DNA of 64,000 bases, taken from an uncultured Actinomycetota bacterium. Its GTDB lineage: Bacteria > Actinomycetota > Actinomycetes > JACCUZ01. A model generated the notes under the pieces. That model was not told where the DNA came from. It was given only the letters and a program-made list of their open reading frames with translations, and did not search any database. Below are positions 1 to 64,000 of this stretch, piece by piece. Both the position numbers and the translations under genes were made by a program. The stretch spans positions 3,021,556 through 3,085,555 of the forward strand of contig CAWCFV010000002.1 of the NCBI GenBank assembly GCA_963794995.1, in the 5' to 3' direction. Position 1 is the stretch's first letter. Every line of letters begins with the position of its first letter.

Positions 1-68
1 GGTAGTCCCGGACGGGTACTCTCGGGGGCGCACCGGACGTGACGGCGCGGCGACGAGGTGGCGGCGCC

Positions 69-1812
69 ATGTCACACGCGGTCCACGACGACGTGTCGGG
101 GCCCGCCGCCGGGCCGAGTCGCAGGGAGTCGTGGGTGGACGCCGAGCAGATCCAGCAGGGCCGGGAACGCTGGCAGCACCGGTACGACGCGGCGCGGGTG
201 CGTCAGGCCGACTTCACGACGCTGTCCGGCGTGGAGGTCGACCCGGTCTACGGTCCGGCGCCCGGGGACGTGGTCGAGGGGTTCGAGCGGATCGGCTGGC
301 CGGGGGAGTTCCCGTTCACCCGCGGGCTGTACGCCACCGGCTACCGCGGGCGTACCTGGACGATCCGGCAGTTCGCCGGCTTCGGCAACGCGGCCCAGAC
401 CAACGAGCGCTACAAGATGATCCTGGCGGCGGGCGGTGGCGGCCTGTCGGTCGCCTTCGACATGCCGACCCTGATGGGCCGCGACTCCGACGACCCGCGG
501 TCGCTCGGCGAGGTCGGGCACTGCGGCGTGGCGATCGACTCGGCGGCCGACATGGACGTGCTGTTCTCCGACATCCCGCTCGGTGACGTGACGACGTCGA
601 TGACGATCAGCGGGCCGGCGGTGCCGGTGTTCTGCATGTACCTGGTCGCCGCCGAGCGGCAGGGCGTGGACCTCTCGGTGCTCAACGGCACCCTGCAGAC
701 CGACATCTTCAAGGAGTACATCGCCCAGAAGGAGTGGCTGTTCCCGCCGGAGCCGCACCTGCGGCTGATCGGCGACCTGATGGAGTACTGCGCCGAGAAC
801 ATCCCGGCCTACAAGCCGCTGTCGGTGTCGGGCTACCACATCCGCGAGGCCGGCTCGACCGCCGCGCAGGAGCTCGCGTTCACCCTGGCCGACGGCTTCG
901 GCTACGTCGAGCTGGGCCTGTCCCGCGGCCTGGACGTCGAGCGAGTTCGCGCCGGGCCTGTCGTTCTTCTTCGACGCCCACCTCGACTTCTTCGAGGAGA
1001 TCGCCAAGTTCCGCGCCGCCCGGCGGATCTGGGCCCGCTGGCTGCGCGACGTCTACGGCGCGAAGACCGAGAAGGCGCAGTGGCTGCGCTTCCACACCCA
1101 GACCGCCGGCGTCTCGCTGACCGCCCAGCAGCCGGACAACAACATCGTCCGGACCGCCGTCGAGGCGCTCGCCGCGGTGCTCGGTGGCACGAACTCGCTG
1201 CACACCAACGCCCTGGACGAGGTGCTGGCGCTGCCCAGCGAGAAGGCCGCCGCAGATCGCGCTGCGCACCCAGCAGGTGATCATGGAGGAGATCGGGGTG
1301 GTCAACGTCGCCGACCCGCTCGGCGGCTCCTGGTACGTCGAGGCGCTGACCGACGGATCGAGGCCGAGGCCGAGGAGATCTTCGCCCGGATCCGGGAGAT
1401 GGGCTCCGACGGCATCGATGACCGCCGGCATGCTGCGCGGCATCGAGGACGGCTGGTTCATGGCGAGATCGCCGAGGCGGCCTTCGTCTACCAGACGCGC
1501 GCTGGAGAAGGGCGACAAGAAGGTCGTCGGCGTCAACGTGCACACCAGCACCGTCGAGCGACGCCGCTGGAGATCCTGCGGGTCAGCCACGAGGTCGAGC
1601 GCGAGCAGAACCGCGTGCTCGGCGCCCGCCGGGCGGAGCGCGACGACGCCGCGGCCCGCGCCGCGGTCGCGCGGATGGTCGAGGTCGCCCGCACCGACGA
1701 GAACATGGTGCCGGCGATGCTCGACGCCGTCCGGGCCGAGGCCACCCTCGGCGAGATCTGCGACGCCCTGCGCGCCGAGTGGGGCGACTACCGCGAGCCC
1801 GCCCGCTTCTAA
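69..1812 (+). CDS. icmA: B12-dependent acyl-CoA mutase large subunit, isobutyryl-CoA mutase (IcmA) type; frameshifted in this sequence
   Basis: Motifs [46 protein letters not shown] and [11 protein letters not shown] are present. The C-terminal part ([19 protein letters not shown]; [14 protein letters not shown]; [11 protein letters not shown]) lies in other frames. There is no fused B12-binding domain. Confidence 0.85.
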
Positions 1813-1820
1813 CCCTCCCC

Positions 1821-1884
1821 GTCGAGTGGCGCGAGTCGGCTGCCAGCCGGCTCTCGGCGGAGCCGACTCGCGCCACTCATCGAC
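1821..1884. repeat. long inverted repeat (REP-like or terminator) downstream of icmA
   Basis: GAGTGGCGCGAGTCGGCT (1824-1841) is the exact reverse complement of 1861-1878, with a 19-nt spacer. Confidence 0.8.
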
Positions 1885-1932
1885 CACGAGGGCGGGTCGG
1901 CGGCATGGCTGGCTGTGAGGGAGGATGGGCCC

Positions 1933-2857
1933 ATGTCGCAGTCGCGCTTCAACCCGTACGGCGCCGTCGACCTCGCGGCCCTGGCCCGCCCCGCCGCACC
2001 GCAGGGGCGGCGACGGCGCCGCGGCCGCGACGACGGGGTGGCTCGGTCGTCGACGTCACCGAGGCCAACTTCCAGGCGGTGGTGCTCGAGCAGTCGCTGA
2101 CGGTGCCGGTCGTCATCGACTTCTGGGCCGACTGGTGCGGCCCGTGCAAGCAGCTGACCCCGGTGCTCGAGCGGCTCGCGGCCGCGCGCCGAGGGCCGCT
2201 GGCTGCTCGCGAAGGTCGACGTCGACGCCAACCCGCAGATCGGCCAGGCCTTCCAGGTGCAGAGCATCCCGGCGGTGTTCGCGGTGGTGAAGGGCCAGCC
2301 GGTGCCGCTGTTCCAGGGCGCGCTGCCCGAGGCCCAGGTGCAGCAGTACCTCGACGAGCTGCTGCGCGTCGCCGAGGCCAACGGCGTGACGGGCCGGCTG
2401 ACGGACGTGCAGCCGCCGGCCGAGCCCGAGGCCGAGCCCGCGGCGGACCCCCGCTACGACACGGCGTACGACGCCATCGAGCGGGGCGACCTCGACGCCG
2501 CGGCCGAGGCGTACCGGTCGCTGCTCGCGGACGACCCGACCGACGCCGACGCCCAGGCCGGGCTCGGCCAGGTCGAGCTGCTCGCGCCGGACGCAGGGGG
2601 TCGACGAGAAGGCGGCGCGCCGCCTGGCCGCCGAGCGCCCGGACGACGTCGCGGCGCAGACCGCGGTCGCCGACCTCGACCTCCTCGGCGGCCACGTCGA
2701 GGACGCTTTCTCCCGGCTGGTCGACCTCGTCCGGCGTACCGACGGCGACGACCGGTCCGCCGCCCGGACCCACCTGGTCGGCCTGTTCGAGCTGGTCGGC
2801 AACCAGGACGAGCGGGTCGCGAAGGCCCGCACCGCGCTCGCCAACGCCCTGTTCTGA
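1933..2857 (+). CDS. thioredoxin-domain + TPR chaperedoxin (YbbN/CnoX-like); frameshifted
   Basis: [18 protein letters not shown], then [25 protein letters not shown], and the C-terminal helical LFELVG...[10 protein letters not shown], spread over several frames. Confidence 0.8.
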
Positions 2858-2885
2858 GCGACCTCACCGGACCGGACCGGCCCGA

Positions 2886-2938
2886 CATGGCGAAGGCCGC
2901 CCGCTCCGGCAGGGGGGAGTGGGCGGCCTTCGGCCATG
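2886..2938. terminator. bidirectional GC-rich hairpin between convergent ybbN-like gene and small peptide gene
   Basis: CATGG-CGAAGGCCGCCCGCTCC pairs with GGAGTGGGCGGCCTTCG-G-CCATG, with one G-T pair, one bulge and an 8-nt loop. Confidence 0.65.
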
Positions 2939-2963
2939 GAGGCTCTGAGGGGGGTGCTCGCCC

Positions 2964-3035
2964 CTAGACCAGGAAGATGATGAGCAGGATCACGGCGATC
3001 ACGAGCGCAGCGATGGCGATGGTGCGGGTGTTCAT
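2964..3035 (-). CDS. 23-aa hydrophobic single-TM peptide MNTRTIAIAALVIAVILLIIFLV
   Basis: ATG at 3035, TAG at 2964-2966, GGAG ribosome-binding site 5 nt upstream. Third codon positions are almost all G/C. It is below the ORF-track length cut-off. Confidence 0.6.
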   Translation of the reverse strand: MNTRTIAIAALVIAVILLIIFLV

Positions 3036-3248
3036 CAGGTCTCCGATCAATCGGGGCAGGTTCTGGAACTGCTTGTCTCCTCGCTCCCGCCCGGCAAACG
3101 TCCTCGCGACCGCTGCTCGTGACCGTCCGGCTCGTCGACCCGGGGGTCGGTCTCAGGGACTCCCTGACCGCCGACCCGGGGGGCGACAGGGGGGCTGCCA
3201 GGGTCGGGCCCCGATGCGCGGGCGCCATGGCGCGCCCAGGCTCGAGAC

Positions 3249-3990
3249 GTGCACCTCGTCGACACCCCGCCGCCCACCCGGCCGCGCGTCCTGCTGGTCG
3301 AGGCCGTCCTGTTCGTCTCGGGGGTCCTGGCGTACTTCCTCACCCGCGGAGCGACCGAGACCGGCTACCCGGTCGCTGCCGGCAACGCCGACCGGCTCGT
3401 CGGCGTCGAGCGGCACCTGCGCCTGGACGTCGAGGCGTGGGCACAGGGTCTCGTGCTGCCGCACGACGCCGCGGTCACCCTCGCCAACTGGGTCTACATC
3501 TACGGGCACTGGCCGGTCATCGCCCTGGTCGGCTGCTGGCTGCTGTGGCGCCGGCCCGAGACCTACCGGTGGATGCGCACCGCGATGCTGGTCAGCGGCG
3601 CGATCGGCGTCGTGGTGTTCATCGGGTACCCGGTGGCGCCACCGCGACTGATGCCGGACCTGGGGGTCGCCGACACGGTGGCGGAGCGGAGCGCGGCGTA
3701 CCGGGTCCTGCAGCCACCCTCGCTGGTCAACCAGTTCGCGGCGCTGCCGAGCCTGCACGTCGGCTGGGACCTGCTCGTCGGCCTGGCCCTGCTGCGGGCA
3801 GGCACGAGCCGCGCGGTGCGGGTGCTGGCGGTCGCCGCCCCGGTCGCGATGGTCCTGGCCGTCGTGCTGACCGGCAACCACTACGTCCTGGACGTGCTCG
3901 CCGGCCTCGTGGTCGCCGGGACCGGCGCGGCGGCGGCCACCGTCTGGCAGCGGCGGCGGGCCGGCCGCAGCCCCGCGCCGACGGGTCAGG
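3249..3990 (+). CDS. PAP2-superfamily membrane protein (AUR1/IPC-synthase-like); 3' end uncertain (computed ORF reads on to 4181 into glgB)
   Basis: Multiple TM segments, [21 protein letters not shown] and TGNHYVLD motifs. Confidence 0.75.
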
Positions 3991-6246
3991 CCGGTGAGTG
4001 CCGCAGCCAGACGGTGCCCAGCGGCGGGACCCGCAGGGTCGCCGAGGCGGGCTGCCCGTGCCACGGCTCGCCGGCCGCCTCGATGCCGCCGAAGTTGCCC
4101 ACGCCGCTGCCGCCGTACGTCTCGGCGTCGGTGTTGAGCACCTCGTCCCAGCGGCCCTCGAACGGCAGGCCGACCCGGTAGCCCTCGTGCGGCGTGGCCG
4201 AGAAGTTGGCGACGCACGCCACGACCGAGCCGTCGTCGCCCCAGCGCAGGAACGAGAACACGTTGTTGCCCGCGTCGTTGGCGTCGATCCAGGCGAACCC
4301 GCCGGGGTCGCTGTCGCGCGACCAGAGCGCCACGGTTCTCGGTGTAGACCCGGTTGAGGTCGCGGACCAGGGTCTGCACGCCGCCGTGGTCGGAGGTGTC
4401 GAGGAGCCACCAGTCCAGCGACCGCGACTCGGCCCACTCGGACTCCTGGCCGAACTCCGAGCCCATGAACAGCAGCTGCTTGCCGGGGTGGGCCCACATG
4501 AAGGCGAGGTAGGCGCGCAGGTTGGCCAGCTGCTGCCAGCGGTCGCCCGGCATCTTGCGCAGCAGCGAGCCCTTGCCGTGGACGACCTCGTCGTGGCTGA
4601 TCGGCAGGACGTAGTTCTCGGAGTAGGCGTAGACCATCGAGAACGTCATCTGGTGGTGGTGGTACTGCCGGTAGATCGGGCTCGTTGGCCATGTAGCCCA
4701 GCGAGTCGTGCATCCAGCCCATGTTCCACTTGAAGCCGAAGCCGAGGCCGCCGAGGTGGGTGGGCCGGGTGACGCCCGGCCACGCGGTGGACTCCTCGGC
4801 GATGGTCATGATGCCCGGGCACCCGCTTGTAGACCGTGGCGTTGATCTCCTGCAGGAACGACGACCGCCTCGAGGTTCTCGCGGCCGCCGTAACTGGTTG
4901 GGCACCCACTCGCCGTCCTCGCGCGAGTAGTCGAGGTAGAGCATCGAGGCCACCGCGTCGACCCGCAGGCCGTCGATGTGGAACTCCTCGAGCCAGTACA
5001 GGGCGTTGGCGACGAGGAAGTTGCGGACCTCGGTGCGGCCGAAGTCGAAGACGTAGGTGCCCCAGTCGAGCTGCTCGCCCCGGCGCGGGTCGGCGTGCTC
5101 GTAGAGCGGCGGTGCCGTCGAAGCGGGCCAGCGCCCACGCGTCCTTGGGGAAGTGCGCCGGGACCCAGTCGACGATGACGCCGATGCCGGCCTGGTGCAG
5201 CGTGTCGACGAGGTAGCGGAAGTCGTCCGGGCGAGCCGAAGCGCGAGGTCGGCGCGAAGTAGGACGATGACCTGGTAGCCCCACGAGCCGCCGAAGGGGT
5301 GCTCGGCGACCGGCAGCAGCTCGACGTGGGTGAAGCCGAGGTCGCGACGACGTAGTCGACCAGCTGGTCGGCCAGCTCGCGGTAGGACAGCCCCTGCCGC
5401 CACGAGCCGAGGTGCACCTCGTAGACGCTCATCGGGCGGGCGTGCGGGTCCTGCGTCGCGCGGCGCTCCAGCCACTCGTCGTCGCCCCACTCGTAGTCGA
5501 CGCGGTGACGACCACCGAGGCGGTCGCCGGCGGGCACCTCGGTGGCGAACGCCATCGGGTCGGCCTTCTGCCGCCAGACGCCGTCCGGCGCCGAGCACCT
5601 CGAACTTGTAGCGGGCCCCGTCGCCGACGCCGGGGACGAACAGCTCCCAGACCCCGGTCGAGCCCAGCGAGCGCATCGGGTGCGCGCGGCCGTCCCAGAA
5701 GTTGAAGTCGCCGATCAGCCGCACGCCCTGCGCGTTGGGCGCCCAGACCGCGAAGGACGTGCCCCGACGGTGCCGGCGAGGCTGTCGTACGTGCCGGACG
5801 TGCGCGCCGAGCACCGTCCACAGCTCGCTCGTGCCGGCCCTCGCCGATCAGGTGCAGGTCGAGCTCGCCGAGCGTCGGCAGGAAGCGGTACGGGTCGTCG
5901 ACGAGGGTCGCCGGACCGTCGTAGGTCACCTCGAGCCGGTAGTCGGGGACCTGTGGCCGCGGCAGCACGCCGACCCAGACGCCGTCGCCTCGTGGCGCAT
6001 CTCGACGCGCTCGTCGCCCACGGCCAGGCTGACCCCGGTGGCCCACGGGCGCAGGGTCCGGATCGTCACGCCGCCGTCGTGCGGGTGCGGGCCGAGGACC
6101 GAGTGCGGGTCGTGGTGGATCCCGGCGACGAGCCGGTGCAGCACCTCGTCGGAGGTCGGGGCCGCGGCCGGGCCGGTCACCGTCGGGGCCGGGGGAGTCG
6201 TGACGGACTTGCCGGTCGGGGTGCCTCGGGGCGGGGTGGTGGGCAT
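3986..6246 (-). CDS. glgB: 1,4-alpha-glucan branching enzyme GlgB (GH13); multiply frameshifted
   Basis: [65 protein letters not shown] and [12 protein letters not shown] occur in successive frames. GAGGAG RBS precedes ATG 6246. Confidence 0.9.
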
Positions 6247-6251
6247 GCTGC

Positions 6252-7688
6252 TCACTCCTCGGTCGCGGCGAGCCTGCGGATCGCTGCCATCGGGATCTGC
6301 AGCCAGGTGGGGCGGTTGCGCGCCTCGTAGACGACCTCGTAGACCGCCTTGTCGGTCTCGAAGGCCCGCAGGAGCACGCGGTTGCGCTGCGCGGGTCGAC
6401 CGCTCGCCGCCTTGGCGTAGCCGGCGCAGAAGGCGTCGCGGTTGCGCTCTGCCCACTCCTGCGCGCGGTAGTCGCGCTGCGCGTCGTCGGGCTGGTCGAC
6501 GAGCAGGTGCCGGGCGGCGTAGTCGAAGCGAGCGCAGCATCCCGGCGACGTCGCGCAGCGGGGACGTCCAGCTCGCGCCGCTCGGCCAGCGGCCGTGCCG
6601 GCTCGCCCTCGAAGTCGAGCAGCTATCCAGCCCGTCGAGCGTCCGCAGCACCTGGCCGAGGTGGAGGTCGCCGTGCACCCGCTGCACGCACGACGGGCTC
6701 GTCGAGCGCGGCCACCTGGTCGAACGCCGCGCGCAGCGCCTCGGCGTGCGTCGGCCAGCTCCGGCGACCTCGGCGGCCGCCCGGTCCAGCCGGCCGCTCA
6801 TGCCGCTCGGCCAGGGCGGCGAGCTCCTTGCCGCTCGGCCGGCCCGGTCGGGCAGCACGCCGGCCAGCGTCGGCGTGCACCGCGGCGGTGGCCGCGCCGA
6901 GCCGCTCGGCCTCGCCGGCGAAGTCGCCGCCCACCTCGTCGGCGTGCAGGTCGGCCTCGGCGTAGAGGTCGCGGACGCTGGTGGGCGCCAGCTCGCCAGC
7001 CGTCGGTGGCGCTCGTGAGGAACGTCTGCAGCATCGCCAGGCTGGCGGTGACCTCGCTGCCCTCGGCGTCGGCCCAGGTCGCCCTCGACCCAGCCGAGCG
7101 GGGCCGGCGATGTGGGTGCTCCCGGCCGCGGCCAGGGCGTCGTGCACCTCGATGTCGGGGTTGAGGCCCGGCTCGAGCCGGCGGAACACCTTGAGGATCG
7201 CCGTCGTCGCCGTAGATCAGCGAGGTGTTGCTCTGCTCGCGCGCCCACGACGATCGACGGGCCGCCCGGCGGCAGGTCGTCGGCGGCACGGGTCGCGGTG
7301 GAAGCGCTCGAGCCCGACCGGTGACGCCTCGCCGGAGATGCCGGCGAGCCACAGGACGGTCGACGTCCTGTCGTGCAGCGCGTCGTAGACGTGCCGGCGG
7401 CCGCCCTCGGCGTCGGTCTCCTCGCCGACGAGGGCGTGCGCGAGGTGCTCCTGCGCGTCGCGGTACGCGACGAGCGGCACCTGGTAGGTCTCGGTCTCCC
7501 CGTCGTCGTAGGTACGCACCGGTGACGCGACGTCGGATGCGCACGCTCGGCCGACCAGGTCGTCCCACCCGGCTGGCGACCGCCGTGCGACCATGCCACG
7601 ATCGGCCGGCCCTTGCCGGCGAACCACCGCTGGTGGCCGAGGTAGGCGGTCAGGTCGACCCGCCGCAGCTGCGACCGGCCGCGGCGCA

Positions 7689-7689
<1 letters not shown>
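6252..7689 (-). CDS. mak: maltokinase (Mak/Pep2); multiply frameshifted
   Basis: YLGHQRWFAGKG, EQSNTS, VFRRLEPGLNPDIEV, RVHGDLHLGQVL, PLRDVAGMLRS and DKAVYEV. Position between treS and glgB fits. Confidence 0.85.
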
Positions 7690-9429
<1,740 letters not shown>

Positions 9430-9433
<4 letters not shown>

Positions 9434-11436
9434 TGGGTCGCACCGACCTCACGGCCGCGTCGCTCGACGCGGAAGACGTGCGCCGGCTCCCGGAACGGGT
9501 CCAGCCGGACGTAGTTCGCCTGCCCCCAGACGTAGGCGTCGCCGGCGATCTCGTCGTGCACGGCCATCGTGTCGTCCCACTCCATCCCCAGGGCCGGCAT
9601 GTCCAGCCGGACCGTCGTCTCGCGGGCCCCGTGCGGATCGAGGTTCACCACCACCAGGACGGTGTCGCCAGGACCTCCGTCGCTGCCGGTGACGGTCTTG
9701 GAGTAGCAGATGACCTGCTCGTTGTCGGTGGGGTGGAAGTGCAGGTTGCGCAGCCGCTGCAGCGCCGGGTGCTCGCGACGCAGCTCGTTGAGCCTGGTCA
9801 GGTACGGCGCGAGAGTGCGCCCCTCCGCCTCGGCCGCGGCCCAGTCGCGCGGGCGGAGCTGGAACTTCTCGGTGTCGAGGTACTCCTCGCTGCCAGGCCG
9901 CACGGCGACGTGCTCGAACAGCTCGAACCCGGAGTAGACGCCCCAGGTGGGCGAGAGGGTCGCGGCCAGGACGGCCCGGATCTTGAACACCGGCGGGCCG
10001 CCGTACTGCAGGTAGGCGTGCAGGATGTCCGGGGTGTTGACGAAGAAGTTGGGCCGCATGTAGTGCGCCGGTCTCGGTCGGACAGCTCGGTGAGGTACTC
10101 CTCGAGCTCCCACTTCTCGTTGCGCCAGGTGAAGTAGGTGTAGGACTGGTGGAAGCCGACCATGGCGAGGGTGTGCATCATCGCCGGCCGGGTGAACGCC
10201 TCGGCGAGGAAGAGCACGTCGGGGTCGGTCTTGCGCACCTCGCCGAGCAGCCACTCCCAGAAGGCGACCGGCTTGGTGTGCGGGTTGTCGACGCGGAAGA
10301 TGCGCACGCCGAGGTCGATCCAGTGGCGGACCACGCGCAGGACCTCGGCGTAGATGCCCTCGGGGTCGCGGTCGAAGTTGACGGGATAGATGTCCTGGTA
10401 CTTCTTCGGCGGGTTCTCGGCGTAGGCGATCGTGCCGTCGGCGAGCTCGGTGAACCACTCGGGGTGGCTCGTCACCCACGGGTGGTCCGGGGTCGCCTGC
10501 AGGGCGAGGTCCAGGGCCACCTCCATGCCCAGCTCGGTGGTCCGCCGCACGAAGTCGACGAAGTCGGCCTCCGTGCCGAGGTCCGGGTGGATCGCGTCGT
10601 GGCCGCCCTCCGGCCCACCGATCGCCCACGGTGACCCGACGTCGTCGGGGCCGGGGGTGAGCGTGTTGTTCGGGCCCTTGCGGTTGCTGGTCCCGATCGG
10701 GTGGATCGGCGGCAGGTAGACGACGTCGAAGCCCATGTCGCGGACGGCGGGCAGCCGCTCGGCGGCCGTCCGGAAGGTGCCGGACCGGAGCACGCCGTCG
10801 GCGTCCGGCGCGGGCGCCCTCGGAGCGGGGGAAGAACTCGTACCAGCTGCCGTAGAGGGCGCGCTCGCGGTCGACCCAGAGGGGCATCCGGTCCGTGCTC
10901 GAGACCAGCTCGCGCAGCGGGTGCTCGCGCAGCGTCGCGAGGACCTCGGCGGCGTCGGCGGCAGCGAGCCGGGCCGGCACCGGCCGGGAGGTGTCGCGCA
11001 GCGCGGTGACCGCGTCGAGCAGCGCCCGCCTGCCGGGCGCCGGGCGGGACGCGGCGGCGGCCCGCTCGAGCACCCGGGCGCCCTCCTCGAGCATCAGCTC
11101 GACGTCGACCCCTGCGTCGATCTTGATGTCGGCGTCGTGGTGCCAGGTGGCGACCGGGTCGCTCCACGCCTCGACCGCGAAGGTCCACCGGCCCTCGCTG
11201 GTCGGCGTCACCTCGGCCGACCAGCGGTCGGTGCCGGGCGCACCGGGTGTCATCGGGGTGTACGGGCCCTTGCGTCCCTGCGCGTCGCGCAGCACGACGT
11301 TGGCGTTGACCATGTCGTGCCCCTCGCGGAACACCGTGGCCGAGACCGTGAAGGTCTCACCCACGACAGCCTTGGCCGGCCAGCGGCCGCAGGCGACGAC
11401 GGGCTGGGGGTCCAGGATGGGGATGCGTCCGATCAT
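9430..11436 (-). CDS. glgE: alpha-1,4-glucan:maltose-1-phosphate maltosyltransferase GlgE; two compensating frameshifts
   Basis: [66 protein letters not shown] and [12 protein letters not shown]. Confidence 0.92.
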
Positions 11437-11584
11437 TGGGCAGGAACCTACCCACGCGCGCGCTCCCTGCACATCGGGTGTCCGGTCGGCGGCGCCCCGC
11501 CCGACCGGTGCGTCCGCACCAGAGGACGTCCGGGGTACGGGCAGGCGGGCCGCCGGCCCCGGTGGGGCCACTATCGTGCCGCCG

Positions 11585-14200
11585 GTGAAGGCCATCCGAC
11601 GGTTCACCGTCCGCACCGTGCTGCCCCCGGCCCTTGCCCCGCTGGGCGAGCTGGCGCTGAACCTGCGCTGGTCCTGGGACACCACGACCCAGCGCCTGTT
11701 CGAGAGCCTCGACGCCACGCTGTGGGACCAGATGGGCGGGGACCCGGTCCAGCTGCTCGGTGCTCTGGGGCCCGAGCGGCTCTCGGCCCTGGCCGACGAC
11801 CCGGCCGTGGTCGCCCGCGTCGAGGGCGTGGCGCAGGACCTGCGCGCCTACCTCGAGGGCGACCGGTGGTACCAGGGCGTCGCCGCGGCGGCGACCGGTG
11901 CCGACGACGCCGTGCCCGAGGCCATCGCCTACTTCTCGCCCGAGTACGGCATCACGGCGGCGCTTCCCCAGTACTCCGGCGGACTGGGCATCCTCGCGGG
12001 CGACCACCTCAAGGCGGCCTCCGACCTCGGCGTCCCGGTCGTCGCGGTGGGGCTGCTCTACCGGTCGGGCTACTTCGCCCAGTCGCTGTCCCGGGAGGGC
12101 TGGCAGCAGGAGCGCTACCCGGTGCTCGACCCCGACGGCCTGCCCATCTCGCTGCTGCGCGACGGCGAGGAGCCGCTCAAGGTGCAGGTCGGCCTGCCGG
12201 GCGGGCGGCGGCTGGTGGCCCAGGTGTGGCGGGCGCAGGTCGGCCGGGTGCCGCTGCTGCTGCTCGACTCCGACGTCGAGGACAACGAGCCGGCCGAGCG
12301 TGACGTCACCGACCGCCTCTACGGCGGCGGGAGCGAGCACCGGCTGCTCCAGGAGATGCTGCTCGGGATCGGCGGCGTGCGCGCCCTGCGCGCCTTCAGC
12401 CGGATCACCGGCGCTCCCGCGCCGGACGTGTTCCACACCAACGAGGGCCATGCCGGCTTCCTCGGCGTCGAGCGGATCCGCGAGCTCACCGAGGACCATG
12501 GGCTGGACTTCGACGAGGCCGTCGAGGCAGCTCGCTCGGCGACGCTGTTCACCACGCACACCCCGGTGCCCGCAGGCATCGACCGCTTCGCCCGCGACCT
12601 CGTCGCCCAGCACTTCGGCGGGGACAACGCCTGTCCCGGCATCCCGGTCGACCGGGTCCTCGCGCTCGGCGCCGAGGACTACGAGGGTGGCGACCCCACC
12701 GTGTTCAACATGGCGGTCATGGGGTTCCGCCTCGCCCAGCGCGCCAACGGCGTCTCCGAGCTGCACGGTCACGTCGCGCGGGAGATGTTCGCCCGGCTGT
12801 GGCCGGGCTTCGACGAGCCCGAGGTGCCGATCGGCTTCATCACCAACGGGGTGCACGCGCCGACGTGGGTGGCACCCGAGGTCTTCGCGATGGCCGGGCC
12901 CGACCTGGTCGAGAACCCGACCGTCCAGACCGCGTGGGAGGACGTGTCCCGCGTCTCCGACGCCGACATCTGGTCGGTACGCGGGCTGCTCCGTGGCCGG
13001 CTGGTGGCCGACGCCCGGCGCCGGGTGCGCCACTCCTGGGTGCAGCGCGGGGCCAGCGAGGCGGAGCTCGGCTGGGTCGACAAGGTCCTCGACCCCGACG
13101 TCCTGACGATCGGCTTCGCCCGGCGGGTGCCGTCGTACAAGCGCCTCACCCTGATGCTGCGCGACCAGGAGCGGCTCGCCGGGCTGCTGCGCCACCCCGA
13201 GCGGCCGATCCAGATCGTGATCGCCGGCAAGGCGCACCCGGCCGACGACGGCGGCAAGAAGCTGATCCAGGAGCTCGTGCGCTTCGCGGACACCCACGAC
13301 GTGCGGGACCGGATCGTCTTCCTGCCCAACTACGACATCGCGATGGCCCAGAACCTCTACCCGGGCTGCGACGTCTGGCTGAACAACCCGTTGCGCCCGC
13401 TCGAGGCGTGCGGTACCTCGGGCATGAAGGCGGCACTCAACGGCTGCCTCAACCTGTCGGTGCTCGACGGGTGGTGGGACGAGTGGTACGACGGGCACAA
13501 CGGCTGGGCGATCCCCACCGCCGACGGCGTCATCGACGCCGACCTCCGCGACGACCTCGAGGCAGCGGCGCTGTACGACCTGCTGGAGAAGACGGTCGCC
13601 CCGCTGTTCTACGACCGCGACGCGCAGGGCCTGCCGGCCCGCTGGATCGAGATGGTGCGGCACACCCTGCACACCCTCGGGCCCAAGGTGCTCGCCAGCC
13701 GGATGGTGCGCGACTACGTCGTCGAGCTGTACGCCCCGGCGTACCGGTCGGGGCAGGCGCTCAACGGCGGCTACGCCGGCGCCAAGGAGCTCGCGACATG
13801 GAAGGGCAAGGTGCGAGCCGCCTGGCCGTCCGTGCGCGTCGACCACGTCGAGACCACGGGTGTCGCCGACGCCGCGGAGGTGGGCAGCACGCTGGAGGTG
13901 CGCGCGTTCGTCTCGCTCGGCGAGCTCGCGCCCGAGGACGTCGACGTCCAGGTGGTGCACGGCCGGGTCGACGACAACGACCAGATCACCGGGACCTCCG
14001 CGGTGTCCTTGCGGCACGAGGAGGCCTACGAGGGGGGCCGGCACCGCTACACCGGCACCGTCACCCTCGACCGGCCGGGACCCTTCGGCTACACCGCCCG
14101 CGTGGTGCCGCACCACCGGCTCACGGCCTCGGCCGCCGAGCTGGGCCTGGCGGCCCTGCCCCTCGAGTCGGCCGGGATGGACAGCGGCCTCCTCCGCTAG
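11585..14200 (+). CDS. glgP: alpha-glucan (glycogen/maltodextrin) phosphorylase
   Basis: VKAIRRFTVR start, YFSPEYG, YSGGLGILAGDHLK, NEGHAGF, GFARRVPSYKR and EACGTSGMK (PLP-binding Lys). Intact reading frame. Confidence 0.95.
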   Translation: MKAIRRFTVRTVLPPALAPLGELALNLRWSWDTTTQRLFESLDATLWDQMGGDPVQLLGALGPERLSALADDPAVVARVEGVAQDLRAYLEGDRWYQGVAAAATGADDAVPEAIAYFSPEYGITAALPQYSGGLGILAGDHLKAASDLGVPVVAVGLLYRSGYFAQSLSREGWQQERYPVLDPDGLPISLLRDGEEPLKVQVGLPGGRRLVAQVWRAQVGRVPLLLLDSDVEDNEPAERDVTDRLYGGGSEHRLLQEMLLGIGGVRALRAFSRITGAPAPDVFHTNEGHAGFLGVERIRELTEDHGLDFDEAVEAARSATLFTTHTPVPAGIDRFARDLVAQHFGGDNACPGIPVDRVLALGAEDYEGGDPTVFNMAVMGFRLAQRANGVSELHGHVAREMFARLWPGFDEPEVPIGFITNGVHAPTWVAPEVFAMAGPDLVENPTVQTAWEDVSRVSDADIWSVRGLLRGRLVADARRRVRHSWVQRGASEAELGWVDKVLDPDVLTIGFARRVPSYKRLTLMLRDQERLAGLLRHPERPIQIVIAGKAHPADDGGKKLIQELVRFADTHDVRDRIVFLPNYDIAMAQNLYPGCDVWLNNPLRPLEACGTSGMKAALNGCLNLSVLDGWWDEWYDGHNGWAIPTADGVIDADLRDDLEAAALYDLLEKTVAPLFYDRDAQGLPARWIEMVRHTLHTLGPKVLASRMVRDYVVELYAPAYRSGQALNGGYAGAKELATWKGKVRAAWPSVRVDHVETTGVADAAEVGSTLEVRAFVSLGELAPEDVDVQVVHGRVDDNDQITGTSAVSLRHEEAYEGGRHRYTGTVTLDRPGPFGYTARVVPHHRLTASAAELGLAALPLESAGMDSGLLR

Positions 14201-14222
14201 CCGTTCTGCCCACCCGCACAAC

Positions 14223-14294
14223 CTCGTTTGCGACATCAGTCCCCGACACGCCGGGCGAAGCCCCGGCGTGTCGGGGACCCAGGTCGCAAACGAG
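14223..14294. repeat. two-tier palindrome (12-bp outer stem, 4x4 internal loop, 17-bp inner stem) between convergent glgP and glgX
   Basis: 14223-14234 pairs with 14283-14294, and 14239-14255 pairs with 14262-14278. Both stems are perfect. Confidence 0.85.
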
Positions 14295-14314
14295 CGCCGT
14301 GGGGGCGGGCACCG

Positions 14315-16411
14315 TCAGGGGTGGGCGGCCAGCACGAGCGTGGTCCGGCCGGGCAGGACGAGGTCGGCCCCGCCGTCGTGGCACGCCCCGGCCCGGGGGT
14401 GCTCGTCGGAGGTGTCGAGCAGGACGTCGTACGTCCGGCCCCACGCCTTGCCCGGGAGCCGGACGACGACCTCGTCGGCGCCGGTGTTGAGCAGCACGAG
14501 CAGCGGGACGGGTGCCGGGCCGTCCGGCTGGTACCTGTCCGGCCGGCCGGACAGGTACATGCCGAGCACCCGGAGGTCGTGGTCGAACCACCGCTCGGGC
14601 GACATCTCCTGCCCGTCGGCACCGAACCACGCCAGGTCCGTGGTGCCGTCGGCGTGGGCGGGGCGTCCCTCGAACACCTCGTCGTGGCGCAGTGCCGGGT
14701 GGTCGCGGCGCAGGGCGAGCAGCGCCCGGGTCCACTCCAGCAGGTCACGCTGCCAGGGCTCGTGGGCCCACGACAGCCACGACGTGGCGTCGTCGAGGCA
14801 GTACGCGTTGTTGTTGCCGTCCTGGGTCCGGCCGGTCTCGTCGCCGGCGACGAGCATCGGCACGCCGGTCGACACCAGCAGCGTCGTGAGCAGGTTGCGC
14901 ATCATCCGCCGCCGCAGCGCCAGCACGCCGGCGTCACCGGTCGGGCCCTCCGCCCCGCAGCCCCAGCTGTGGTTGTTGTCGGTGCCGTCCCGGTTGTCCT
15001 CGCCGTTCGCCTCGTTGTGCTTGTGGTCGTACGAGACCACGTCGTGCAGGGTGAAGCCGTCGTGCGCGGTGACGAAGTTGACCGAGGCGAGCGGGCCACG
15101 CGTGGCGAACACGTCCGAGGAGCCGGACAGCCGGTAGGCCAGGTCGCGGACCCCGCCGGAGTGGCTGCGCGCCCCGAGCCAGGCGTCGCGCACCGTGTCG
15201 CGGTACCGGTCGTTCCACTCCGCCCACGGGGCGGGGAACGCGCCGAGCTGGTAGCCGCCCGGGCCGACGTCCCAGGGCTCGGCGACCAGCTTGACCCGGG
15301 AGAGCACGGGGTCCTGGGCGACCACCGACAGGAACGTCCCGTCCGGCTCGAACCCGTCGTCGCCGCGGGCCAGCGCCGGTGCCAGGTCGAAGCGGAACCC
15401 GTCGACGTGCATCTCCTCGACCCAGTAGCGCAGCGAGTCGGTGACCATCGCGAGGGTCCGGGGGTGCCGCAGGTCCAGGCTGTTGCCGCAGCCGGTGACG
15501 TCGAGGTAGCGCCGGCCACCCGCCAGCCGGTAGTACGCCGCGTTGTCCAGGCCGCGCCACGAGAGGGTCGGGCCGTCGGCACCACCCTCGGCCGTGTGGT
15601 TGTACACGACGTCGAGCAGCACCTCGAGCCCGGCCGAGTGCAGGGCCCGGACCATGTCCCGGAACTCGGTCACCTGCTGGCCGCGCGCCCCTGACGCGGC
15701 ATAGGCCGCGTGCGGCGCGAAGAAGCCGAGCGTGTTGTAGCCCCAGTAGTTCGTCAGGCCGCGGCGCAGCAGTGTCGGCTCACTGACCATCTCCTGCACC
15801 GGGAGCAGCTCGACGGTCGTGACGCCGAGCGAGACGAGGTGCTCGACCGCGGCGGGGTGCGCCAGCCCGGCGTAGGTCCCGCGGAGGGCGTCGGGGACGC
15901 CGGGGTGCAGGGCGGTGAAGCCCTTCACGTGGGTCTCGTAGACCACGGTGTCGGCCCAGGGGACCTCCGGCCGGCGGTCGCCCTGCCAGTCGTAGCCGGG
16001 GTGGAACACGACCGAGTGCGGGACGAACGCCGCCGAGTCGCGGCCGTCCGGCGTGCGGTCGTCGGCGCCGGGCGCCGGGCCGAGCACCGCCGGGTCGAGG
16101 TGCAGCGTGCCGTCGACGGCCCGCGCGTACGGGTCGAGCAGGAGCTTGGCGGGGTCGAACCGGTGGCCGTGCCCGGGGTCCCACGGCCCGCTCACGCGGT
16201 AGCCGTAGCGCTGCCCCGGCCGGACGCCGGGGACGTGTCCGTGCCACACGTCGCCGGTGCGCTCGGTCAGTGCCACCCGCCGCTCGCCGCCGTCGTCGTC
16301 GAGCAGGCACAGGTCCACCGCGTCGCCCCGGCTGAACACGGCGAACGCCGTGCCGTGCTCGTCGGGATGGGCGCCGAGCCGGGGCACGAGCGGACGCGGT
16401 GGCACGGCCAC
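14315..16411 (-). CDS. glgX: glycogen debranching enzyme GlgX
   Basis: KLLLDPYARA, YETHVKGFT, NYWGYNTLGFFAPH, DVVYNHTAEG, DGFRFDLA, KLVAEPWD and NFVTAHDGFTL. Confidence 0.95.
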   Translation of the reverse strand: MAVPPRPLVPRLGAHPDEHGTAFAVFSRGDAVDLCLLDDDGGERRVALTERTGDVWHGHVPGVRPGQRYGYRVSGPWDPGHGHRFDPAKLLLDPYARAVDGTLHLDPAVLGPAPGADDRTPDGRDSAAFVPHSVVFHPGYDWQGDRRPEVPWADTVVYETHVKGFTALHPGVPDALRGTYAGLAHPAAVEHLVSLGVTTVELLPVQEMVSEPTLLRRGLTNYWGYNTLGFFAPHAAYAASGARGQQVTEFRDMVRALHSAGLEVLLDVVYNHTAEGGADGPTLSWRGLDNAAYYRLAGGRRYLDVTGCGNSLDLRHPRTLAMVTDSLRYWVEEMHVDGFRFDLAPALARGDDGFEPDGTFLSVVAQDPVLSRVKLVAEPWDVGPGGYQLGAFPAPWAEWNDRYRDTVRDAWLGARSHSGGVRDLAYRLSGSSDVFATRGPLASVNFVTAHDGFTLHDVVSYDHKHNEANGEDNRDGTDNNHSWGCGAEGPTGDAGVLALRRRMMRNLLTTLLVSTGVPMLVAGDETGRTQDGNNNAYCLDDATSWLSWAHEPWQRDLLEWTRALLALRRDHPALRHDEVFEGRPAHADGTTDLAWFGADGQEMSPERWFDHDLRVLGMYLSGRPDRYQPDGPAPVPLLVLLNTGADEVVVRLPGKAWGRTYDVLLDTSDEHPRAGACHDGGADLVLPGRTTLVLAAHP

Positions 16412-16449
16412 ACGGTAGGCGATCGGGCCCGGTGGCTACGGTGACGCCC

Positions 16450-17232
16450 ATGACCGATTCCCTCGTACGGGTCGAGGTGGCGGACGGCATCGCGACGATC
16501 CGCCTCGACCGACCTCCGATGAACGCGCTCGACGTGCAGGTGCAGGAGGAGCTGCGCGCCGCCGCGCACGAGGTGGGCGAGCGCCCCGACGTCGCGGCCG
16601 TCGTCCTCTACGGCGGCGAGAAGGTCTTCGCAGCCGGCGCGGACATCAAGGAGATGGCCACCATGACCTACGCCGACATGGTGGCGCGCTCCGGCGCGCT
16701 GCAGTCGGCGTTCACCGCGGTCGCGACGATCCCGAAGCCGGTGGTCGCCGCGGTCACCGGCTACGCGCTCGGCGGCGGCTGCGAGCTCGCCCTGTGCGCC
16801 GACTTCCGGGTCGCGGGCGACAACGCCAAGCTCGGGCAGCCGGAGATCCAGCTCGGTCTCATCCCTGGCGCCGGGGGCACCCAGCGGCTGCCGCGCCTGG
16901 TCGGGCCGGCGCGGGCGAAGGAGATCATCTTCACCGGTCGATTCGTCGACGCGCAGGAGGCGCTGGCCATCGGCCTGGTCGACCGGGTCGTCCCGGCGGA
17001 CGAGGTCTACGCGGCGGCCCGCGACATGGCGGCGCGGTTCGTCGGCGGCGCGTCCCTCGCTCTGCGCGCCGCCAAGGAGGCGGTGGACCGCGGGCTCGAG
17101 GTGGACCTCGCCAGCGGGCTCGAGCTGGAGCGGCTGCAGTTCACCGGCCTGTTCGCCACCGACGACCGGGGGATCGGGATGGCCTCGTTCGTCGAGCACG
17201 GCCCCGGCAAGGCGCGGTTCACCGGCCGGTGA
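16450..17232 (+). CDS. enoyl-CoA hydratase/isomerase family protein (EchA17-like)
   Basis: FAAGADIKEM, GYALGGGCELAL and GQPEIQLGLIPGAGGTQRLPRLVG. Confidence 0.9.
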   Translation: MTDSLVRVEVADGIATIRLDRPPMNALDVQVQEELRAAAHEVGERPDVAAVVLYGGEKVFAAGADIKEMATMTYADMVARSGALQSAFTAVATIPKPVVAAVTGYALGGGCELALCADFRVAGDNAKLGQPEIQLGLIPGAGGTQRLPRLVGPARAKEIIFTGRFVDAQEALAIGLVDRVVPADEVYAAARDMAARFVGGASLALRAAKEAVDRGLEVDLASGLELERLQFTGLFATDDRGIGMASFVEHGPGKARFTGR

Positions 17233-18179
17233 CCGACCCTGTGACCCGCACCGAGCCGTCGGCCGAGGAGGTCGAGCGCGCCTGGCGCGACCCCAAGCTC
17301 GCCAACGTGCTCTACCACGACTGGGAGGCGTCGACCTACGACGAGAAGTGGTCGATCTCCTACGACGAGCGGTGCATCGACTACGCGCGCGACCGGTTCG
17401 TGGCGGTCGCGGGACCGACCGGCTGGCCGTACGCCGACGCGTTGGAGATCGGCAGCGGCACCGGGTTCTTCCTGCTCAACCTCATGCAGGCCGGGGTGGC
17501 GACCCGGGGCCAGGTCAGCGACCTCTCCCCGGGGATGGTCGAGGCGGCCGTGCGCAACGGGACGGCCCTGGGGCTCGATGTCGGGGGCCGGGTCGCCGAC
17601 GCCGAGTCGATCCCGTACGACGACGCGTCGTTCGACCTCGTCGTCGGCCACGCCGTGCTGCACCACATCCCCGACGTCGAGCTGGCGCTGCGCGAGGTGC
17701 TGCGCGTGCTCCGGCCGGGCGGGCGCTTCGTCTTCGCCGGCGAGCCCACGACGCTCGGCGACTGGTACGCACGCCGGCTGGGCCGGCTCACCTGGGCGGC
17801 GACCACCCGCGTCACCCGCCTCGGGCCGCTCCGGCAGCGCTGGTCACGTCCGCCGGAGGAGCTCGCGGACTCGTCGAGGGCGGCGGCACTGGAGTCCGTG
17901 GTCGACGTGCACACGTTCGACCCGCGCGACCTCGCCGCGACCGCGCTGCGGGCCGGCGCCGTCGACGTCCGCACCACGACCGAGGAGCTGACCGCCGCCT
18001 TCCTGGGCTGGCCGGTCCGGACCTTCGAGGCCGCCGTCAACCCGGAGCGGCTGGGCTGGGGGTGGGCGATGTTCGCCTACCGGTCGTGGCAACGGCTCTC
18101 CGCGGTCGACCGCGCCCTGGGGCGGGTCCTGCCGCAGCGGCTGTTCTACAACGTGCTGCTCACCGGGACCCGGCCGTGA
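17229..18179 (+). CDS. class I SAM-dependent methyltransferase (Rv3038c-like)
   Basis: DPKLANVLYHDWEASTYDEKWSISYD, ALEIGSGTGFF, DLVVGHAVLHHIPD and LRPGGRFVFAGEP. Overlaps the echA stop codon. Confidence 0.85.
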   Translation: MTDPVTRTEPSAEEVERAWRDPKLANVLYHDWEASTYDEKWSISYDERCIDYARDRFVAVAGPTGWPYADALEIGSGTGFFLLNLMQAGVATRGQVSDLSPGMVEAAVRNGTALGLDVGGRVADAESIPYDDASFDLVVGHAVLHHIPDVELALREVLRVLRPGGRFVFAGEPTTLGDWYARRLGRLTWAATTRVTRLGPLRQRWSRPPEELADSSRAAALESVVDVHTFDPRDLAATALRAGAVDVRTTTEELTAAFLGWPVRTFEAAVNPERLGWGWAMFAYRSWQRLSAVDRALGRVLPQRLFYNVLLTGTRP

Positions 18180-18197
18180 CCCCGACGCGATGACGCG

Positions 18198-18948
18198 ATG
18201 ACCCGGGGCAGCGGCGCGCCGCGCCCGCGACCGGCGGCAGGTCCCGCTGCACCGGTTCGTGTCCCCGAGCAGCCTGCGGTGGGTCGTCCGGCACCGGGCG
18301 GTGACGCCGTACTACCTCGTGCGCTACCTGCGGTTCCTCCGGCTGCGGCTGCGCCACCCGGAGGTGGTCACCGAGGGCTTCGTGTTCCTCGGCCGGGACG
18401 TCGAGGTCGTCGCCCGGCCCGGCTACGGGCGGGTCGTGCTCGGCCGGTGGGTGCACCTGGGCGACCGGTGCTCGGTGCGCGCCCACGAGGGGACGCTGCG
18501 GATCGGGGACAAGACGGTGCTGGGCCGGGAGGTCACGCTCAACTGCTACCTGGAGGTCGAGCTCGGACCCCGGTGCCTCGTCGCCGACTGGGTCTACGTC
18601 GGCGACTTCGACCACCGCTACGACGACCTGGCGACGCCGATCAAGGACCAGGGGCTGGTGAAGTCGCCCGTCCGGGTCGGTGCGGACGTCTGGGTCGGCG
18701 TCAAGGCGTCGGTGCTGCGCGGCGCCCAGGTGGGGGACGGCTGCGTCCTCGCGGCGCACACCGTGGTCAAGGGCGAGGTCGCGCCAGGCAGCGTCGTGGC
18801 CGGTGTGCCGGGGCGGGTGGTGCGGGACCGGGGCGAGACCTGGGCCGCGGCGGCCGCGCACCGGGACGCGCTGGCCGACATGGCCCGCAAGCACGAACGC
18901 GCGGGGCGCGGCGGCCGCCCGGCAGAGGGCCGGCCGGACCGGCGCTAG
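18198..18948 (+). CDS. hexapeptide-repeat acyltransferase (Rv3034c-like); start uncertain (GTG 18259, or ATG 18198 with a probable 1-nt insertion)
   Basis: SLRWVVRHRAVTPYYLVRY, left-handed beta-helix repeats, and DFDH...PIKDQGLVKSPVRVG. Confidence 0.8.
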
Positions 18949-19154
18949 GGGCGGGGGAGGGGCGGGCGGTCGCCCCGGTCGCCCCGGTCGTCCGTCCCGA
19001 CGGGGACCGGCTGCGGGCGGGGGACGGCCAGCGCGACGGCGGTCAGCACCGCCCCGGCCGACACCGTGGTGAGCAGCACCAGCGGCAGGGCCCCGAGCAC
19101 GGCCGCCGGCGCGAAGGCGGCGACCAGGACGAGCAGTGCGGCGAGTCGGGACAC
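18945..19154 (-). CDS. small hydrophobic hypothetical protein (~69 aa)
   Basis: GTG start; RLAALLVLVAAFAPAAVLGALPLVLLTTVSAGAVLTAVAL forms two TM-like stretches. Fills the gap downstream of the GH57 gene. Confidence 0.35.
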   Translation of the reverse strand: MSRLAALLVLVAAFAPAAVLGALPLVLLTTVSAGAVLTAVALAVPRPQPVPVGTDDRGDRGDRPPLPRP

Positions 19155-19216
19155 GGGGGACCTCGCGGGGGTCAGCGGGCGGCTGGTGGGAGGCCTCTCC
19201 CCGCCCCGGCGCGGGG

Positions 19217-20728
19217 TCAAGCCCCTCGGCGCGCGGCGACCAGCATCCGGGCGTCCAGGTGGGACGCCAGCGCGGCGTCCGGGGACGGTCCCGGGTGGGC
19301 CGAACCGCCCTCGATCGCGTCGGCCAGGGCGTGGAAGCGCCGCACGTGGCCCCGGTGGCGCTCCCGGGCATAGCCGGCGGCGCTGTCGCGGGACACCATG
19401 AACGCCCAGTCGCTGGACAGGGCGAGCTGCGCCTCCCGCGCCAGGTCGTCGAGGACCGGCTGCCGGGCGGAGCCGGGGGCCACCTGCCGCCGGACGACGT
19501 CGAGCAGCCGGTCCGCGACCGACCGGGCGTCCGCGGCGAGGTCGGCGACCGGCTCGCCCGCCCACAGCCGCAGGTCCTTCCCGGCGCCCCACGAGCCGGC
19601 CGGCAGGTCCAGCGGCTCCTCCGCCTCCGCGGTCGCCGCGGCCAGCGTGGTCGTGCGCACCCCGGCCTCGGGCAGGCGGCGCAGCACCTCGCCGAGGAAC
19701 TGCGGCCCCTCGTGCCACCAGTGCCCGAACAGCTCGCTGTCCCAGGCCACGACCGCGACCGGCGCCGGCCCCCCCGGGCGCCGGGCCCGCATCCCGGCGA
19801 GCCGGTCGCGGACGGCGGCGACGAAGCGTGCGGCGTCGCGCCGGGCGGCCGCGGCCGCGGCCGCCGGGTCGTACGGCGCCTTGCGGGGGTCGTCCGGGTC
19901 GGTGACACGCGAGGGGCGCAGCCCCGTGGGGTGCACGTCGTGGAAGTCGCGGTAGGCGGCGCCACGGGGAAAGCCGGACCGCGACGACCAGACCAGGTCG
20001 GTGAGCGCCAGGTCCCGGCCCACGACGGCCACCGACGACCGGCCGGCGCGCCAGGCCCGGTCGGTGCTGCCCCCGGCGGCGACCACGGTCGCCTCGTCCA
20101 GCATCACGTGGTCGACGCCGGCCCCGGCGAGGACGGTCTCCAGCCCGGGCGCCCACGCGCACTCCGGGGCCCAGATGCCGGTCGGGCGCCGGCCGAGCCG
20201 CAGGGCGGCGTCGTCGAGGCCGCAGCGCAGGGCGAAGGCGGCCACCTCGGCCGGCAGCAGCGGGAGCACGGGATGGGTCAGCGGGCCGCCGAGCAGCTCG
20301 ACCGCGCCGGCGTCGACGAGCGGGCGCAGCACCGCCGACCCGCCGTGCCGCCAGCCCGCCTCGAACACCTCCAGCGCCTGGCTGGCGGCGCGGAACTCCT
20401 CGGCGGCGGTCCGTCGCAGCGCAGGGTCCGGGTGGCCTGCCAGCTCCTCGGCGCGCAGCCGCCACCGGCCCAGCCAGCTGTGGTGCTCGCGCAGCGCGTA
20501 GGGGTCGTCGAGCGCCGCCGCGAGCACCGGCGTCACCCCGAGGCTGAGCAGGTCGCGCCGGCCCTCCGCCGCGAGCTCGCCGAGCAGCGTCGTCAGGGGC
20601 AGGTAGCAGCCGGCCCACGCCTCGTGCAGCCACTCCTCGCCGACCGGCCAGCTCCCGTGCCGTGGCAGCCAGGGCAGGTGGGTGTGCAGGACGACGGCCA
20701 GCGTGCCGACCGGCGGGGGAGTCGTCAT
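19217..20728 (-). CDS. GH57 1,4-alpha-glucan branching enzyme (Rv3031-like, DUF1957)
   Basis: LHTHLPW (CSR1), ELLGGPLTHP, GIWAPECAW (nucleophile Glu), WDSELFGHWWHEG (acid/base Asp) and LSSDWAFM. Confidence 0.88.
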   Translation of the reverse strand: MTTPPPVGTLAVVLHTHLPWLPRHGSWPVGEEWLHEAWAGCYLPLTTLLGELAAEGRRDLLSLGVTPVLAAALDDPYALREHHSWLGRWRLRAEELAGHPDPALRRTAAEEFRAASQALEVFEAGWRHGGSAVLRPLVDAGAVELLGGPLTHPVLPLLPAEVAAFALRCGLDDAALRLGRRPTGIWAPECAWAPGLETVLAGAGVDHVMLDEATVVAAGGSTDRAWRAGRSSVAVVGRDLALTDLVWSSRSGFPRGAAYRDFHDVHPTGLRPSRVTDPDDPRKAPYDPAAAAAAARRDAARFVAAVRDRLAGMRARRPGGPAPVAVVAWDSELFGHWWHEGPQFLGEVLRRLPEAGVRTTTLAAATAEAEEPLDLPAGSWGAGKDLRLWAGEPVADLAADARSVADRLLDVVRRQVAPGSARQPVLDDLAREAQLALSSDWAFMVSRDSAAGYARERHRGHVRRFHALADAIEGGSAHPGPSPDAALASHLDARMLVAARRGA

Positions 20729-20905
20729 GGGGGTGTCGTCACGGCGGGCCAGGGTCGCACACCAGCCGGCCGAGCGGACCGCGCCGTTCGCGACGATCCT
20801 ACTGGCGGGTAACATAGCGTCCGCGCCACCCGGGCGCCGCTGCCCCGGCAGCGGCTGGCAGGGTGAGCGCGAGGTCCCCGTCACGCGAGGAGAGCCGGCA
20901 GCCGC

Positions 20906-21700
20906 ATGAACATCGTCGTCTGTGTGAAGCAGGTCCCCGACACCTGGTCGGAGAAGAAGCTCGACGCGTCGGACTCGACGCTGGACCGGGCCGCGACCGA
21001 CCCGGTGATGAACGAGATGGACGAGTACGCGGTCGAGGAGGCGCTCAGGCTCCAGGAGGCGCACGGCGGCGAGGTGACGATCCTGTGCATGGGGCCGGAC
21101 GCCGCGACCGAGACGGTGCGCAAGGCGCTGTCGATGGGCGCGGACAAGGCGATCCACGTGGTCGACGACGCCCTGCACGGCTCCGACGCGGCGGCCACCT
21201 CGCTGGCGCTGGCCAAGGCGGTCGGCACGGCCGGTGAGGTCGACCTCGTGCTGCTGGGCTCGGAGTCCTCGGACGCCCGGATGAGCGTGGTGCCAGCGAT
21301 GCTCGCCGAGCGGCTGGGGCTGCCGCAGCTGACGTTCGCGAAGGAGGTCACCGTCGACGGGTCGACGGTGACGATCAAGAGGCTGACCGACGACGGCTAC
21401 CAGGTCGTGAGTGCATCGACCCCCGCCGTGGTGAGTGTGGTGGAGAAGATCAACGAGCCGCGCTACCCGTCGTTCAAGGGGATCATGGCGGCGAAGAAGA
21501 AGCCGGTGGAGACCCTGGGCCTGGCCGACCTCGGGGTCGATGCGGGCGAGGTCGGGCTCGGTGGGGCCTGGACCCGGGTCGCCTCGTTCGAGTCCGCGCC
21601 GCCGCGGCAGGCCGGCACCGTGGTGACAGGTGAGGGCGGGGATCCCGATCTCCTGGCGGACAAGCTCGTCGAGTTCCTCGCGTCCAAGAAGTTCGTCTGA
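20906..21700 (+). CDS. etfB: electron transfer flavoprotein beta subunit
   Basis: MNIVVCVKQVPD, ALSMGADKA and NEPRYPSFKGIMAAKKK. Confidence 0.95.
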   Translation: MNIVVCVKQVPDTWSEKKLDASDSTLDRAATDPVMNEMDEYAVEEALRLQEAHGGEVTILCMGPDAATETVRKALSMGADKAIHVVDDALHGSDAAATSLALAKAVGTAGEVDLVLLGSESSDARMSVVPAMLAERLGLPQLTFAKEVTVDGSTVTIKRLTDDGYQVVSASTPAVVSVVEKINEPRYPSFKGIMAAKKKPVETLGLADLGVDAGEVGLGGAWTRVASFESAPPRQAGTVVTGEGGDPDLLADKLVEFLASKKFV

Positions 21701-21719
21701 GAAGGGCTGGTCCGAAGAC

Positions 21720-22684
21720 ATGGCTGAGGTTCTGGTTCTCGTCGAGCACAGCGACGGTGAGGTCAAGAAGGTCACCGGTGAGCTGCTGACCCTGGCGGCC
21801 CGGCTCGGTGAGCCGGCGGCGGTGTTCGTGGGGTCCGGTTTCGACACCGGCCAAGGAGGCTCTGGCCTCTCACGGCGCGGCCAAGGTCTACGTGGTCGAG
21901 GACCCCGAGGTGTCGGCCTACCTGGTCGCCCCCGTCGCCGAGGTCCTCGCGCAGATCGTGGCCGACTCCTCGCCGGCGGCGGTGCTGCTCGCCTCCAGCG
22001 CGGACGGCAAGGAGGTCGCCGCCCGGCTCGCGATCAGGACCGGCTCCGGGGTGATCACCGACGCCACCGACCTGACCGCCGACGGGGACGGCGTCAGCGC
22101 CGAGCAGCAGGTGTTCGGCGGCTCCACGATCGTCCGGTCGACGGTCATCCACCGGCACCCCGATCGTCACGGTGCGCCCCAACAGCGTCCCCGCCGAGCC
22201 CGGCCAGGGCGCCGCCGAGCGGGTCGACGTGACGGTCGCGCTCTCCGAGGCCGCCAAGGCCGCCCGGATCACCGACCGGGTCGTCGAGGAGAAGGGCGAG
22301 CGCCCCGAGCTGACCGAGGCCGCGATCGTGGTCTCCGGCGGCCGGGGCGTCGGGTCCGGGGAGAACTTCGCGGTCATCGAGGCTCTCGCCGACTCCCTCG
22401 GCGCCGCCGTGGGCGCGTCCCGCGCAGCCACCGACGCCGGCTGGTACCCCCACCAGCACCAGGTCGGGCAGACCGGCAAGACCGTCTCGCCCCAGCTCTA
22501 CGTCGCCGCCGGCATCTCCGGCGCCATCCAGCACCGCGCCGGCATGCAGACCTCCAAGACCATCGTGGCCGTCAACAAGGACCCCGAGGCCCCGATCTTC
22601 GAGCTCGTCGACTACGGCGTCGTCGGCGACCTGCACCAGGTGCTGCCCGCCCTCACCGAGAAGGTCCGGGCCCGCAAGGGCTGA
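21720..22684 (+). CDS. etfA: electron transfer flavoprotein alpha subunit; two frameshifts (near 21850 and 22150)
   Basis: [47 protein letters not shown] and [25 protein letters not shown]. Confidence 0.92.
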
Positions 22685-22758
22685 CCCCGCCCGGGTCCGG
22701 GCCGCGCCTGCCTCGGCGGCGGGGCCCGGCCGGTGGGGCGACGTAGACTCACCCGGCG

Positions 22759-23985
22759 ATGACAGCGACTGCTGGCGCGGGCGTCCCGCCGCGCACCGTC
22801 TACCTCGACCACGCGGCCACCACGCCGATGCTGCCCGAGGCGGTCGACGCGATGACCGCCCTGCTGGGGCGGGCCGGCAACCCGTCGTCGCTGCACGCCT
22901 CCGGCCGGGCGGCCCGCCGCCTGGTGGAGGAGTCCCGCGAGACCGTCGCCGCGGCCCTGGGTGCCCGCCCCAGCGAGGTCCTGTTCACCGGCGGGGGCAC
23001 CGAGAGCGACAACCTCGCCGTCAAGGGCCTGTACTGGCAGCGGCGCAGCGAGGACCCGGCCCGGCGCCGGGTGCTGGCGAGCGCGGTCGAGCACCACGCC
23101 GTGATGGACGCCGTGCTCTGGCTCGCCGAGCACGAGGGCGCCGTCGTCGAGTGGCTGCCGGTCGACAGCGCCGGGCGGGTCAGCCCCGAGACGCTGGACG
23201 CCGCCCTCGCCGCCGACCCGGGATCGGTGTCCCTGGTGTCGGTGATGTGGGCCAACAACGAGGTCGGCACCGTGCAGCCGGTCGCCGAGCTGGCTGCGGT
23301 CGCGGCGTCGTACGGCGTGCCCGTCCACTCCGACGCGGTGCAGGCCCTCGGCGCGCTCCCGGTCGACTTCGCCGCCGCGGGGCTGGACGCCATGACGGTG
23401 ACCGGCCACAAGATCGGGGGGCCGCTCGGGGTGGGCGTCCTCGTGCTGGGGCGCAGCCAGGACCTCGTGCCCGTCCTGCACGGCGGGGGGCAGGAGCGCG
23501 ACGTGCGCTCGGGCACCCTGGACACGCCGTCGATCGTCGGGCTCGCTGCGGCCGCCGAGCTCGCGGCCAAGCGACGGGTCGAGCACGCCACGAGCGTCGC
23601 GGCGCTGCGCGACGACCTGGTGCGCCGCGTGCGCGAGGTCGTGCCCGACGTCGTCCTGCGCGGCGACCCGGACCTCTCGGTGACCCGGCGGCTGCCGGGC
23701 AACGCGCACTTCTCCTTCCCCGGCTGCGAGGGCGACGCGCTGCTGCTGCTGCTGGACGCCCGCGGCATCGAGGTCTCGACCGGATCGGCCTGCTCCGCGG
23801 GCGTGCCGCAGCCGAGCCACGTCCTGCTCGCCATGGGCGTGCCGGAGGACCTCGCCCGGGGGTCGCTGCGCTTCTCGCTCGGGCACACGACGACCGCGGG
23901 CGACATCGACGCGGCCGTCGCGGCGCTCGGCCCGGTCGTGGAGCGTGCGCGGCGGGCCGGCCAGACCGGCGTCCCCCGGGTGTGA
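22759..23985 (+). CDS. iscS: cysteine desulfurase (IscS/NifS family) upstream of mnmA
   Basis: [38 protein letters not shown] and STGSACSAG. Confidence 0.92.
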
Positions 23986-23990
23986 CCGGG

Positions 23991-25070
23991 ATGCGGGTGC
24001 TCGCCGCCATGTCCGGCGGAGTCGACTCGGCGGTGGCCGCGGCCCGGGCCGTCGAGGCGGGCCACGACGTCACGGGCGTCCACCTCGCCCTGTCCAGCAA
24101 CCCGGCGTCGTTCCGTACGGGGGCCCGCGGCTGCTGCACGCGCGAGGACGCCCGTGACGCGCGCCGCGCCGCCGACGTCCTCGGCATCCCGTTCTACGTC
24201 TGGGACCTGGCCGAGCGCTTCCGCCAGGACGTCGTCGACGACTTCGTCGCCGAGTACGCCGCCGGCCGCACCCCGAACCCCTGCCTGCGCTGCAACGAGA
24301 AGATCAAGTTCTCCGCCGTCCTCGACAAGGCGCTCGCGCTCGGCTTCGACGCCGTCTGCACCGGTCACTACGCGCGGGTGGTCGACGGCCGGCTCCGGCG
24401 GGCGGTCGACCCCGCCAAGGACCAGTCCTACGTGCTCGGCGTCCTCACCGCCGGCCAGGTGCGGCATGCGCTGTTCCCGCTCGGCGACACCCACAAGGAC
24501 GACGTCCGCCGCGAGGCGGAGCGGCGCGGGCTCGCGGTCGCGGCCAAGCCGGACAGCCACGACATCTGCTTCGTCGCCGACGGCGACACGGCCGGCTTCC
24601 TCGCCTCGCGGCTGGGCGCCGCGCCCGGCCGGGTCGTCGACACCGACGGCGTGCAGGTGGGGGAGCACGACGGGGCGTTCGCCTTCACCGTCGGCCAGCG
24701 CCGGGGGCTGCGGATCGGCCGGCCGGCCGCCGACGGCCGCCCTCGCTACGTCCTCGACGTCTCGCCGGTGACCCGGACCGTCACGGTCGGCACCGCCGAG
24801 CAGCTCGACGTGCGCGCGCTGGTCGGCTCCCGGCCGGTCTGGAGCGGGCCGGTCCCGGCCGGGCCGACGCGCTGCCTGGCGCAGGTGTCGGCCCACGGAG
24901 CGGCCGTCCCGGCGACCGTGCGGTGCGAGGGCGCCGGCGTGGCCGTCGACCTCGAGCAGCCGCTGCGCGGCGTCGCGCCCGGCCAGGCGGTCGTCCTGTA
25001 CGAGGGGGACACCGTCCTCGGCTCGGCCACGATCGACCGCACCGCGCGGCCCGCGGCCGCCGCCACCTGA
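23991..25070 (+). CDS. mnmA: tRNA 2-thiouridine(34) synthase MnmA
   Basis: [42 protein letters not shown] and PGQAVVLY. Confidence 0.95.
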
Positions 25071-25091
25071 GGTCCCGGCGGGCTGACTACG

Positions 25092-25569
25092 GTGGTCGAC
25101 GTGACCGGCACCGACGGCGACCTCCGCTGGCTGACCGCTGTCGTCGAGCGCGCGACCCGCAACGTCGCGGAGGGCGGCGGCCCGTTCGCGGCCGTCGTGG
25201 TGCACGACGGCGCGGTCGTCTCCGAGGGGGTCAACCGGGTCACCCGCGACCTCGACCCGACCGCGCACGCCGAGGTCGTCGCCCTCCGCGCCGCCTGCCA
25301 GGCACTGGGCGACTTCCACCTCCCGGGCGCGGTCCTGGTGTCGTCCTGCGAGCCGTGCCCGCTGTGCATCTCGGCGGCGCTGTGGGCCCGGGTCGACCGG
25401 GTCGTCTACGCCGCCGACCGGGACGACGCCGCCCGCGCCGGGTTCGACGACCGGGCGTTCTACGAGCTGTTCGAGACGCCCCGGCAGTCCTGGGCGGTGC
25501 CGGTCGCGCAGGACCGGGTGGACGGTGCCGCCGCGCCGTTCGAGGCCTGGCTGGGCAAGGCCGACCGCG

Positions 25570-25580
<11 letters not shown>
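25092..25580 (+). CDS. zinc-dependent nucleoside/guanine deaminase (CDA fold, GuaD-like)
   Basis: GGPFAAVV, DPTAHAEV, SSCEPCPLC and AGFDD..FY. Confidence 0.85.
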
Positions 25581-28757
<3,177 letters not shown>

Positions 28758-28809
28758 CGCCGGCCGCACCCCGGCACGGACGGCGGCACCTGCGGGGGCG
28801 CTCACTAGG

Positions 28810-29190
28810 ATGGCGGTCCGCGTCCCGCCCGTCCGCCCCCAGCCCGAGGAGCCGAGCCCCGCGATGCCCGACGACCCGACCGACCCCGGGGCGCCCGCGA
28901 TCACGCGGGACGAGGTGGCCCACCTCGCGCGGCTGGCCAGGCTGTCGCTGGAGCCCGACGAGCTCGACCGCTTCGGCGGCCAGCTCGGTGCGATCGTCAC
29001 GGCGATCTCTCGGATCGGCGACCTGGACACCGCCGACGTGCCGCCCACGTCCCACGCGCTGCCGCTCACGAACGTGACCCGTCGCGACGAGGTGCGTCCG
29101 GGGCTGACGCAGGCCCAGGCCCTCTCGGGGGCGCCGGCGGCCGAGGACGGCCGGTTCCGGGTGCCCCGCATCCTGGGGGAGGAGGCCTGA
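28810..29190 (+). CDS. gatC: Asp/Glu-tRNA amidotransferase subunit C (start may be 28864)
   Basis: [30 protein letters not shown] and [10 protein letters not shown]. Confidence 0.92.
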
Positions 29191-30734
29191 TGGCCGACCT
29201 CACCCGCCTCACCGCGGCCCGGACCGCCGAGGTGGTCGCCTCCGGCGAGGCCAGCGCGCTGGACGTGGCCGAGGCGCACCTGTCGCGGATCGACGCCGTC
29301 GACCACGCGGTCCACGCCTTCCTGCACGTCGACGCCGAGGGCGCCCGCTCGGCGGCTCGCCGGGTCGACGCGCAGCGTGCGGCCGGGGAGCCGCTGGGTC
29401 CGCTGGCCGGTGTGCCGGTGGCGCTCAAGGACGTGCTCGCCACCGAGGGCGTGCCCACCACCTGCGGCTCGCGGATGCTCGAGGGCTGGCGACCGCCCTA
29501 CGACGCGACCGTGGTGGCCCGGCTGCGCGCCGCCGGCGTGGTCGCGCTGGGCAAGACCAACATGGACGAGTTCGCCATGGGCAGCTCGACCGAGCACTCG
29601 GCCTACGGCCCCACGCACAACCCGTGGGACCTCGACCGGATCCCGGGCGGCTCCGGCGGCGGGTCGGCCGCGGCGGTCGCGGCCTTCGAGGCTCCGCTCG
29701 CCGTGGGCACCGACACCGGCGGCTCGATCCGCCAGCCCGCGGCCGTCACCGGCACGGTCGGGGTCAAGCCGACCTACGGCGGCGTCAGCCGCTACGGGCT
29801 CGTCGCCCTCGCCTCGTCGCTGGACCAGGCCGGACCGTGCTCGCGCACGGTGCTGGACGCCGCCCTGCTGCACGCCGTCATCGCGGGTCACGACCCGCGC
29901 GACTCCACGTCGATCGACGCGCCGGTGCCCGACGTCGTCGCCGCGGCGCGGCAGCAGGACGTGCGGGGGATGCGCGTCGGCGTCGTCCGTCAGCTCGGCG
30001 GCGAGGGCTACCAGGCCGGCGTCGAGCAGCGCTTCCGCGAGGCGGTCGACCTGCTGTCGTCGATGGGCGCCGAGGTCGTGGAGGTCGACTGCCCGCACTT
30101 CGAGTACGCGTTGCCTGCCTACTACCTCATCCTCCCGAGCGAGTGCTCGTCGAACCTCGCCCGCTTCGACGCGATGCGCTACGGGCTGCGCGTCGGTGAC
30201 GACGGCACCGGGAGTGCCGAGGACGTCATGTCGCGCACCCGGGAGGCCGGCTTCGGCGCCGAGGCGAAGCGCCGCATCATGCTCGGCACCTACGCGTTGT
30301 CCAGCGGCTACTACGACGCCTACTACGGCCAGGCGCAGAAGGTCCGCACGCTCGTGGTCCGCGACTTCGACGCCGCGTTCGCCCAGGTGGACGTCCTCGT
30401 CTCGCCCACGACGCCGACGACCGCGTTCCGCATCGGCGAGCGGGTCGACGACCCGATGTCCATGTACCTCGCCGACCTCTGCACGATCCCGTCCAACCTC
30501 GCGGGCAACGCCTCGATGTCGCTGCCCGTCGGGCTGGCCCCGGAGGACGGCCTGCCGGTCGGCCTGCAGGTCATGGCCCCGCCCATGCACGACGACCGGC
30601 TCTACCGGGTGGGCGGCGCGCTCGAGGCGGCGCTCGCGGACCGCTGGGGCCACCTGCTCGTCGACGAGGCACCCGACCTCACCACCCTGACCACGTCCAC
30701 ACCGACCGCCACGGCCGCGGAGGCAGCGCAGTGA
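29190..30734 (+). CDS. gatA: Asp/Glu-tRNA amidotransferase subunit A
   Basis: [39 protein letters not shown] and [19 protein letters not shown]. Confidence 0.97.
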
Positions 30735-30925
30735 AGAACATCAAGTCGATCGTCACCTTCGTCACCACCGCGATGGCCGGGCGCACCGCGCTGCAGCGGC
30801 TGCGCCAGGCCCGCGAGGACGGCGACCGGCTCGAGCTGGTCGACGCCGTGCTCAACGCGATCGTGCTCGTGACCGGCACGATCATCATCGTGCGCCGGCT
30901 GCGCCGCGGCGAGGACGAGGCCTAG
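30731..30925 (+). CDS. 64-aa small membrane-associated protein between gatA and gatB
   Basis: Overlaps the gatA stop (GTGA); hydrophobic C-terminal helix [20 protein letters not shown]; translationally coupled layout. Confidence 0.65.
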
Positions 30926-30928
30926 CCC

Positions 30929-32452
30929 GTGACGGTCTCCACCTCCCCGGGGCTGCTCGACTACGACGAGGCCGTCGCCCGGTTCGACCCGGTGCTCGGG
31001 CTCGAGGTGCACGTCGAGCTCGGCACCGTCTCGAAGATGTTCTGCGGCTGCGCCACCGAGTTCGGTGCGGCGCCCAACAGCCAGACCTGCCCGACCTGTC
31101 TCGGGCTGCCCGGGTCGCTGCCCGTCCTGAACGAGACCGCCGTCGAGTCGACCGTGCGGGTCGGCCTCGCCCTGGGCTGCGACATCGCCTCGTGGTGCCG
31201 GTTCGCCCGGAAGAACTACTTCTACCCGGACATGCCGAAGAACTTCCAGACCTCGCAGTACGACGAGCCGATCTGCACCGACGGCCACCTCGACGTGTCG
31301 GTCGAGGCCCCCGAGGGGCCGCGCTCCTTCCGGATCGAGATCGAGCGCGTCCACATGGAGGAGGACACCGGCAAGTCCCTGCACGTCGGTGGCGCCACCG
31401 GCCGCATCCACGGGGCCGACTACTCGCTCGTGGACTACAACCGGGCCGGCATCCCCCTCATCGAGATCGTCACCAAGCCGGTCGAGGGCACCGGCGCGCT
31501 CGCGCCGCAGGTGGCGCGCGCCTACGTCACGGCCCTGCGCGAGCTGATGCGCACCCTCGGTGTCTCCGACGTGCGGATGGAGCAGGGGTCACTCCGGTGC
31601 GACGCGAACGTGTCGCTGCGCCGGTCGCCGTCGGACCCGCTCGGGACCCGGTCGGAGACCAAGAACGTCAACTCGCTGCGCTCGGTCGAGCGCGCGCTGC
31701 GGCACGAGATCTGCCGGCAGGCGGCGCTGCTCGAGGCGGGCGGCCGGGTGGTCCAGGAGACCCGGCACTGGCACGAGGACAGCGCGAGCACCACGTCGGG
31801 CCGGTCGAAGGAGCAGGCCGAGGACTACCGCTACTTCCCCGAGCCGGACCTGGTGCCGGTGGCCCCGTCCGCCGCCTGGGTGGAGCAGCTCCGGGCCGAC
31901 CTGCCGCCCCCGCCGGGTGTCCGTCGCCGCGAGCTGCAGGCCGCCTGGGGGATCGGCGACCCGGAGATGCAGGCACTGGACAACGCCGGTGCCGTCGACC
32001 TCGTCGAGGCGACGGTGGCGGCGGGTGCGTCCTCCGACGCGGCCCGCAAGTGGTGGCTCGGTGAGCTGGCCCGGCAGGCCAACGAGCGCCAGGTCGACCT
32101 GGCGGAGCTGCCGGTGACGCCTGCGCAGGTCGCCCAGGTGGTGTCCCTCGTCGAGTCCGGGACGGTCAACGACAGGCTCGCCCGGCAGGTCATCGAGGGA
32201 GTCCTCGCCGGCGAGGGGGAGCCGTCCGAGGTCGTCGCGGGCCGGGGGCTGGCCGTCGTGAGCGACGACGCGGCGCTGATCGCCGCCGTCGACGAGGCGC
32301 TCGCGGGCCACCCCGACGTCGCGGAGAAGATCCGTGGCGGCAAGGTGGCCGCGGCCGGGGCGATCGTCGGCGCGGTGATGAAGGCGACCCGGGGCCAGGC
32401 CGACGCCGGCCGGGTCCGTGAGCTCGTGCTGGAGCGCTGCGGGCAGGTCTAG
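30929..32452 (+). CDS. gatB: Asp/Glu-tRNA amidotransferase subunit B
   Basis: [47 protein letters not shown] and YRYFPEPDL. Confidence 0.97.
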
Positions 32453-32461
32453 GGTCGAGGT

Positions 32462-32713
32462 ATGCCGCTGCCGGCCCGCGCCGCGCTGGTCGCGGCGGCC
32501 CTGGCCGCCGCGGTCGTCCTCGGGCCCGGCCTGCTGAGCAGCCCGGCCCCCGAGCCGACCGCTTCACCCACCGCGAGCCCGACGGACCTGCGGGACGCGG
32601 CGGAGCCGTCGGCGGTTCCCGCGCCGCCCCCGCCGGGCACCGCGGCGCGGGCTCCGGGGAACGCGTTCGTCGACTCGCCGGCCCGGCTGCTCCGGCTCCC
32701 CAGGTCCTCCTGA
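32462..32713 (+). CDS. possible small secreted Pro/Ala-rich hypothetical protein
   Basis: Signal-peptide-like N-terminus followed by low-complexity sequence. Fills the gap between gatB and DUF3179. Confidence 0.3.
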   Translation: MPLPARAALVAAALAAAVVLGPGLLSSPAPEPTASPTASPTDLRDAAEPSAVPAPPPPGTAARAPGNAFVDSPARLLRLPRSS

Positions 32714-32720
32714 CCGGCGC

Positions 32721-33920
32721 TCAGCGCACCAGCACCGTGTCCGGCTCGAAGGCAGCCCACGCGAACCAGAACGTGTCGATGTGCGCGACGGGCTCGAGCT
32801 GCCGGCCGGCGAGCGGGCCGCGCACGGCCCGGCCGAGGATGTCCCAGGTGGTGCCGGTCTGGTCGTCGAGGAAACGGTCGGCTCCCTCGGCCGTGAAGGT
32901 GAGCCGCTGCCCTGCGGACCGCGGGACGAAGACCCCGGTCGCCGGCACCGCGCGGCCCGCGTCGACAGCGGCGGCCTCGAGCGCCGAGCGCAGCCCCTCC
33001 GCCCCGAGGACGACGACGTCGCGTCCCTCGCCCTGCAGGTCGACGACCCGGTCGGCGGCCAGCCGGGACTGGGTGAGCGCCAGCGGCGGTCCCTCGACCA
33101 GGGCCGTCACCCGCTCCTTCGGCGGCAGCCGCGCGTCGGCCTCGCCGTCGAACAGGAACGGGTCGGTGTCGGGCTGGTCGTAGCCCACGTAGGGGTTGCG
33201 GCCGTAGTCCCGCCCGCTGTCGGCCGGCCGCGCCAGCACCCAGCCGTCGGGGTGGGCCTCGGACCACTGCGCCCACGACACGGTGGCGACCGGCAGCCGC
33301 CGCAGCTCCTCCCCGGCGAGGACGCCGGCCACCGCCCGGCCCTCGATCTGGGCCCACAGCGACTCGGTCTGGCGGTCGTACATGACCAGGTCGGAGTTGT
33401 AGAGCCTGCCCGAGGTGCCGAAGGTGAGCAGCCGGTCGCCGAGGCGCCGGTCGAACGCCAGCGCGGAGTTGCACAGCGGGCAGTACGTCACGGCGACCGG
33501 CGTGCCGTCGACCGTGTCGTTGACGATCTCGTGCCAGATCATGACCTGCACCGGGTAGGCGCGGGCCCGGTCGCCGACGGTGAAGCTCAGCACGGCCTCC
33601 TCGTCGGCCAGCCAGTCGACCTCGTCCGCGCGCTGGAAGGTCGGCTCGTCGACGGGCGGGATGCCGTCCGGCGGCGGACCGCCCGACAGCACCCGCGCCG
33701 GGTCGACGAGCGGCTCGGGGAGGCGCTCGTCGTCGATGTCGTCCAGCGCCGAGGGGACCTCCTCGCGTGCGGACTGCTCCACCGCCTCGAGCGTGACCGC
33801 CGGCGCCGGTCCGGACGCGTTCCCTCCGGCACCGGACGGGCCCGCGGTCTGCTCGGCGCAGGCGGCCAGCAGCAGCACCCCGGCGACGGCGAGGGCGGCC
33901 CGGCGCGGCACCCGGGTCAC
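32721..33920 (-). CDS. DUF3179-family lipoprotein with CxxC
   Basis: Lipobox LLLAAC, SGGPPPDGIP, RAYPVQVMIWHEIVND, VTYCPLCNS, GRLYNSDLVMYDRQTESLW and FWFAWAAF. Confidence 0.8.
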   Translation of the reverse strand: MTRVPRRAALAVAGVLLLAACAEQTAGPSGAGGNASGPAPAVTLEAVEQSAREEVPSALDDIDDERLPEPLVDPARVLSGGPPPDGIPPVDEPTFQRADEVDWLADEEAVLSFTVGDRARAYPVQVMIWHEIVNDTVDGTPVAVTYCPLCNSALAFDRRLGDRLLTFGTSGRLYNSDLVMYDRQTESLWAQIEGRAVAGVLAGEELRRLPVATVSWAQWSEAHPDGWVLARPADSGRDYGRNPYVGYDQPDTDPFLFDGEADARLPPKERVTALVEGPPLALTQSRLAADRVVDLQGEGRDVVVLGAEGLRSALEAAAVDAGRAVPATGVFVPRSAGQRLTFTAEGADRFLDDQTGTTWDILGRAVRGPLAGRQLEPVAHIDTFWFAWAAFEPDTVLVR

Positions 33921-34804
33921 GACTGCGCGGTCTCCTTCGGCCGGTCGGGGCGACGCGCGCCGACGACCAGCGCGCCGACGCCCAGCAGGACCACCACCAG
34001 CAACCCGGTCAGCACCGTCGGGCCGAGCCCCACGACGAAGCGGGTCAGCTCCGACTGCACGCGGGTCGCCGCGTCGACCACCGGGTCCCCGGTCGACCGG
34101 CCGGCGAGGACCCGGATCTCGAACCAGCCGTACCAGGTGACGTAGGCGCCGGCGACGACGAGCAGCGCGGCACCGAGCCGGTCCAGCAGGGGACCGGCCC
34201 GCCGCAGCCGGGCCACCGCCGACCCGCGCGCCAGGGCGACCGCCATGGCCAGGCCGGTGACGACGGCGCCCATCCCCAGCGCGTAGACCACGAAGGTCAG
34301 CAACGCGCCCCCGGCGCTGCCACCGCGCGAGGCTGCTCCGGTGACCGCGAGGAACGGCCCGATCGTGCAGGACAGCGACGCGGCGGCGAACCCGGCGCCG
34401 TAGAGCACCTGTGACCGCATCGTGCGGCTCGGGGCGCGCCCGACCCTGGCCAGCGCACCGATGCCCGGCAGGTGCCCGCCGCGGACCAGCATCCAGGCGC
34501 CGGCGAGGAGCAGGCCGATCCCGATGACCACCGTCACCACGGGCAGGTAGCGCTCGATCGACAGGCTGAGCCGGGCCAGCACGGCGCCGAAGACGCCGAA
34601 GACCGCGACGAACCCGGCGGTCATCGCCACGCTGAAGCGGGCGGCCCGCAGCACCTGGCCGCGGGTGGTGGTCGTCGTCCCGTCGGCCGGGTCGGCGACG
34701 AGCATGAGCAGGTACGCCGGGAGCAGCGCGAAGCCGCACGGGTTGAGCGCGGCCACCGCGCCGGCGACGAGGGCGAGCGCCAGGGGGAGGTCGGGTGCGC
34801 CCAC
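33917..34804 (-). CDS. CcdA/DsbD-type transmembrane electron transporter
   Basis: AALNPCGFALLPAYL and ASLSCTIGPFL (two conserved TM cysteines), YALGMG, and multiple TM helices. Confidence 0.85.
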   Translation of the reverse strand: MGAPDLPLALALVAGAVAALNPCGFALLPAYLLMLVADPADGTTTTTRGQVLRAARFSVAMTAGFVAVFGVFGAVLARLSLSIERYLPVVTVVIGIGLLLAGAWMLVRGGHLPGIGALARVGRAPSRTMRSQVLYGAGFAAASLSCTIGPFLAVTGAASRGGSAGGALLTFVVYALGMGAVVTGLAMAVALARGSAVARLRRAGPLLDRLGAALLVVAGAYVTWYGWFEIRVLAGRSTGDPVVDAATRVQSELTRFVVGLGPTVLTGLLVVVLLGVGALVVGARRPDRPKETAQS

Positions 34805-34805
34805 G

Positions 34806-35366
34806 TCAGCCCAGCATCGCGCGCGCCGTCTGCTCGAGCTGCTCGCCCGTCAGGGCGCCGTTGACGACCTCGACGTCACCGGCGGCGTCGATGAAGGCGA
34901 ACGACGGCTGGCCGACGACACCGAACGCGCTCCAGATCGAGCCGTCGGCGTCGACGACGTGGGCGAAGCCGTCGGTGCCCGTGTCGGAGACGAAGCGCTC
35001 CATGTCGCCCTCGGGCCCGCGGCCGGGGACCCCGATCAGGGTGACGTCGCCGGCGAGGCGCTGCGCGGTCGCCACGACCTCGGGCGCCTCGGCCCGGCAG
35101 ATCGTGCACCAGGGCGCCCAGAACCACAGCACCGTGGGCGTGCCGTCGAGCCCGGCGAAGTCGAACTGCCCGCCGCCCAGCGTCGAGGCCTCCAGCGAGG
35201 CGGTCGCCTGCGCGATCTGGGAGGCCGCTGCGGAGCCGGCGTCCTGGGAGGCCGCCGACCCGGGCGCGGGGCCGGCCCCGTCCGTGGCGGGCGCCGCCCC
35301 GCCCCCGCACCCGGTCACGACGAGCGCGACCGCGGCGGCCAGGGTGAGACGTACGAGCGAGGTCAC
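34806..35366 (-). CDS. TlpA/ResA-like thioredoxin lipoprotein
   Basis: Lipobox VVTGC, WFWAPWCTICRAEAP and FGVVGQPSFAFID. Confidence 0.85.
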   Translation of the reverse strand: MTSLVRLTLAAAVALVVTGCGGGAAPATDGAGPAPGSAASQDAGSAAASQIAQATASLEASTLGGGQFDFAGLDGTPTVLWFWAPWCTICRAEAPEVVATAQRLAGDVTLIGVPGRGPEGDMERFVSDTGTDGFAHVVDADGSIWSAFGVVGQPSFAFIDAAGDVEVVNGALTGEQLEQTARAMLG

Positions 35367-35444
35367 GCGTCCTCCAGGAGGTGGGCTGGACTGGGCTGGA
35401 CCTGGGAACCCGCCCGCGACCCCCCCGCTTCCCCCACCCGCCGC

Positions 35445-35472
35445 CGGTTGATCACGTGGACGTGATCGACCG
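35445..35472. repeat. 28-bp palindrome (operator or REP-like) upstream of the tlpA-ccdA-DUF3179 operon
   Basis: CGGTTGATCACGT-GG-ACGTGATCGACCG: 13-bp arms with a single mismatch. Confidence 0.6.
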
Positions 35473-35545
35473 CCGCCGGCAGCGGTGAGTACGCCACAGG
35501 CGGGGGAGGTACGCCACTACCGGTCGGCCGATCGGTGGGGGGCGG

Positions 35546-36283
35546 TCAGCCCGGGGCGGGGAGCCGGACGACGGAGCCCGCCGGTCGCTCCTCGCGGCCG
35601 TCGGCGGTGAGCAGCCACACCGACTGCCTGCCGACGACCTCCCACTCCTCGGGGTCCGCCCGGAAGCCACCGACCAGGGCGGTGTCCTCGTCGATGCCGA
35701 CGGCGGCCAGCCCGTCGCTCCGGTGCGACACCCGGCGCAGGACCGCGTCCGGCAGCCGGCGGGCGAAGCGGTCGAAGTGCGGCAGCACGGTGAGCCCGGG
35801 CACCGCGCCGAGGCCGCGGACGGGGTCGCGGAACGGGTGGCGGATCGCCGGCACCTCGCCGCACAGGGCCATCGCCCCGGCGCTGCACCCGGCGAGCGCG
35901 GCACCGGCCCGCCACGCCGCGACGATCGCGGCCCACACCGCGGTGCCGGCCAGCGTCCGGGCCAGGAAGGTCGGGTTCCCGCCGGAGAGGTAGACGAGTC
36001 CCGCGCCCTCGACCAGCCCGGCCAGGGCCTCGTCGTCGGCGCTGACCCGGTCGACGACGGGGAGGACGACCTGCTCGGCGCCGAGCCGGTGCGCGGCCTC
36101 CCGGCCGAGGCCGTGCCAGCGTGCGAGCGAGTCGACGCCCTCCGGGGCCGCCGCGGTCGCGAGCTGCACGAAGCGGGCCGGCCGCCCGGCCAGCAGGCTG
36201 CGCTCGAGGGGCTCCGTCACGGGCAGGTACTCCCCGCTCCCGACGAGGGCCACCGGCCCGGCGCTCGTCGTCACGGTGCCCAT
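35546..36283 (-). CDS. peptidase S51 / cyanophycinase-like class I glutamine amidotransferase domain protein
   Basis: LVGSGEYLP, VYLSGGNP, AGCSAGAM (nucleophile Ser), VLPHFD and GIDEDTAL. Confidence 0.8.
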   Translation of the reverse strand: MGTVTTSAGPVALVGSGEYLPVTEPLERSLLAGRPARFVQLATAAAPEGVDSLARWHGLGREAAHRLGAEQVVLPVVDRVSADDEALAGLVEGAGLVYLSGGNPTFLARTLAGTAVWAAIVAAWRAGAALAGCSAGAMALCGEVPAIRHPFRDPVRGLGAVPGLTVLPHFDRFARRLPDAVLRRVSHRSDGLAAVGIDEDTALVGGFRADPEEWEVVGRQSVWLLTADGREERPAGSVVRLPAPG

Positions 36284-36302
36284 GATGCGCCCGGCGTGCC
36301 GG

Positions 36303-37454
36303 TCAGGACAGCGTCAGCCGGACGATGCGGTCGTCGCCCTCCCGGGGGGAGCCGCGGCCGTCGGTGTTGTTGGTGAGCACCCAGAGCGAACCGTCGGGCG
36401 CCACCACGACGTCGCGCAGCCGGCCGAACCGCTCGGCCAGGAGGGCGATGGGCCGGCCGGTGCCCGAGGCGAGCAGGGGGATCTGCCACAGGCGCCGCCC
36501 GCGCAGCCCGGCCATGAACACCGACCCGCCGGCGACCGCGATCCCGCTGGGGGAGGCCTGGTCGGTCCGCCACTGCCGGGCCGGGTCGTGGAAGGACGAG
36601 CCGCCACCGGGCCGGCCCTCCACCTCCGGCCAGCCGTAGTTGTCGCCCGGCTCGATCCGGTTGAGCTCGTCCCAGGTGTTCTGGCCGAACTCGCTGGCCC
36701 ACATCCGGCCGCGGTCGTCCCAGGCCAGGCCCTGCACGTTGCGGTGCCCGAGGCTCCACACCGGTGACCCGGCCGTCGGGTTGCCCGGGGCGGGGTCGCC
36801 GTCGGGCGTCACCCGGAGGATCTTCCCGCCGAGGTCGTCGGGGTCCTGGCTGGCCTGGGTACGGCCGCTCTCGCCGGTGGCGACGTAGAGGAACCCGTCC
36901 GGGCCGAACGCGATCCGCCCGCCGTTGTGGATCGGCCCGGCGGGGATGCCGTCGAGCACGGTCCGCTGGCCGGACAGCCCGGCGCCGTCGTACGTCATCC
37001 GGACGACCAGGTTCTGCGAGCCGGCGGTGAGGTACGCGAAGAGCGTCCGGTCCGACTCGTACGAGGGCGAGAGCGCCAGCCCCAGCAGCCCACCCTCCCC
37101 GCCGCCGTCGACCCCCGCGACCGTCCCCACGGGCTCGACGTCACCGCCGGTGGTCACGTGCACCACCCGGGCCTCGTCCCGCTCGCTCACGAGGGCCGAG
37201 CCGTCCGGCAGGAACGCGATGCTCCACGGGGCCGCCAGCCCGGTCGCGACCACCCCCGCCACCTCGACCTCGGCCACCGGCTCCTCGGGCGCACCTGACG
37301 GCGACGCGGCGCTCGAGGAGGGCGGCCGGGTCGACCGGTCCGGACCCGGGTCGGCCGCGTCCGGCGTGCCGGTGCACCCGGCGACCGCCACGGCGAGCAC
37401 CGCGGCGAGGACAGCGGGCGCGGTCGGTCGTACGGCGGTCCGGGGGCGTCGCAT
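36303..37454 (-). CDS. PQQ-dependent sugar (glucose/sorbosone) dehydrogenase lipoprotein
   Basis: Lipobox AVAGC, GLAAPWSIAFLPDG, GEGGLLG, HNGGRIAFGPDGFLYV, GHRNVQGL and GRLRDV. Confidence 0.88.
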   Translation of the reverse strand: MRRPRTAVRPTAPAVLAAVLAVAVAGCTGTPDAADPGPDRSTRPPSSSAASPSGAPEEPVAEVEVAGVVATGLAAPWSIAFLPDGSALVSERDEARVVHVTTGGDVEPVGTVAGVDGGGEGGLLGLALSPSYESDRTLFAYLTAGSQNLVVRMTYDGAGLSGQRTVLDGIPAGPIHNGGRIAFGPDGFLYVATGESGRTQASQDPDDLGGKILRVTPDGDPAPGNPTAGSPVWSLGHRNVQGLAWDDRGRMWASEFGQNTWDELNRIEPGDNYGWPEVEGRPGGGSSFHDPARQWRTDQASPSGIAVAGGSVFMAGLRGRRLWQIPLLASGTGRPIALLAERFGRLRDVVVAPDGSLWVLTNNTDGRGSPREGDDRIVRLTLS

Positions 37455-37529
37455 CCGCCCACCCTTCCCGCTGCCGGGGCCGACGGCCACCACGCGGCCC
37501 GACGTGACCCGATCGTTAGGGTCGGGTCC

Positions 37530-38600
37530 ATGGCGGAGCCCGGGCCCCGACCGGCGGTGACCGAGCCGCCCGACCCCCCGCGCGCCGGGCCGCTGCTCAC
37601 GGACCTCGTCCTCGAGGGCGGTGGGGTCAAGGGCATCGCGCTCTCCGGCGCGGCCGCGACCCTCAGCCGGGCGGGCTACAGCTTCCCGCGGGTCGCCGGC
37701 ACGTCGGCGGGCGCCGTGGTCGGTGCGTTCCTCGTCGCGCTGCAGCGGGCAGGCGAGCCCGTCGAGCGGCTCGAGGACGTCGCGCGCACCCTGGACTACA
37801 CCCGGCTGCGCGACCGCGGTGCGGTCGGGCGGGCCGCGGGTCCGCTGGCCCGCCTGGTCGACGGCTTCTCGCTGGCCTTCGACGGCGGGGTGTTCGAGGG
37901 CGACTACCTCCGCTCGTGGGTCAAGGGCGCGCTCGCCGACCTCGGGGTGCGCACCTTCGGTGACCTGAGGCAGGACGACCCGGGCAGCAGCCTGCCGGAG
38001 GACATGCGCTACTCGCTGCTGGTCACCGCGAGCGACGTCTCGCGCAAGCGCTTCGTCCGGCTGCCCTGGGACTACCCGCTCTACGGTCTCGACCCGGACG
38101 AGCAGGAGGTCGCGGACGCCGTGCGTGCCTCGGCGTCGATCCCGTTCTTCTTCGAGCCGGTCACCCTGCGCGCGCAGGGCGAGAACGGGCCGCAGGTCTC
38201 GACCCTCGTCGACGGCGGCGTCCTGTCGAACTTCCCCATCGCCGTGTTCGACCGCAGCGACGGGCGCCCCCCGCGCTGGCCCACGTTCGGCGTACGGCTG
38301 TCGATGCGACGCGACGGCCGGGCCAGCACCACCGAGGTCCGCGGCACCGTCTCGCTGGCCCTGTCGCTGGTCGAGACGATGCTCGAGGCCTGCGACGCCC
38401 AGCACATCGACGACCCCTGCGTGCTGGCGCGCAGCGTGTTCGTCGACACGAGCGGCATCTCGCCGGTCGACTTCGGGATCACCGACGAGCAGCAGGAGCA
38501 GCTGCTGCTCGCCGGGCACGAGGCGGCCGGCAGCTTCCTCGCCGGGTGGGACTGGCCGCGCTACCTGGACACCTGCCGGGCCTTCGAGGGGCCGCCGTGA
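37530..38600 (+). CDS. patatin-like phospholipase
   Basis: LVLEGGGVKG (glycine-rich loop), GTSAG nucleophile elbow, and DGGVLSNFP. Confidence 0.88.
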   Translation: MAEPGPRPAVTEPPDPPRAGPLLTDLVLEGGGVKGIALSGAAATLSRAGYSFPRVAGTSAGAVVGAFLVALQRAGEPVERLEDVARTLDYTRLRDRGAVGRAAGPLARLVDGFSLAFDGGVFEGDYLRSWVKGALADLGVRTFGDLRQDDPGSSLPEDMRYSLLVTASDVSRKRFVRLPWDYPLYGLDPDEQEVADAVRASASIPFFFEPVTLRAQGENGPQVSTLVDGGVLSNFPIAVFDRSDGRPPRWPTFGVRLSMRRDGRASTTEVRGTVSLALSLVETMLEACDAQHIDDPCVLARSVFVDTSGISPVDFGITDEQQEQLLLAGHEAAGSFLAGWDWPRYLDTCRAFEGPP

Positions 38601-39499
38601 GGCTGTGGGTGCCGTACGCCGACTGGCCCGCAGCCCTCGACCTCCCGCCCGGGGTCGAGGCCGACGTGTGGGACGGCGGCGACGAGCTGCCGGCGACCCC
38701 GCCGGAGGTCCTCGTCCTGCCGTACATGGCCGGGTCGGCCCCCGCCGGGCGGCTGGCCGGGCTGCCGGGCCTGCGGGTCGTCCAGACCCTGACCGCGGGC
38801 GTCGACGACGTCCGGCCGCTCGTGCCGGACGGCGTCGTGCTGTGCAACGCCCGCGGTGTGCACGACGCGTCGACCGCCGAGCTCGCCGTCGCCCTGGTCC
38901 TCGCGTCGCTGCGCGGGCTGCCGGGCCACGTCCGCGCCGCACAGCGGGGGGAATGGGCGCACGACACCCGGCCGTCGCTGGCCGACCGGCGCGTCCTGCT
39001 CGTGGGCTACGGCGCGGTCGGTGCCGCGGTCGAGGCCCGGCTGTCCGGGTTCGAGTGCGAGGTGCGCCGGGTCGGGCGCCGGGCCCGCGAGGGGGTCGAG
39101 GCGTTCGAGGCGCTGCCGGGGCTGCTGCCGTGGGCCGAGGTCGTGGTGCTCACGGTCCCGATGACCGACGACACCCGCGGGCTGGTCGACGCCGCGTTCC
39201 TCGCCGCGCTCCCGGACGGCTGCCTGGTCGTGAACGTGGCGCGCGGCCCGGTCGTCGTGACCGACGACCTCCTGGCCGAGGTGACCAGCGGGCGACTGCT
39301 GGCGGCGCTCGACGTCACCGACCCCGAGCCGCTGCCGCCGGAGCACCCGCTGTGGCGCTGCCCGGGGGTGCTGGTCAGCCCGCACGTCGGCGGCGACACG
39401 ACCGCGTTCCTCCCCAGGGCGCTGCGGCTGGTGGCCGCCCAGGTGCGGCGGTACGTCGCGGGCGACCCGCTCGCCAACGTCATCACCTCGGCGTACTGA
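38597..39499 (+). CDS. D-isomer-specific 2-hydroxyacid dehydrogenase
   Basis: NARGVHD, VGYGAVG, VNVARGPVV, LDVTDPEPLP and SPHVGG. Confidence 0.9.
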   Translation: MRLWVPYADWPAALDLPPGVEADVWDGGDELPATPPEVLVLPYMAGSAPAGRLAGLPGLRVVQTLTAGVDDVRPLVPDGVVLCNARGVHDASTAELAVALVLASLRGLPGHVRAAQRGEWAHDTRPSLADRRVLLVGYGAVGAAVEARLSGFECEVRRVGRRAREGVEAFEALPGLLPWAEVVVLTVPMTDDTRGLVDAAFLAALPDGCLVVNVARGPVVVTDDLLAEVTSGRLLAALDVTDPEPLPPEHPLWRCPGVLVSPHVGGDTTAFLPRALRLVAAQVRRYVAGDPLANVITSAY

Positions 39500-39521
39500 C
39501 CCGCTGACGTACGCTCCGCAG

Positions 39522-40835
39522 GTGGGGCCGCGGCCGGTCGAGGACCAGCTCGTCGGAGGTGCCGACGGGCGTGCTCCGGCGGGACGGCGACGCCTCGGCT
39601 GGGTCGTCGCCGCGCTCGTCGCCGGGACCGTCCTCGTCGTGGCCCGGCCCGAGCTGGCGCTGCACGGCTCCCCGGTGGAGCCGCCCGGCCCGGTGCCCAC
39701 CCGGGGCGTGGATCCCGCCCCCCTCCGCGACGGGATCAGGACGGTCACCTGGGAGGAGCGCGGCGACCTGTCGGGCGACCGGGCCTACGTGTCGGCCAGC
39801 GTGCGGCGGATCCGGCAGGACAGCCCGAACGTGGCGCGGATCCTGTTCGCGGGCACCCTGCCCGACGGCAGCCGCCTGACCCTCAGCGGCACCGACGTCT
39901 CCGACGACGGCGTGGCCACCGTGGTGCACGCGATGCTGGCGGCACCGGGCATCGCACCGCAGGACGCCTCCGTGGCCGAGGTCACGGCGCTCACCAACCC
40001 CCAGCAGGTGCTCGGCTGGGCCGCACCGGGTGTCGACGGCCGGACCTACGGGGTCGTCCTCGCGCGGCCAGGTCCGGTGCTGCTCGAGGTCTCGCCCTCG
40101 GTGCGCTTCCGGCCCGACGGCACGGCCACCCGCCGCTGGAACCCGGTGCGCTCGCGCGACGGGACCGCCGTCGTCGACCTGGGCGAGCGGGTCGACCCGG
40201 TCGTTGCCGTGCGCGCATCCGGGCTCGGTGTCTACCCGGTCGTGACCGTCGTCCGGGTCGCCGCTCCGGACGGCGCGCTGCCGCCGCGGTCCGTGGCGGT
40301 CGGCGGGGTCGACGACCCGTCGTACGCCGGGCCGGCCCAGCCGCTGCTGCTGCAGGGGCTGCGGCAGGGTCTCGAGGGCCTGGTGGACCTCGACACGGCC
40401 GACCTGCGGGTGCTCTGGAGCGGTGCGCCGTGGCGGGCCCGCCGGCTGGCCCTGGTGCTGGCGACCCGGCCGGACGGCGTCCGGCTGCGCGCGCTGGTCG
40501 GTCAGGCCGGTTCGCTCGTGTTCCCGGCCGGGGTGCGCGCACTGCCCACCGGCGCCCCGGACACCGCCCCCTGGCTGCTGGAGCCGTTCACCTCCCAGGA
40601 CCCGACCTTCCTGCTCTGCCCCACCGGTGCGGCCGTCGTCGTGCGCAGGCCCGGCGGCGGACCGGTGCGGCTGGCGGTCCCGGACGACGGGGCCGTGGCC
40701 GTCTACGAGCCGGCCGCCGGCCCGCCGAGCCTGCGCGGCGCCCGCGTGCGGGTGCTCGACGGTCTCGACCGCGAGCTGCTCGACGTCGTCCTGCCGGTCG
40801 CGGGCCTCGACGACCCGCTGGCGCTGGACGACTGA
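39522..40835 (+). CDS. hypothetical membrane-anchored protein (437 aa)
   Basis: Long ORF with an N-terminal TM segment (LGWVVAALVAGTVLVVA) and host-like codon usage. No family recognised. Confidence 0.55.
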   Translation: MGPRPVEDQLVGGADGRAPAGRRRLGWVVAALVAGTVLVVARPELALHGSPVEPPGPVPTRGVDPAPLRDGIRTVTWEERGDLSGDRAYVSASVRRIRQDSPNVARILFAGTLPDGSRLTLSGTDVSDDGVATVVHAMLAAPGIAPQDASVAEVTALTNPQQVLGWAAPGVDGRTYGVVLARPGPVLLEVSPSVRFRPDGTATRRWNPVRSRDGTAVVDLGERVDPVVAVRASGLGVYPVVTVVRVAAPDGALPPRSVAVGGVDDPSYAGPAQPLLLQGLRQGLEGLVDLDTADLRVLWSGAPWRARRLALVLATRPDGVRLRALVGQAGSLVFPAGVRALPTGAPDTAPWLLEPFTSQDPTFLLCPTGAAVVVRRPGGGPVRLAVPDDGAVAVYEPAAGPPSLRGARVRVLDGLDRELLDVVLPVAGLDDPLALDD

Positions 40836-40848
40836 GGACGCGCCGCCG

Positions 40849-41685
40849 TCAGGCCGCCCGGGGCAGCGATTCCCGGTCGACACCGGTGCGCGCCGGTGTC
40901 GCGGTGCCGGTCGGGCCGGGGGACCACCGCCGCGCCAGCACGATCCCGGCGCCGACCACCGCGGCGCCTGCCACGGCGTCGAGCAGGTAGTGGTTCGCGG
41001 TCCCGACGACCACGGCCGTGGTCACCAGCGGGTAGGCGAGGGCGGCCAGCCGCACCCACCTCCGCCGGGCCAGGCGCAGGACGACCCAGGTGACCCAGAC
41101 CGCCCACCCGACGTGGAGCGAGGGCATCGCGGCGAGCTGGTTGGTCAGCCCGCCGAGCCCGCGCGGCGCACTGGCCTGCGCGCCCCACCAGCCGAGGTGG
41201 GCCGTGCTCGCGAGGGTGTCGACGTAGCCGGGCAGCATCCGCGGCGGGGCCATCGGGACGAGGGTGAAGCCGACCAGGCCGAGGGCGCTGGCCGCCACCA
41301 GGGCGTTGCGCACCCGGCCGTAGTACGGGCGGTGCCTGCGGTAGGCCCAGACGAGCACGGCCGGGGTCACGACGTAGTGCAGCAGGGAGTACCAGTAGCT
41401 CGCGGCCACGGCCAGCGCCGGCACCGCCTGCAGCGCCGCGTTGGCCCGCGCCTCGACGGCGAGGTGCAGGCTCCGCTCGAGGGCCAGCAGGTCGCCGGCG
41501 TGGCCGAAGGCCTCGCCCGTGGTGGCACCGCCGACGAGGCGGGCCGCGCTGTAGGCGAGGTAGAGCACCGAGAGCAGGGCGAGCTCACCGGCCCAGCCGC
41601 CGAGGCGGCCGCGGCCACGGCGCACCCGGGGCAGCCGGGGCCCGCGCGTGATCGCGTCGGCCCGGGTGAGCTCGCAGGTGGTCAT
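40849..41685 (-). CDS. second PAP2-superfamily (AUR1/IPC-synthase-like) membrane protein
   Basis: [21 protein letters not shown] and GTANHYLLD. Paralog of the gene at 3249. Confidence 0.8.
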
Positions 41686-41707
41686 GTCGTCCTTCGGCGG
41701 TTCTTCA

Positions 41708-41752
41708 TCGTCGGGTCGTCGGGTCGTCGGGTCGTCGGGTCGTCGGGTCGGG
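41708..41752. repeat. tandem 8-mer (TCGTCGGG)x5 plus a partial copy
   Basis: Five perfect copies at 41708-41747, in the intergenic region between the divergent PAP2 gene and ilvD. Confidence 0.9.
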
Positions 41753-41881
41753 TGGTCCGGTGGTGGCAGGCCCCAGCAGACCCGGTCCCGCTTGCGGTCC
41801 GCTTGCGGTCTGCTGGTGCCGTCGGTCTCGGCGGCCGGACCCGCGCCTGCGTCCCGGCCCCTGCAGTGGCAGCATGCGAGC

Positions 41882-43606
41882 GTGCCGACGCATTCCTCCT
41901 CGCAGGCCACGGGCGCGCCGCCCGACATCAAGCCGCGCTCGCGCGATGTCACCGACGGGCTGGAGAAGACCGCCGCCCGGGGCATGCTGCGCGCCGTCGG
42001 CATGGGTGACGAGGACTTCGCGAAGTCCCAGATCGGGGTGGCGTCCAGCTGGAACGAGATCACCCCCTGCAACCTCTCGCTGGACCGGCTGGCCAAGGCG
42101 GCCAAGGACGGCGTGCACGCCGCCGGCGGGTACCCGCTGGAGTTCGGCACCATCTCGGTGTCCGACGGCATCGCGATGGGCCACGAGGGCATGCACTTCT
42201 CGCTGGTGTCGCGCGAGGTCATCGCCGACTCCGTCGAGGTCGTCATGCAGGCCGAGCGACTCGACGGGTCGGTGCTGCTCGCCGGCTGCGACAAGTCGCT
42301 GCCGGGGATGCTGATGGCCGCCGCCCGGCTCGACCTGGCCAGCGTCTTCCTCTACGCCGGGTCGATCCTGCCGGGCATCGCCAAGATGTCCGACGGCAGC
42401 GAGCGCCAGGTCACGATCATCGACGCGTTCGAGGCGGTCGGTGCCTGCTCCCGCGGCCTCATGAGCCGGGAGGACGTCGACGCCATCGAGCGGGCGATCT
42501 GCCCGGGGGAGGGCGCCTGCGGGGGCATGTACACCGCCAACACCATGGCCAGCGCGGCCGAGGCGCTGGGCATGTCGCTGCCGGGCAGCGCGGCGCCGCC
42601 GGCCACCGACCGGCGGCGCGACGGGTTCGCCCGCCGCTCGGGCGAGGCGGTGGTCGAGATGCTGCGGCGCGGCATCACCGCCCGGGACATCATGGTCAAG
42701 GAGGCGTTCGACAACGCCATCGCGGTGGTGATGGCCTTCGGCGGCTCCACGAACGCGGTCCTCCACCTGCTCGCCATCGCGCACGAGGCCGAGGTCGCGC
42801 TCGACCTCGACGACTTCAGCCGCATCGGCGCGCAGGTGCCGCACCTGGCCGACGTCAAGCCGTTCGGGCAGTACGTGATGACCGACGTCGACCGGGTCGG
42901 TGGCGTCCCCGTCGTCCTGCGCGCCCTGCTCGACGCCGGGCTGCTGCACGGCGACGTGCTGACCGTCACCGGCCGGACCATGGCCGAGAACCTCGCGCAC
43001 ATCGCGCCGCCCGACGTCGACGGCAAGGTCGTCCGGGCCATGACCGAGCCCATCCACCGCACCGGCGGGCTGACGATCCTGCGCGGCTCGCTCGCCCCCG
43101 ACGGCGCCGTCGTGAAGACCGCGGGCTTCGACGCCGACGTCTTCGAGGGCACCGCGCGGGTGTTCGACCGTGAACGCGCCGCGATGGACGCGCTCGAGGA
43201 CGGCACCATCGCGGCCGGGGACGTCGTGGTGATCCGCTACGAGGGCCCGAAGGGTGGCCCCGGCATGCGCGAGATGCTGGCGATCACCGGCGCGATCAAG
43301 GGTGCCGGCCTCGGCAAGGACGTCCTGCTGCTCACCGACGGGCGGTTCTCCGGAGGGACCACCGGCCTGTGCGTGGGGCACGTCGCACCGGAGGCCGTCG
43401 ACGGCGGCCCTGTCGCGCTGGTGCGCGACGGCGACCGGGTGCGGCTCGACGTGGCGCAGGGGCGGCTCGACCTGCTCGTCGAGGAGGCGGAGCTGGCCCG
43501 GCGGCGGACGTCCTGGGCGCCCCTGCCGCCGGTCTACACCAGCGGCGTCCTCGCGAAGTACACCAAGCTGGTCGGGTCTGCGGCATTCGGGGCCGTCTGC
43601 GGCTGA
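41882..43606 (+). CDS. ilvD: dihydroxy-acid dehydratase
   Basis: [49 protein letters not shown] and TDGRFSG. Confidence 0.95.
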
Positions 43607-43628
43607 GCGGCGCCGGCACGCGGCCGGG

Positions 43629-45473
43629 TCAGCGGCCGAGCACCCCGCCCAGCAGGCCGCCCGAGCCGCCGGAGCCCGGTCCGCTGTTCGGCCCCGGCCC
43701 GCTGGACCCGCTGCCCGACCCGCCGGAGCCCGGCCCGCTGTTCGGCCCCGACCCGCTGGACCCGCTGGACCCGCTGGACCCGCCCAGCAACGAGCCGCCC
43801 GAGCCACCGACCGTCCCGGCGAGCGTGCCCACCGTCCCGGCCACTGTCCCCACGGGGTCCGCGACCGTGCCGCCCACGGTGCCGGCCACCGTGCCGACCG
43901 GGTCCTTCGCGACCTCCTCGACCGTGCTGCCCACGGTGCCGGACACCCCGCCCACCACCGAGCCGACCGTGCCCAGCGCGCCCTTCACCGGCTCCTCGAC
44001 GATCTCCTTGACGATCTCCTTCACCGGGTCCTCGACGGCGTCCCGGACCGGGCTCTTCGTCGGGGCCGGCGACGGTGCGGGGGGCTCCCCGGACCCGGGG
44101 TCCCTTCCCGGCGCCGAGCCGGAGCCGTCGCCCGGGCCGGAGCTGTCGTCCGGTGCGGAGGCGGACGGCGGCGCGGGCTCGGTCGCGGTGCCGTCCGCGG
44201 CGGGGCCGTCGGGGGTGGCCCCGCCCGGCAGCGCGCCGGGCAGGTCGGTCGCGCCGCGCCGCGCGTCGGGACGGCCCGACCCGGTCGGTCCGGGGGACGC
44301 GGTGGTGTCGCCCGCCTCGGCGGACGAGGTCGCCGCCGCGGCCGCGGCCGGAGGAGCTGTCGTGGGCAGTGCCGTCGCGGTGGCGCCGGCGGCGACGGCC
44401 CCGGTCGCCAGCGCTCCGGCACCGACGACTCGGGCCACGGTGGCAGCCGGCACGGCACCGGCGACCAGCGGCACGTCCGCCAGCCAGGCGACCAGGCCCT
44501 GTGCCCGGCGCAGCCTCGGCGCACCGACCGCCACCATCGCGCGGACCACCTGAGGGTCGAACTGGCTGCCGGAGAAGCGGATGAGCTCCTGCAGCGCGGC
44601 GGCCCGCGAGACGGGCCGCTTGTAGGGGCGGGCGGCGGTCATGACGTCGTACGCGTCGGCGACCGACACGATCCGGGCGCCCAGGCTGATCCCGGTGCCG
44701 GCCAGCCCGCGCGGGTATCCGGTGCCGTCGTAGCGCTCGTGGTGCTCGACGATCACGTCGGCCCACTCACCGAGCCAGGGCAGGAGGCCTACGGCGGTCT
44801 CGGCCCCGTGCACCGGGTGCGCCTTGAGCACGACCCACTCGTCCTCGGTCGGCTTGCCGGGCTTGTTGAGCAGCGAGGCCGGGACCTGCAGCTTGCCGAT
44901 GTCGTGCAGGATCGCGGCCCACCGCAGCAGGTCCCTGTCCCGCTTCGGGATCCGCAGCTGCTCGGCGAGCAGGTCGGTGAACATCCGGACCCGCTCGGCG
45001 TGCCCCCGGGTGGGCTTGTCGTGGGCACTGAGCGCGGCGACGAGGGTGAGGATCTCACGGGCGACCGCGCCGGGGTCGGCCCCGGCGTCCCGGACGCGCG
45101 ACAGCTGCTCCTCGATCGGCCTGCGCCTGATCGCGTCGCGCGCGACCCGCAGCCGTGAGGGGGCACGGTCGGGGAAGAGCATGCTGAGGTCGAGCAGGGT
45201 GACGAGCGGCAGCAGGCGGCGCCCGAGCCGGTCGACCAGGACGAGGGTCACGGTGCTCACCGCGGCCAGCAGCGCGAGGTGCCACACCCGGTCCAGGTGC
45301 GAGGTGACGGGGGGCAGCGCACGGTGCACCGTCCATGCGGCGGCGAACGAGGTGCCCACGGGGGCGCAGAGCACGAGCAGCCGCAGCAGGGCAGCGCTGA
45401 CCGAACGCCGCTGCCACCTGCTCCCGGCGCTGCGTGCGTCCTGCCCGTCCTGCGACTCGTGGCCGCCCGCCAT
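43629..45473 (-). CDS. membrane-anchored HD-GYP (cyclic dinucleotide phosphodiesterase-like) protein with a long low-complexity C-terminal tail
   Basis: HDKPTRGHAERV, LHDIGK, KPGKPT..EW, HHERYDGTGYP, ARIVSVADAYDVMT and RPYK. N-terminal TMs; Pro/Gly/Ser and VGT repeats at the C-terminus. Confidence 0.85.
   Translation of the reverse strand: MAGGHESQDGQDARSAGSRWQRRSVSAALLRLLVLCAPVGTSFAAAWTVHRALPPVTSHLDRVWHLALLAAVSTVTLVLVDRLGRRLLPLVTLLDLSMLFPDRAPSRLRVARDAIRRRPIEEQLSRVRDAGADPGAVAREILTLVAALSAHDKPTRGHAERVRMFTDLLAEQLRIPKRDRDLLRWAAILHDIGKLQVPASLLNKPGKPTEDEWVVLKAHPVHGAETAVGLLPWLGEWADVIVEHHERYDGTGYPRGLAGTGISLGARIVSVADAYDVMTAARPYKRPVSRAAALQELIRFSGSQFDPQVVRAMVAVGAPRLRRAQGLVAWLADVPLVAGAVPAATVARVVGAGALATGAVAAGATATALPTTAPPAAAAAATSSAEAGDTTASPGPTGSGRPDARRGATDLPGALPGGATPDGPAADGTATEPAPPSASAPDDSSGPGDGSGSAPGRDPGSGEPPAPSPAPTKSPVRDAVEDPVKEIVKEIVEEPVKGALGTVGSVVGGVSGTVGSTVEEVAKDPVGTVAGTVGGTVADPVGTVAGTVGTLAGTVGGSGGSLLGGSSGSSGSSGSGPNSGPGSGGSGSGSSGPGPNSGPGSGGSGGLLGGVLGR
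43666..43782. repeat. 54-bp two-copy direct repeat plus 9-bp (CCGCTGGAC)x3 in the HD-GYP 3' end
   Basis: Units start at 43666 and 43720; they encode the SSGSGPNSGPGSGG repeats. Confidence 0.75.
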
Positions 45474-45659
45474 GCCCACCCCCCGGCCTCGGTATGACCG
45501 TCCCTTGACTCTTCGACGCCCCGCCCCCGGGGGAGCACCGCCACCCGGGTGAACCTGGGCGGGGCGGTCGGGGCCGTCGGGGTCGTCGGGGCCGCTGGGG
45601 CGACGGAGCCCGTCCGCCGGGGTCGCCCTCCCGTCATGCGAGACGGCCCGTGCCACTGG

Positions 45660-45688
45660 TTGACACGGCGGGGGCACCGGGCGAGGCT
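45660..45688 (+). promoter_or_regulatory. probable sigma-70-type promoter for the ilvB leader
   Basis: TTGACA at 45660-45665, a 17-nt spacer, and GAGGCT at 45683-45688. The predicted start site falls on the leader GTG at 45695. Confidence 0.5.
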
Positions 45689-45694
45689 GTCCGC

Positions 45695-45733
45695 GTGCGT
45701 CTCCTCGTCGTACTTCGCGTGCGCGCCGCCTGA
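45695..45733 (+). CDS. ilvL: ilvB attenuator leader peptide (V/M)[11 protein letters not shown]
   Basis: GTG CGT CTC CTC GTC GTA CTT CGC GTG CGC GCC GCC TGA: a run of Leu/Val codons followed by a terminator. Confidence 0.8.
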
Positions 45734-45755
45734 CGAACCGTCAGCCGAGCGCGCG

Positions 45756-45797
45756 ACCCCTCGCTGTCCGATCACCGGGCCGGAGGGGTTTTTTGTT
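45756..45797 (+). terminator. attenuator intrinsic terminator before ilvB
   Basis: ACCCCTC...GAGGGGT stem followed by TTTTTTGTT. Confidence 0.85.
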
Positions 45798-45830
45798 GGC
45801 CGCCACCCGTCCCACCCGAGAGGTCTCGCG

Positions 45831-47636
45831 ATGTCCGAGCAGGTCAGCCAGCAGGTGACAGGCGCGCAGAGCATCGTCCGGTCGCTGGAGGCGGCCGGCG
45901 TCGACACCGTCTTCGGCATCCCGGGCGGCGCCATCCTCCCGCTCTACGACCCGCTGATGGACTCCTCCCGGATCCGGCACATCCTGGTCCGGCACGAGCA
46001 GGGCGCCGGGCACGCCGCCACCGGCTACGCGCAGGCGACCGGGCGGGTCGGTGTGTGCATGGCCACCAGCGGGCCCGGTGCCACCAACCTCGTGACGCCG
46101 ATCGCCGACGCGTACATGGACAGCGTCCCGATGGTGGCCGTGACCGGCCAGGTGCCCAGCGCGGCGATCGGCACCGACGCCTTCCAGGAGGCGGACATCC
46201 GCGGCATCACGATGCCGATCACCAAGCACAACTACCTCGTCACCGACCCGGCCGACATCCCGCGCACGATCGCCGAGGCCTTCCACATCGCCTCGACCGG
46301 CCGGCCGGGGCCGGTGCTGGTGGACATCGCCAAGGACGCCATGCAGGCGGCCACGACCTTCACCTGGCCGACGTCGATCGACCTGCCGGGCTACCGGCCG
46401 GTCGCCCGGCCGCACGGCAAGCAGGTGCGGGAGGCCGCGCGGTTGATCGTGGCCTCGCGCCGGCCGGTGCTCTACGTGGGGGGTGGGGTGCTCAAGGCCC
46501 GCGCCTGGGCCGAGCTGCGCGTCCTCGCCGAGCTCACCGGGATCCCGGTCGTCACGACCCTGATGGCCCGCGGCGCCTTCCCGGACAGCCACCGCCAGCA
46601 CCTCGGCATGCCGGGTATGCACGGCACGGTCGCCGCGGTCACGGCGCTGCAGAAGTCCGACCTCATCATCAGCCTCGGTGCCCGCTTCGACGACCGCGTC
46701 ACCGGGAAGCTGTCCAGCTTCGCGCCGGACGCCATGGTCGTCCACGCCGACATCGACCCGGCGGAGATCTCGAAGAACCGGCTGGCCGACGTCCCGATCG
46801 TGGGTGACGCCCGCGAGGTCATCGCCGACCTCACGGTCGCGGTCAAGGGCGAGAACGACGCCGGCAACCACGGCGACTACGCGGCCTGGTGGGCCCAGGT
46901 CGACCGGTGGCGTACGACCTACCCGCTCGGCTACGAGAAGCCGGTCGACGGCTCGCTCGCACCCCAGTACGTCATCGAGCGGCTCGGCGCGATCGCCGGT
47001 CCGGACGCGCTCTACGTGGCCGGTGTCGGCCAGCACCAGATGTGGGCCGCGCAGTTCATCGGCTACGAGAACCCCGGCACCTGGCTCAACTCCGGCGGCC
47101 TCGGCACGATGGGCTACGCCGTACCGGCCGCGATGGGAGCGAAGGCCGGCCGCCCCGAGGCGACCGTCTGGGCGATCGACGGCGACGGATGCTTCCAGAT
47201 GACCAACCAGGAGCTCGCGACCTGTGCGATCAACGACATCCCCATCAAGGTGGCCATCATCAACAACGGCAGCCTCGGGATGGTCCGGCAGTGGCAGACG
47301 CTGTTCTACAACGAGCGCTACTCCAACACCGACCTGGGCGGGGCCGGCCGCAACGCCGCACGAGCCGGGTCCCGGGTCGAGCACATCCCGGACTTCGTGA
47401 AGCTCGCCGACGCCTACGGCTGCGTCGGGCTGCGGTGCGAGAAGGCCGAGGACGTCGACGCGACCATCGACCGCGCGATGTCGATCGACGACCGCCCGGT
47501 CGTGGTCGACTTCACCGTGCACCAGGACGCCATGGTCTGGCCGATGGTGCCAGCCGGCACGAGCAACGACCAGATCCAGGTGGCCCGCGACATGGCGCCG
47601 CAGTGGGACACCGAGGCGGGGGAGACGCGCCAGTGA
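45831..47636 (+). CDS. ilvB: acetolactate synthase large subunit
   Basis: [44 protein letters not shown] and [10 protein letters not shown]. Confidence 0.97.
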
Positions 47637-48166
47637 GCAAGCACACGCTGTCCGTGCTGGTGGAGAACAAGCCCGGCGTCCTCGCCCGGATCGCCGGACT
47701 GTTCTCGCGCCGCGGCTTCAACATCGACTCGCTGGCGGTCGGACCCACCGAGCACGACGACGTCTCGCGCATGACCATCGTGGTCAACGTCGAGGAGCTG
47801 CCCCTCGAGCAGGTGACCAAGCAGCTGAACAAGCTGGTGGAGGTCCTCAAGATCGTCGAGCTCGAGGCGCCGACCTCGGTCCAGCGCGAGCTGCTGCTCG
47901 TCAAGGTGGCGGCGGACCGGGCGACGCGGTCCCACGTCCTCGAGACGGTGCAGCTGTTCCGCGCCAAGGTCGTGGACGTGGCGCCCGACGCCGTCACGAT
48001 CGAGGCCACCGGGAGCAGCGACAAGCTCGTGGCGCTGCTCCGGGTCCTCGAGCCCTACGGCGTGCGCGAGCTCGTCCAGTCCGGCATGGTCGCCGTCGGC
48101 CGCGGCTCGCGCTCGATGACCGACCGCTCCTCGCGGAGCAGCACCGTCACACCCATCGCCCGCTGA
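47633..48166 (+). CDS. ilvN: acetolactate synthase small (regulatory) subunit
   Basis: [34 protein letters not shown] and KQLNKLVEV. Confidence 0.97.
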
Positions 48167-48200
48167 CCCCACTGCGGACCACCGACCCAAGGAGACCTGA

Positions 48201-49202
<1,002 letters not shown>

Positions 49203-49217
49203 TCCGCCCGAGGCCGA

Positions 49218-49247
49218 CGGTGGGGTGCCCGGACGGGCACCCCACCG
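49218..49247 (+). terminator. hairpin after ilvC
   Basis: CGGTGGGGTGCCC-GGAC-GGGCACCCCACCG: perfect 13-bp stem, no U-tract. Confidence 0.7.
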
Positions 49248-49301
49248 CCGGTCCCCGGCGCGGCGTCGTCGCCCACTGCGGGGGTTCCACTGCGTGGACG
49301 G

Positions 49302-49319
49302 TTGTGAATCCGTTCACAA
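49302..49319. promoter_or_regulatory. perfect palindromic operator TTGTGAA-TCCG-TTCACAA (Rex-type; also fits CRP/GlxR TGTGA-N6-TCACA) upstream of serA
   Basis: Ends 22 nt before the serA GTG. A TACGAT -10-like hexamer lies at 49329-49334. Confidence 0.7.
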
Positions 49320-49340
49320 GCCGGTGCCTACGATGTCCCG

Positions 49341-50948
49341 GTGACCCAGACAGCCACCCCCCGCCGCCCCGTCGTGCTCATCGCCGAGGAGCTCTCCCCG
49401 GCGACCCTCGCCGCCCTCGGCCCGGACTTCGAGGTCCGCGACGTCGACGGCACCGACCGGCCGGCGCTGCTCGCGGCCGTCGCCGACGCCGACGCGCTGC
49501 TGGTGCGCAGCGCCACCCAGGTCGACGCCGAGCTGCTCGCCGCTGCGCGCGGCCTGCGGGTCGTGGCCCGGGCCGGCGTCGGGCTCGACAACGTCGACAT
49601 CAAGGCCGCGACCCAGGCCGGCGTCATGGTCGTCAACGCCCCGCAGTCCAACATCGTCAGCGCGGCCGAGCTCGCCGTCGGCCTGCTCCTCGCCGCCGCC
49701 CGCCACATCTCGCCGGCTCACGCGGCCCTGCGGCAGGGGGAGTGGAAGCGCAGCAAGTACTCCGGGGTCGAGCTCTACGAGAAGACCGCCGGCATCGTCG
49801 GACTCGGCCGCATCGGCGCCCTCGTCGCGCAGCGGCTGTCCGCGTTCGGGATGACCGTGGTGGCCTACGACCCCTTCGTGGCCGCCGGCCGGGCGGCGCA
49901 GATGGGTGTCCGGCTGGTCTCGCTCGAAGAGCTCCTGCGCATCTCCGACGTCATGTCGGTGCACCTGCCGAAGACCGCCGAGACCGTCGGCATCATCGGC
50001 GCCGAGCAGCTCGCCACCGTCAAGCCCTCGCTGATCCTCGTCAACGCTGCCCGCGGCGGCATCGTCGACGAGGACGCGCTCTACGCCGCACTCAAGGAGG
50101 GCCGCGTCGCGGCGGCGGGTCTCGACGTCTACGACACCGAGCCCTGCACCGACTCCCCGCTGTTCGAGCTGGACACGGTCGTCGCGACGCCGCACCTGGG
50201 CGCCAGCACCGACGAGGCCCAGGAGAAGGCCGGCATCTCGGTGGCGCGCTCGGTCCGTCTCGCGCTGGCCGGCGACCTCGTCCCGGACGCGGTCAACGTC
50301 CAGGGCGGCGTCATCGCGGAGGACGTCCGGCCGGGCATCCCGCTGGCGGAGCACCTCGGCCGCTTCCTCACGGCGGTCGCCGGCGCCGTGCCCGCGCAGC
50401 TCGACATCGAGATCCGTGGCGAGATCGCAGAGCACGACGTGCGGGTGCTGGAGCTGGCGGCGCTCAAGGGGCTGTTCACCGACGTCGTCGAGGACCCGGT
50501 CTCCTACGTCAACGCCCCCGTCATGGCCGTCGACCGTGACGTGCAGGTCCGCATGAGCACCGACCGCGAGTCGCCCGACTACCGCAACCTGGTGTCGCTG
50601 CGCGCGACCCTCGCCGACGGCACCCAGGTCTCTGTCGCCGGCACCCTCACCGGCACCCGTCACGTCGAGAAGATCGTGGAGGTCGACGGCTTCGACGTCG
50701 AGGTGGCGCTGTCCGAGCACATGGCCGTCTTCCGCTACGAGGACCGGCCGGGCATCGTCGGCACCTTCGGCCGGCTGCTGGGCGACGCGGGGGTCAACAT
50801 CGCCGGGATGCAGGTCAGCCGGGACCGGCGAGGCGGGCACGCGCTGGTCGCCATGACCGTCGACTCGGTCATCCCGGCCGGCGTGCTGGACGACCTGGCC
50901 CGCGAGATCGGGGCCGAGACGGCCCGCCAGATCGACCTGGGCGACTAG
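49341..50948 (+). CDS. serA: D-3-phosphoglycerate dehydrogenase with ASB/ACT domains
   Basis: RAGVGLDNVD, VVNAPQSN, GLGRIG, VNAARGGIVDE, TPHLGAST and DRPGIVG. Confidence 0.95.
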   Translation: MTQTATPRRPVVLIAEELSPATLAALGPDFEVRDVDGTDRPALLAAVADADALLVRSATQVDAELLAAARGLRVVARAGVGLDNVDIKAATQAGVMVVNAPQSNIVSAAELAVGLLLAAARHISPAHAALRQGEWKRSKYSGVELYEKTAGIVGLGRIGALVAQRLSAFGMTVVAYDPFVAAGRAAQMGVRLVSLEELLRISDVMSVHLPKTAETVGIIGAEQLATVKPSLILVNAARGGIVDEDALYAALKEGRVAAAGLDVYDTEPCTDSPLFELDTVVATPHLGASTDEAQEKAGISVARSVRLALAGDLVPDAVNVQGGVIAEDVRPGIPLAEHLGRFLTAVAGAVPAQLDIEIRGEIAEHDVRVLELAALKGLFTDVVEDPVSYVNAPVMAVDRDVQVRMSTDRESPDYRNLVSLRATLADGTQVSVAGTLTGTRHVEKIVEVDGFDVEVALSEHMAVFRYEDRPGIVGTFGRLLGDAGVNIAGMQVSRDRRGGHALVAMTVDSVIPAGVLDDLAREIGAETARQIDLGD

Positions 50949-51049
50949 GACGGCACCGTGCCCGGGCGCGGGACGGCGGCCCGGGGTGTGTCCCAGCATC
51001 CGGAACGCGGCGCCATCTGGCGAGACATCGGTGCGGCTACCGGCCTACC

Positions 51050-51106
51050 GTGACGGACGTGCAGCGGCTGATCCTCGTACTTCGTCGCCGCGGCGGGGCC
51101 TGCTAG
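51050..51106 (+). CDS. putative leader peptide upstream of leuB, (V/M)[17 protein letters not shown]
   Basis: CTG ATC CTC GTA CTT (L-I-L-V-L) run, followed by a hairpin at 51112-51137 that lacks a U-tract. Confidence 0.6.
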
Positions 51107-51174
51107 CAAGGGCCGGCTCCCCGTCGCGGAGACCGGCGCTGGCCCGCCCACGCGACGCCCACGAGGAGCTCGAC

Positions 51175-51288
51175 ATGACCCGCACGCACCGTCACCCCCG
51201 GACCACCACGCAGCAGTCGCAGGCTGTGCAGCAGGCCGTCCAGGAGTCCCTGGACCGCCGCGACAACGGCGGCGAGACCGGCCACTGA
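51175..51288 (+). CDS. 37-aa small protein upstream of leuB
   Basis: GAGGAG RBS at 51163-51168 and ATG 51175. The stop lies 2 nt before the leuB start. Confidence 0.55.
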
Positions 51289-51290
51289 GC

Positions 51291-52334
51291 GTGGCTCCCT
51301 CCGCGCTGCGCATCGCGCTCGTCCCCGGCGACGGCATCGGCCCCGAGGTCGTCGCCGAGGGCGTGCGCGTCCTGGACGCCGTGACCGCCGCCGGGGTCAA
51401 GCTCGAGACCACCGAGTACGACCTCGGTGCCCGTCGGTGGCACGCCACGGGGGAGACCCTCCCGGACGGTGTGCTCGACGAGCTGCGCGGGCACGACGCC
51501 ATCCTGCTGGGGGCCGTGGGCGACCCGACCGTCCCCAGCGGCGTCCTGGAGCGCGGTCTCCTGCTCCGGCTCCGGTTCGCCTTCGACCACCACGTCAACC
51601 TGCGGCCGGCCCGGCTCTACCCAGGCGTGACCTCGCCGCTCGCCGGTGTGGCCCCGGGGGACGTGGACTTCGTGGTCGTGCGGGAGGGCACCGAGGGGCC
51701 CTACGTCGGCAACGGCGGCGTCGTGCGGGAGCGCACCCCGCACGAGATCGCCACCGAGGTCAGCATCAACACGGCGTACGGCGTGGAGCGGGTCGTCCGT
51801 GACGCGTTCACCCGGGCGGCCGCGCGGCCGCGCAAGCACCTGACCCTCGTGCACAAGACCAACGTCCTGGTGCACGCCGGCGGCCTCTGGGCCCGGCTGA
51901 CGGCCCAGGTCGGCGAGGAGTTCCCCGAGGTCACGACCGACTACCTGCACGTCGACGCCGCGTCGATCTTCCTGGTGACCCAGCCGCAGCGCTTCGACGT
52001 GATCGTCACCGACAACCTCTTCGGCGACATCGTCACCGACCTGGCGGCGGCGATCACCGGTGGCATCGGCCTGGCCGCGAGCGGCAACCTCGACGTCAGC
52101 GGGACCAACCCCTCGATGTTCGAGCCCGTGCACGGTTCGGCTCCCGACATCGCCGGCACCGGAACCGCCGACCCGACCGCGACGATCCTCTCGGTCTCGC
52201 TGCTGCTCGAGCAGGTCGGCCTGCCCGAGGCCGCGGCAGCGGTGGAGCGCGCCGTCGTGGCCGACCTCGCCGAGCGCGGCGACGCGCCGCGGAGCACCCG
52301 GGCCGTCGGTGACGCCGTCCTCGCCCGGCTCTGA
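51291..52334 (+). CDS. leuB: 3-isopropylmalate dehydrogenase
   Basis: [38 protein letters not shown] and [13 protein letters not shown]. Confidence 0.95.
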
Positions 52335-52382
52335 GCCCACCTGCGCGGGGCGCCCCGGTGCCTCCGGCGGTACCGTCGGATC

Positions 52383-53471
52383 ATGAGTGACCCGGTCATC
52401 GAGCTCAGTCCCACGTCCTCGCCCCGCTCTGCCCAGCAGCGCGCCGCGCTCCTGCAGGACCCGGGGTTCGGGCAGGTCTTCACCGACCACATGGTCACCG
52501 CCCGGTACTCCCCGGACGACGGGTGGCACGGGGCGCGGCTCTCGGCGTACGCGCCGCTGTCGCTGGACCCCGCGACCTCGGCGCTGCACTACGGCCAGTC
52601 GATCTTCGAGGGCCTCAAGGCCTACCGCCAGCCGGACGGCTCGGTCGCGCTCTTCCGGCCCGAGCAGAACGCCCGCCGGTTCCAGCGCTCCGCGCGGCGC
52701 CTCGCGATGGCCGAGCTCCCGGAGCAGCTGTTCCTCGACGCCGCGTCGGCCCTGGTGAAGGCCGACCGCGACTGGGTGCCGGACAACCCCGGGGAGTCGC
52801 TCTACCTGCGGCCGCTCGAGTTCGCCCTCGACCCGTTCCTCGGGGTGCGACCGTCGCGCGAGTACCAGTTCCTGCTGTTCGCCTCGCCGGCCGGGGCCTA
52901 CTTCACCGGCGGGGTGCAGCCGGTGACCGTGTGGCTCTCGACCGAGTTCACCCGGGCCGCACCGGGGGGCACCGGCGAGGCGAAGTGCGCCGGCAACTAC
53001 GCGGCCTCGCTGGTGGCGCAGGCCCAGGCGGCCGAGCAGGGGTGCGACCAGGTGGTCTGGCTCGACGCGGTGGAACACCGCTTCGTCGAGGAGATGGGCG
53101 GCATGAACCTCTACTTCGTCATGTCCGACGGCCGGCTGCTGACTCCCGAGCTCACCGGCACGCTGCTGCCGGGGGTCACCCGCGACTCCATCCTCACCCT
53201 CGGCGCCGACCTGGGACTCGACGTCCGGCAGGGCCGGATCTCCACCGAGGAGTGGGCGGCCGGCTGCGCCGACGGGACCATCAGCGAGGTGTTCGCCTGC
53301 GGAACGGCCGCGGTGGTCACGCCGGTGGGCCGGGTCAAGCACGCGGAGGGCGCGTTCGACGTGGCCGACGGCGAGCCCGGCGCGGTGACGATGAAGGTCC
53401 GCGAGGCGCTGCTGGGGATCCAGCACGGCACGGCCTCGGACCCGCACGGCTGGCTGCACGTCGTCGCCTGA
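52383..53471 (+). CDS. ilvE: branched-chain amino acid aminotransferase
   Basis: FTDHMV, LHYGQSIFEGLKAY, LYLRP, AKCAGNYAAS, EEMGGMN, LLPGVTR and FACGTAAVVTP. Confidence 0.95.
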   Translation: MSDPVIELSPTSSPRSAQQRAALLQDPGFGQVFTDHMVTARYSPDDGWHGARLSAYAPLSLDPATSALHYGQSIFEGLKAYRQPDGSVALFRPEQNARRFQRSARRLAMAELPEQLFLDAASALVKADRDWVPDNPGESLYLRPLEFALDPFLGVRPSREYQFLLFASPAGAYFTGGVQPVTVWLSTEFTRAAPGGTGEAKCAGNYAASLVAQAQAAEQGCDQVVWLDAVEHRFVEEMGGMNLYFVMSDGRLLTPELTGTLLPGVTRDSILTLGADLGLDVRQGRISTEEWAAGCADGTISEVFACGTAAVVTPVGRVKHAEGAFDVADGEPGAVTMKVREALLGIQHGTASDPHGWLHVVA

Positions 53472-53556
53472 GCCCGCCGTCGACGGATTTGCCAGGTTTG
53501 CGCTCACGGGGGACGGTAGTGGGGACCCCTGTCACCGAGGAGAGGACCGCCCCGCC

Positions 53557-53967
53557 ATGAGCTCGCCCGACCCGGACAGCAGCACCGCGCCCCTGGAGAC
53601 CGCAGCCGTGATCGCCGCCGGCATGGCCGCCGGTGACACCGAGGCCGTCATGCGCGCCGTGGCGTCCGCCGAGGTCGTCGTCCCGCAGGCAGCCGGGTCC
53701 GACGGCGCCCCCGACGGATCGATCTCGCTCCCGGTCATCGAGCAGGACGGCACGTCCTACGTCCCGGTGTTCACCTCGCAGGCCGCGATGGCCGACGCGG
53801 CACCGGACATCGACGACGCCGTGACGGTGAACGCTGCCGAGCTGGCCGCGAGCTGGCCGGGCGAGGACCTCTGGCTGGCCGTCGACCCCGGCACCGAGGA
53901 CGGCCTCACCCTGCCGCCCGACGCCGTCCGCGCCCTCCCCGGCTACGTCGCCCCACCCCCCGCCTGA
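53557..53967 (+). CDS. SseB family protein
   Basis: AEVVVP, LPVIEQDGTSYVPVFTS and WLAVDPG, the pattern of the SseB N-terminal domain. Confidence 0.7.
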   Translation: MSSPDPDSSTAPLETAAVIAAGMAAGDTEAVMRAVASAEVVVPQAAGSDGAPDGSISLPVIEQDGTSYVPVFTSQAAMADAAPDIDDAVTVNAAELAASWPGEDLWLAVDPGTEDGLTLPPDAVRALPGYVAPPPA

Positions 53968-53992
53968 CCCACCCCCCACCCCCCGCCGCTCG

Positions 53993-54082
53993 GATTCGAC
54001 CACGTGAGGTAGGCCAGGGCACACGGCAACAGGCGTCGACGCCTGTTGCCGTGTGCCTCCACCTACCTCACGTGGTCGAATC
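53993..54082. repeat. two-tier palindrome (21-bp outer stem, 4x4 internal loop, 40-bp perfect central palindrome)
   Basis: 53993-54013 pairs with 54062-54082, and 54018-54037 pairs with 54038-54057. Both are perfect. Confidence 0.9.
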
Positions 54083-54169
54083 GCAGATGCGGGGTGCTGG
54101 TGGGGGGGTGACCAGGGGGTGAGACGGCGGTTCCGGAGGGTGGGCGCGGTGGGGCACTCTGGTCCGGAC

Positions 54170-54199
54170 ATGCGCACCACCGTCTGCATTACCAGCTGA
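54170..54199 (+). CDS. cimA attenuator leader peptide MRTTVCITS
   Basis: ATG CGC ACC ACC GTC TGC ATT ACC AGC TGA: three Thr, one Ile and one Val codon, followed by a terminator. Confidence 0.7.
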   Translation: MRTTVCITS

Positions 54200-54241
54200 G
54201 CGCGCCCGCCGGCGCTGCGACCCCGCACCCGGCCGACGCGC

Positions 54242-54275
54242 AGACCTCCCGCGACCGCGGGGGGTCTTTTTGTTT
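54242..54275 (+). terminator. attenuator intrinsic terminator before cimA
   Basis: AGACCTCCCGCG...CGCGGGGGGTCT stem followed by TTTTGTTT, ending 13 nt before the cimA ATG. Confidence 0.8.
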
Positions 54276-54287
54276 GCGGGAGACCCG

Positions 54288-55928
54288 ATGAGCAACACCG
54301 CCGGCAGCTCGCCGGAGCGACCACTGGCCGTCGACGACGCGTTCCACGTCTACGACACGACGCTGCGCGACGGCGCCCAGCAGGAGGGCCTCGCGTTCTC
54401 CGTCGAGGACAAGCTGGCGGTCGCCGGGCACCTGGACGAGCTCGGGGTCGGCTTCATCGAGGGGGGCTGGCCCGGCGCCAACCCCAAGGACACGGAGTTC
54501 TTCCGGCGCGCTGCGACCCAGCTCGACCTGAAGCACGCGCAGCTCGCCGCGTTCGGCGCGACCCGCCGACCCGGTGCGAAGGCCGCCGACGATCCCCAGG
54601 TGGCCGCCCTGCGTGACTCCGGGGCGGGGGTGGTGACGCTGGTCGCCAAGAGCCACGCCCGCCACGTCGAGCTCGCCCTGCGGACCACCCTCGAGGAGAA
54701 CCTCGCGATGGTCGGTGACTCGGTGACGCACCTGCGCGCCGAGGGGCAGCGGGTGTTCCTCGACGCCGAGCACTTCTTCGACGGGTACGCCGCCGACCCG
54801 GCGTACGCGCTGGAGGTGCTGCGCGTCGCGGTCGAGGCCGGCGCCGACGTGGCCGTCCTGTGCGACACCAACGGCGGCCGGCTGCCCGACGAGGTCGCGG
54901 AGGTCGTGCACGCCGTGCGCCAGGCGACCAGCGCGCGGCTCGGGATCCACTGCCACAACGACGCCGGCTGCGCGGTGGCCAACTCGCTGGCCGCGGTCGA
55001 GGCCGGCGCCACCCACGTGCAGGGCACCCTGAACGGGTACGGCGAGCGCACGGGCAATGCCGACATCCTCACGGTCATCGCCAACCTCGAGCTCAAGCGG
55101 TCGCGGCAGGTGCTTCCCGACGGCCGGCTGCGGGAGGCGACCCGGGTCGCGCACGCCGTGTCCGAGCTGGCGAACGTCCCGCCCTACAGCCGGGCGCCCT
55201 ACGTCGGGACCTCGGCGTTCGCGCACAAGGCCGGCCTGCACGCCAGCGCCGTCCGCGTGGACCCGATGCTCTACCAGCACGAGCAGCCCGGCAGCGTCGG
55301 CAACGACATGCGGATGCTGGTGTCGGACATGGCCGGTCGCGCGAGCATCGAGCTGAAGGGCCGCGAGCTGGGCTACGACCTCGCGGGGAACGACGAGCTG
55401 CTGGGCAGGGTCACCGCGAAGGTCAAGGATCTGGAGGCCAAGGGCTACACGTTCGAGGCCGCGGACGCGTCGTTCGAGCTGCTGCTGCGCGCCGAGGTCG
55501 ACCAGGGCACGGAGGACTTCTTCCGGGTGGAGTCGTGGCGGGTCATCGTCGACGCGCACACCGACGCGCACACCGAGGGCAGCTCGGCCACGGCCGAGGC
55601 CACCGTCAAGGTCTGGGCCGGTGGTGAGCGGGTGGTCGCCGTCGGCGAGGGCAACGGACCGGTGAACGCCCTCGACCACGCGCTGCGGTCCGCGCTGGCA
55701 CCGGCGTACCCCGAGCTCGCCAAGCTGGAGCTCATCGACTACCGGGTGCGCATCGTCGACGCCGCCCACGGCACGGACGCGGTGACGCGGGTGCTGGTCG
55801 AGACCAGCGACGGCGAGACCTCGTGGGAGACCGTCGGCGTCCACGCCAACATCATCGAGGCCTCGTGGGAGGCCCTGCTGGACGCGGTGAACTACGGGCT
55901 GCTCCGGCACCGCCGCGACCACACGTGA
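54288..55928 (+). CDS. cimA: citramalate synthase
   Basis: YDTTLRDGAQQEG, IEGGWPGANPKD, FLDAEHFFDGY, LCDTNGG, IHCHND, GERTGNA, FAHKAGLHASA, GNGPVNALD and DYRVRI. Confidence 0.9.
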   Translation: MSNTAGSSPERPLAVDDAFHVYDTTLRDGAQQEGLAFSVEDKLAVAGHLDELGVGFIEGGWPGANPKDTEFFRRAATQLDLKHAQLAAFGATRRPGAKAADDPQVAALRDSGAGVVTLVAKSHARHVELALRTTLEENLAMVGDSVTHLRAEGQRVFLDAEHFFDGYAADPAYALEVLRVAVEAGADVAVLCDTNGGRLPDEVAEVVHAVRQATSARLGIHCHNDAGCAVANSLAAVEAGATHVQGTLNGYGERTGNADILTVIANLELKRSRQVLPDGRLREATRVAHAVSELANVPPYSRAPYVGTSAFAHKAGLHASAVRVDPMLYQHEQPGSVGNDMRMLVSDMAGRASIELKGRELGYDLAGNDELLGRVTAKVKDLEAKGYTFEAADASFELLLRAEVDQGTEDFFRVESWRVIVDAHTDAHTEGSSATAEATVKVWAGGERVVAVGEGNGPVNALDHALRSALAPAYPELAKLELIDYRVRIVDAAHGTDAVTRVLVETSDGETSWETVGVHANIIEASWEALLDAVNYGLLRHRRDHT

Positions 55929-55943
55929 CCGTGGCACCCAGGG

Positions 55944-56600
55944 TCAGGCGGACCATCCCCAGAACGTCTCGCCCAGGTGGAGCATGAGGAACCACGCGCC
56001 GGCGGCGGCCGGCGGCACGGCCAGCACCCACCAGCTGCGGCGCCGGGACAGCCAGACCGCGGCGGCGACGAACGCGGCGTAGAGCGCGTACGCGCCGAAC
56101 AGGTCCGGTGCCGGCGCCACCAGGCCGGTCAGGAGGTAGAAGAACCCGATCGGCGCCAGGAGCAGGAACGCGAGGGCAGTGAGCACGCGGCGGGCCTGTG
56201 CCGGCCGGCCGGACGACGGGCTCGCCGAGCCCGGGCTCGGCACGACGGCGATGGCGAGGGCGCCGATCAGGGGGAGGGCTGCGAGCAGCCGTGGGGGCGA
56301 GAGGTAGCCGTCGAGGACGAGGAGCTCCAGGACGAGGACGACGGCCAGCGGGGGGGCCGAGAGCCGGGTGGAGCGGAGGGCGAGGGCCGCGGCGCCGACG
56401 GTGAGGAGGGCCACGGCACCGGCGATCACGGCACCGGTGGTGGCGGACTGGCCGGCAGGGAGGCCGTCGCCCGCCGCCGTGCGGACGCCCCGCACCACGA
56501 AGACGGCCGCGGCGAGCAGGGACAGACCGGCCTGAGTGGCGACGAAGGGCCGACGGCTCGTGTCCGGTGGTGGGGGAGTCGTCGTCGCGGGCGTGGTCAC
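55944..56600 (-). CDS. hypothetical multi-pass membrane protein
   Basis: About six hydrophobic helices; C-terminal FFYLLTGLVAPAP...LHLGETFWGWSA. Confidence 0.6.
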   Translation of the reverse strand: MTTPATTTPPPPDTSRRPFVATQAGLSLLAAAVFVVRGVRTAAGDGLPAGQSATTGAVIAGAVALLTVGAAALALRSTRLSAPPLAVVLVLELLVLDGYLSPPRLLAALPLIGALAIAVVPSPGSASPSSGRPAQARRVLTALAFLLLAPIGFFYLLTGLVAPAPDLFGAYALYAAFVAAAVWLSRRRSWWVLAVPPAAAGAWFLMLHLGETFWGWSA

Positions 56601-56670
56601 GCATCGAGCATGCTCCCCGGCCGCCAGGTCCGCATGAGTACGCCTGCTCACCCCCAGATAGCCTCGGCCG

Positions 56671-57459
56671 GTGCGTATCGCGAGGTTCACCACAGGCGAC
56701 GGAGCGGCGTTCGGCGTCGTCGAGGGCGACGACGCCGACGGCCTGGCCGTCCGCCGGATGGAGGGGCACCCCTTCGCGCCGTTCCAGCTCGTGGGCGAGC
56801 CGGTGCCCCTCACCGAGGTACGGCTGCTGGCCCCGGTGCTGCCGAGCAAGGTCGTGGCGGTCGGCCGGAACTACGCCGCCCACGCGCGCGAGATGGGCGG
56901 CACCACCGACCCGGCCACCGAGCCGCCGGTGGTGTTCCTCAAGCCGTCGACCTCGGTGGTCGGACCGGGCGACGCGATCCAGTACCCGGTGGGCGTCTCC
57001 GAGGAGGTGTCCTACGAGGGTGAGCTGGCCGTGGTGATCGCGCGGCTCTGCCGCGAGGTGCCCGTCGAGCGCGTGCGCGACGTGGTGCTGGGATTCACCT
57101 GCGCCAACGACGTGACCGCGCGCGACCTGCAGCGCACGGAGCAGCAGTGGGGGCGGGCCAAGGGGTTCGACACGTTCTGCCCGCTCGGCCCGTGGGTCAC
57201 GACCGACCTCGACCCGGGCGACCTCGCGCTCACGACGACCCTCAACGGCGACCTGAGGCAGTCCGGGCGGACGGCCCAGATGGTGCGCGGCGTCGACGAG
57301 CTCGTGTCGCACATCAGCATGGCGATGACGTTGCTCCCGGGCGACGTCATCCTCACCGGCACGCCGGCGGGGGTGGGCCCGCTCGCAGTCGGCGACGAGG
57401 TCTCCGTCAGCATCGAGCAGGTCGGCACCCTGACCAACCGGGTGGTGGCCCGTGGCTGA
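56671..57459 (+). CDS. fumarylacetoacetate hydrolase family protein
   Basis: PSKVVAVGRNY, FLKP, YEGELAVVI, ANDVTARDLQ, AKGFDTFCPLGP and PGDVILTGTPAGVG. Sits in its usual position before gltX. Confidence 0.92.
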   Translation: MRIARFTTGDGAAFGVVEGDDADGLAVRRMEGHPFAPFQLVGEPVPLTEVRLLAPVLPSKVVAVGRNYAAHAREMGGTTDPATEPPVVFLKPSTSVVGPGDAIQYPVGVSEEVSYEGELAVVIARLCREVPVERVRDVVLGFTCANDVTARDLQRTEQQWGRAKGFDTFCPLGPWVTTDLDPGDLALTTTLNGDLRQSGRTAQMVRGVDELVSHISMAMTLLPGDVILTGTPAGVGPLAVGDEVSVSIEQVGTLTNRVVARG

Positions 57460-58933
57460 CACCGGGTCCCGTCCGGTCCGGGTCCGCGTCGCGCCCTCGC
57501 CCACGGGTGACCCGCACGTCGGCACGGCGTACATGTCGTTGTTCAACCTCGCCTTCGCGCGGCAGCAGGGCGGGACGTTCCTGCTGCGGATCGAGGACAC
57601 CGACCGCGCTCGCTACGTCGAGTCCAGCGAGCAGCAGATCTACGACACTCTCCGCTGGCTCGGGCTCGACTGGGACGAGGGCCCGGACAAGGGCGGCCCG
57701 TACGCGCCGTACCGGCAGAGTGAGCGGTCCGCCACCTACACGCAGCACGTCGACCGGCTGCTCGCCGACGGCAAGGCGTACCACTGCTGGTGCTCCACCG
57801 ATCGGCTCGCGCAGATGCGGGAGGCGCAGCAGAAGGCCAAGCTGCCCACCGGCTACGACCGGCTCTGCGTCGGGAAGACCCGCGACGAGCGCGCACAGCT
57901 CGACGGGTTCAGCGACGCACCGGTCGTGCGGATGCTGGTCCCCGACGACGCGCCGCTGGTCTTCGACGACGTCATCCGCGGCGAGGTGAAGGCTCCGCGT
58001 CCCGACGACCAGGTCATCGTCAAGGCCGACGGGTTCCCGACGTACCACCTGGCCAACGTCGTCGACGACCACGAGATGGGCATCACCCACGTGGTGCGCG
58101 GCGAGGAGTGGATCTCGTCGACCCCCAAGCACGTGCTGCTCTACGACTGGCTCGGCTGGGAGCGCCCGGCCTTCGCGCACATGCCGCTGCTGCGCAACAC
58201 GGACAAGTCGAAGATCTCCAAGCGCAAGAACCCCGCCGCGCGGCTGCTGTGGTTCCAGGAGCAGGGCTACCTGCCCGAGGCGCTGCGCAACTTCCTCGCG
58301 CTGATGGGCTACTCGCAGCCCGACGGCGAGGAGATCTTCACCTTCGACGACATGGTGCGCGACTTCGACTGGGCCCGGGTCAACACCGTCGGACCGGTCT
58401 TCGACCTCGACAAGCTCAGCTGGCTCAACGGGCACTACGTGCGCGAGCTCTCGGTGCCCGACCTGGCCGGCCGGATCGTCGAGCACCTGGTCCGGGCCGG
58501 CGTGCTGCCGCCGGAGCCGACGACCGACCAGCTCGCCCTGGTCGAGGCCGCGACGCCGCTGGTCAACGAGCGGATGCAGGTGCTCTCCGAGGCCGAGTCG
58601 ATGCTCGGGTTCCTGCTGGTCGCCGACGCCGACTTCCGCGTCGACCAGGACGACGCCACGAAGATGCTCGGACCGGACGCCCGGCCGGCACTCGAGGCTG
58701 CCGTCGCGGCCATGACCGACCTGTCGTCATGGGCGCACGAGGACATCCAGGCGGCGCTGCGTGCTGCCCTGGTCGAGGGGCTCGGGCTCAAGCCGAAGGT
58801 CGCCTTCGGCGCCGTGCGGGTCGCCGTCACCGGCCGTCGGGTGTCGCCTCCCCTGTTCGAGTCGATGGAGCTGCTGGGCCGGGACCGTTCGCTGGACCGG
58901 CTGCGCGCCGCTCTCGCGCTCGCCGACGAGTAG
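57452..58933 (+). CDS. gltX: glutamate--tRNA ligase
   Basis: PSPTG.PHVG (HIGH motif), RIEDTD, YRQSER, GITHVVRGEEW, KISKR (KMSKS motif) and SPPLFES. Confidence 0.96.
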   Translation: MADTGSRPVRVRVAPSPTGDPHVGTAYMSLFNLAFARQQGGTFLLRIEDTDRARYVESSEQQIYDTLRWLGLDWDEGPDKGGPYAPYRQSERSATYTQHVDRLLADGKAYHCWCSTDRLAQMREAQQKAKLPTGYDRLCVGKTRDERAQLDGFSDAPVVRMLVPDDAPLVFDDVIRGEVKAPRPDDQVIVKADGFPTYHLANVVDDHEMGITHVVRGEEWISSTPKHVLLYDWLGWERPAFAHMPLLRNTDKSKISKRKNPAARLLWFQEQGYLPEALRNFLALMGYSQPDGEEIFTFDDMVRDFDWARVNTVGPVFDLDKLSWLNGHYVRELSVPDLAGRIVEHLVRAGVLPPEPTTDQLALVEAATPLVNERMQVLSEAESMLGFLLVADADFRVDQDDATKMLGPDARPALEAAVAAMTDLSSWAHEDIQAALRAALVEGLGLKPKVAFGAVRVAVTGRRVSPPLFESMELLGRDRSLDRLRAALALADE

Positions 58934-58945
58934 GCCATCCCCGCC

Positions 58946-59941
58946 ATGGCGACCCCTCGTGCGGAGGCCGGTGACCCGCACCCGCTCCTGCTCCGTGCGC
59001 CCCGGCCCCCCTGGTGGCGACCGGTGCTCGGGCTGCTGCTCGCCACCGCGACCGTGGTCGTCCTGTCGGTCGCGGTGGTGCTCGTCGCGAGCCTGCTCGT
59101 GGGAACCGGCCCGGGGGAGGCGGGGACGGACGACCCCCTCGACCCGGGCACCTGGCAGGGCCTGCTCGCCAACAACCTGGTGATCCTCACGATCGTGCCG
59201 GCGGCCGTGCTGGCGGTCCTCGTCGTGCACCGGCAGCGGGCGGGCTGGCTCGCCTCGGTCACCGGCCGCCCGCGCTGGGGACTGCTGGGCCGCTTCTTCC
59301 TCGTCGCGGCGGTCGTGGTGGTCGCGAGCTACGGGCTGTCCTTCCTGCTGCCCACCTCGACCTCTCTGGAGGGCACCGCGCCGTCGACCGGTGCGCTGCT
59401 GGCGACCCTGCTGGTGATCCTGCTCACGACGCCGTTGCAGTCCATGGCCGAGGAGGTCGGCTTCCGCGGCTACCTCACCCAGGCGGTCGCGTCGTGGGGG
59501 CGCCGTCCGGCGCCGGCGACCGCGGCCGGTGTCGCGGTCAGCGCGACGCTCTTCGCGCTGGCGCACGGCGCCCAGGACGCCGCCTTGTTCGCCGACCGGT
59601 TCGCGTTCGGCCTGGTGGCGTCGTGGCTGGCCTGGCGCACCGGCGGCCTCGAGGCGCCGGTGGCGCTGCACGCCGCCAACAACCTGGTCAGCCTCGGCAG
59701 CGGGGCGTTCGCCGGGACGCTGTCTGAGTCGCTGTCCCTCTCGACGGTGGAGTGGCAGTTCGCGTTGCTGGACGTGGTGTCGATGCTCGTGTTCGCCGTC
59801 GTCGTGGCGCGGCTGACCGATCGTTGGGCGCCGGACCGGCTGCGGGTTTTGTCCCCCGCGCAGGCGGTCGGGTATCGTGGCCCGGGCCCGTCCACCCCGT
59901 CGCCAGCGGGGGACGATGCACGCCCTTGGGGTATGGGGTAA
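58946..59941 (+). CDS. CPBP/Abi family intramembrane metalloprotease
   Basis: QSMAEEVGFRGYL, LFALAH, GGLEAPVALHAANN and multiple TMs. The stop lies inside the tRNA-Gln gene. Confidence 0.82.
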   Translation: MATPRAEAGDPHPLLLRAPRPPWWRPVLGLLLATATVVVLSVAVVLVASLLVGTGPGEAGTDDPLDPGTWQGLLANNLVILTIVPAAVLAVLVVHRQRAGWLASVTGRPRWGLLGRFFLVAAVVVVASYGLSFLLPTSTSLEGTAPSTGALLATLLVILLTTPLQSMAEEVGFRGYLTQAVASWGRRPAPATAAGVAVSATLFALAHGAQDAALFADRFAFGLVASWLAWRTGGLEAPVALHAANNLVSLGSGAFAGTLSESLSLSTVEWQFALLDVVSMLVFAVVVARLTDRWAPDRLRVLSPAQAVGYRGPGPSTPSPAGDDARPWGMG

Positions 59942-59998
59942 TTGGCAGCCCGACTGATTCTGGTTCAGTTAGTCTTGGTTCGAGTCCAGGTACCCCAG
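59927..59998 (+). tRNA. tRNA-Gln (CTG)
   Basis: Acceptor stem TGGGGTA/TACCCCA, anticodon arm ACTGA-TTCTGGT-TCAGT, and T-loop GGTTCGAGTCC. Confidence 0.93.
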
Positions 59999-60078
59999 CA
60001 AGGCAGGCCGGCACGCTCGCCGGTGTAGAGTTCCTGCTCGCGCGCGCAGCCGGCGAAGGCTGCAGGCGCACCCATCGT

Positions 60079-60154
60079 GGCCCCGTTGTGTAGCGGCCTA
60101 GCACGCCGCCCTCTCAAGGCGGTAGCGCGGGTTCGAATCCCGTCGGGGCTACCA
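60079..60154 (+). tRNA. tRNA-Glu (CTC), CCA encoded
   Basis: Acceptor stem GGCCCCG/CGGGGCT, anticodon arm CCGCC-CTCTCAA-GGCGG, GGTTCGAATCC, and a 3' ACCA. Confidence 0.95.
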
Positions 60155-60155
60155 C

Positions 60156-60188
60156 CCAAAGGCCCAGGTCAGCGACCTGGGCCTTTGG
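60156..60188 (+). terminator. perfect 15-bp hairpin immediately 3' of tRNA-Glu
   Basis: CCAAAGGCCCAGGTC-AGC-GACCTGGGCCTTTGG. Confidence 0.8.
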
Positions 60189-60331
60189 CATTCCGGACAC
60201 CGCCGCAGATCGGCGGGCCGGGACCGGCCCGCGCGACGGCGAGGGCGAGTAGCGTGGGTGACGTTCACAGCGCTGGCCCCGGACCCGGTTACGTGGCGAC
60301 ATGCCGATGGCGGGTCGAGGACGGGATTCCC

Positions 60332-61165
60332 ATGCTGGACAGGACGAGACCGGATGCGTCCGCGGCGTCGACGCACGCCGTCCGAGCGGACGGTCGGTGG
60401 CGCCGGGCGACCAAGGCACTGCTCTCCGGACGAGCCGGCCCTGACTCGGTGGTCCGGGCGGATCTGGTGCTGCGGCTGACCGGCGAGCTGGACATCTCCA
60501 CCGCCCCGGGTGTCGACCGGCAGCTCCGCGAGTACGCCCAGGTCCGCGGCGACTCGGTGGTGATCGTGGACCTCGCCGGCGTGACGTTCATCGACAGCTG
60601 CGGGCTGGACTCCCTGGTGAGGGCGCACCACGACCTGGCCGCGCACGACCGGCTGCTGTCGCTGCAGTCGGTGCCCCGCCCGGCACAGCGCTTGTTCGAG
60701 CTGCTGCGCCACTGCGGCTACTCCCCGCTGCTCGAGCAGGCGCTCGCGTCGATGCCCGCCGGCGCCGACACCGACGACACCGATGGCACCGACGACACCG
60801 ACGACACCGACGACCCGAGCGCCCGGCCGGGCGGGCAGGGCACCGACAGGCGGCTGCTGTCGGCGACGGTCACGAGGCTGCACGGGGCCGTCCACCGGCG
60901 CGCTGCACTCGACCAGGCCAAGGGACTGCTCATGGGCGTGCACGGGTGCAACGCCGCCCAGGCGGAGGCTCTGCTCGAGCAGATCGCCGCGCGCCACATG
61001 GTCACGCTCGACGATCTCGCCGACTGCCTCGGAGCGCTCGCCACCACCGGCCGTGGCGGCGATGCGTCAGCGACGTACGAGCCGGCGGTCGCGGCGGCCG
61101 CCCGGGCGGCCTGGGGCGAGCAGCGCGTGGCCGCGCCGGTGCCGAGACAACGCGGGACCCAGTGA
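60332..61165 (+). CDS. STAS (anti-sigma antagonist) - acidic linker - ANTAR fusion protein
   Basis: LRLTGELDISTAP...VIVDLAGVTFIDSCG (STAS with the phospho-acceptor Ser), a DTDDTDGTDDTDDTDD linker, then RAALDQAKGLLMGVHGCNAAQAEALL (ANTAR). Confidence 0.78.
   Translation: MLDRTRPDASAASTHAVRADGRWRRATKALLSGRAGPDSVVRADLVLRLTGELDISTAPGVDRQLREYAQVRGDSVVIVDLAGVTFIDSCGLDSLVRAHHDLAAHDRLLSLQSVPRPAQRLFELLRHCGYSPLLEQALASMPAGADTDDTDGTDDTDDTDDPSARPGGQGTDRRLLSATVTRLHGAVHRRAALDQAKGLLMGVHGCNAAQAEALLEQIAARHMVTLDDLADCLGALATTGRGGDASATYEPAVAAAARAAWGEQRVAAPVPRQRGTQ
60767..60814. repeat. 9-bp in-frame tandem repeat (GACACCGAC-like x5) encoding the acidic linker
   Basis: Units start at 60767, 60776, 60785, 60794 and 60803. 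Confidence 0.8.
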
Positions 61166-61201
61166 CTGCATGACCCGGCGAGGCGTCGGGCCCCCGCCAG
61201 G

Positions 61202-61933
61202 ATGACCAAGGCGTCCGGACGTCCCGCCCAGATCCTGGCTGCGCTGTCCGCCGAGTCGCTCGGTCCGAGCCCGGCCGACCTGCTCGGAGCGCTGGTGGCC
61301 ATGTGCGCCGCCGGCGTCCCGGTGACGGGTGCCGGCATCATCGTGATGACCGACTCGGGCCCGGGGGCGATGCTGGCCAGCACCGACGGGCCGGCGCGGA
61401 CCATGGAGGACCTTCAGTTCACGCTCGGGGAGGGCCCGTGCGTGGACGCGTCCCGCACCGGGCGGCCGGTGCTGCAGCCCGCTCTGGCCAGCACGGCGCC
61501 GGGGCGGTGGCCGGGCTTCGCCGCCGGTGCGCTCGAGGCCGGGGTCCGGGCGGTCTTCGCGTTCCCGCTGCAGATCGGCGGCATCCGGGTGGGGGTGCTC
61601 GACCTGTACCGCGACGTCGAGGGCGCGCTGGACAGGGGCGAGCTCGCCGAGGCGCTCGCCTACGCCGATGCCGCCACCTCGCTGGTGCTCCAGCTTCAGG
61701 CACCACCCGGCGGCGACGGCGACGTGGCGGACCTGGCGGCGCTGGTCGAGGACCGGGCCGAGGTGCACCAGGCGACCGGGATGATCTCGGTGCAGGCGGC
61801 ACTGGGGCTCGCCGAGGCGCTCGTCCTGCTCAGGGCGCACGCCTTTGCGATGGAGCGCCCGATTCGTGACGTGGCGCGGGACGTGGTGGCTCGGACCCTG
61901 CGCTTCGCCCCCGAGGACGATCATCCTGAGTAG
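61202..61933 (+). CDS. GAF + ANTAR domain protein
   Basis: VTGAGIIVM, LQFTLGEGPCVDA, VRAVFAFPLQIG..RVGVLDLY (GAF), and RAEVHQATGMISVQ...ALVLLRAHAF (ANTAR-like). Confidence 0.85.
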   Translation: MTKASGRPAQILAALSAESLGPSPADLLGALVAMCAAGVPVTGAGIIVMTDSGPGAMLASTDGPARTMEDLQFTLGEGPCVDASRTGRPVLQPALASTAPGRWPGFAAGALEAGVRAVFAFPLQIGGIRVGVLDLYRDVEGALDRGELAEALAYADAATSLVLQLQAPPGGDGDVADLAALVEDRAEVHQATGMISVQAALGLAEALVLLRAHAFAMERPIRDVARDVVARTLRFAPEDDHPE

Positions 61934-61975
61934 GCTCGCAGGAGCCTCGCCGGCACGGGAGAGGAGGGTCCGGCG

Positions 61976-62698
61976 ATGAGCCGTGACAAGCGCCTCGCGC
62001 GCGTCTTCGTGGAACTCGCGGACACCCTGGTGGCCCCGTTCGACGTCATCGACTTCCTCCAGACGCTCGTCGACCGGTGCGTCGAGCTGCTGTCGGCCGA
62101 CGCAGCCGGACTCATGCTGGCCGACCAGCGGGGCCAGCTCCGGGTGGTGGCCTCGTCGGCCGAGTCCGCGCGGGTGGTGGAGATCTTCGAGCTGCAGAGC
62201 TTCGAGGGGCCCTGCCTGGACTGCTACCGGAGCGGGCAGCAGGTCGTGAACCTCGACGCCGAGCAGATGCGCGCCCGCTGGCCGAACTTCTCCGCCGAGG
62301 CGGCCAAGCTGGGGTTCCGCTCCGTGCACGCCCTGCCGATGCGGTTGCGTCACGAGGTCATCGGCGCGGTCAACCTGTTCTCCGTGGCCGGGTCCGTGCT
62401 CGACGACGACGAGGTCGCCGTCGGCCAGGCGATGGCGGACGTGGCGACCATCGGGCTCTTCCAGGAGCGGGCGGTCCGCGAGGGGCACGTCCTCGCCGAG
62501 CAGCTCCAGACCGCGCTCAACAGCCGCATCCTCATCGAACAGGCCAAGGGCGTGCTGGCCGAGCGCTCCGAGATCTCGGTCGACGAGGCGTTCGTCCTCA
62601 TGCGTTCCTACGCCCGCCAGCACGGCCGGACGCTGACCGCGGTGGCGAACGCGGTCATCGACCGCTCGCTGGCGTCCACGGAGCTCCGGCCACGCTGA
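61976..62698 (+). CDS. GAF + ANTAR domain protein
   Basis: DAAGLMLAD, ELQSFEGPCLDCY, SVHALPMRLRHEVIGAVNLF (GAF), and LQTALNSRILIEQAKGVLAER...EAFVLMRSYAR (canonical ANTAR). Confidence 0.9.
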   Translation: MSRDKRLARVFVELADTLVAPFDVIDFLQTLVDRCVELLSADAAGLMLADQRGQLRVVASSAESARVVEIFELQSFEGPCLDCYRSGQQVVNLDAEQMRARWPNFSAEAAKLGFRSVHALPMRLRHEVIGAVNLFSVAGSVLDDDEVAVGQAMADVATIGLFQERAVREGHVLAEQLQTALNSRILIEQAKGVLAERSEISVDEAFVLMRSYARQHGRTLTAVANAVIDRSLASTELRPR

Positions 62699-62745
62699 CC
62701 GCCCGGCCGGTGGGGCTAGCGTGGAGGCCCGAAGGGGGTTCTGCG

Positions 62746-63006
62746 ATGAACGTGCGGGACGAGGTCGAGATCGAGGTGCTGCGGGCGGTCGAGCGCGAGT
62801 CCTGCGTGCATGTCGCCGGTATCGCGCTGGCCTACCCCGGGGTCGAGCCGCCCGACGTCGCGCGCACGGTGGAGCGGCTCGTCGCCCTGGACGAGATCGC
62901 CGGAGGCGCGCGCACGACACGTGACGGCGGCGTGCACGACCTGTCCCTCACCGAGCGTGGCGAGGCACGGCTCGCGGCCACCCGGCCCGACGGGGACCCG
63001 CACTGA
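62746..63006 (+). CDS. 86-aa hypothetical protein, possible winged-helix fold
   Basis: A three-helix pattern, then a wing and LSLTERGEARL (MarR/PadR-like LTxxG ending). Confidence 0.5.
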   Translation: MNVRDEVEIEVLRAVERESCVHVAGIALAYPGVEPPDVARTVERLVALDEIAGGARTTRDGGVHDLSLTERGEARLAATRPDGDPH

Positions 63007-63035
63007 CCGGGCTCGGTCTCGGGGCCAGGTCCGCG

Positions 63036-63917
63036 GTGGCCCTCATCGTCGCGGGGGTTGCCCTGCTCGGTCTGGGTGTGGGCCTGGTCCTCGACCCCGG
63101 CCGGGCCACTACCTCGACCACACCCGCGACGGACCTCGGCGGGCGAGCGCTGACGGTGGTCGCGGTCGGGGACATCGCGCGGGAGGCGGCCGACGGCGCG
63201 GGCACCGCGGCGCTGGTCCGCGACGTCGACCCGGACTACCTGCTCGTGCTCGGCGACGCCGCCTACGACCAGGGCAGCACCGCCGACTACGCCCGCGCGT
63301 ACGACCCCTGGTGGGGCGACCTGCGCCCGATCACCCGCCCGGTGCCCGGGAACCACGACTACCGGTCCCGGGACGCCGCCGGCTACTTCGGCTACTTCGC
63401 CGACCAGGTCCACGGTCGGCCGTACTACGCGTGGTCCGCGGCCGGCTGGCGCTTCTACGCGCTCAACTGCGAGATCGCGTGCGGACAGGGCTCCGCGCAG
63501 CTGGCCTGGCTGCGCGCCGACCTCGCCAGGCACCCGGGCACCCCGGCCGTCGGCTACCTGCACCGACCGCGGTTCACCTGCTCCAGCGGCCACCCGGCGG
63601 ACCCCCAGGTCACCGGCATCTGGCGCGCCCTGCAGCGCCGCGACGGCCGGCTCGTGCTCGCCGGCCACAACCACGGCTACGAGCGGTTCACCCGGCTCGA
63701 TGCCGCGGGAGCGCGGGACGGGCAGGGTCTGCGGCAGTTCGTCGTGGGGACCGGCGGCGCCGAGGAGTACCCCCTGACCGGACCCTGCCCGCGTCGCCAG
63801 GCAGCCGCCGACGGCGTCGACGGCGTCCTGGTGCTGCGGCTGCGCGCGCACTCGTACAGCTGGCGGTTCGTCGCCGTCGACGGCACGGTGCTGGACCGGG
63901 GTCGCACCCGGGTCTAG
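63036..63917 (+). CDS. secreted calcineurin-like metallophosphoesterase
   Basis: N-terminal hydrophobic signal, AVGDIA, VLGDAAYDQG, PVPGNHDY, LHRP, LAGHNHGYERF and FVVGTGG. Confidence 0.88.
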   Translation: MALIVAGVALLGLGVGLVLDPGRATTSTTPATDLGGRALTVVAVGDIAREAADGAGTAALVRDVDPDYLLVLGDAAYDQGSTADYARAYDPWWGDLRPITRPVPGNHDYRSRDAAGYFGYFADQVHGRPYYAWSAAGWRFYALNCEIACGQGSAQLAWLRADLARHPGTPAVGYLHRPRFTCSSGHPADPQVTGIWRALQRRDGRLVLAGHNHGYERFTRLDAAGARDGQGLRQFVVGTGGAEEYPLTGPCPRRQAAADGVDGVLVLRLRAHSYSWRFVAVDGTVLDRGRTRV

Positions 63918-64000
63918 CGGGGCCTCAGGCCGGTGTGGCCGCGCCCGCCCGCGCCGGCGCGGGGCGCGCCGCGCCGGCCCGGCCGCCGGCGGGAGCGGCA

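Follow-up and report, generated by a model that had tools for sequence, protein, structure and literature searches.

The closest described counterpart of the element reported here is the leader of ilvB1 (ilvB1NC) in Mycobacterium tuberculosis. SEnd-seq detected there a transcript of ~120 nt that ends in the leader, the upstream open reading frame (uORF) was occupied in ribosome profiling, and a reporter was induced by an IlvB1 inhibitor, an induction abolished when LVVI was changed to AAAA (PMC13236596). In the published model, the ribosome hides an anti-terminator hairpin once it has reached the stop codon and lets this hairpin form when it stalls at the regulatory codons, and the two hairpins of the leader are mutually exclusive (PMC13236596); a 166-nt leader and the transcription start are given, but not the start of the uORF (Eckartt et al. 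2026, PMC13236596). Leaders with terminators upstream of actinobacterial ilvB genes had been described in 2005, when their mode of regulation was called unclear (Seliverstov et al. 2005, PMC1262725), and in older mutational work on the Streptomyces coelicolor ilvB leader, as summarized where that paper cites it, changing putative regulatory codons was without effect. A re-annotation of S. lividans listed eight leader peptides, none of them for cimA, with ilvL given as MRTRILVLGKRVG* (PMC8079986), and for the Corynebacterium ilvB-II motif a base-paired antiterminator was proposed, in which the P1 loop pairs with the 3′ arm of P2 (PMC10272879). These ilvB leaders resemble the element described below in having a short ORF with a leaderless start, which for the cimA element is a prediction, a hairpin and a terminator, and differ from it in their mixed Ile/Leu/Val codons and their position before ilvB; no cimA leader appears in the three reports (PMC1262725, PMC8079986, PMC10272879). 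The citramalate route to isoleucine is widespread and its regulation is little described; our search for literature combining cimA or citramalate synthase with attenuation or leader peptides, with subscription journals outside its scope, returned nothing relevant. As far as the searched literature goes, the probable attenuator described here is undescribed for the cimA gene, and belongs to the known ilvB-type class.

The window, by which we mean the whole stretch of 64,000 nt that was analysed, comes from an uncultured Actinomycetota bacterium (GenBank assembly GCA_963794995.1, contig CAWCFV010000002.1). The leader ORF lies at 54170-54199 on the forward strand, as do all features of the element, and reads ATG CGC ACC ACC GTC TGC ATT ACC AGC TGA, nine codons encoding MRTTVCITS*. 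Its sole Ile codon, ATT (54188-54190), lies 12 nt before the hairpin H1, stands between a Cys and a Thr codon and is proposed to be the main regulatory codon, and threonine is encoded three times, by ACC ACC at codons 3 and 4 (54176-54181) and by a third ACC (54191-54193) directly after the ATT. A -10-like hexamer, CACTCT (54155-54160), is found 9 nt ahead of the leader ATG, the stretch separating them lacks a Shine-Dalgarno sequence, and the transcript is predicted to start at this ATG or a few nucleotides before it, which would make the leader leaderless or nearly so. Directly 3′ of the stop codon begins H1 (54200-54241), the proposed anti-terminator, a hairpin with a GCGCG/CGCGC clamp at its base that was recognized by folding and covariation; the fold containing it had a minimum free energy of -64.2 kcal/mol (z = -2.6 relative to shuffles). 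The end of H1 abuts, within 1 nt, an intrinsic terminator T (54242-54275), the stem of which (54242-54267) consists of AGACCTCCCGCG/ACC/GCGGGGGGTCT with 11 pairs, 8 of them G-C, and is followed by TTTTGTTT up to 54275. A consensus scan found 2 terminator-like sites in 3 kb, compared with 0.5 expected from shuffles. From the last T of the tract (54275) to the cimA ATG (54288) is a distance of 13 nt.

Most of this anatomy had been outlined in the earlier note, which was made from the sequence of the window: the ORF MRTTVCITS*, the GC stem with its U-tract terminator, the 13-nt gap and the CACTCT hexamer were all recovered, and the near-leaderless transcript it had suggested is in keeping with the relatives described below: in 41 of 59 loci the start codon of the leader follows a -10-like G[GCT][CG]AnnnT box at a distance of 6-10 nt, with a gap of 6-7 nt in 27 of these. 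H1, the second strong hairpin, was missing from that description. Searches of Rfam 15, including its T-box, riboswitch and amino-acid leader models, gave no meaningful match at E ≤ 10 on 53900-54400 or 45600-45900, the chance matches being mostly miRNA models that fell on a neighbouring palindrome. The sequencing runs found to contain related sequence were of soil metagenome DNA, with no RNA runs among them. The palindrome itself, an element of ~92 nt with arms of ~40 bp, occupies 53988-54090 between an SseB-like gene and the cimA promoter; BLAST returned at least 12 further copies in the genome at 84-98% identity, and it is apparently a REP- or MITE-type dispersed palindromic repeat, one that may here also serve as a terminator for the transcript of the upstream gene.

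The gene downstream of the element (54288-55928, forward strand; 546 aa) matched the TIGR00977 equivalog of (R)-citramalate synthase at 642.5 bits (curated cut-off 450) and the LeuA models at 89-255 bits, all far under their cut-offs of 517-748; its Pfam domains are HMGL-like and LeuA_dimer, and a Shine-Dalgarno-like GGGAGA, recognized by sequence, is present at 54278-54283. By the curated equivalog model the product is a true citramalate synthase, CimA, and a separate true LeuA is encoded elsewhere in the genome (C2:955899-957563, minus strand; TIGR00970, 866.5 bits, cut-off 697), so that the possibility raised in the earlier note against its own reading, that the enzyme is a LeuA-type synthase, does not apply. 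The genome also encodes a threonine dehydratase, IlvA, of the one-C-terminal-domain form (C2:2596591-2597718; TIGR01127, 441 bits), which makes cimA a second route to isoleucine and means that two routes to 2-oxobutyrate coexist. A search of the genome with PF00585 had returned no IlvA match and was misleading, owing to this domain composition. The ilvA gene itself appears to be leaderless, with a CACACT box 7 nt before its ATG, and neither a leader peptide nor a terminator was seen upstream of it.

To follow the element through the phylum we used a covariance model, R1, built from 20 cimA leaders of relatives with the window left out. R1 matched the window element with 48.3 bits (E = 5e-10) and gave matches in 108 of 401 sampled Actinomycetota genomes and in 36 of 41 relatives, and the element was found upstream of cimA in about 48 of 80 loci encoding CimA relatives. 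The shared unit comprises a -10-like box, a start codon 6-10 nt further on, a short ORF, the GCGCG...CGCGC hairpin and a terminator of the form AGACCTCTCGC...GCGAGGGGTCTTTTTGTT; in loci that lack it, cimA sits directly behind an upstream gene, as in Planktophila and Acidimicrobiia. When the 59 cimA-linked matches were aligned by fitting to R1, a procedure that favours the structure, 97% of cells could pair and 12 of 18 pairs showed double changes, values reached by none of 500 shuffles, with slid controls at ~50% paired. Independent analysis of 20 sequences with MAFFT and RNAalifold returned the same two helices, with double changes at 8 pairs. Within the 59 sequences, 6 of the 8 modelled pairs of T showed double changes, and covariation in H1 lay in its distal half, the GCGCG/CGCGC clamp being invariant; the clamp and an AGACCTC motif are conserved in sequence beyond the needs of pairing. 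An ORF equivalent to the window's leader was present in all 59 relatives, its in-frame stop lying either at the foot of H1 (-2/-3; 33 of 59) or in the H1 loop, past the 5′ arm (+10 to +25; 26 of 59), where the peptides end like ...IIGRRAG*. The linker between H1 and T measured 1 nt in 53 of 59, and the length of H1 varied from 22 to 76 nt across the family, although its spacing from both the Ile codons and the terminator is fixed. The spacings of the window (ATT at -12 and TGA at -3 from H1, a linker of 1 nt) all fall within the family distribution. The comparison of related cimA upstream regions that had been proposed as a check on the earlier note thus yielded a conserved ORF and two covarying hairpins.

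Two groups of loci depart from the usual layout. In Pedococcus and other Intrasporangiaceae-like genomes (L002, L003, L004, L023 and L029), the leader and terminator lie 100-200 nt upstream of cimA across a long spacer, compared with the usual 15-60 nt, and in large genomes of a genus that is probably Streptomyces (g3; L098, L099 and L111) the cimA leader reads M(L/-)..MIIGSRRAGPQ* and H1 spans 71-76 nt. The list of eight leader peptides for S. lividans TK24 has none of the latter type (PMC8079986).

What the leader would sense can be read from its codons. In the 59 cimA leaders the conserved signal is Ile-Ile or Ile-Ile-Ile, not Thr, with Ile codons at -14, -11 and -8 from the first paired base of H1 and with ATT in 56 of 59, a codon that makes up 0.3% of the Ile codons in the window's genome (73.7% G+C). 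The earlier note had proposed a Thr/Ile-sensing attenuator; its leader-peptide attenuator in front of a true citramalate synthase stands, and its threonine component gives way, for the family, to Ile-Ile(-Ile). All R1 matches away from cimA precede ilvB and encode mixed Leu/Val/Ile. The leader residues are I-I(-I) before cimA, L/V/I before ilvB and LLLL before leuA. The window holds one such ilvB leader (element 45695-45798), in which a leaderless ORF running from a GTG at 45695 to a TGA at 45733 contains GTA and CTT, rare codons that account for 1.1% of Val and 1.0% of Leu codons, respectively, and is followed by a hairpin with a GCGCGC clamp, a terminator and then ilvB at 45831, an architecture the same as that of the cimA leader; ilvC, serA, leuB and ilvE lie downstream of ilvB, after an ORF-sized gap that presumably holds ilvN. 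That the leader residue tracks the product of the downstream gene, together with the choice of rare codons, argues strongly for translation-based sensing. If this reading is correct, a conserved Ile-specific attenuator would mean that actinobacteria control the citramalate route through charged tRNA, in parallel with the L/V/I leader of ilvB and the Leu leader of leuA in the same genome.

Taken with the layout of the M. tuberculosis leader, these features suggest how the element may work. Mycobacterium-like ilvB leaders (M..LVVIG.RVG..) carry a clamp hairpin of the GCGCG type with the terminator immediately next to it, and R1 recognizes them with E of about 1e-3, which places the tested M. tuberculosis element and the cimA leader in one architecture. 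Both have a short ORF with rare codons (LVVI, with GTA and ATT, in M. tuberculosis) just upstream of a GC-clamped hairpin abutting a terminator, and a stop codon at or inside the 5′ arm of this hairpin; they differ in that the M. tuberculosis leader controls ilvB1NC and senses Leu, Val and Ile rather than Ile. Peptide endings of the type ...G(K/R)RVG* recur because the ORF reads through the common clamp sequence. We consider it likely that the element is a ribosome-mediated transcription attenuator of cimA, within a widespread actinobacterial class that also controls ilvB, and as to its signal, a response to Ile, in an attenuator of the actinobacterial ilvB type, is very probable. With ample charged Ile-tRNA, the ribosome would reach the stop codon and its leading edge would cover the 5′ arm of H1, so that H1 would be blocked, T would form and transcription would stop before cimA. 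When Ile-tRNA is scarce, the ribosome would stall with the rare ATT in its A site, 12 nt before H1, which would allow H1 to form, reduce termination at T and let cimA be transcribed. The direction of regulation and the role of H1 in this scheme are carried over by analogy from the M. tuberculosis ilvB1 attenuator. Counted from the first base of the codon in the A site, a ribosome protects the next ~11-12 nt, and RNA can remain structured from ~+9. By these standard footprint figures, a ribosome at -14 to -8 leaves H1 essentially intact and, once it has advanced by two codons to the stop, covers most of the 5′ arm of H1; in this geometry the spacings of the leader fit the M. tuberculosis ilvB1 model.

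The step from H1 to T is less easily accounted for. Attenuators of the trp, his and ilv type combine a short ORF, an intrinsic terminator and bases shared between antiterminator and terminator; the first two are present here and the shared bases are not. Minimum-energy folds of the free RNA contained both H1 and T under every ribosome mask tried, so that RNA thermodynamics alone predicts constitutive termination, and no base-paired antiterminator displaced T in any of them; masked folds in which the 3′ arm of T was forbidden likewise gave no antiterminator above background. Across the 59 sequences, the duplex energies of the three cross-pairings examined (H1 3′ arm with T 5′ arm, H1 5′ arm with T 5′ arm, and H1 loop/3′ arm with T 3′ arm) were no better than those of composition-matched shuffles, with mean z values of +0.1 to +0.5 and z < -2 in at most 2%. 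Our folding of the alternative structures thus agrees with the earlier observation that only short candidate antiterminator pairings can be found, in that nothing strong emerged. Two specific candidates were rejected: a recurrent mini-hairpin GCAG/ACCU/CU-C-GC reaches only about -2 kcal/mol and fails where the T arm ends in CAC, and a mimic of the T 5′ arm in the H1 loop (GACCCC or GACCUCC), which could capture the 3′ arm and is visible by eye in some loci, was not significant overall (mean z of +0.13 for the loop plus H1 3′ arm against the T 3′ arm). Pairing of the kind proposed for Corynebacterium ilvB-II, between the P1 loop and the P2 3′ arm, is accordingly unsupported in the 59 cimA leaders.

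These results bear directly on two other explanations. A classical four-segment attenuator, in which the stalled ribosome frees a segment that pairs with one arm of T as in trp, his and ilvGMEDA, would account for the textbook layout of leader peptide and terminator, and pairings of 4-6 bp can be drawn that join the 3′ strand of the H1 clamp to the T 5′ arm; since, across the 59 sequences, shuffles give cross-pairings at least as strong, a T arm ending in CAC, as found in some lineages, breaks the drawn pairings, and T is kept in the minimum-energy fold under all masks, we regard this design as improbable. It is more improbable still, to the point of being hardly credible, that the ORF is incidental and that H1 and T together form a protein- or ligand-binding RNA, a tandem-hairpin terminator or a short RNA with a function of its own. 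The conservation of the GCGCG clamp and AGACCTC beyond pairing needs could be read in this way, and small RNAs derived from attenuators and acting in trans have been reported from other bacteria (PMC6614838). Such a view is at odds with a reading frame that is kept and that ends with in-frame stops at two alternative places, with a start codon fixed relative to the -10 box, with codon identity that follows the downstream gene (Ile for cimA, L/V/I for ilvB, Leu for leuA), with a choice of rare codons that is sensible only if the ORF is translated, and with the lack of an Rfam match.

For the attenuator reading favoured here, the mechanistic puzzle is that the class has two abutting hairpins which do not compete for bases and that its M. 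tuberculosis member is nevertheless regulated, the published model treating the two hairpins as mutually exclusive and the relatives read here having them adjacent and non-overlapping. Because H1 and T share no bases, we infer that the action of H1 has to be steric. Placed against the base of T and with the stalled ribosome at its own foot, H1 would prevent the lowest pairs of T from closing in the RNA exit channel of the polymerase: the T stem has to enter this channel with its 5′ end, and that end would be tethered, across no more than 1 nt, to a rigid clamp helix with the ribosome on its other strand. The invariant clamp, the fixed linker of 0-1 nt and the weak A-U/G-C/A-U base of T fit such an idea and are no proof of it; the mechanism follows from reasoned geometry, and neither our computations nor the searched literature yielded support for it. 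Steric blocking by a hairpin without shared bases would be a mechanism not yet described for attenuators. The natural variants of the family, with spacings fixed and hairpin length free, offer a ready design for testing it.

The window's own leader departs from the family signal. We recovered 20 further leaders of the same family (21 with the window), all of the form ...x-I-[T/S/I]-x*, among them MRTTLCITS, MCTTLCITS, MSTTRCITS, MTTARCITS, MASTCITT, MTSCITT, MSYRLITH and MSATYVITH; three members differ (MSIAIITP, MNVSIISP and MSVLGIIPAAR). In the CimA tree the window falls in a clade of 17 rows from 17 genera (support 100/96), all with x-I-T-x, and its sister groups have II or III, which indicates that the single-Ile state is old and stable rather than a recent decay; H1, T and the ATT are intact throughout the clade. 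The codon after the Ile, at the position of the last Ile codon in other clades, encodes Thr in 17 of 17 rows (ACG; ACC in the window). With one Ile codon, the window leader may be a weak Ile sensor, and the clade, which combines one rare Ile codon with a conserved Thr, constitutes a natural experiment on the evolution of sensor specificity.

The nearest precedent for a leader that combines Thr and Ile is E. coli thrL, which, like ilvL of ilvGMEDA, is a multivalent leader peptide; as Ile derives from Thr, thrL carries codons for both, 8 for Thr and 4 for Ile. Both E. coli leaders differ from the cimA leader in having a four-segment RNA with an overlapping antiterminator and many regulatory codons, in not being leaderless, as the cimA leader is predicted to be, and in controlling the threonine or the common branched-chain pathway instead of the citramalate route. 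Had the window's clade been retuned in a comparable manner, a shortage of Thr-tRNA would induce cimA as much as one of Ile-tRNA and would spare threonine from the IlvA route, so that the leader would, hypothetically, sense the substrate of the alternative pathway. Several observations are in keeping with this: Thr outnumbers every other residue in the 21 family leaders (46 of 161, 29%, compared with 6.3% in the ORFs of the genome), it is retained after the ATT in every row of the clade while neighbouring positions vary, and the presence of IlvA provides the two coexisting routes to 2-oxobutyrate. There is, moreover, no upstream segment with which the leader could pair, so by geometry a stall at any leader codon upstream of H1 should free H1 and give read-through, and on this ground the leader probably also responds to Thr-tRNA shortage. 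Selection for that response is another matter. The Thr codons are ACC and ACG, the common ones of the genome (62% and 35% of its Thr codons), whereas the regulatory Ile, Val and Leu codons of the class are rare and A/U-ending. In II/III cimA leaders, too, Thr is the most frequent residue ahead of the Ile run (19%), and by eye, without a tally, it looks common in ilvB leaders, where sensing of Thr would have no special logic, a pattern that points to an N-terminal bias shared by leaderless ORFs in general. IlvA scored above its cut-off in 30 of 38 genomes regardless of leader type, which led us to reject a link between the C-I-T type and the presence of IlvA, and the conserved TGC (Cys) beside the ATT has no metabolic logic, so that conservation of TGCATTACG may have another cause. 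We therefore rate a dual Thr/Ile sensor as possible but doubtful, and give threonine sensing as a selected function the same tentative standing; judged from codon choice, Ile is the codon still marked out as the sensor in the window's clade. The most far-reaching combination appears unlikely: that throughout the class, including the cimA and M. tuberculosis ilvB1 leaders, an abutting, non-overlapping hairpin blocks termination sterically only when a stalled ribosome is present, and that the window's clade has in addition been retuned from Ile-Ile-Ile to Cys-Ile-Thr, also reading the supply of threonine, the precursor of the competing route.

Leaders of this kind are unannotated and absent from Rfam. 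Upstream of the leuA gene of the genome lies a leaderless uORF, MRLGLLLLGCRGEALS*, that includes the rare codon CTT and resembles the S. lividans LeuL1 peptide; no obvious T-tract terminator was seen in this leader. A motif reading ATGnTGAGAC or ATGCGGAC, often followed by GGTTCC, occurs in the window at 54116-54135 and 45635-45646 and upstream of the leuA leader (C2 about 957,7xx). For the cimA leader it precedes the -10 box by ~28 nt, and for the ilvB leader it comes immediately before the -35 box; it recurs in many related loci and may be the site of a regulator common to branched-chain amino-acid genes.
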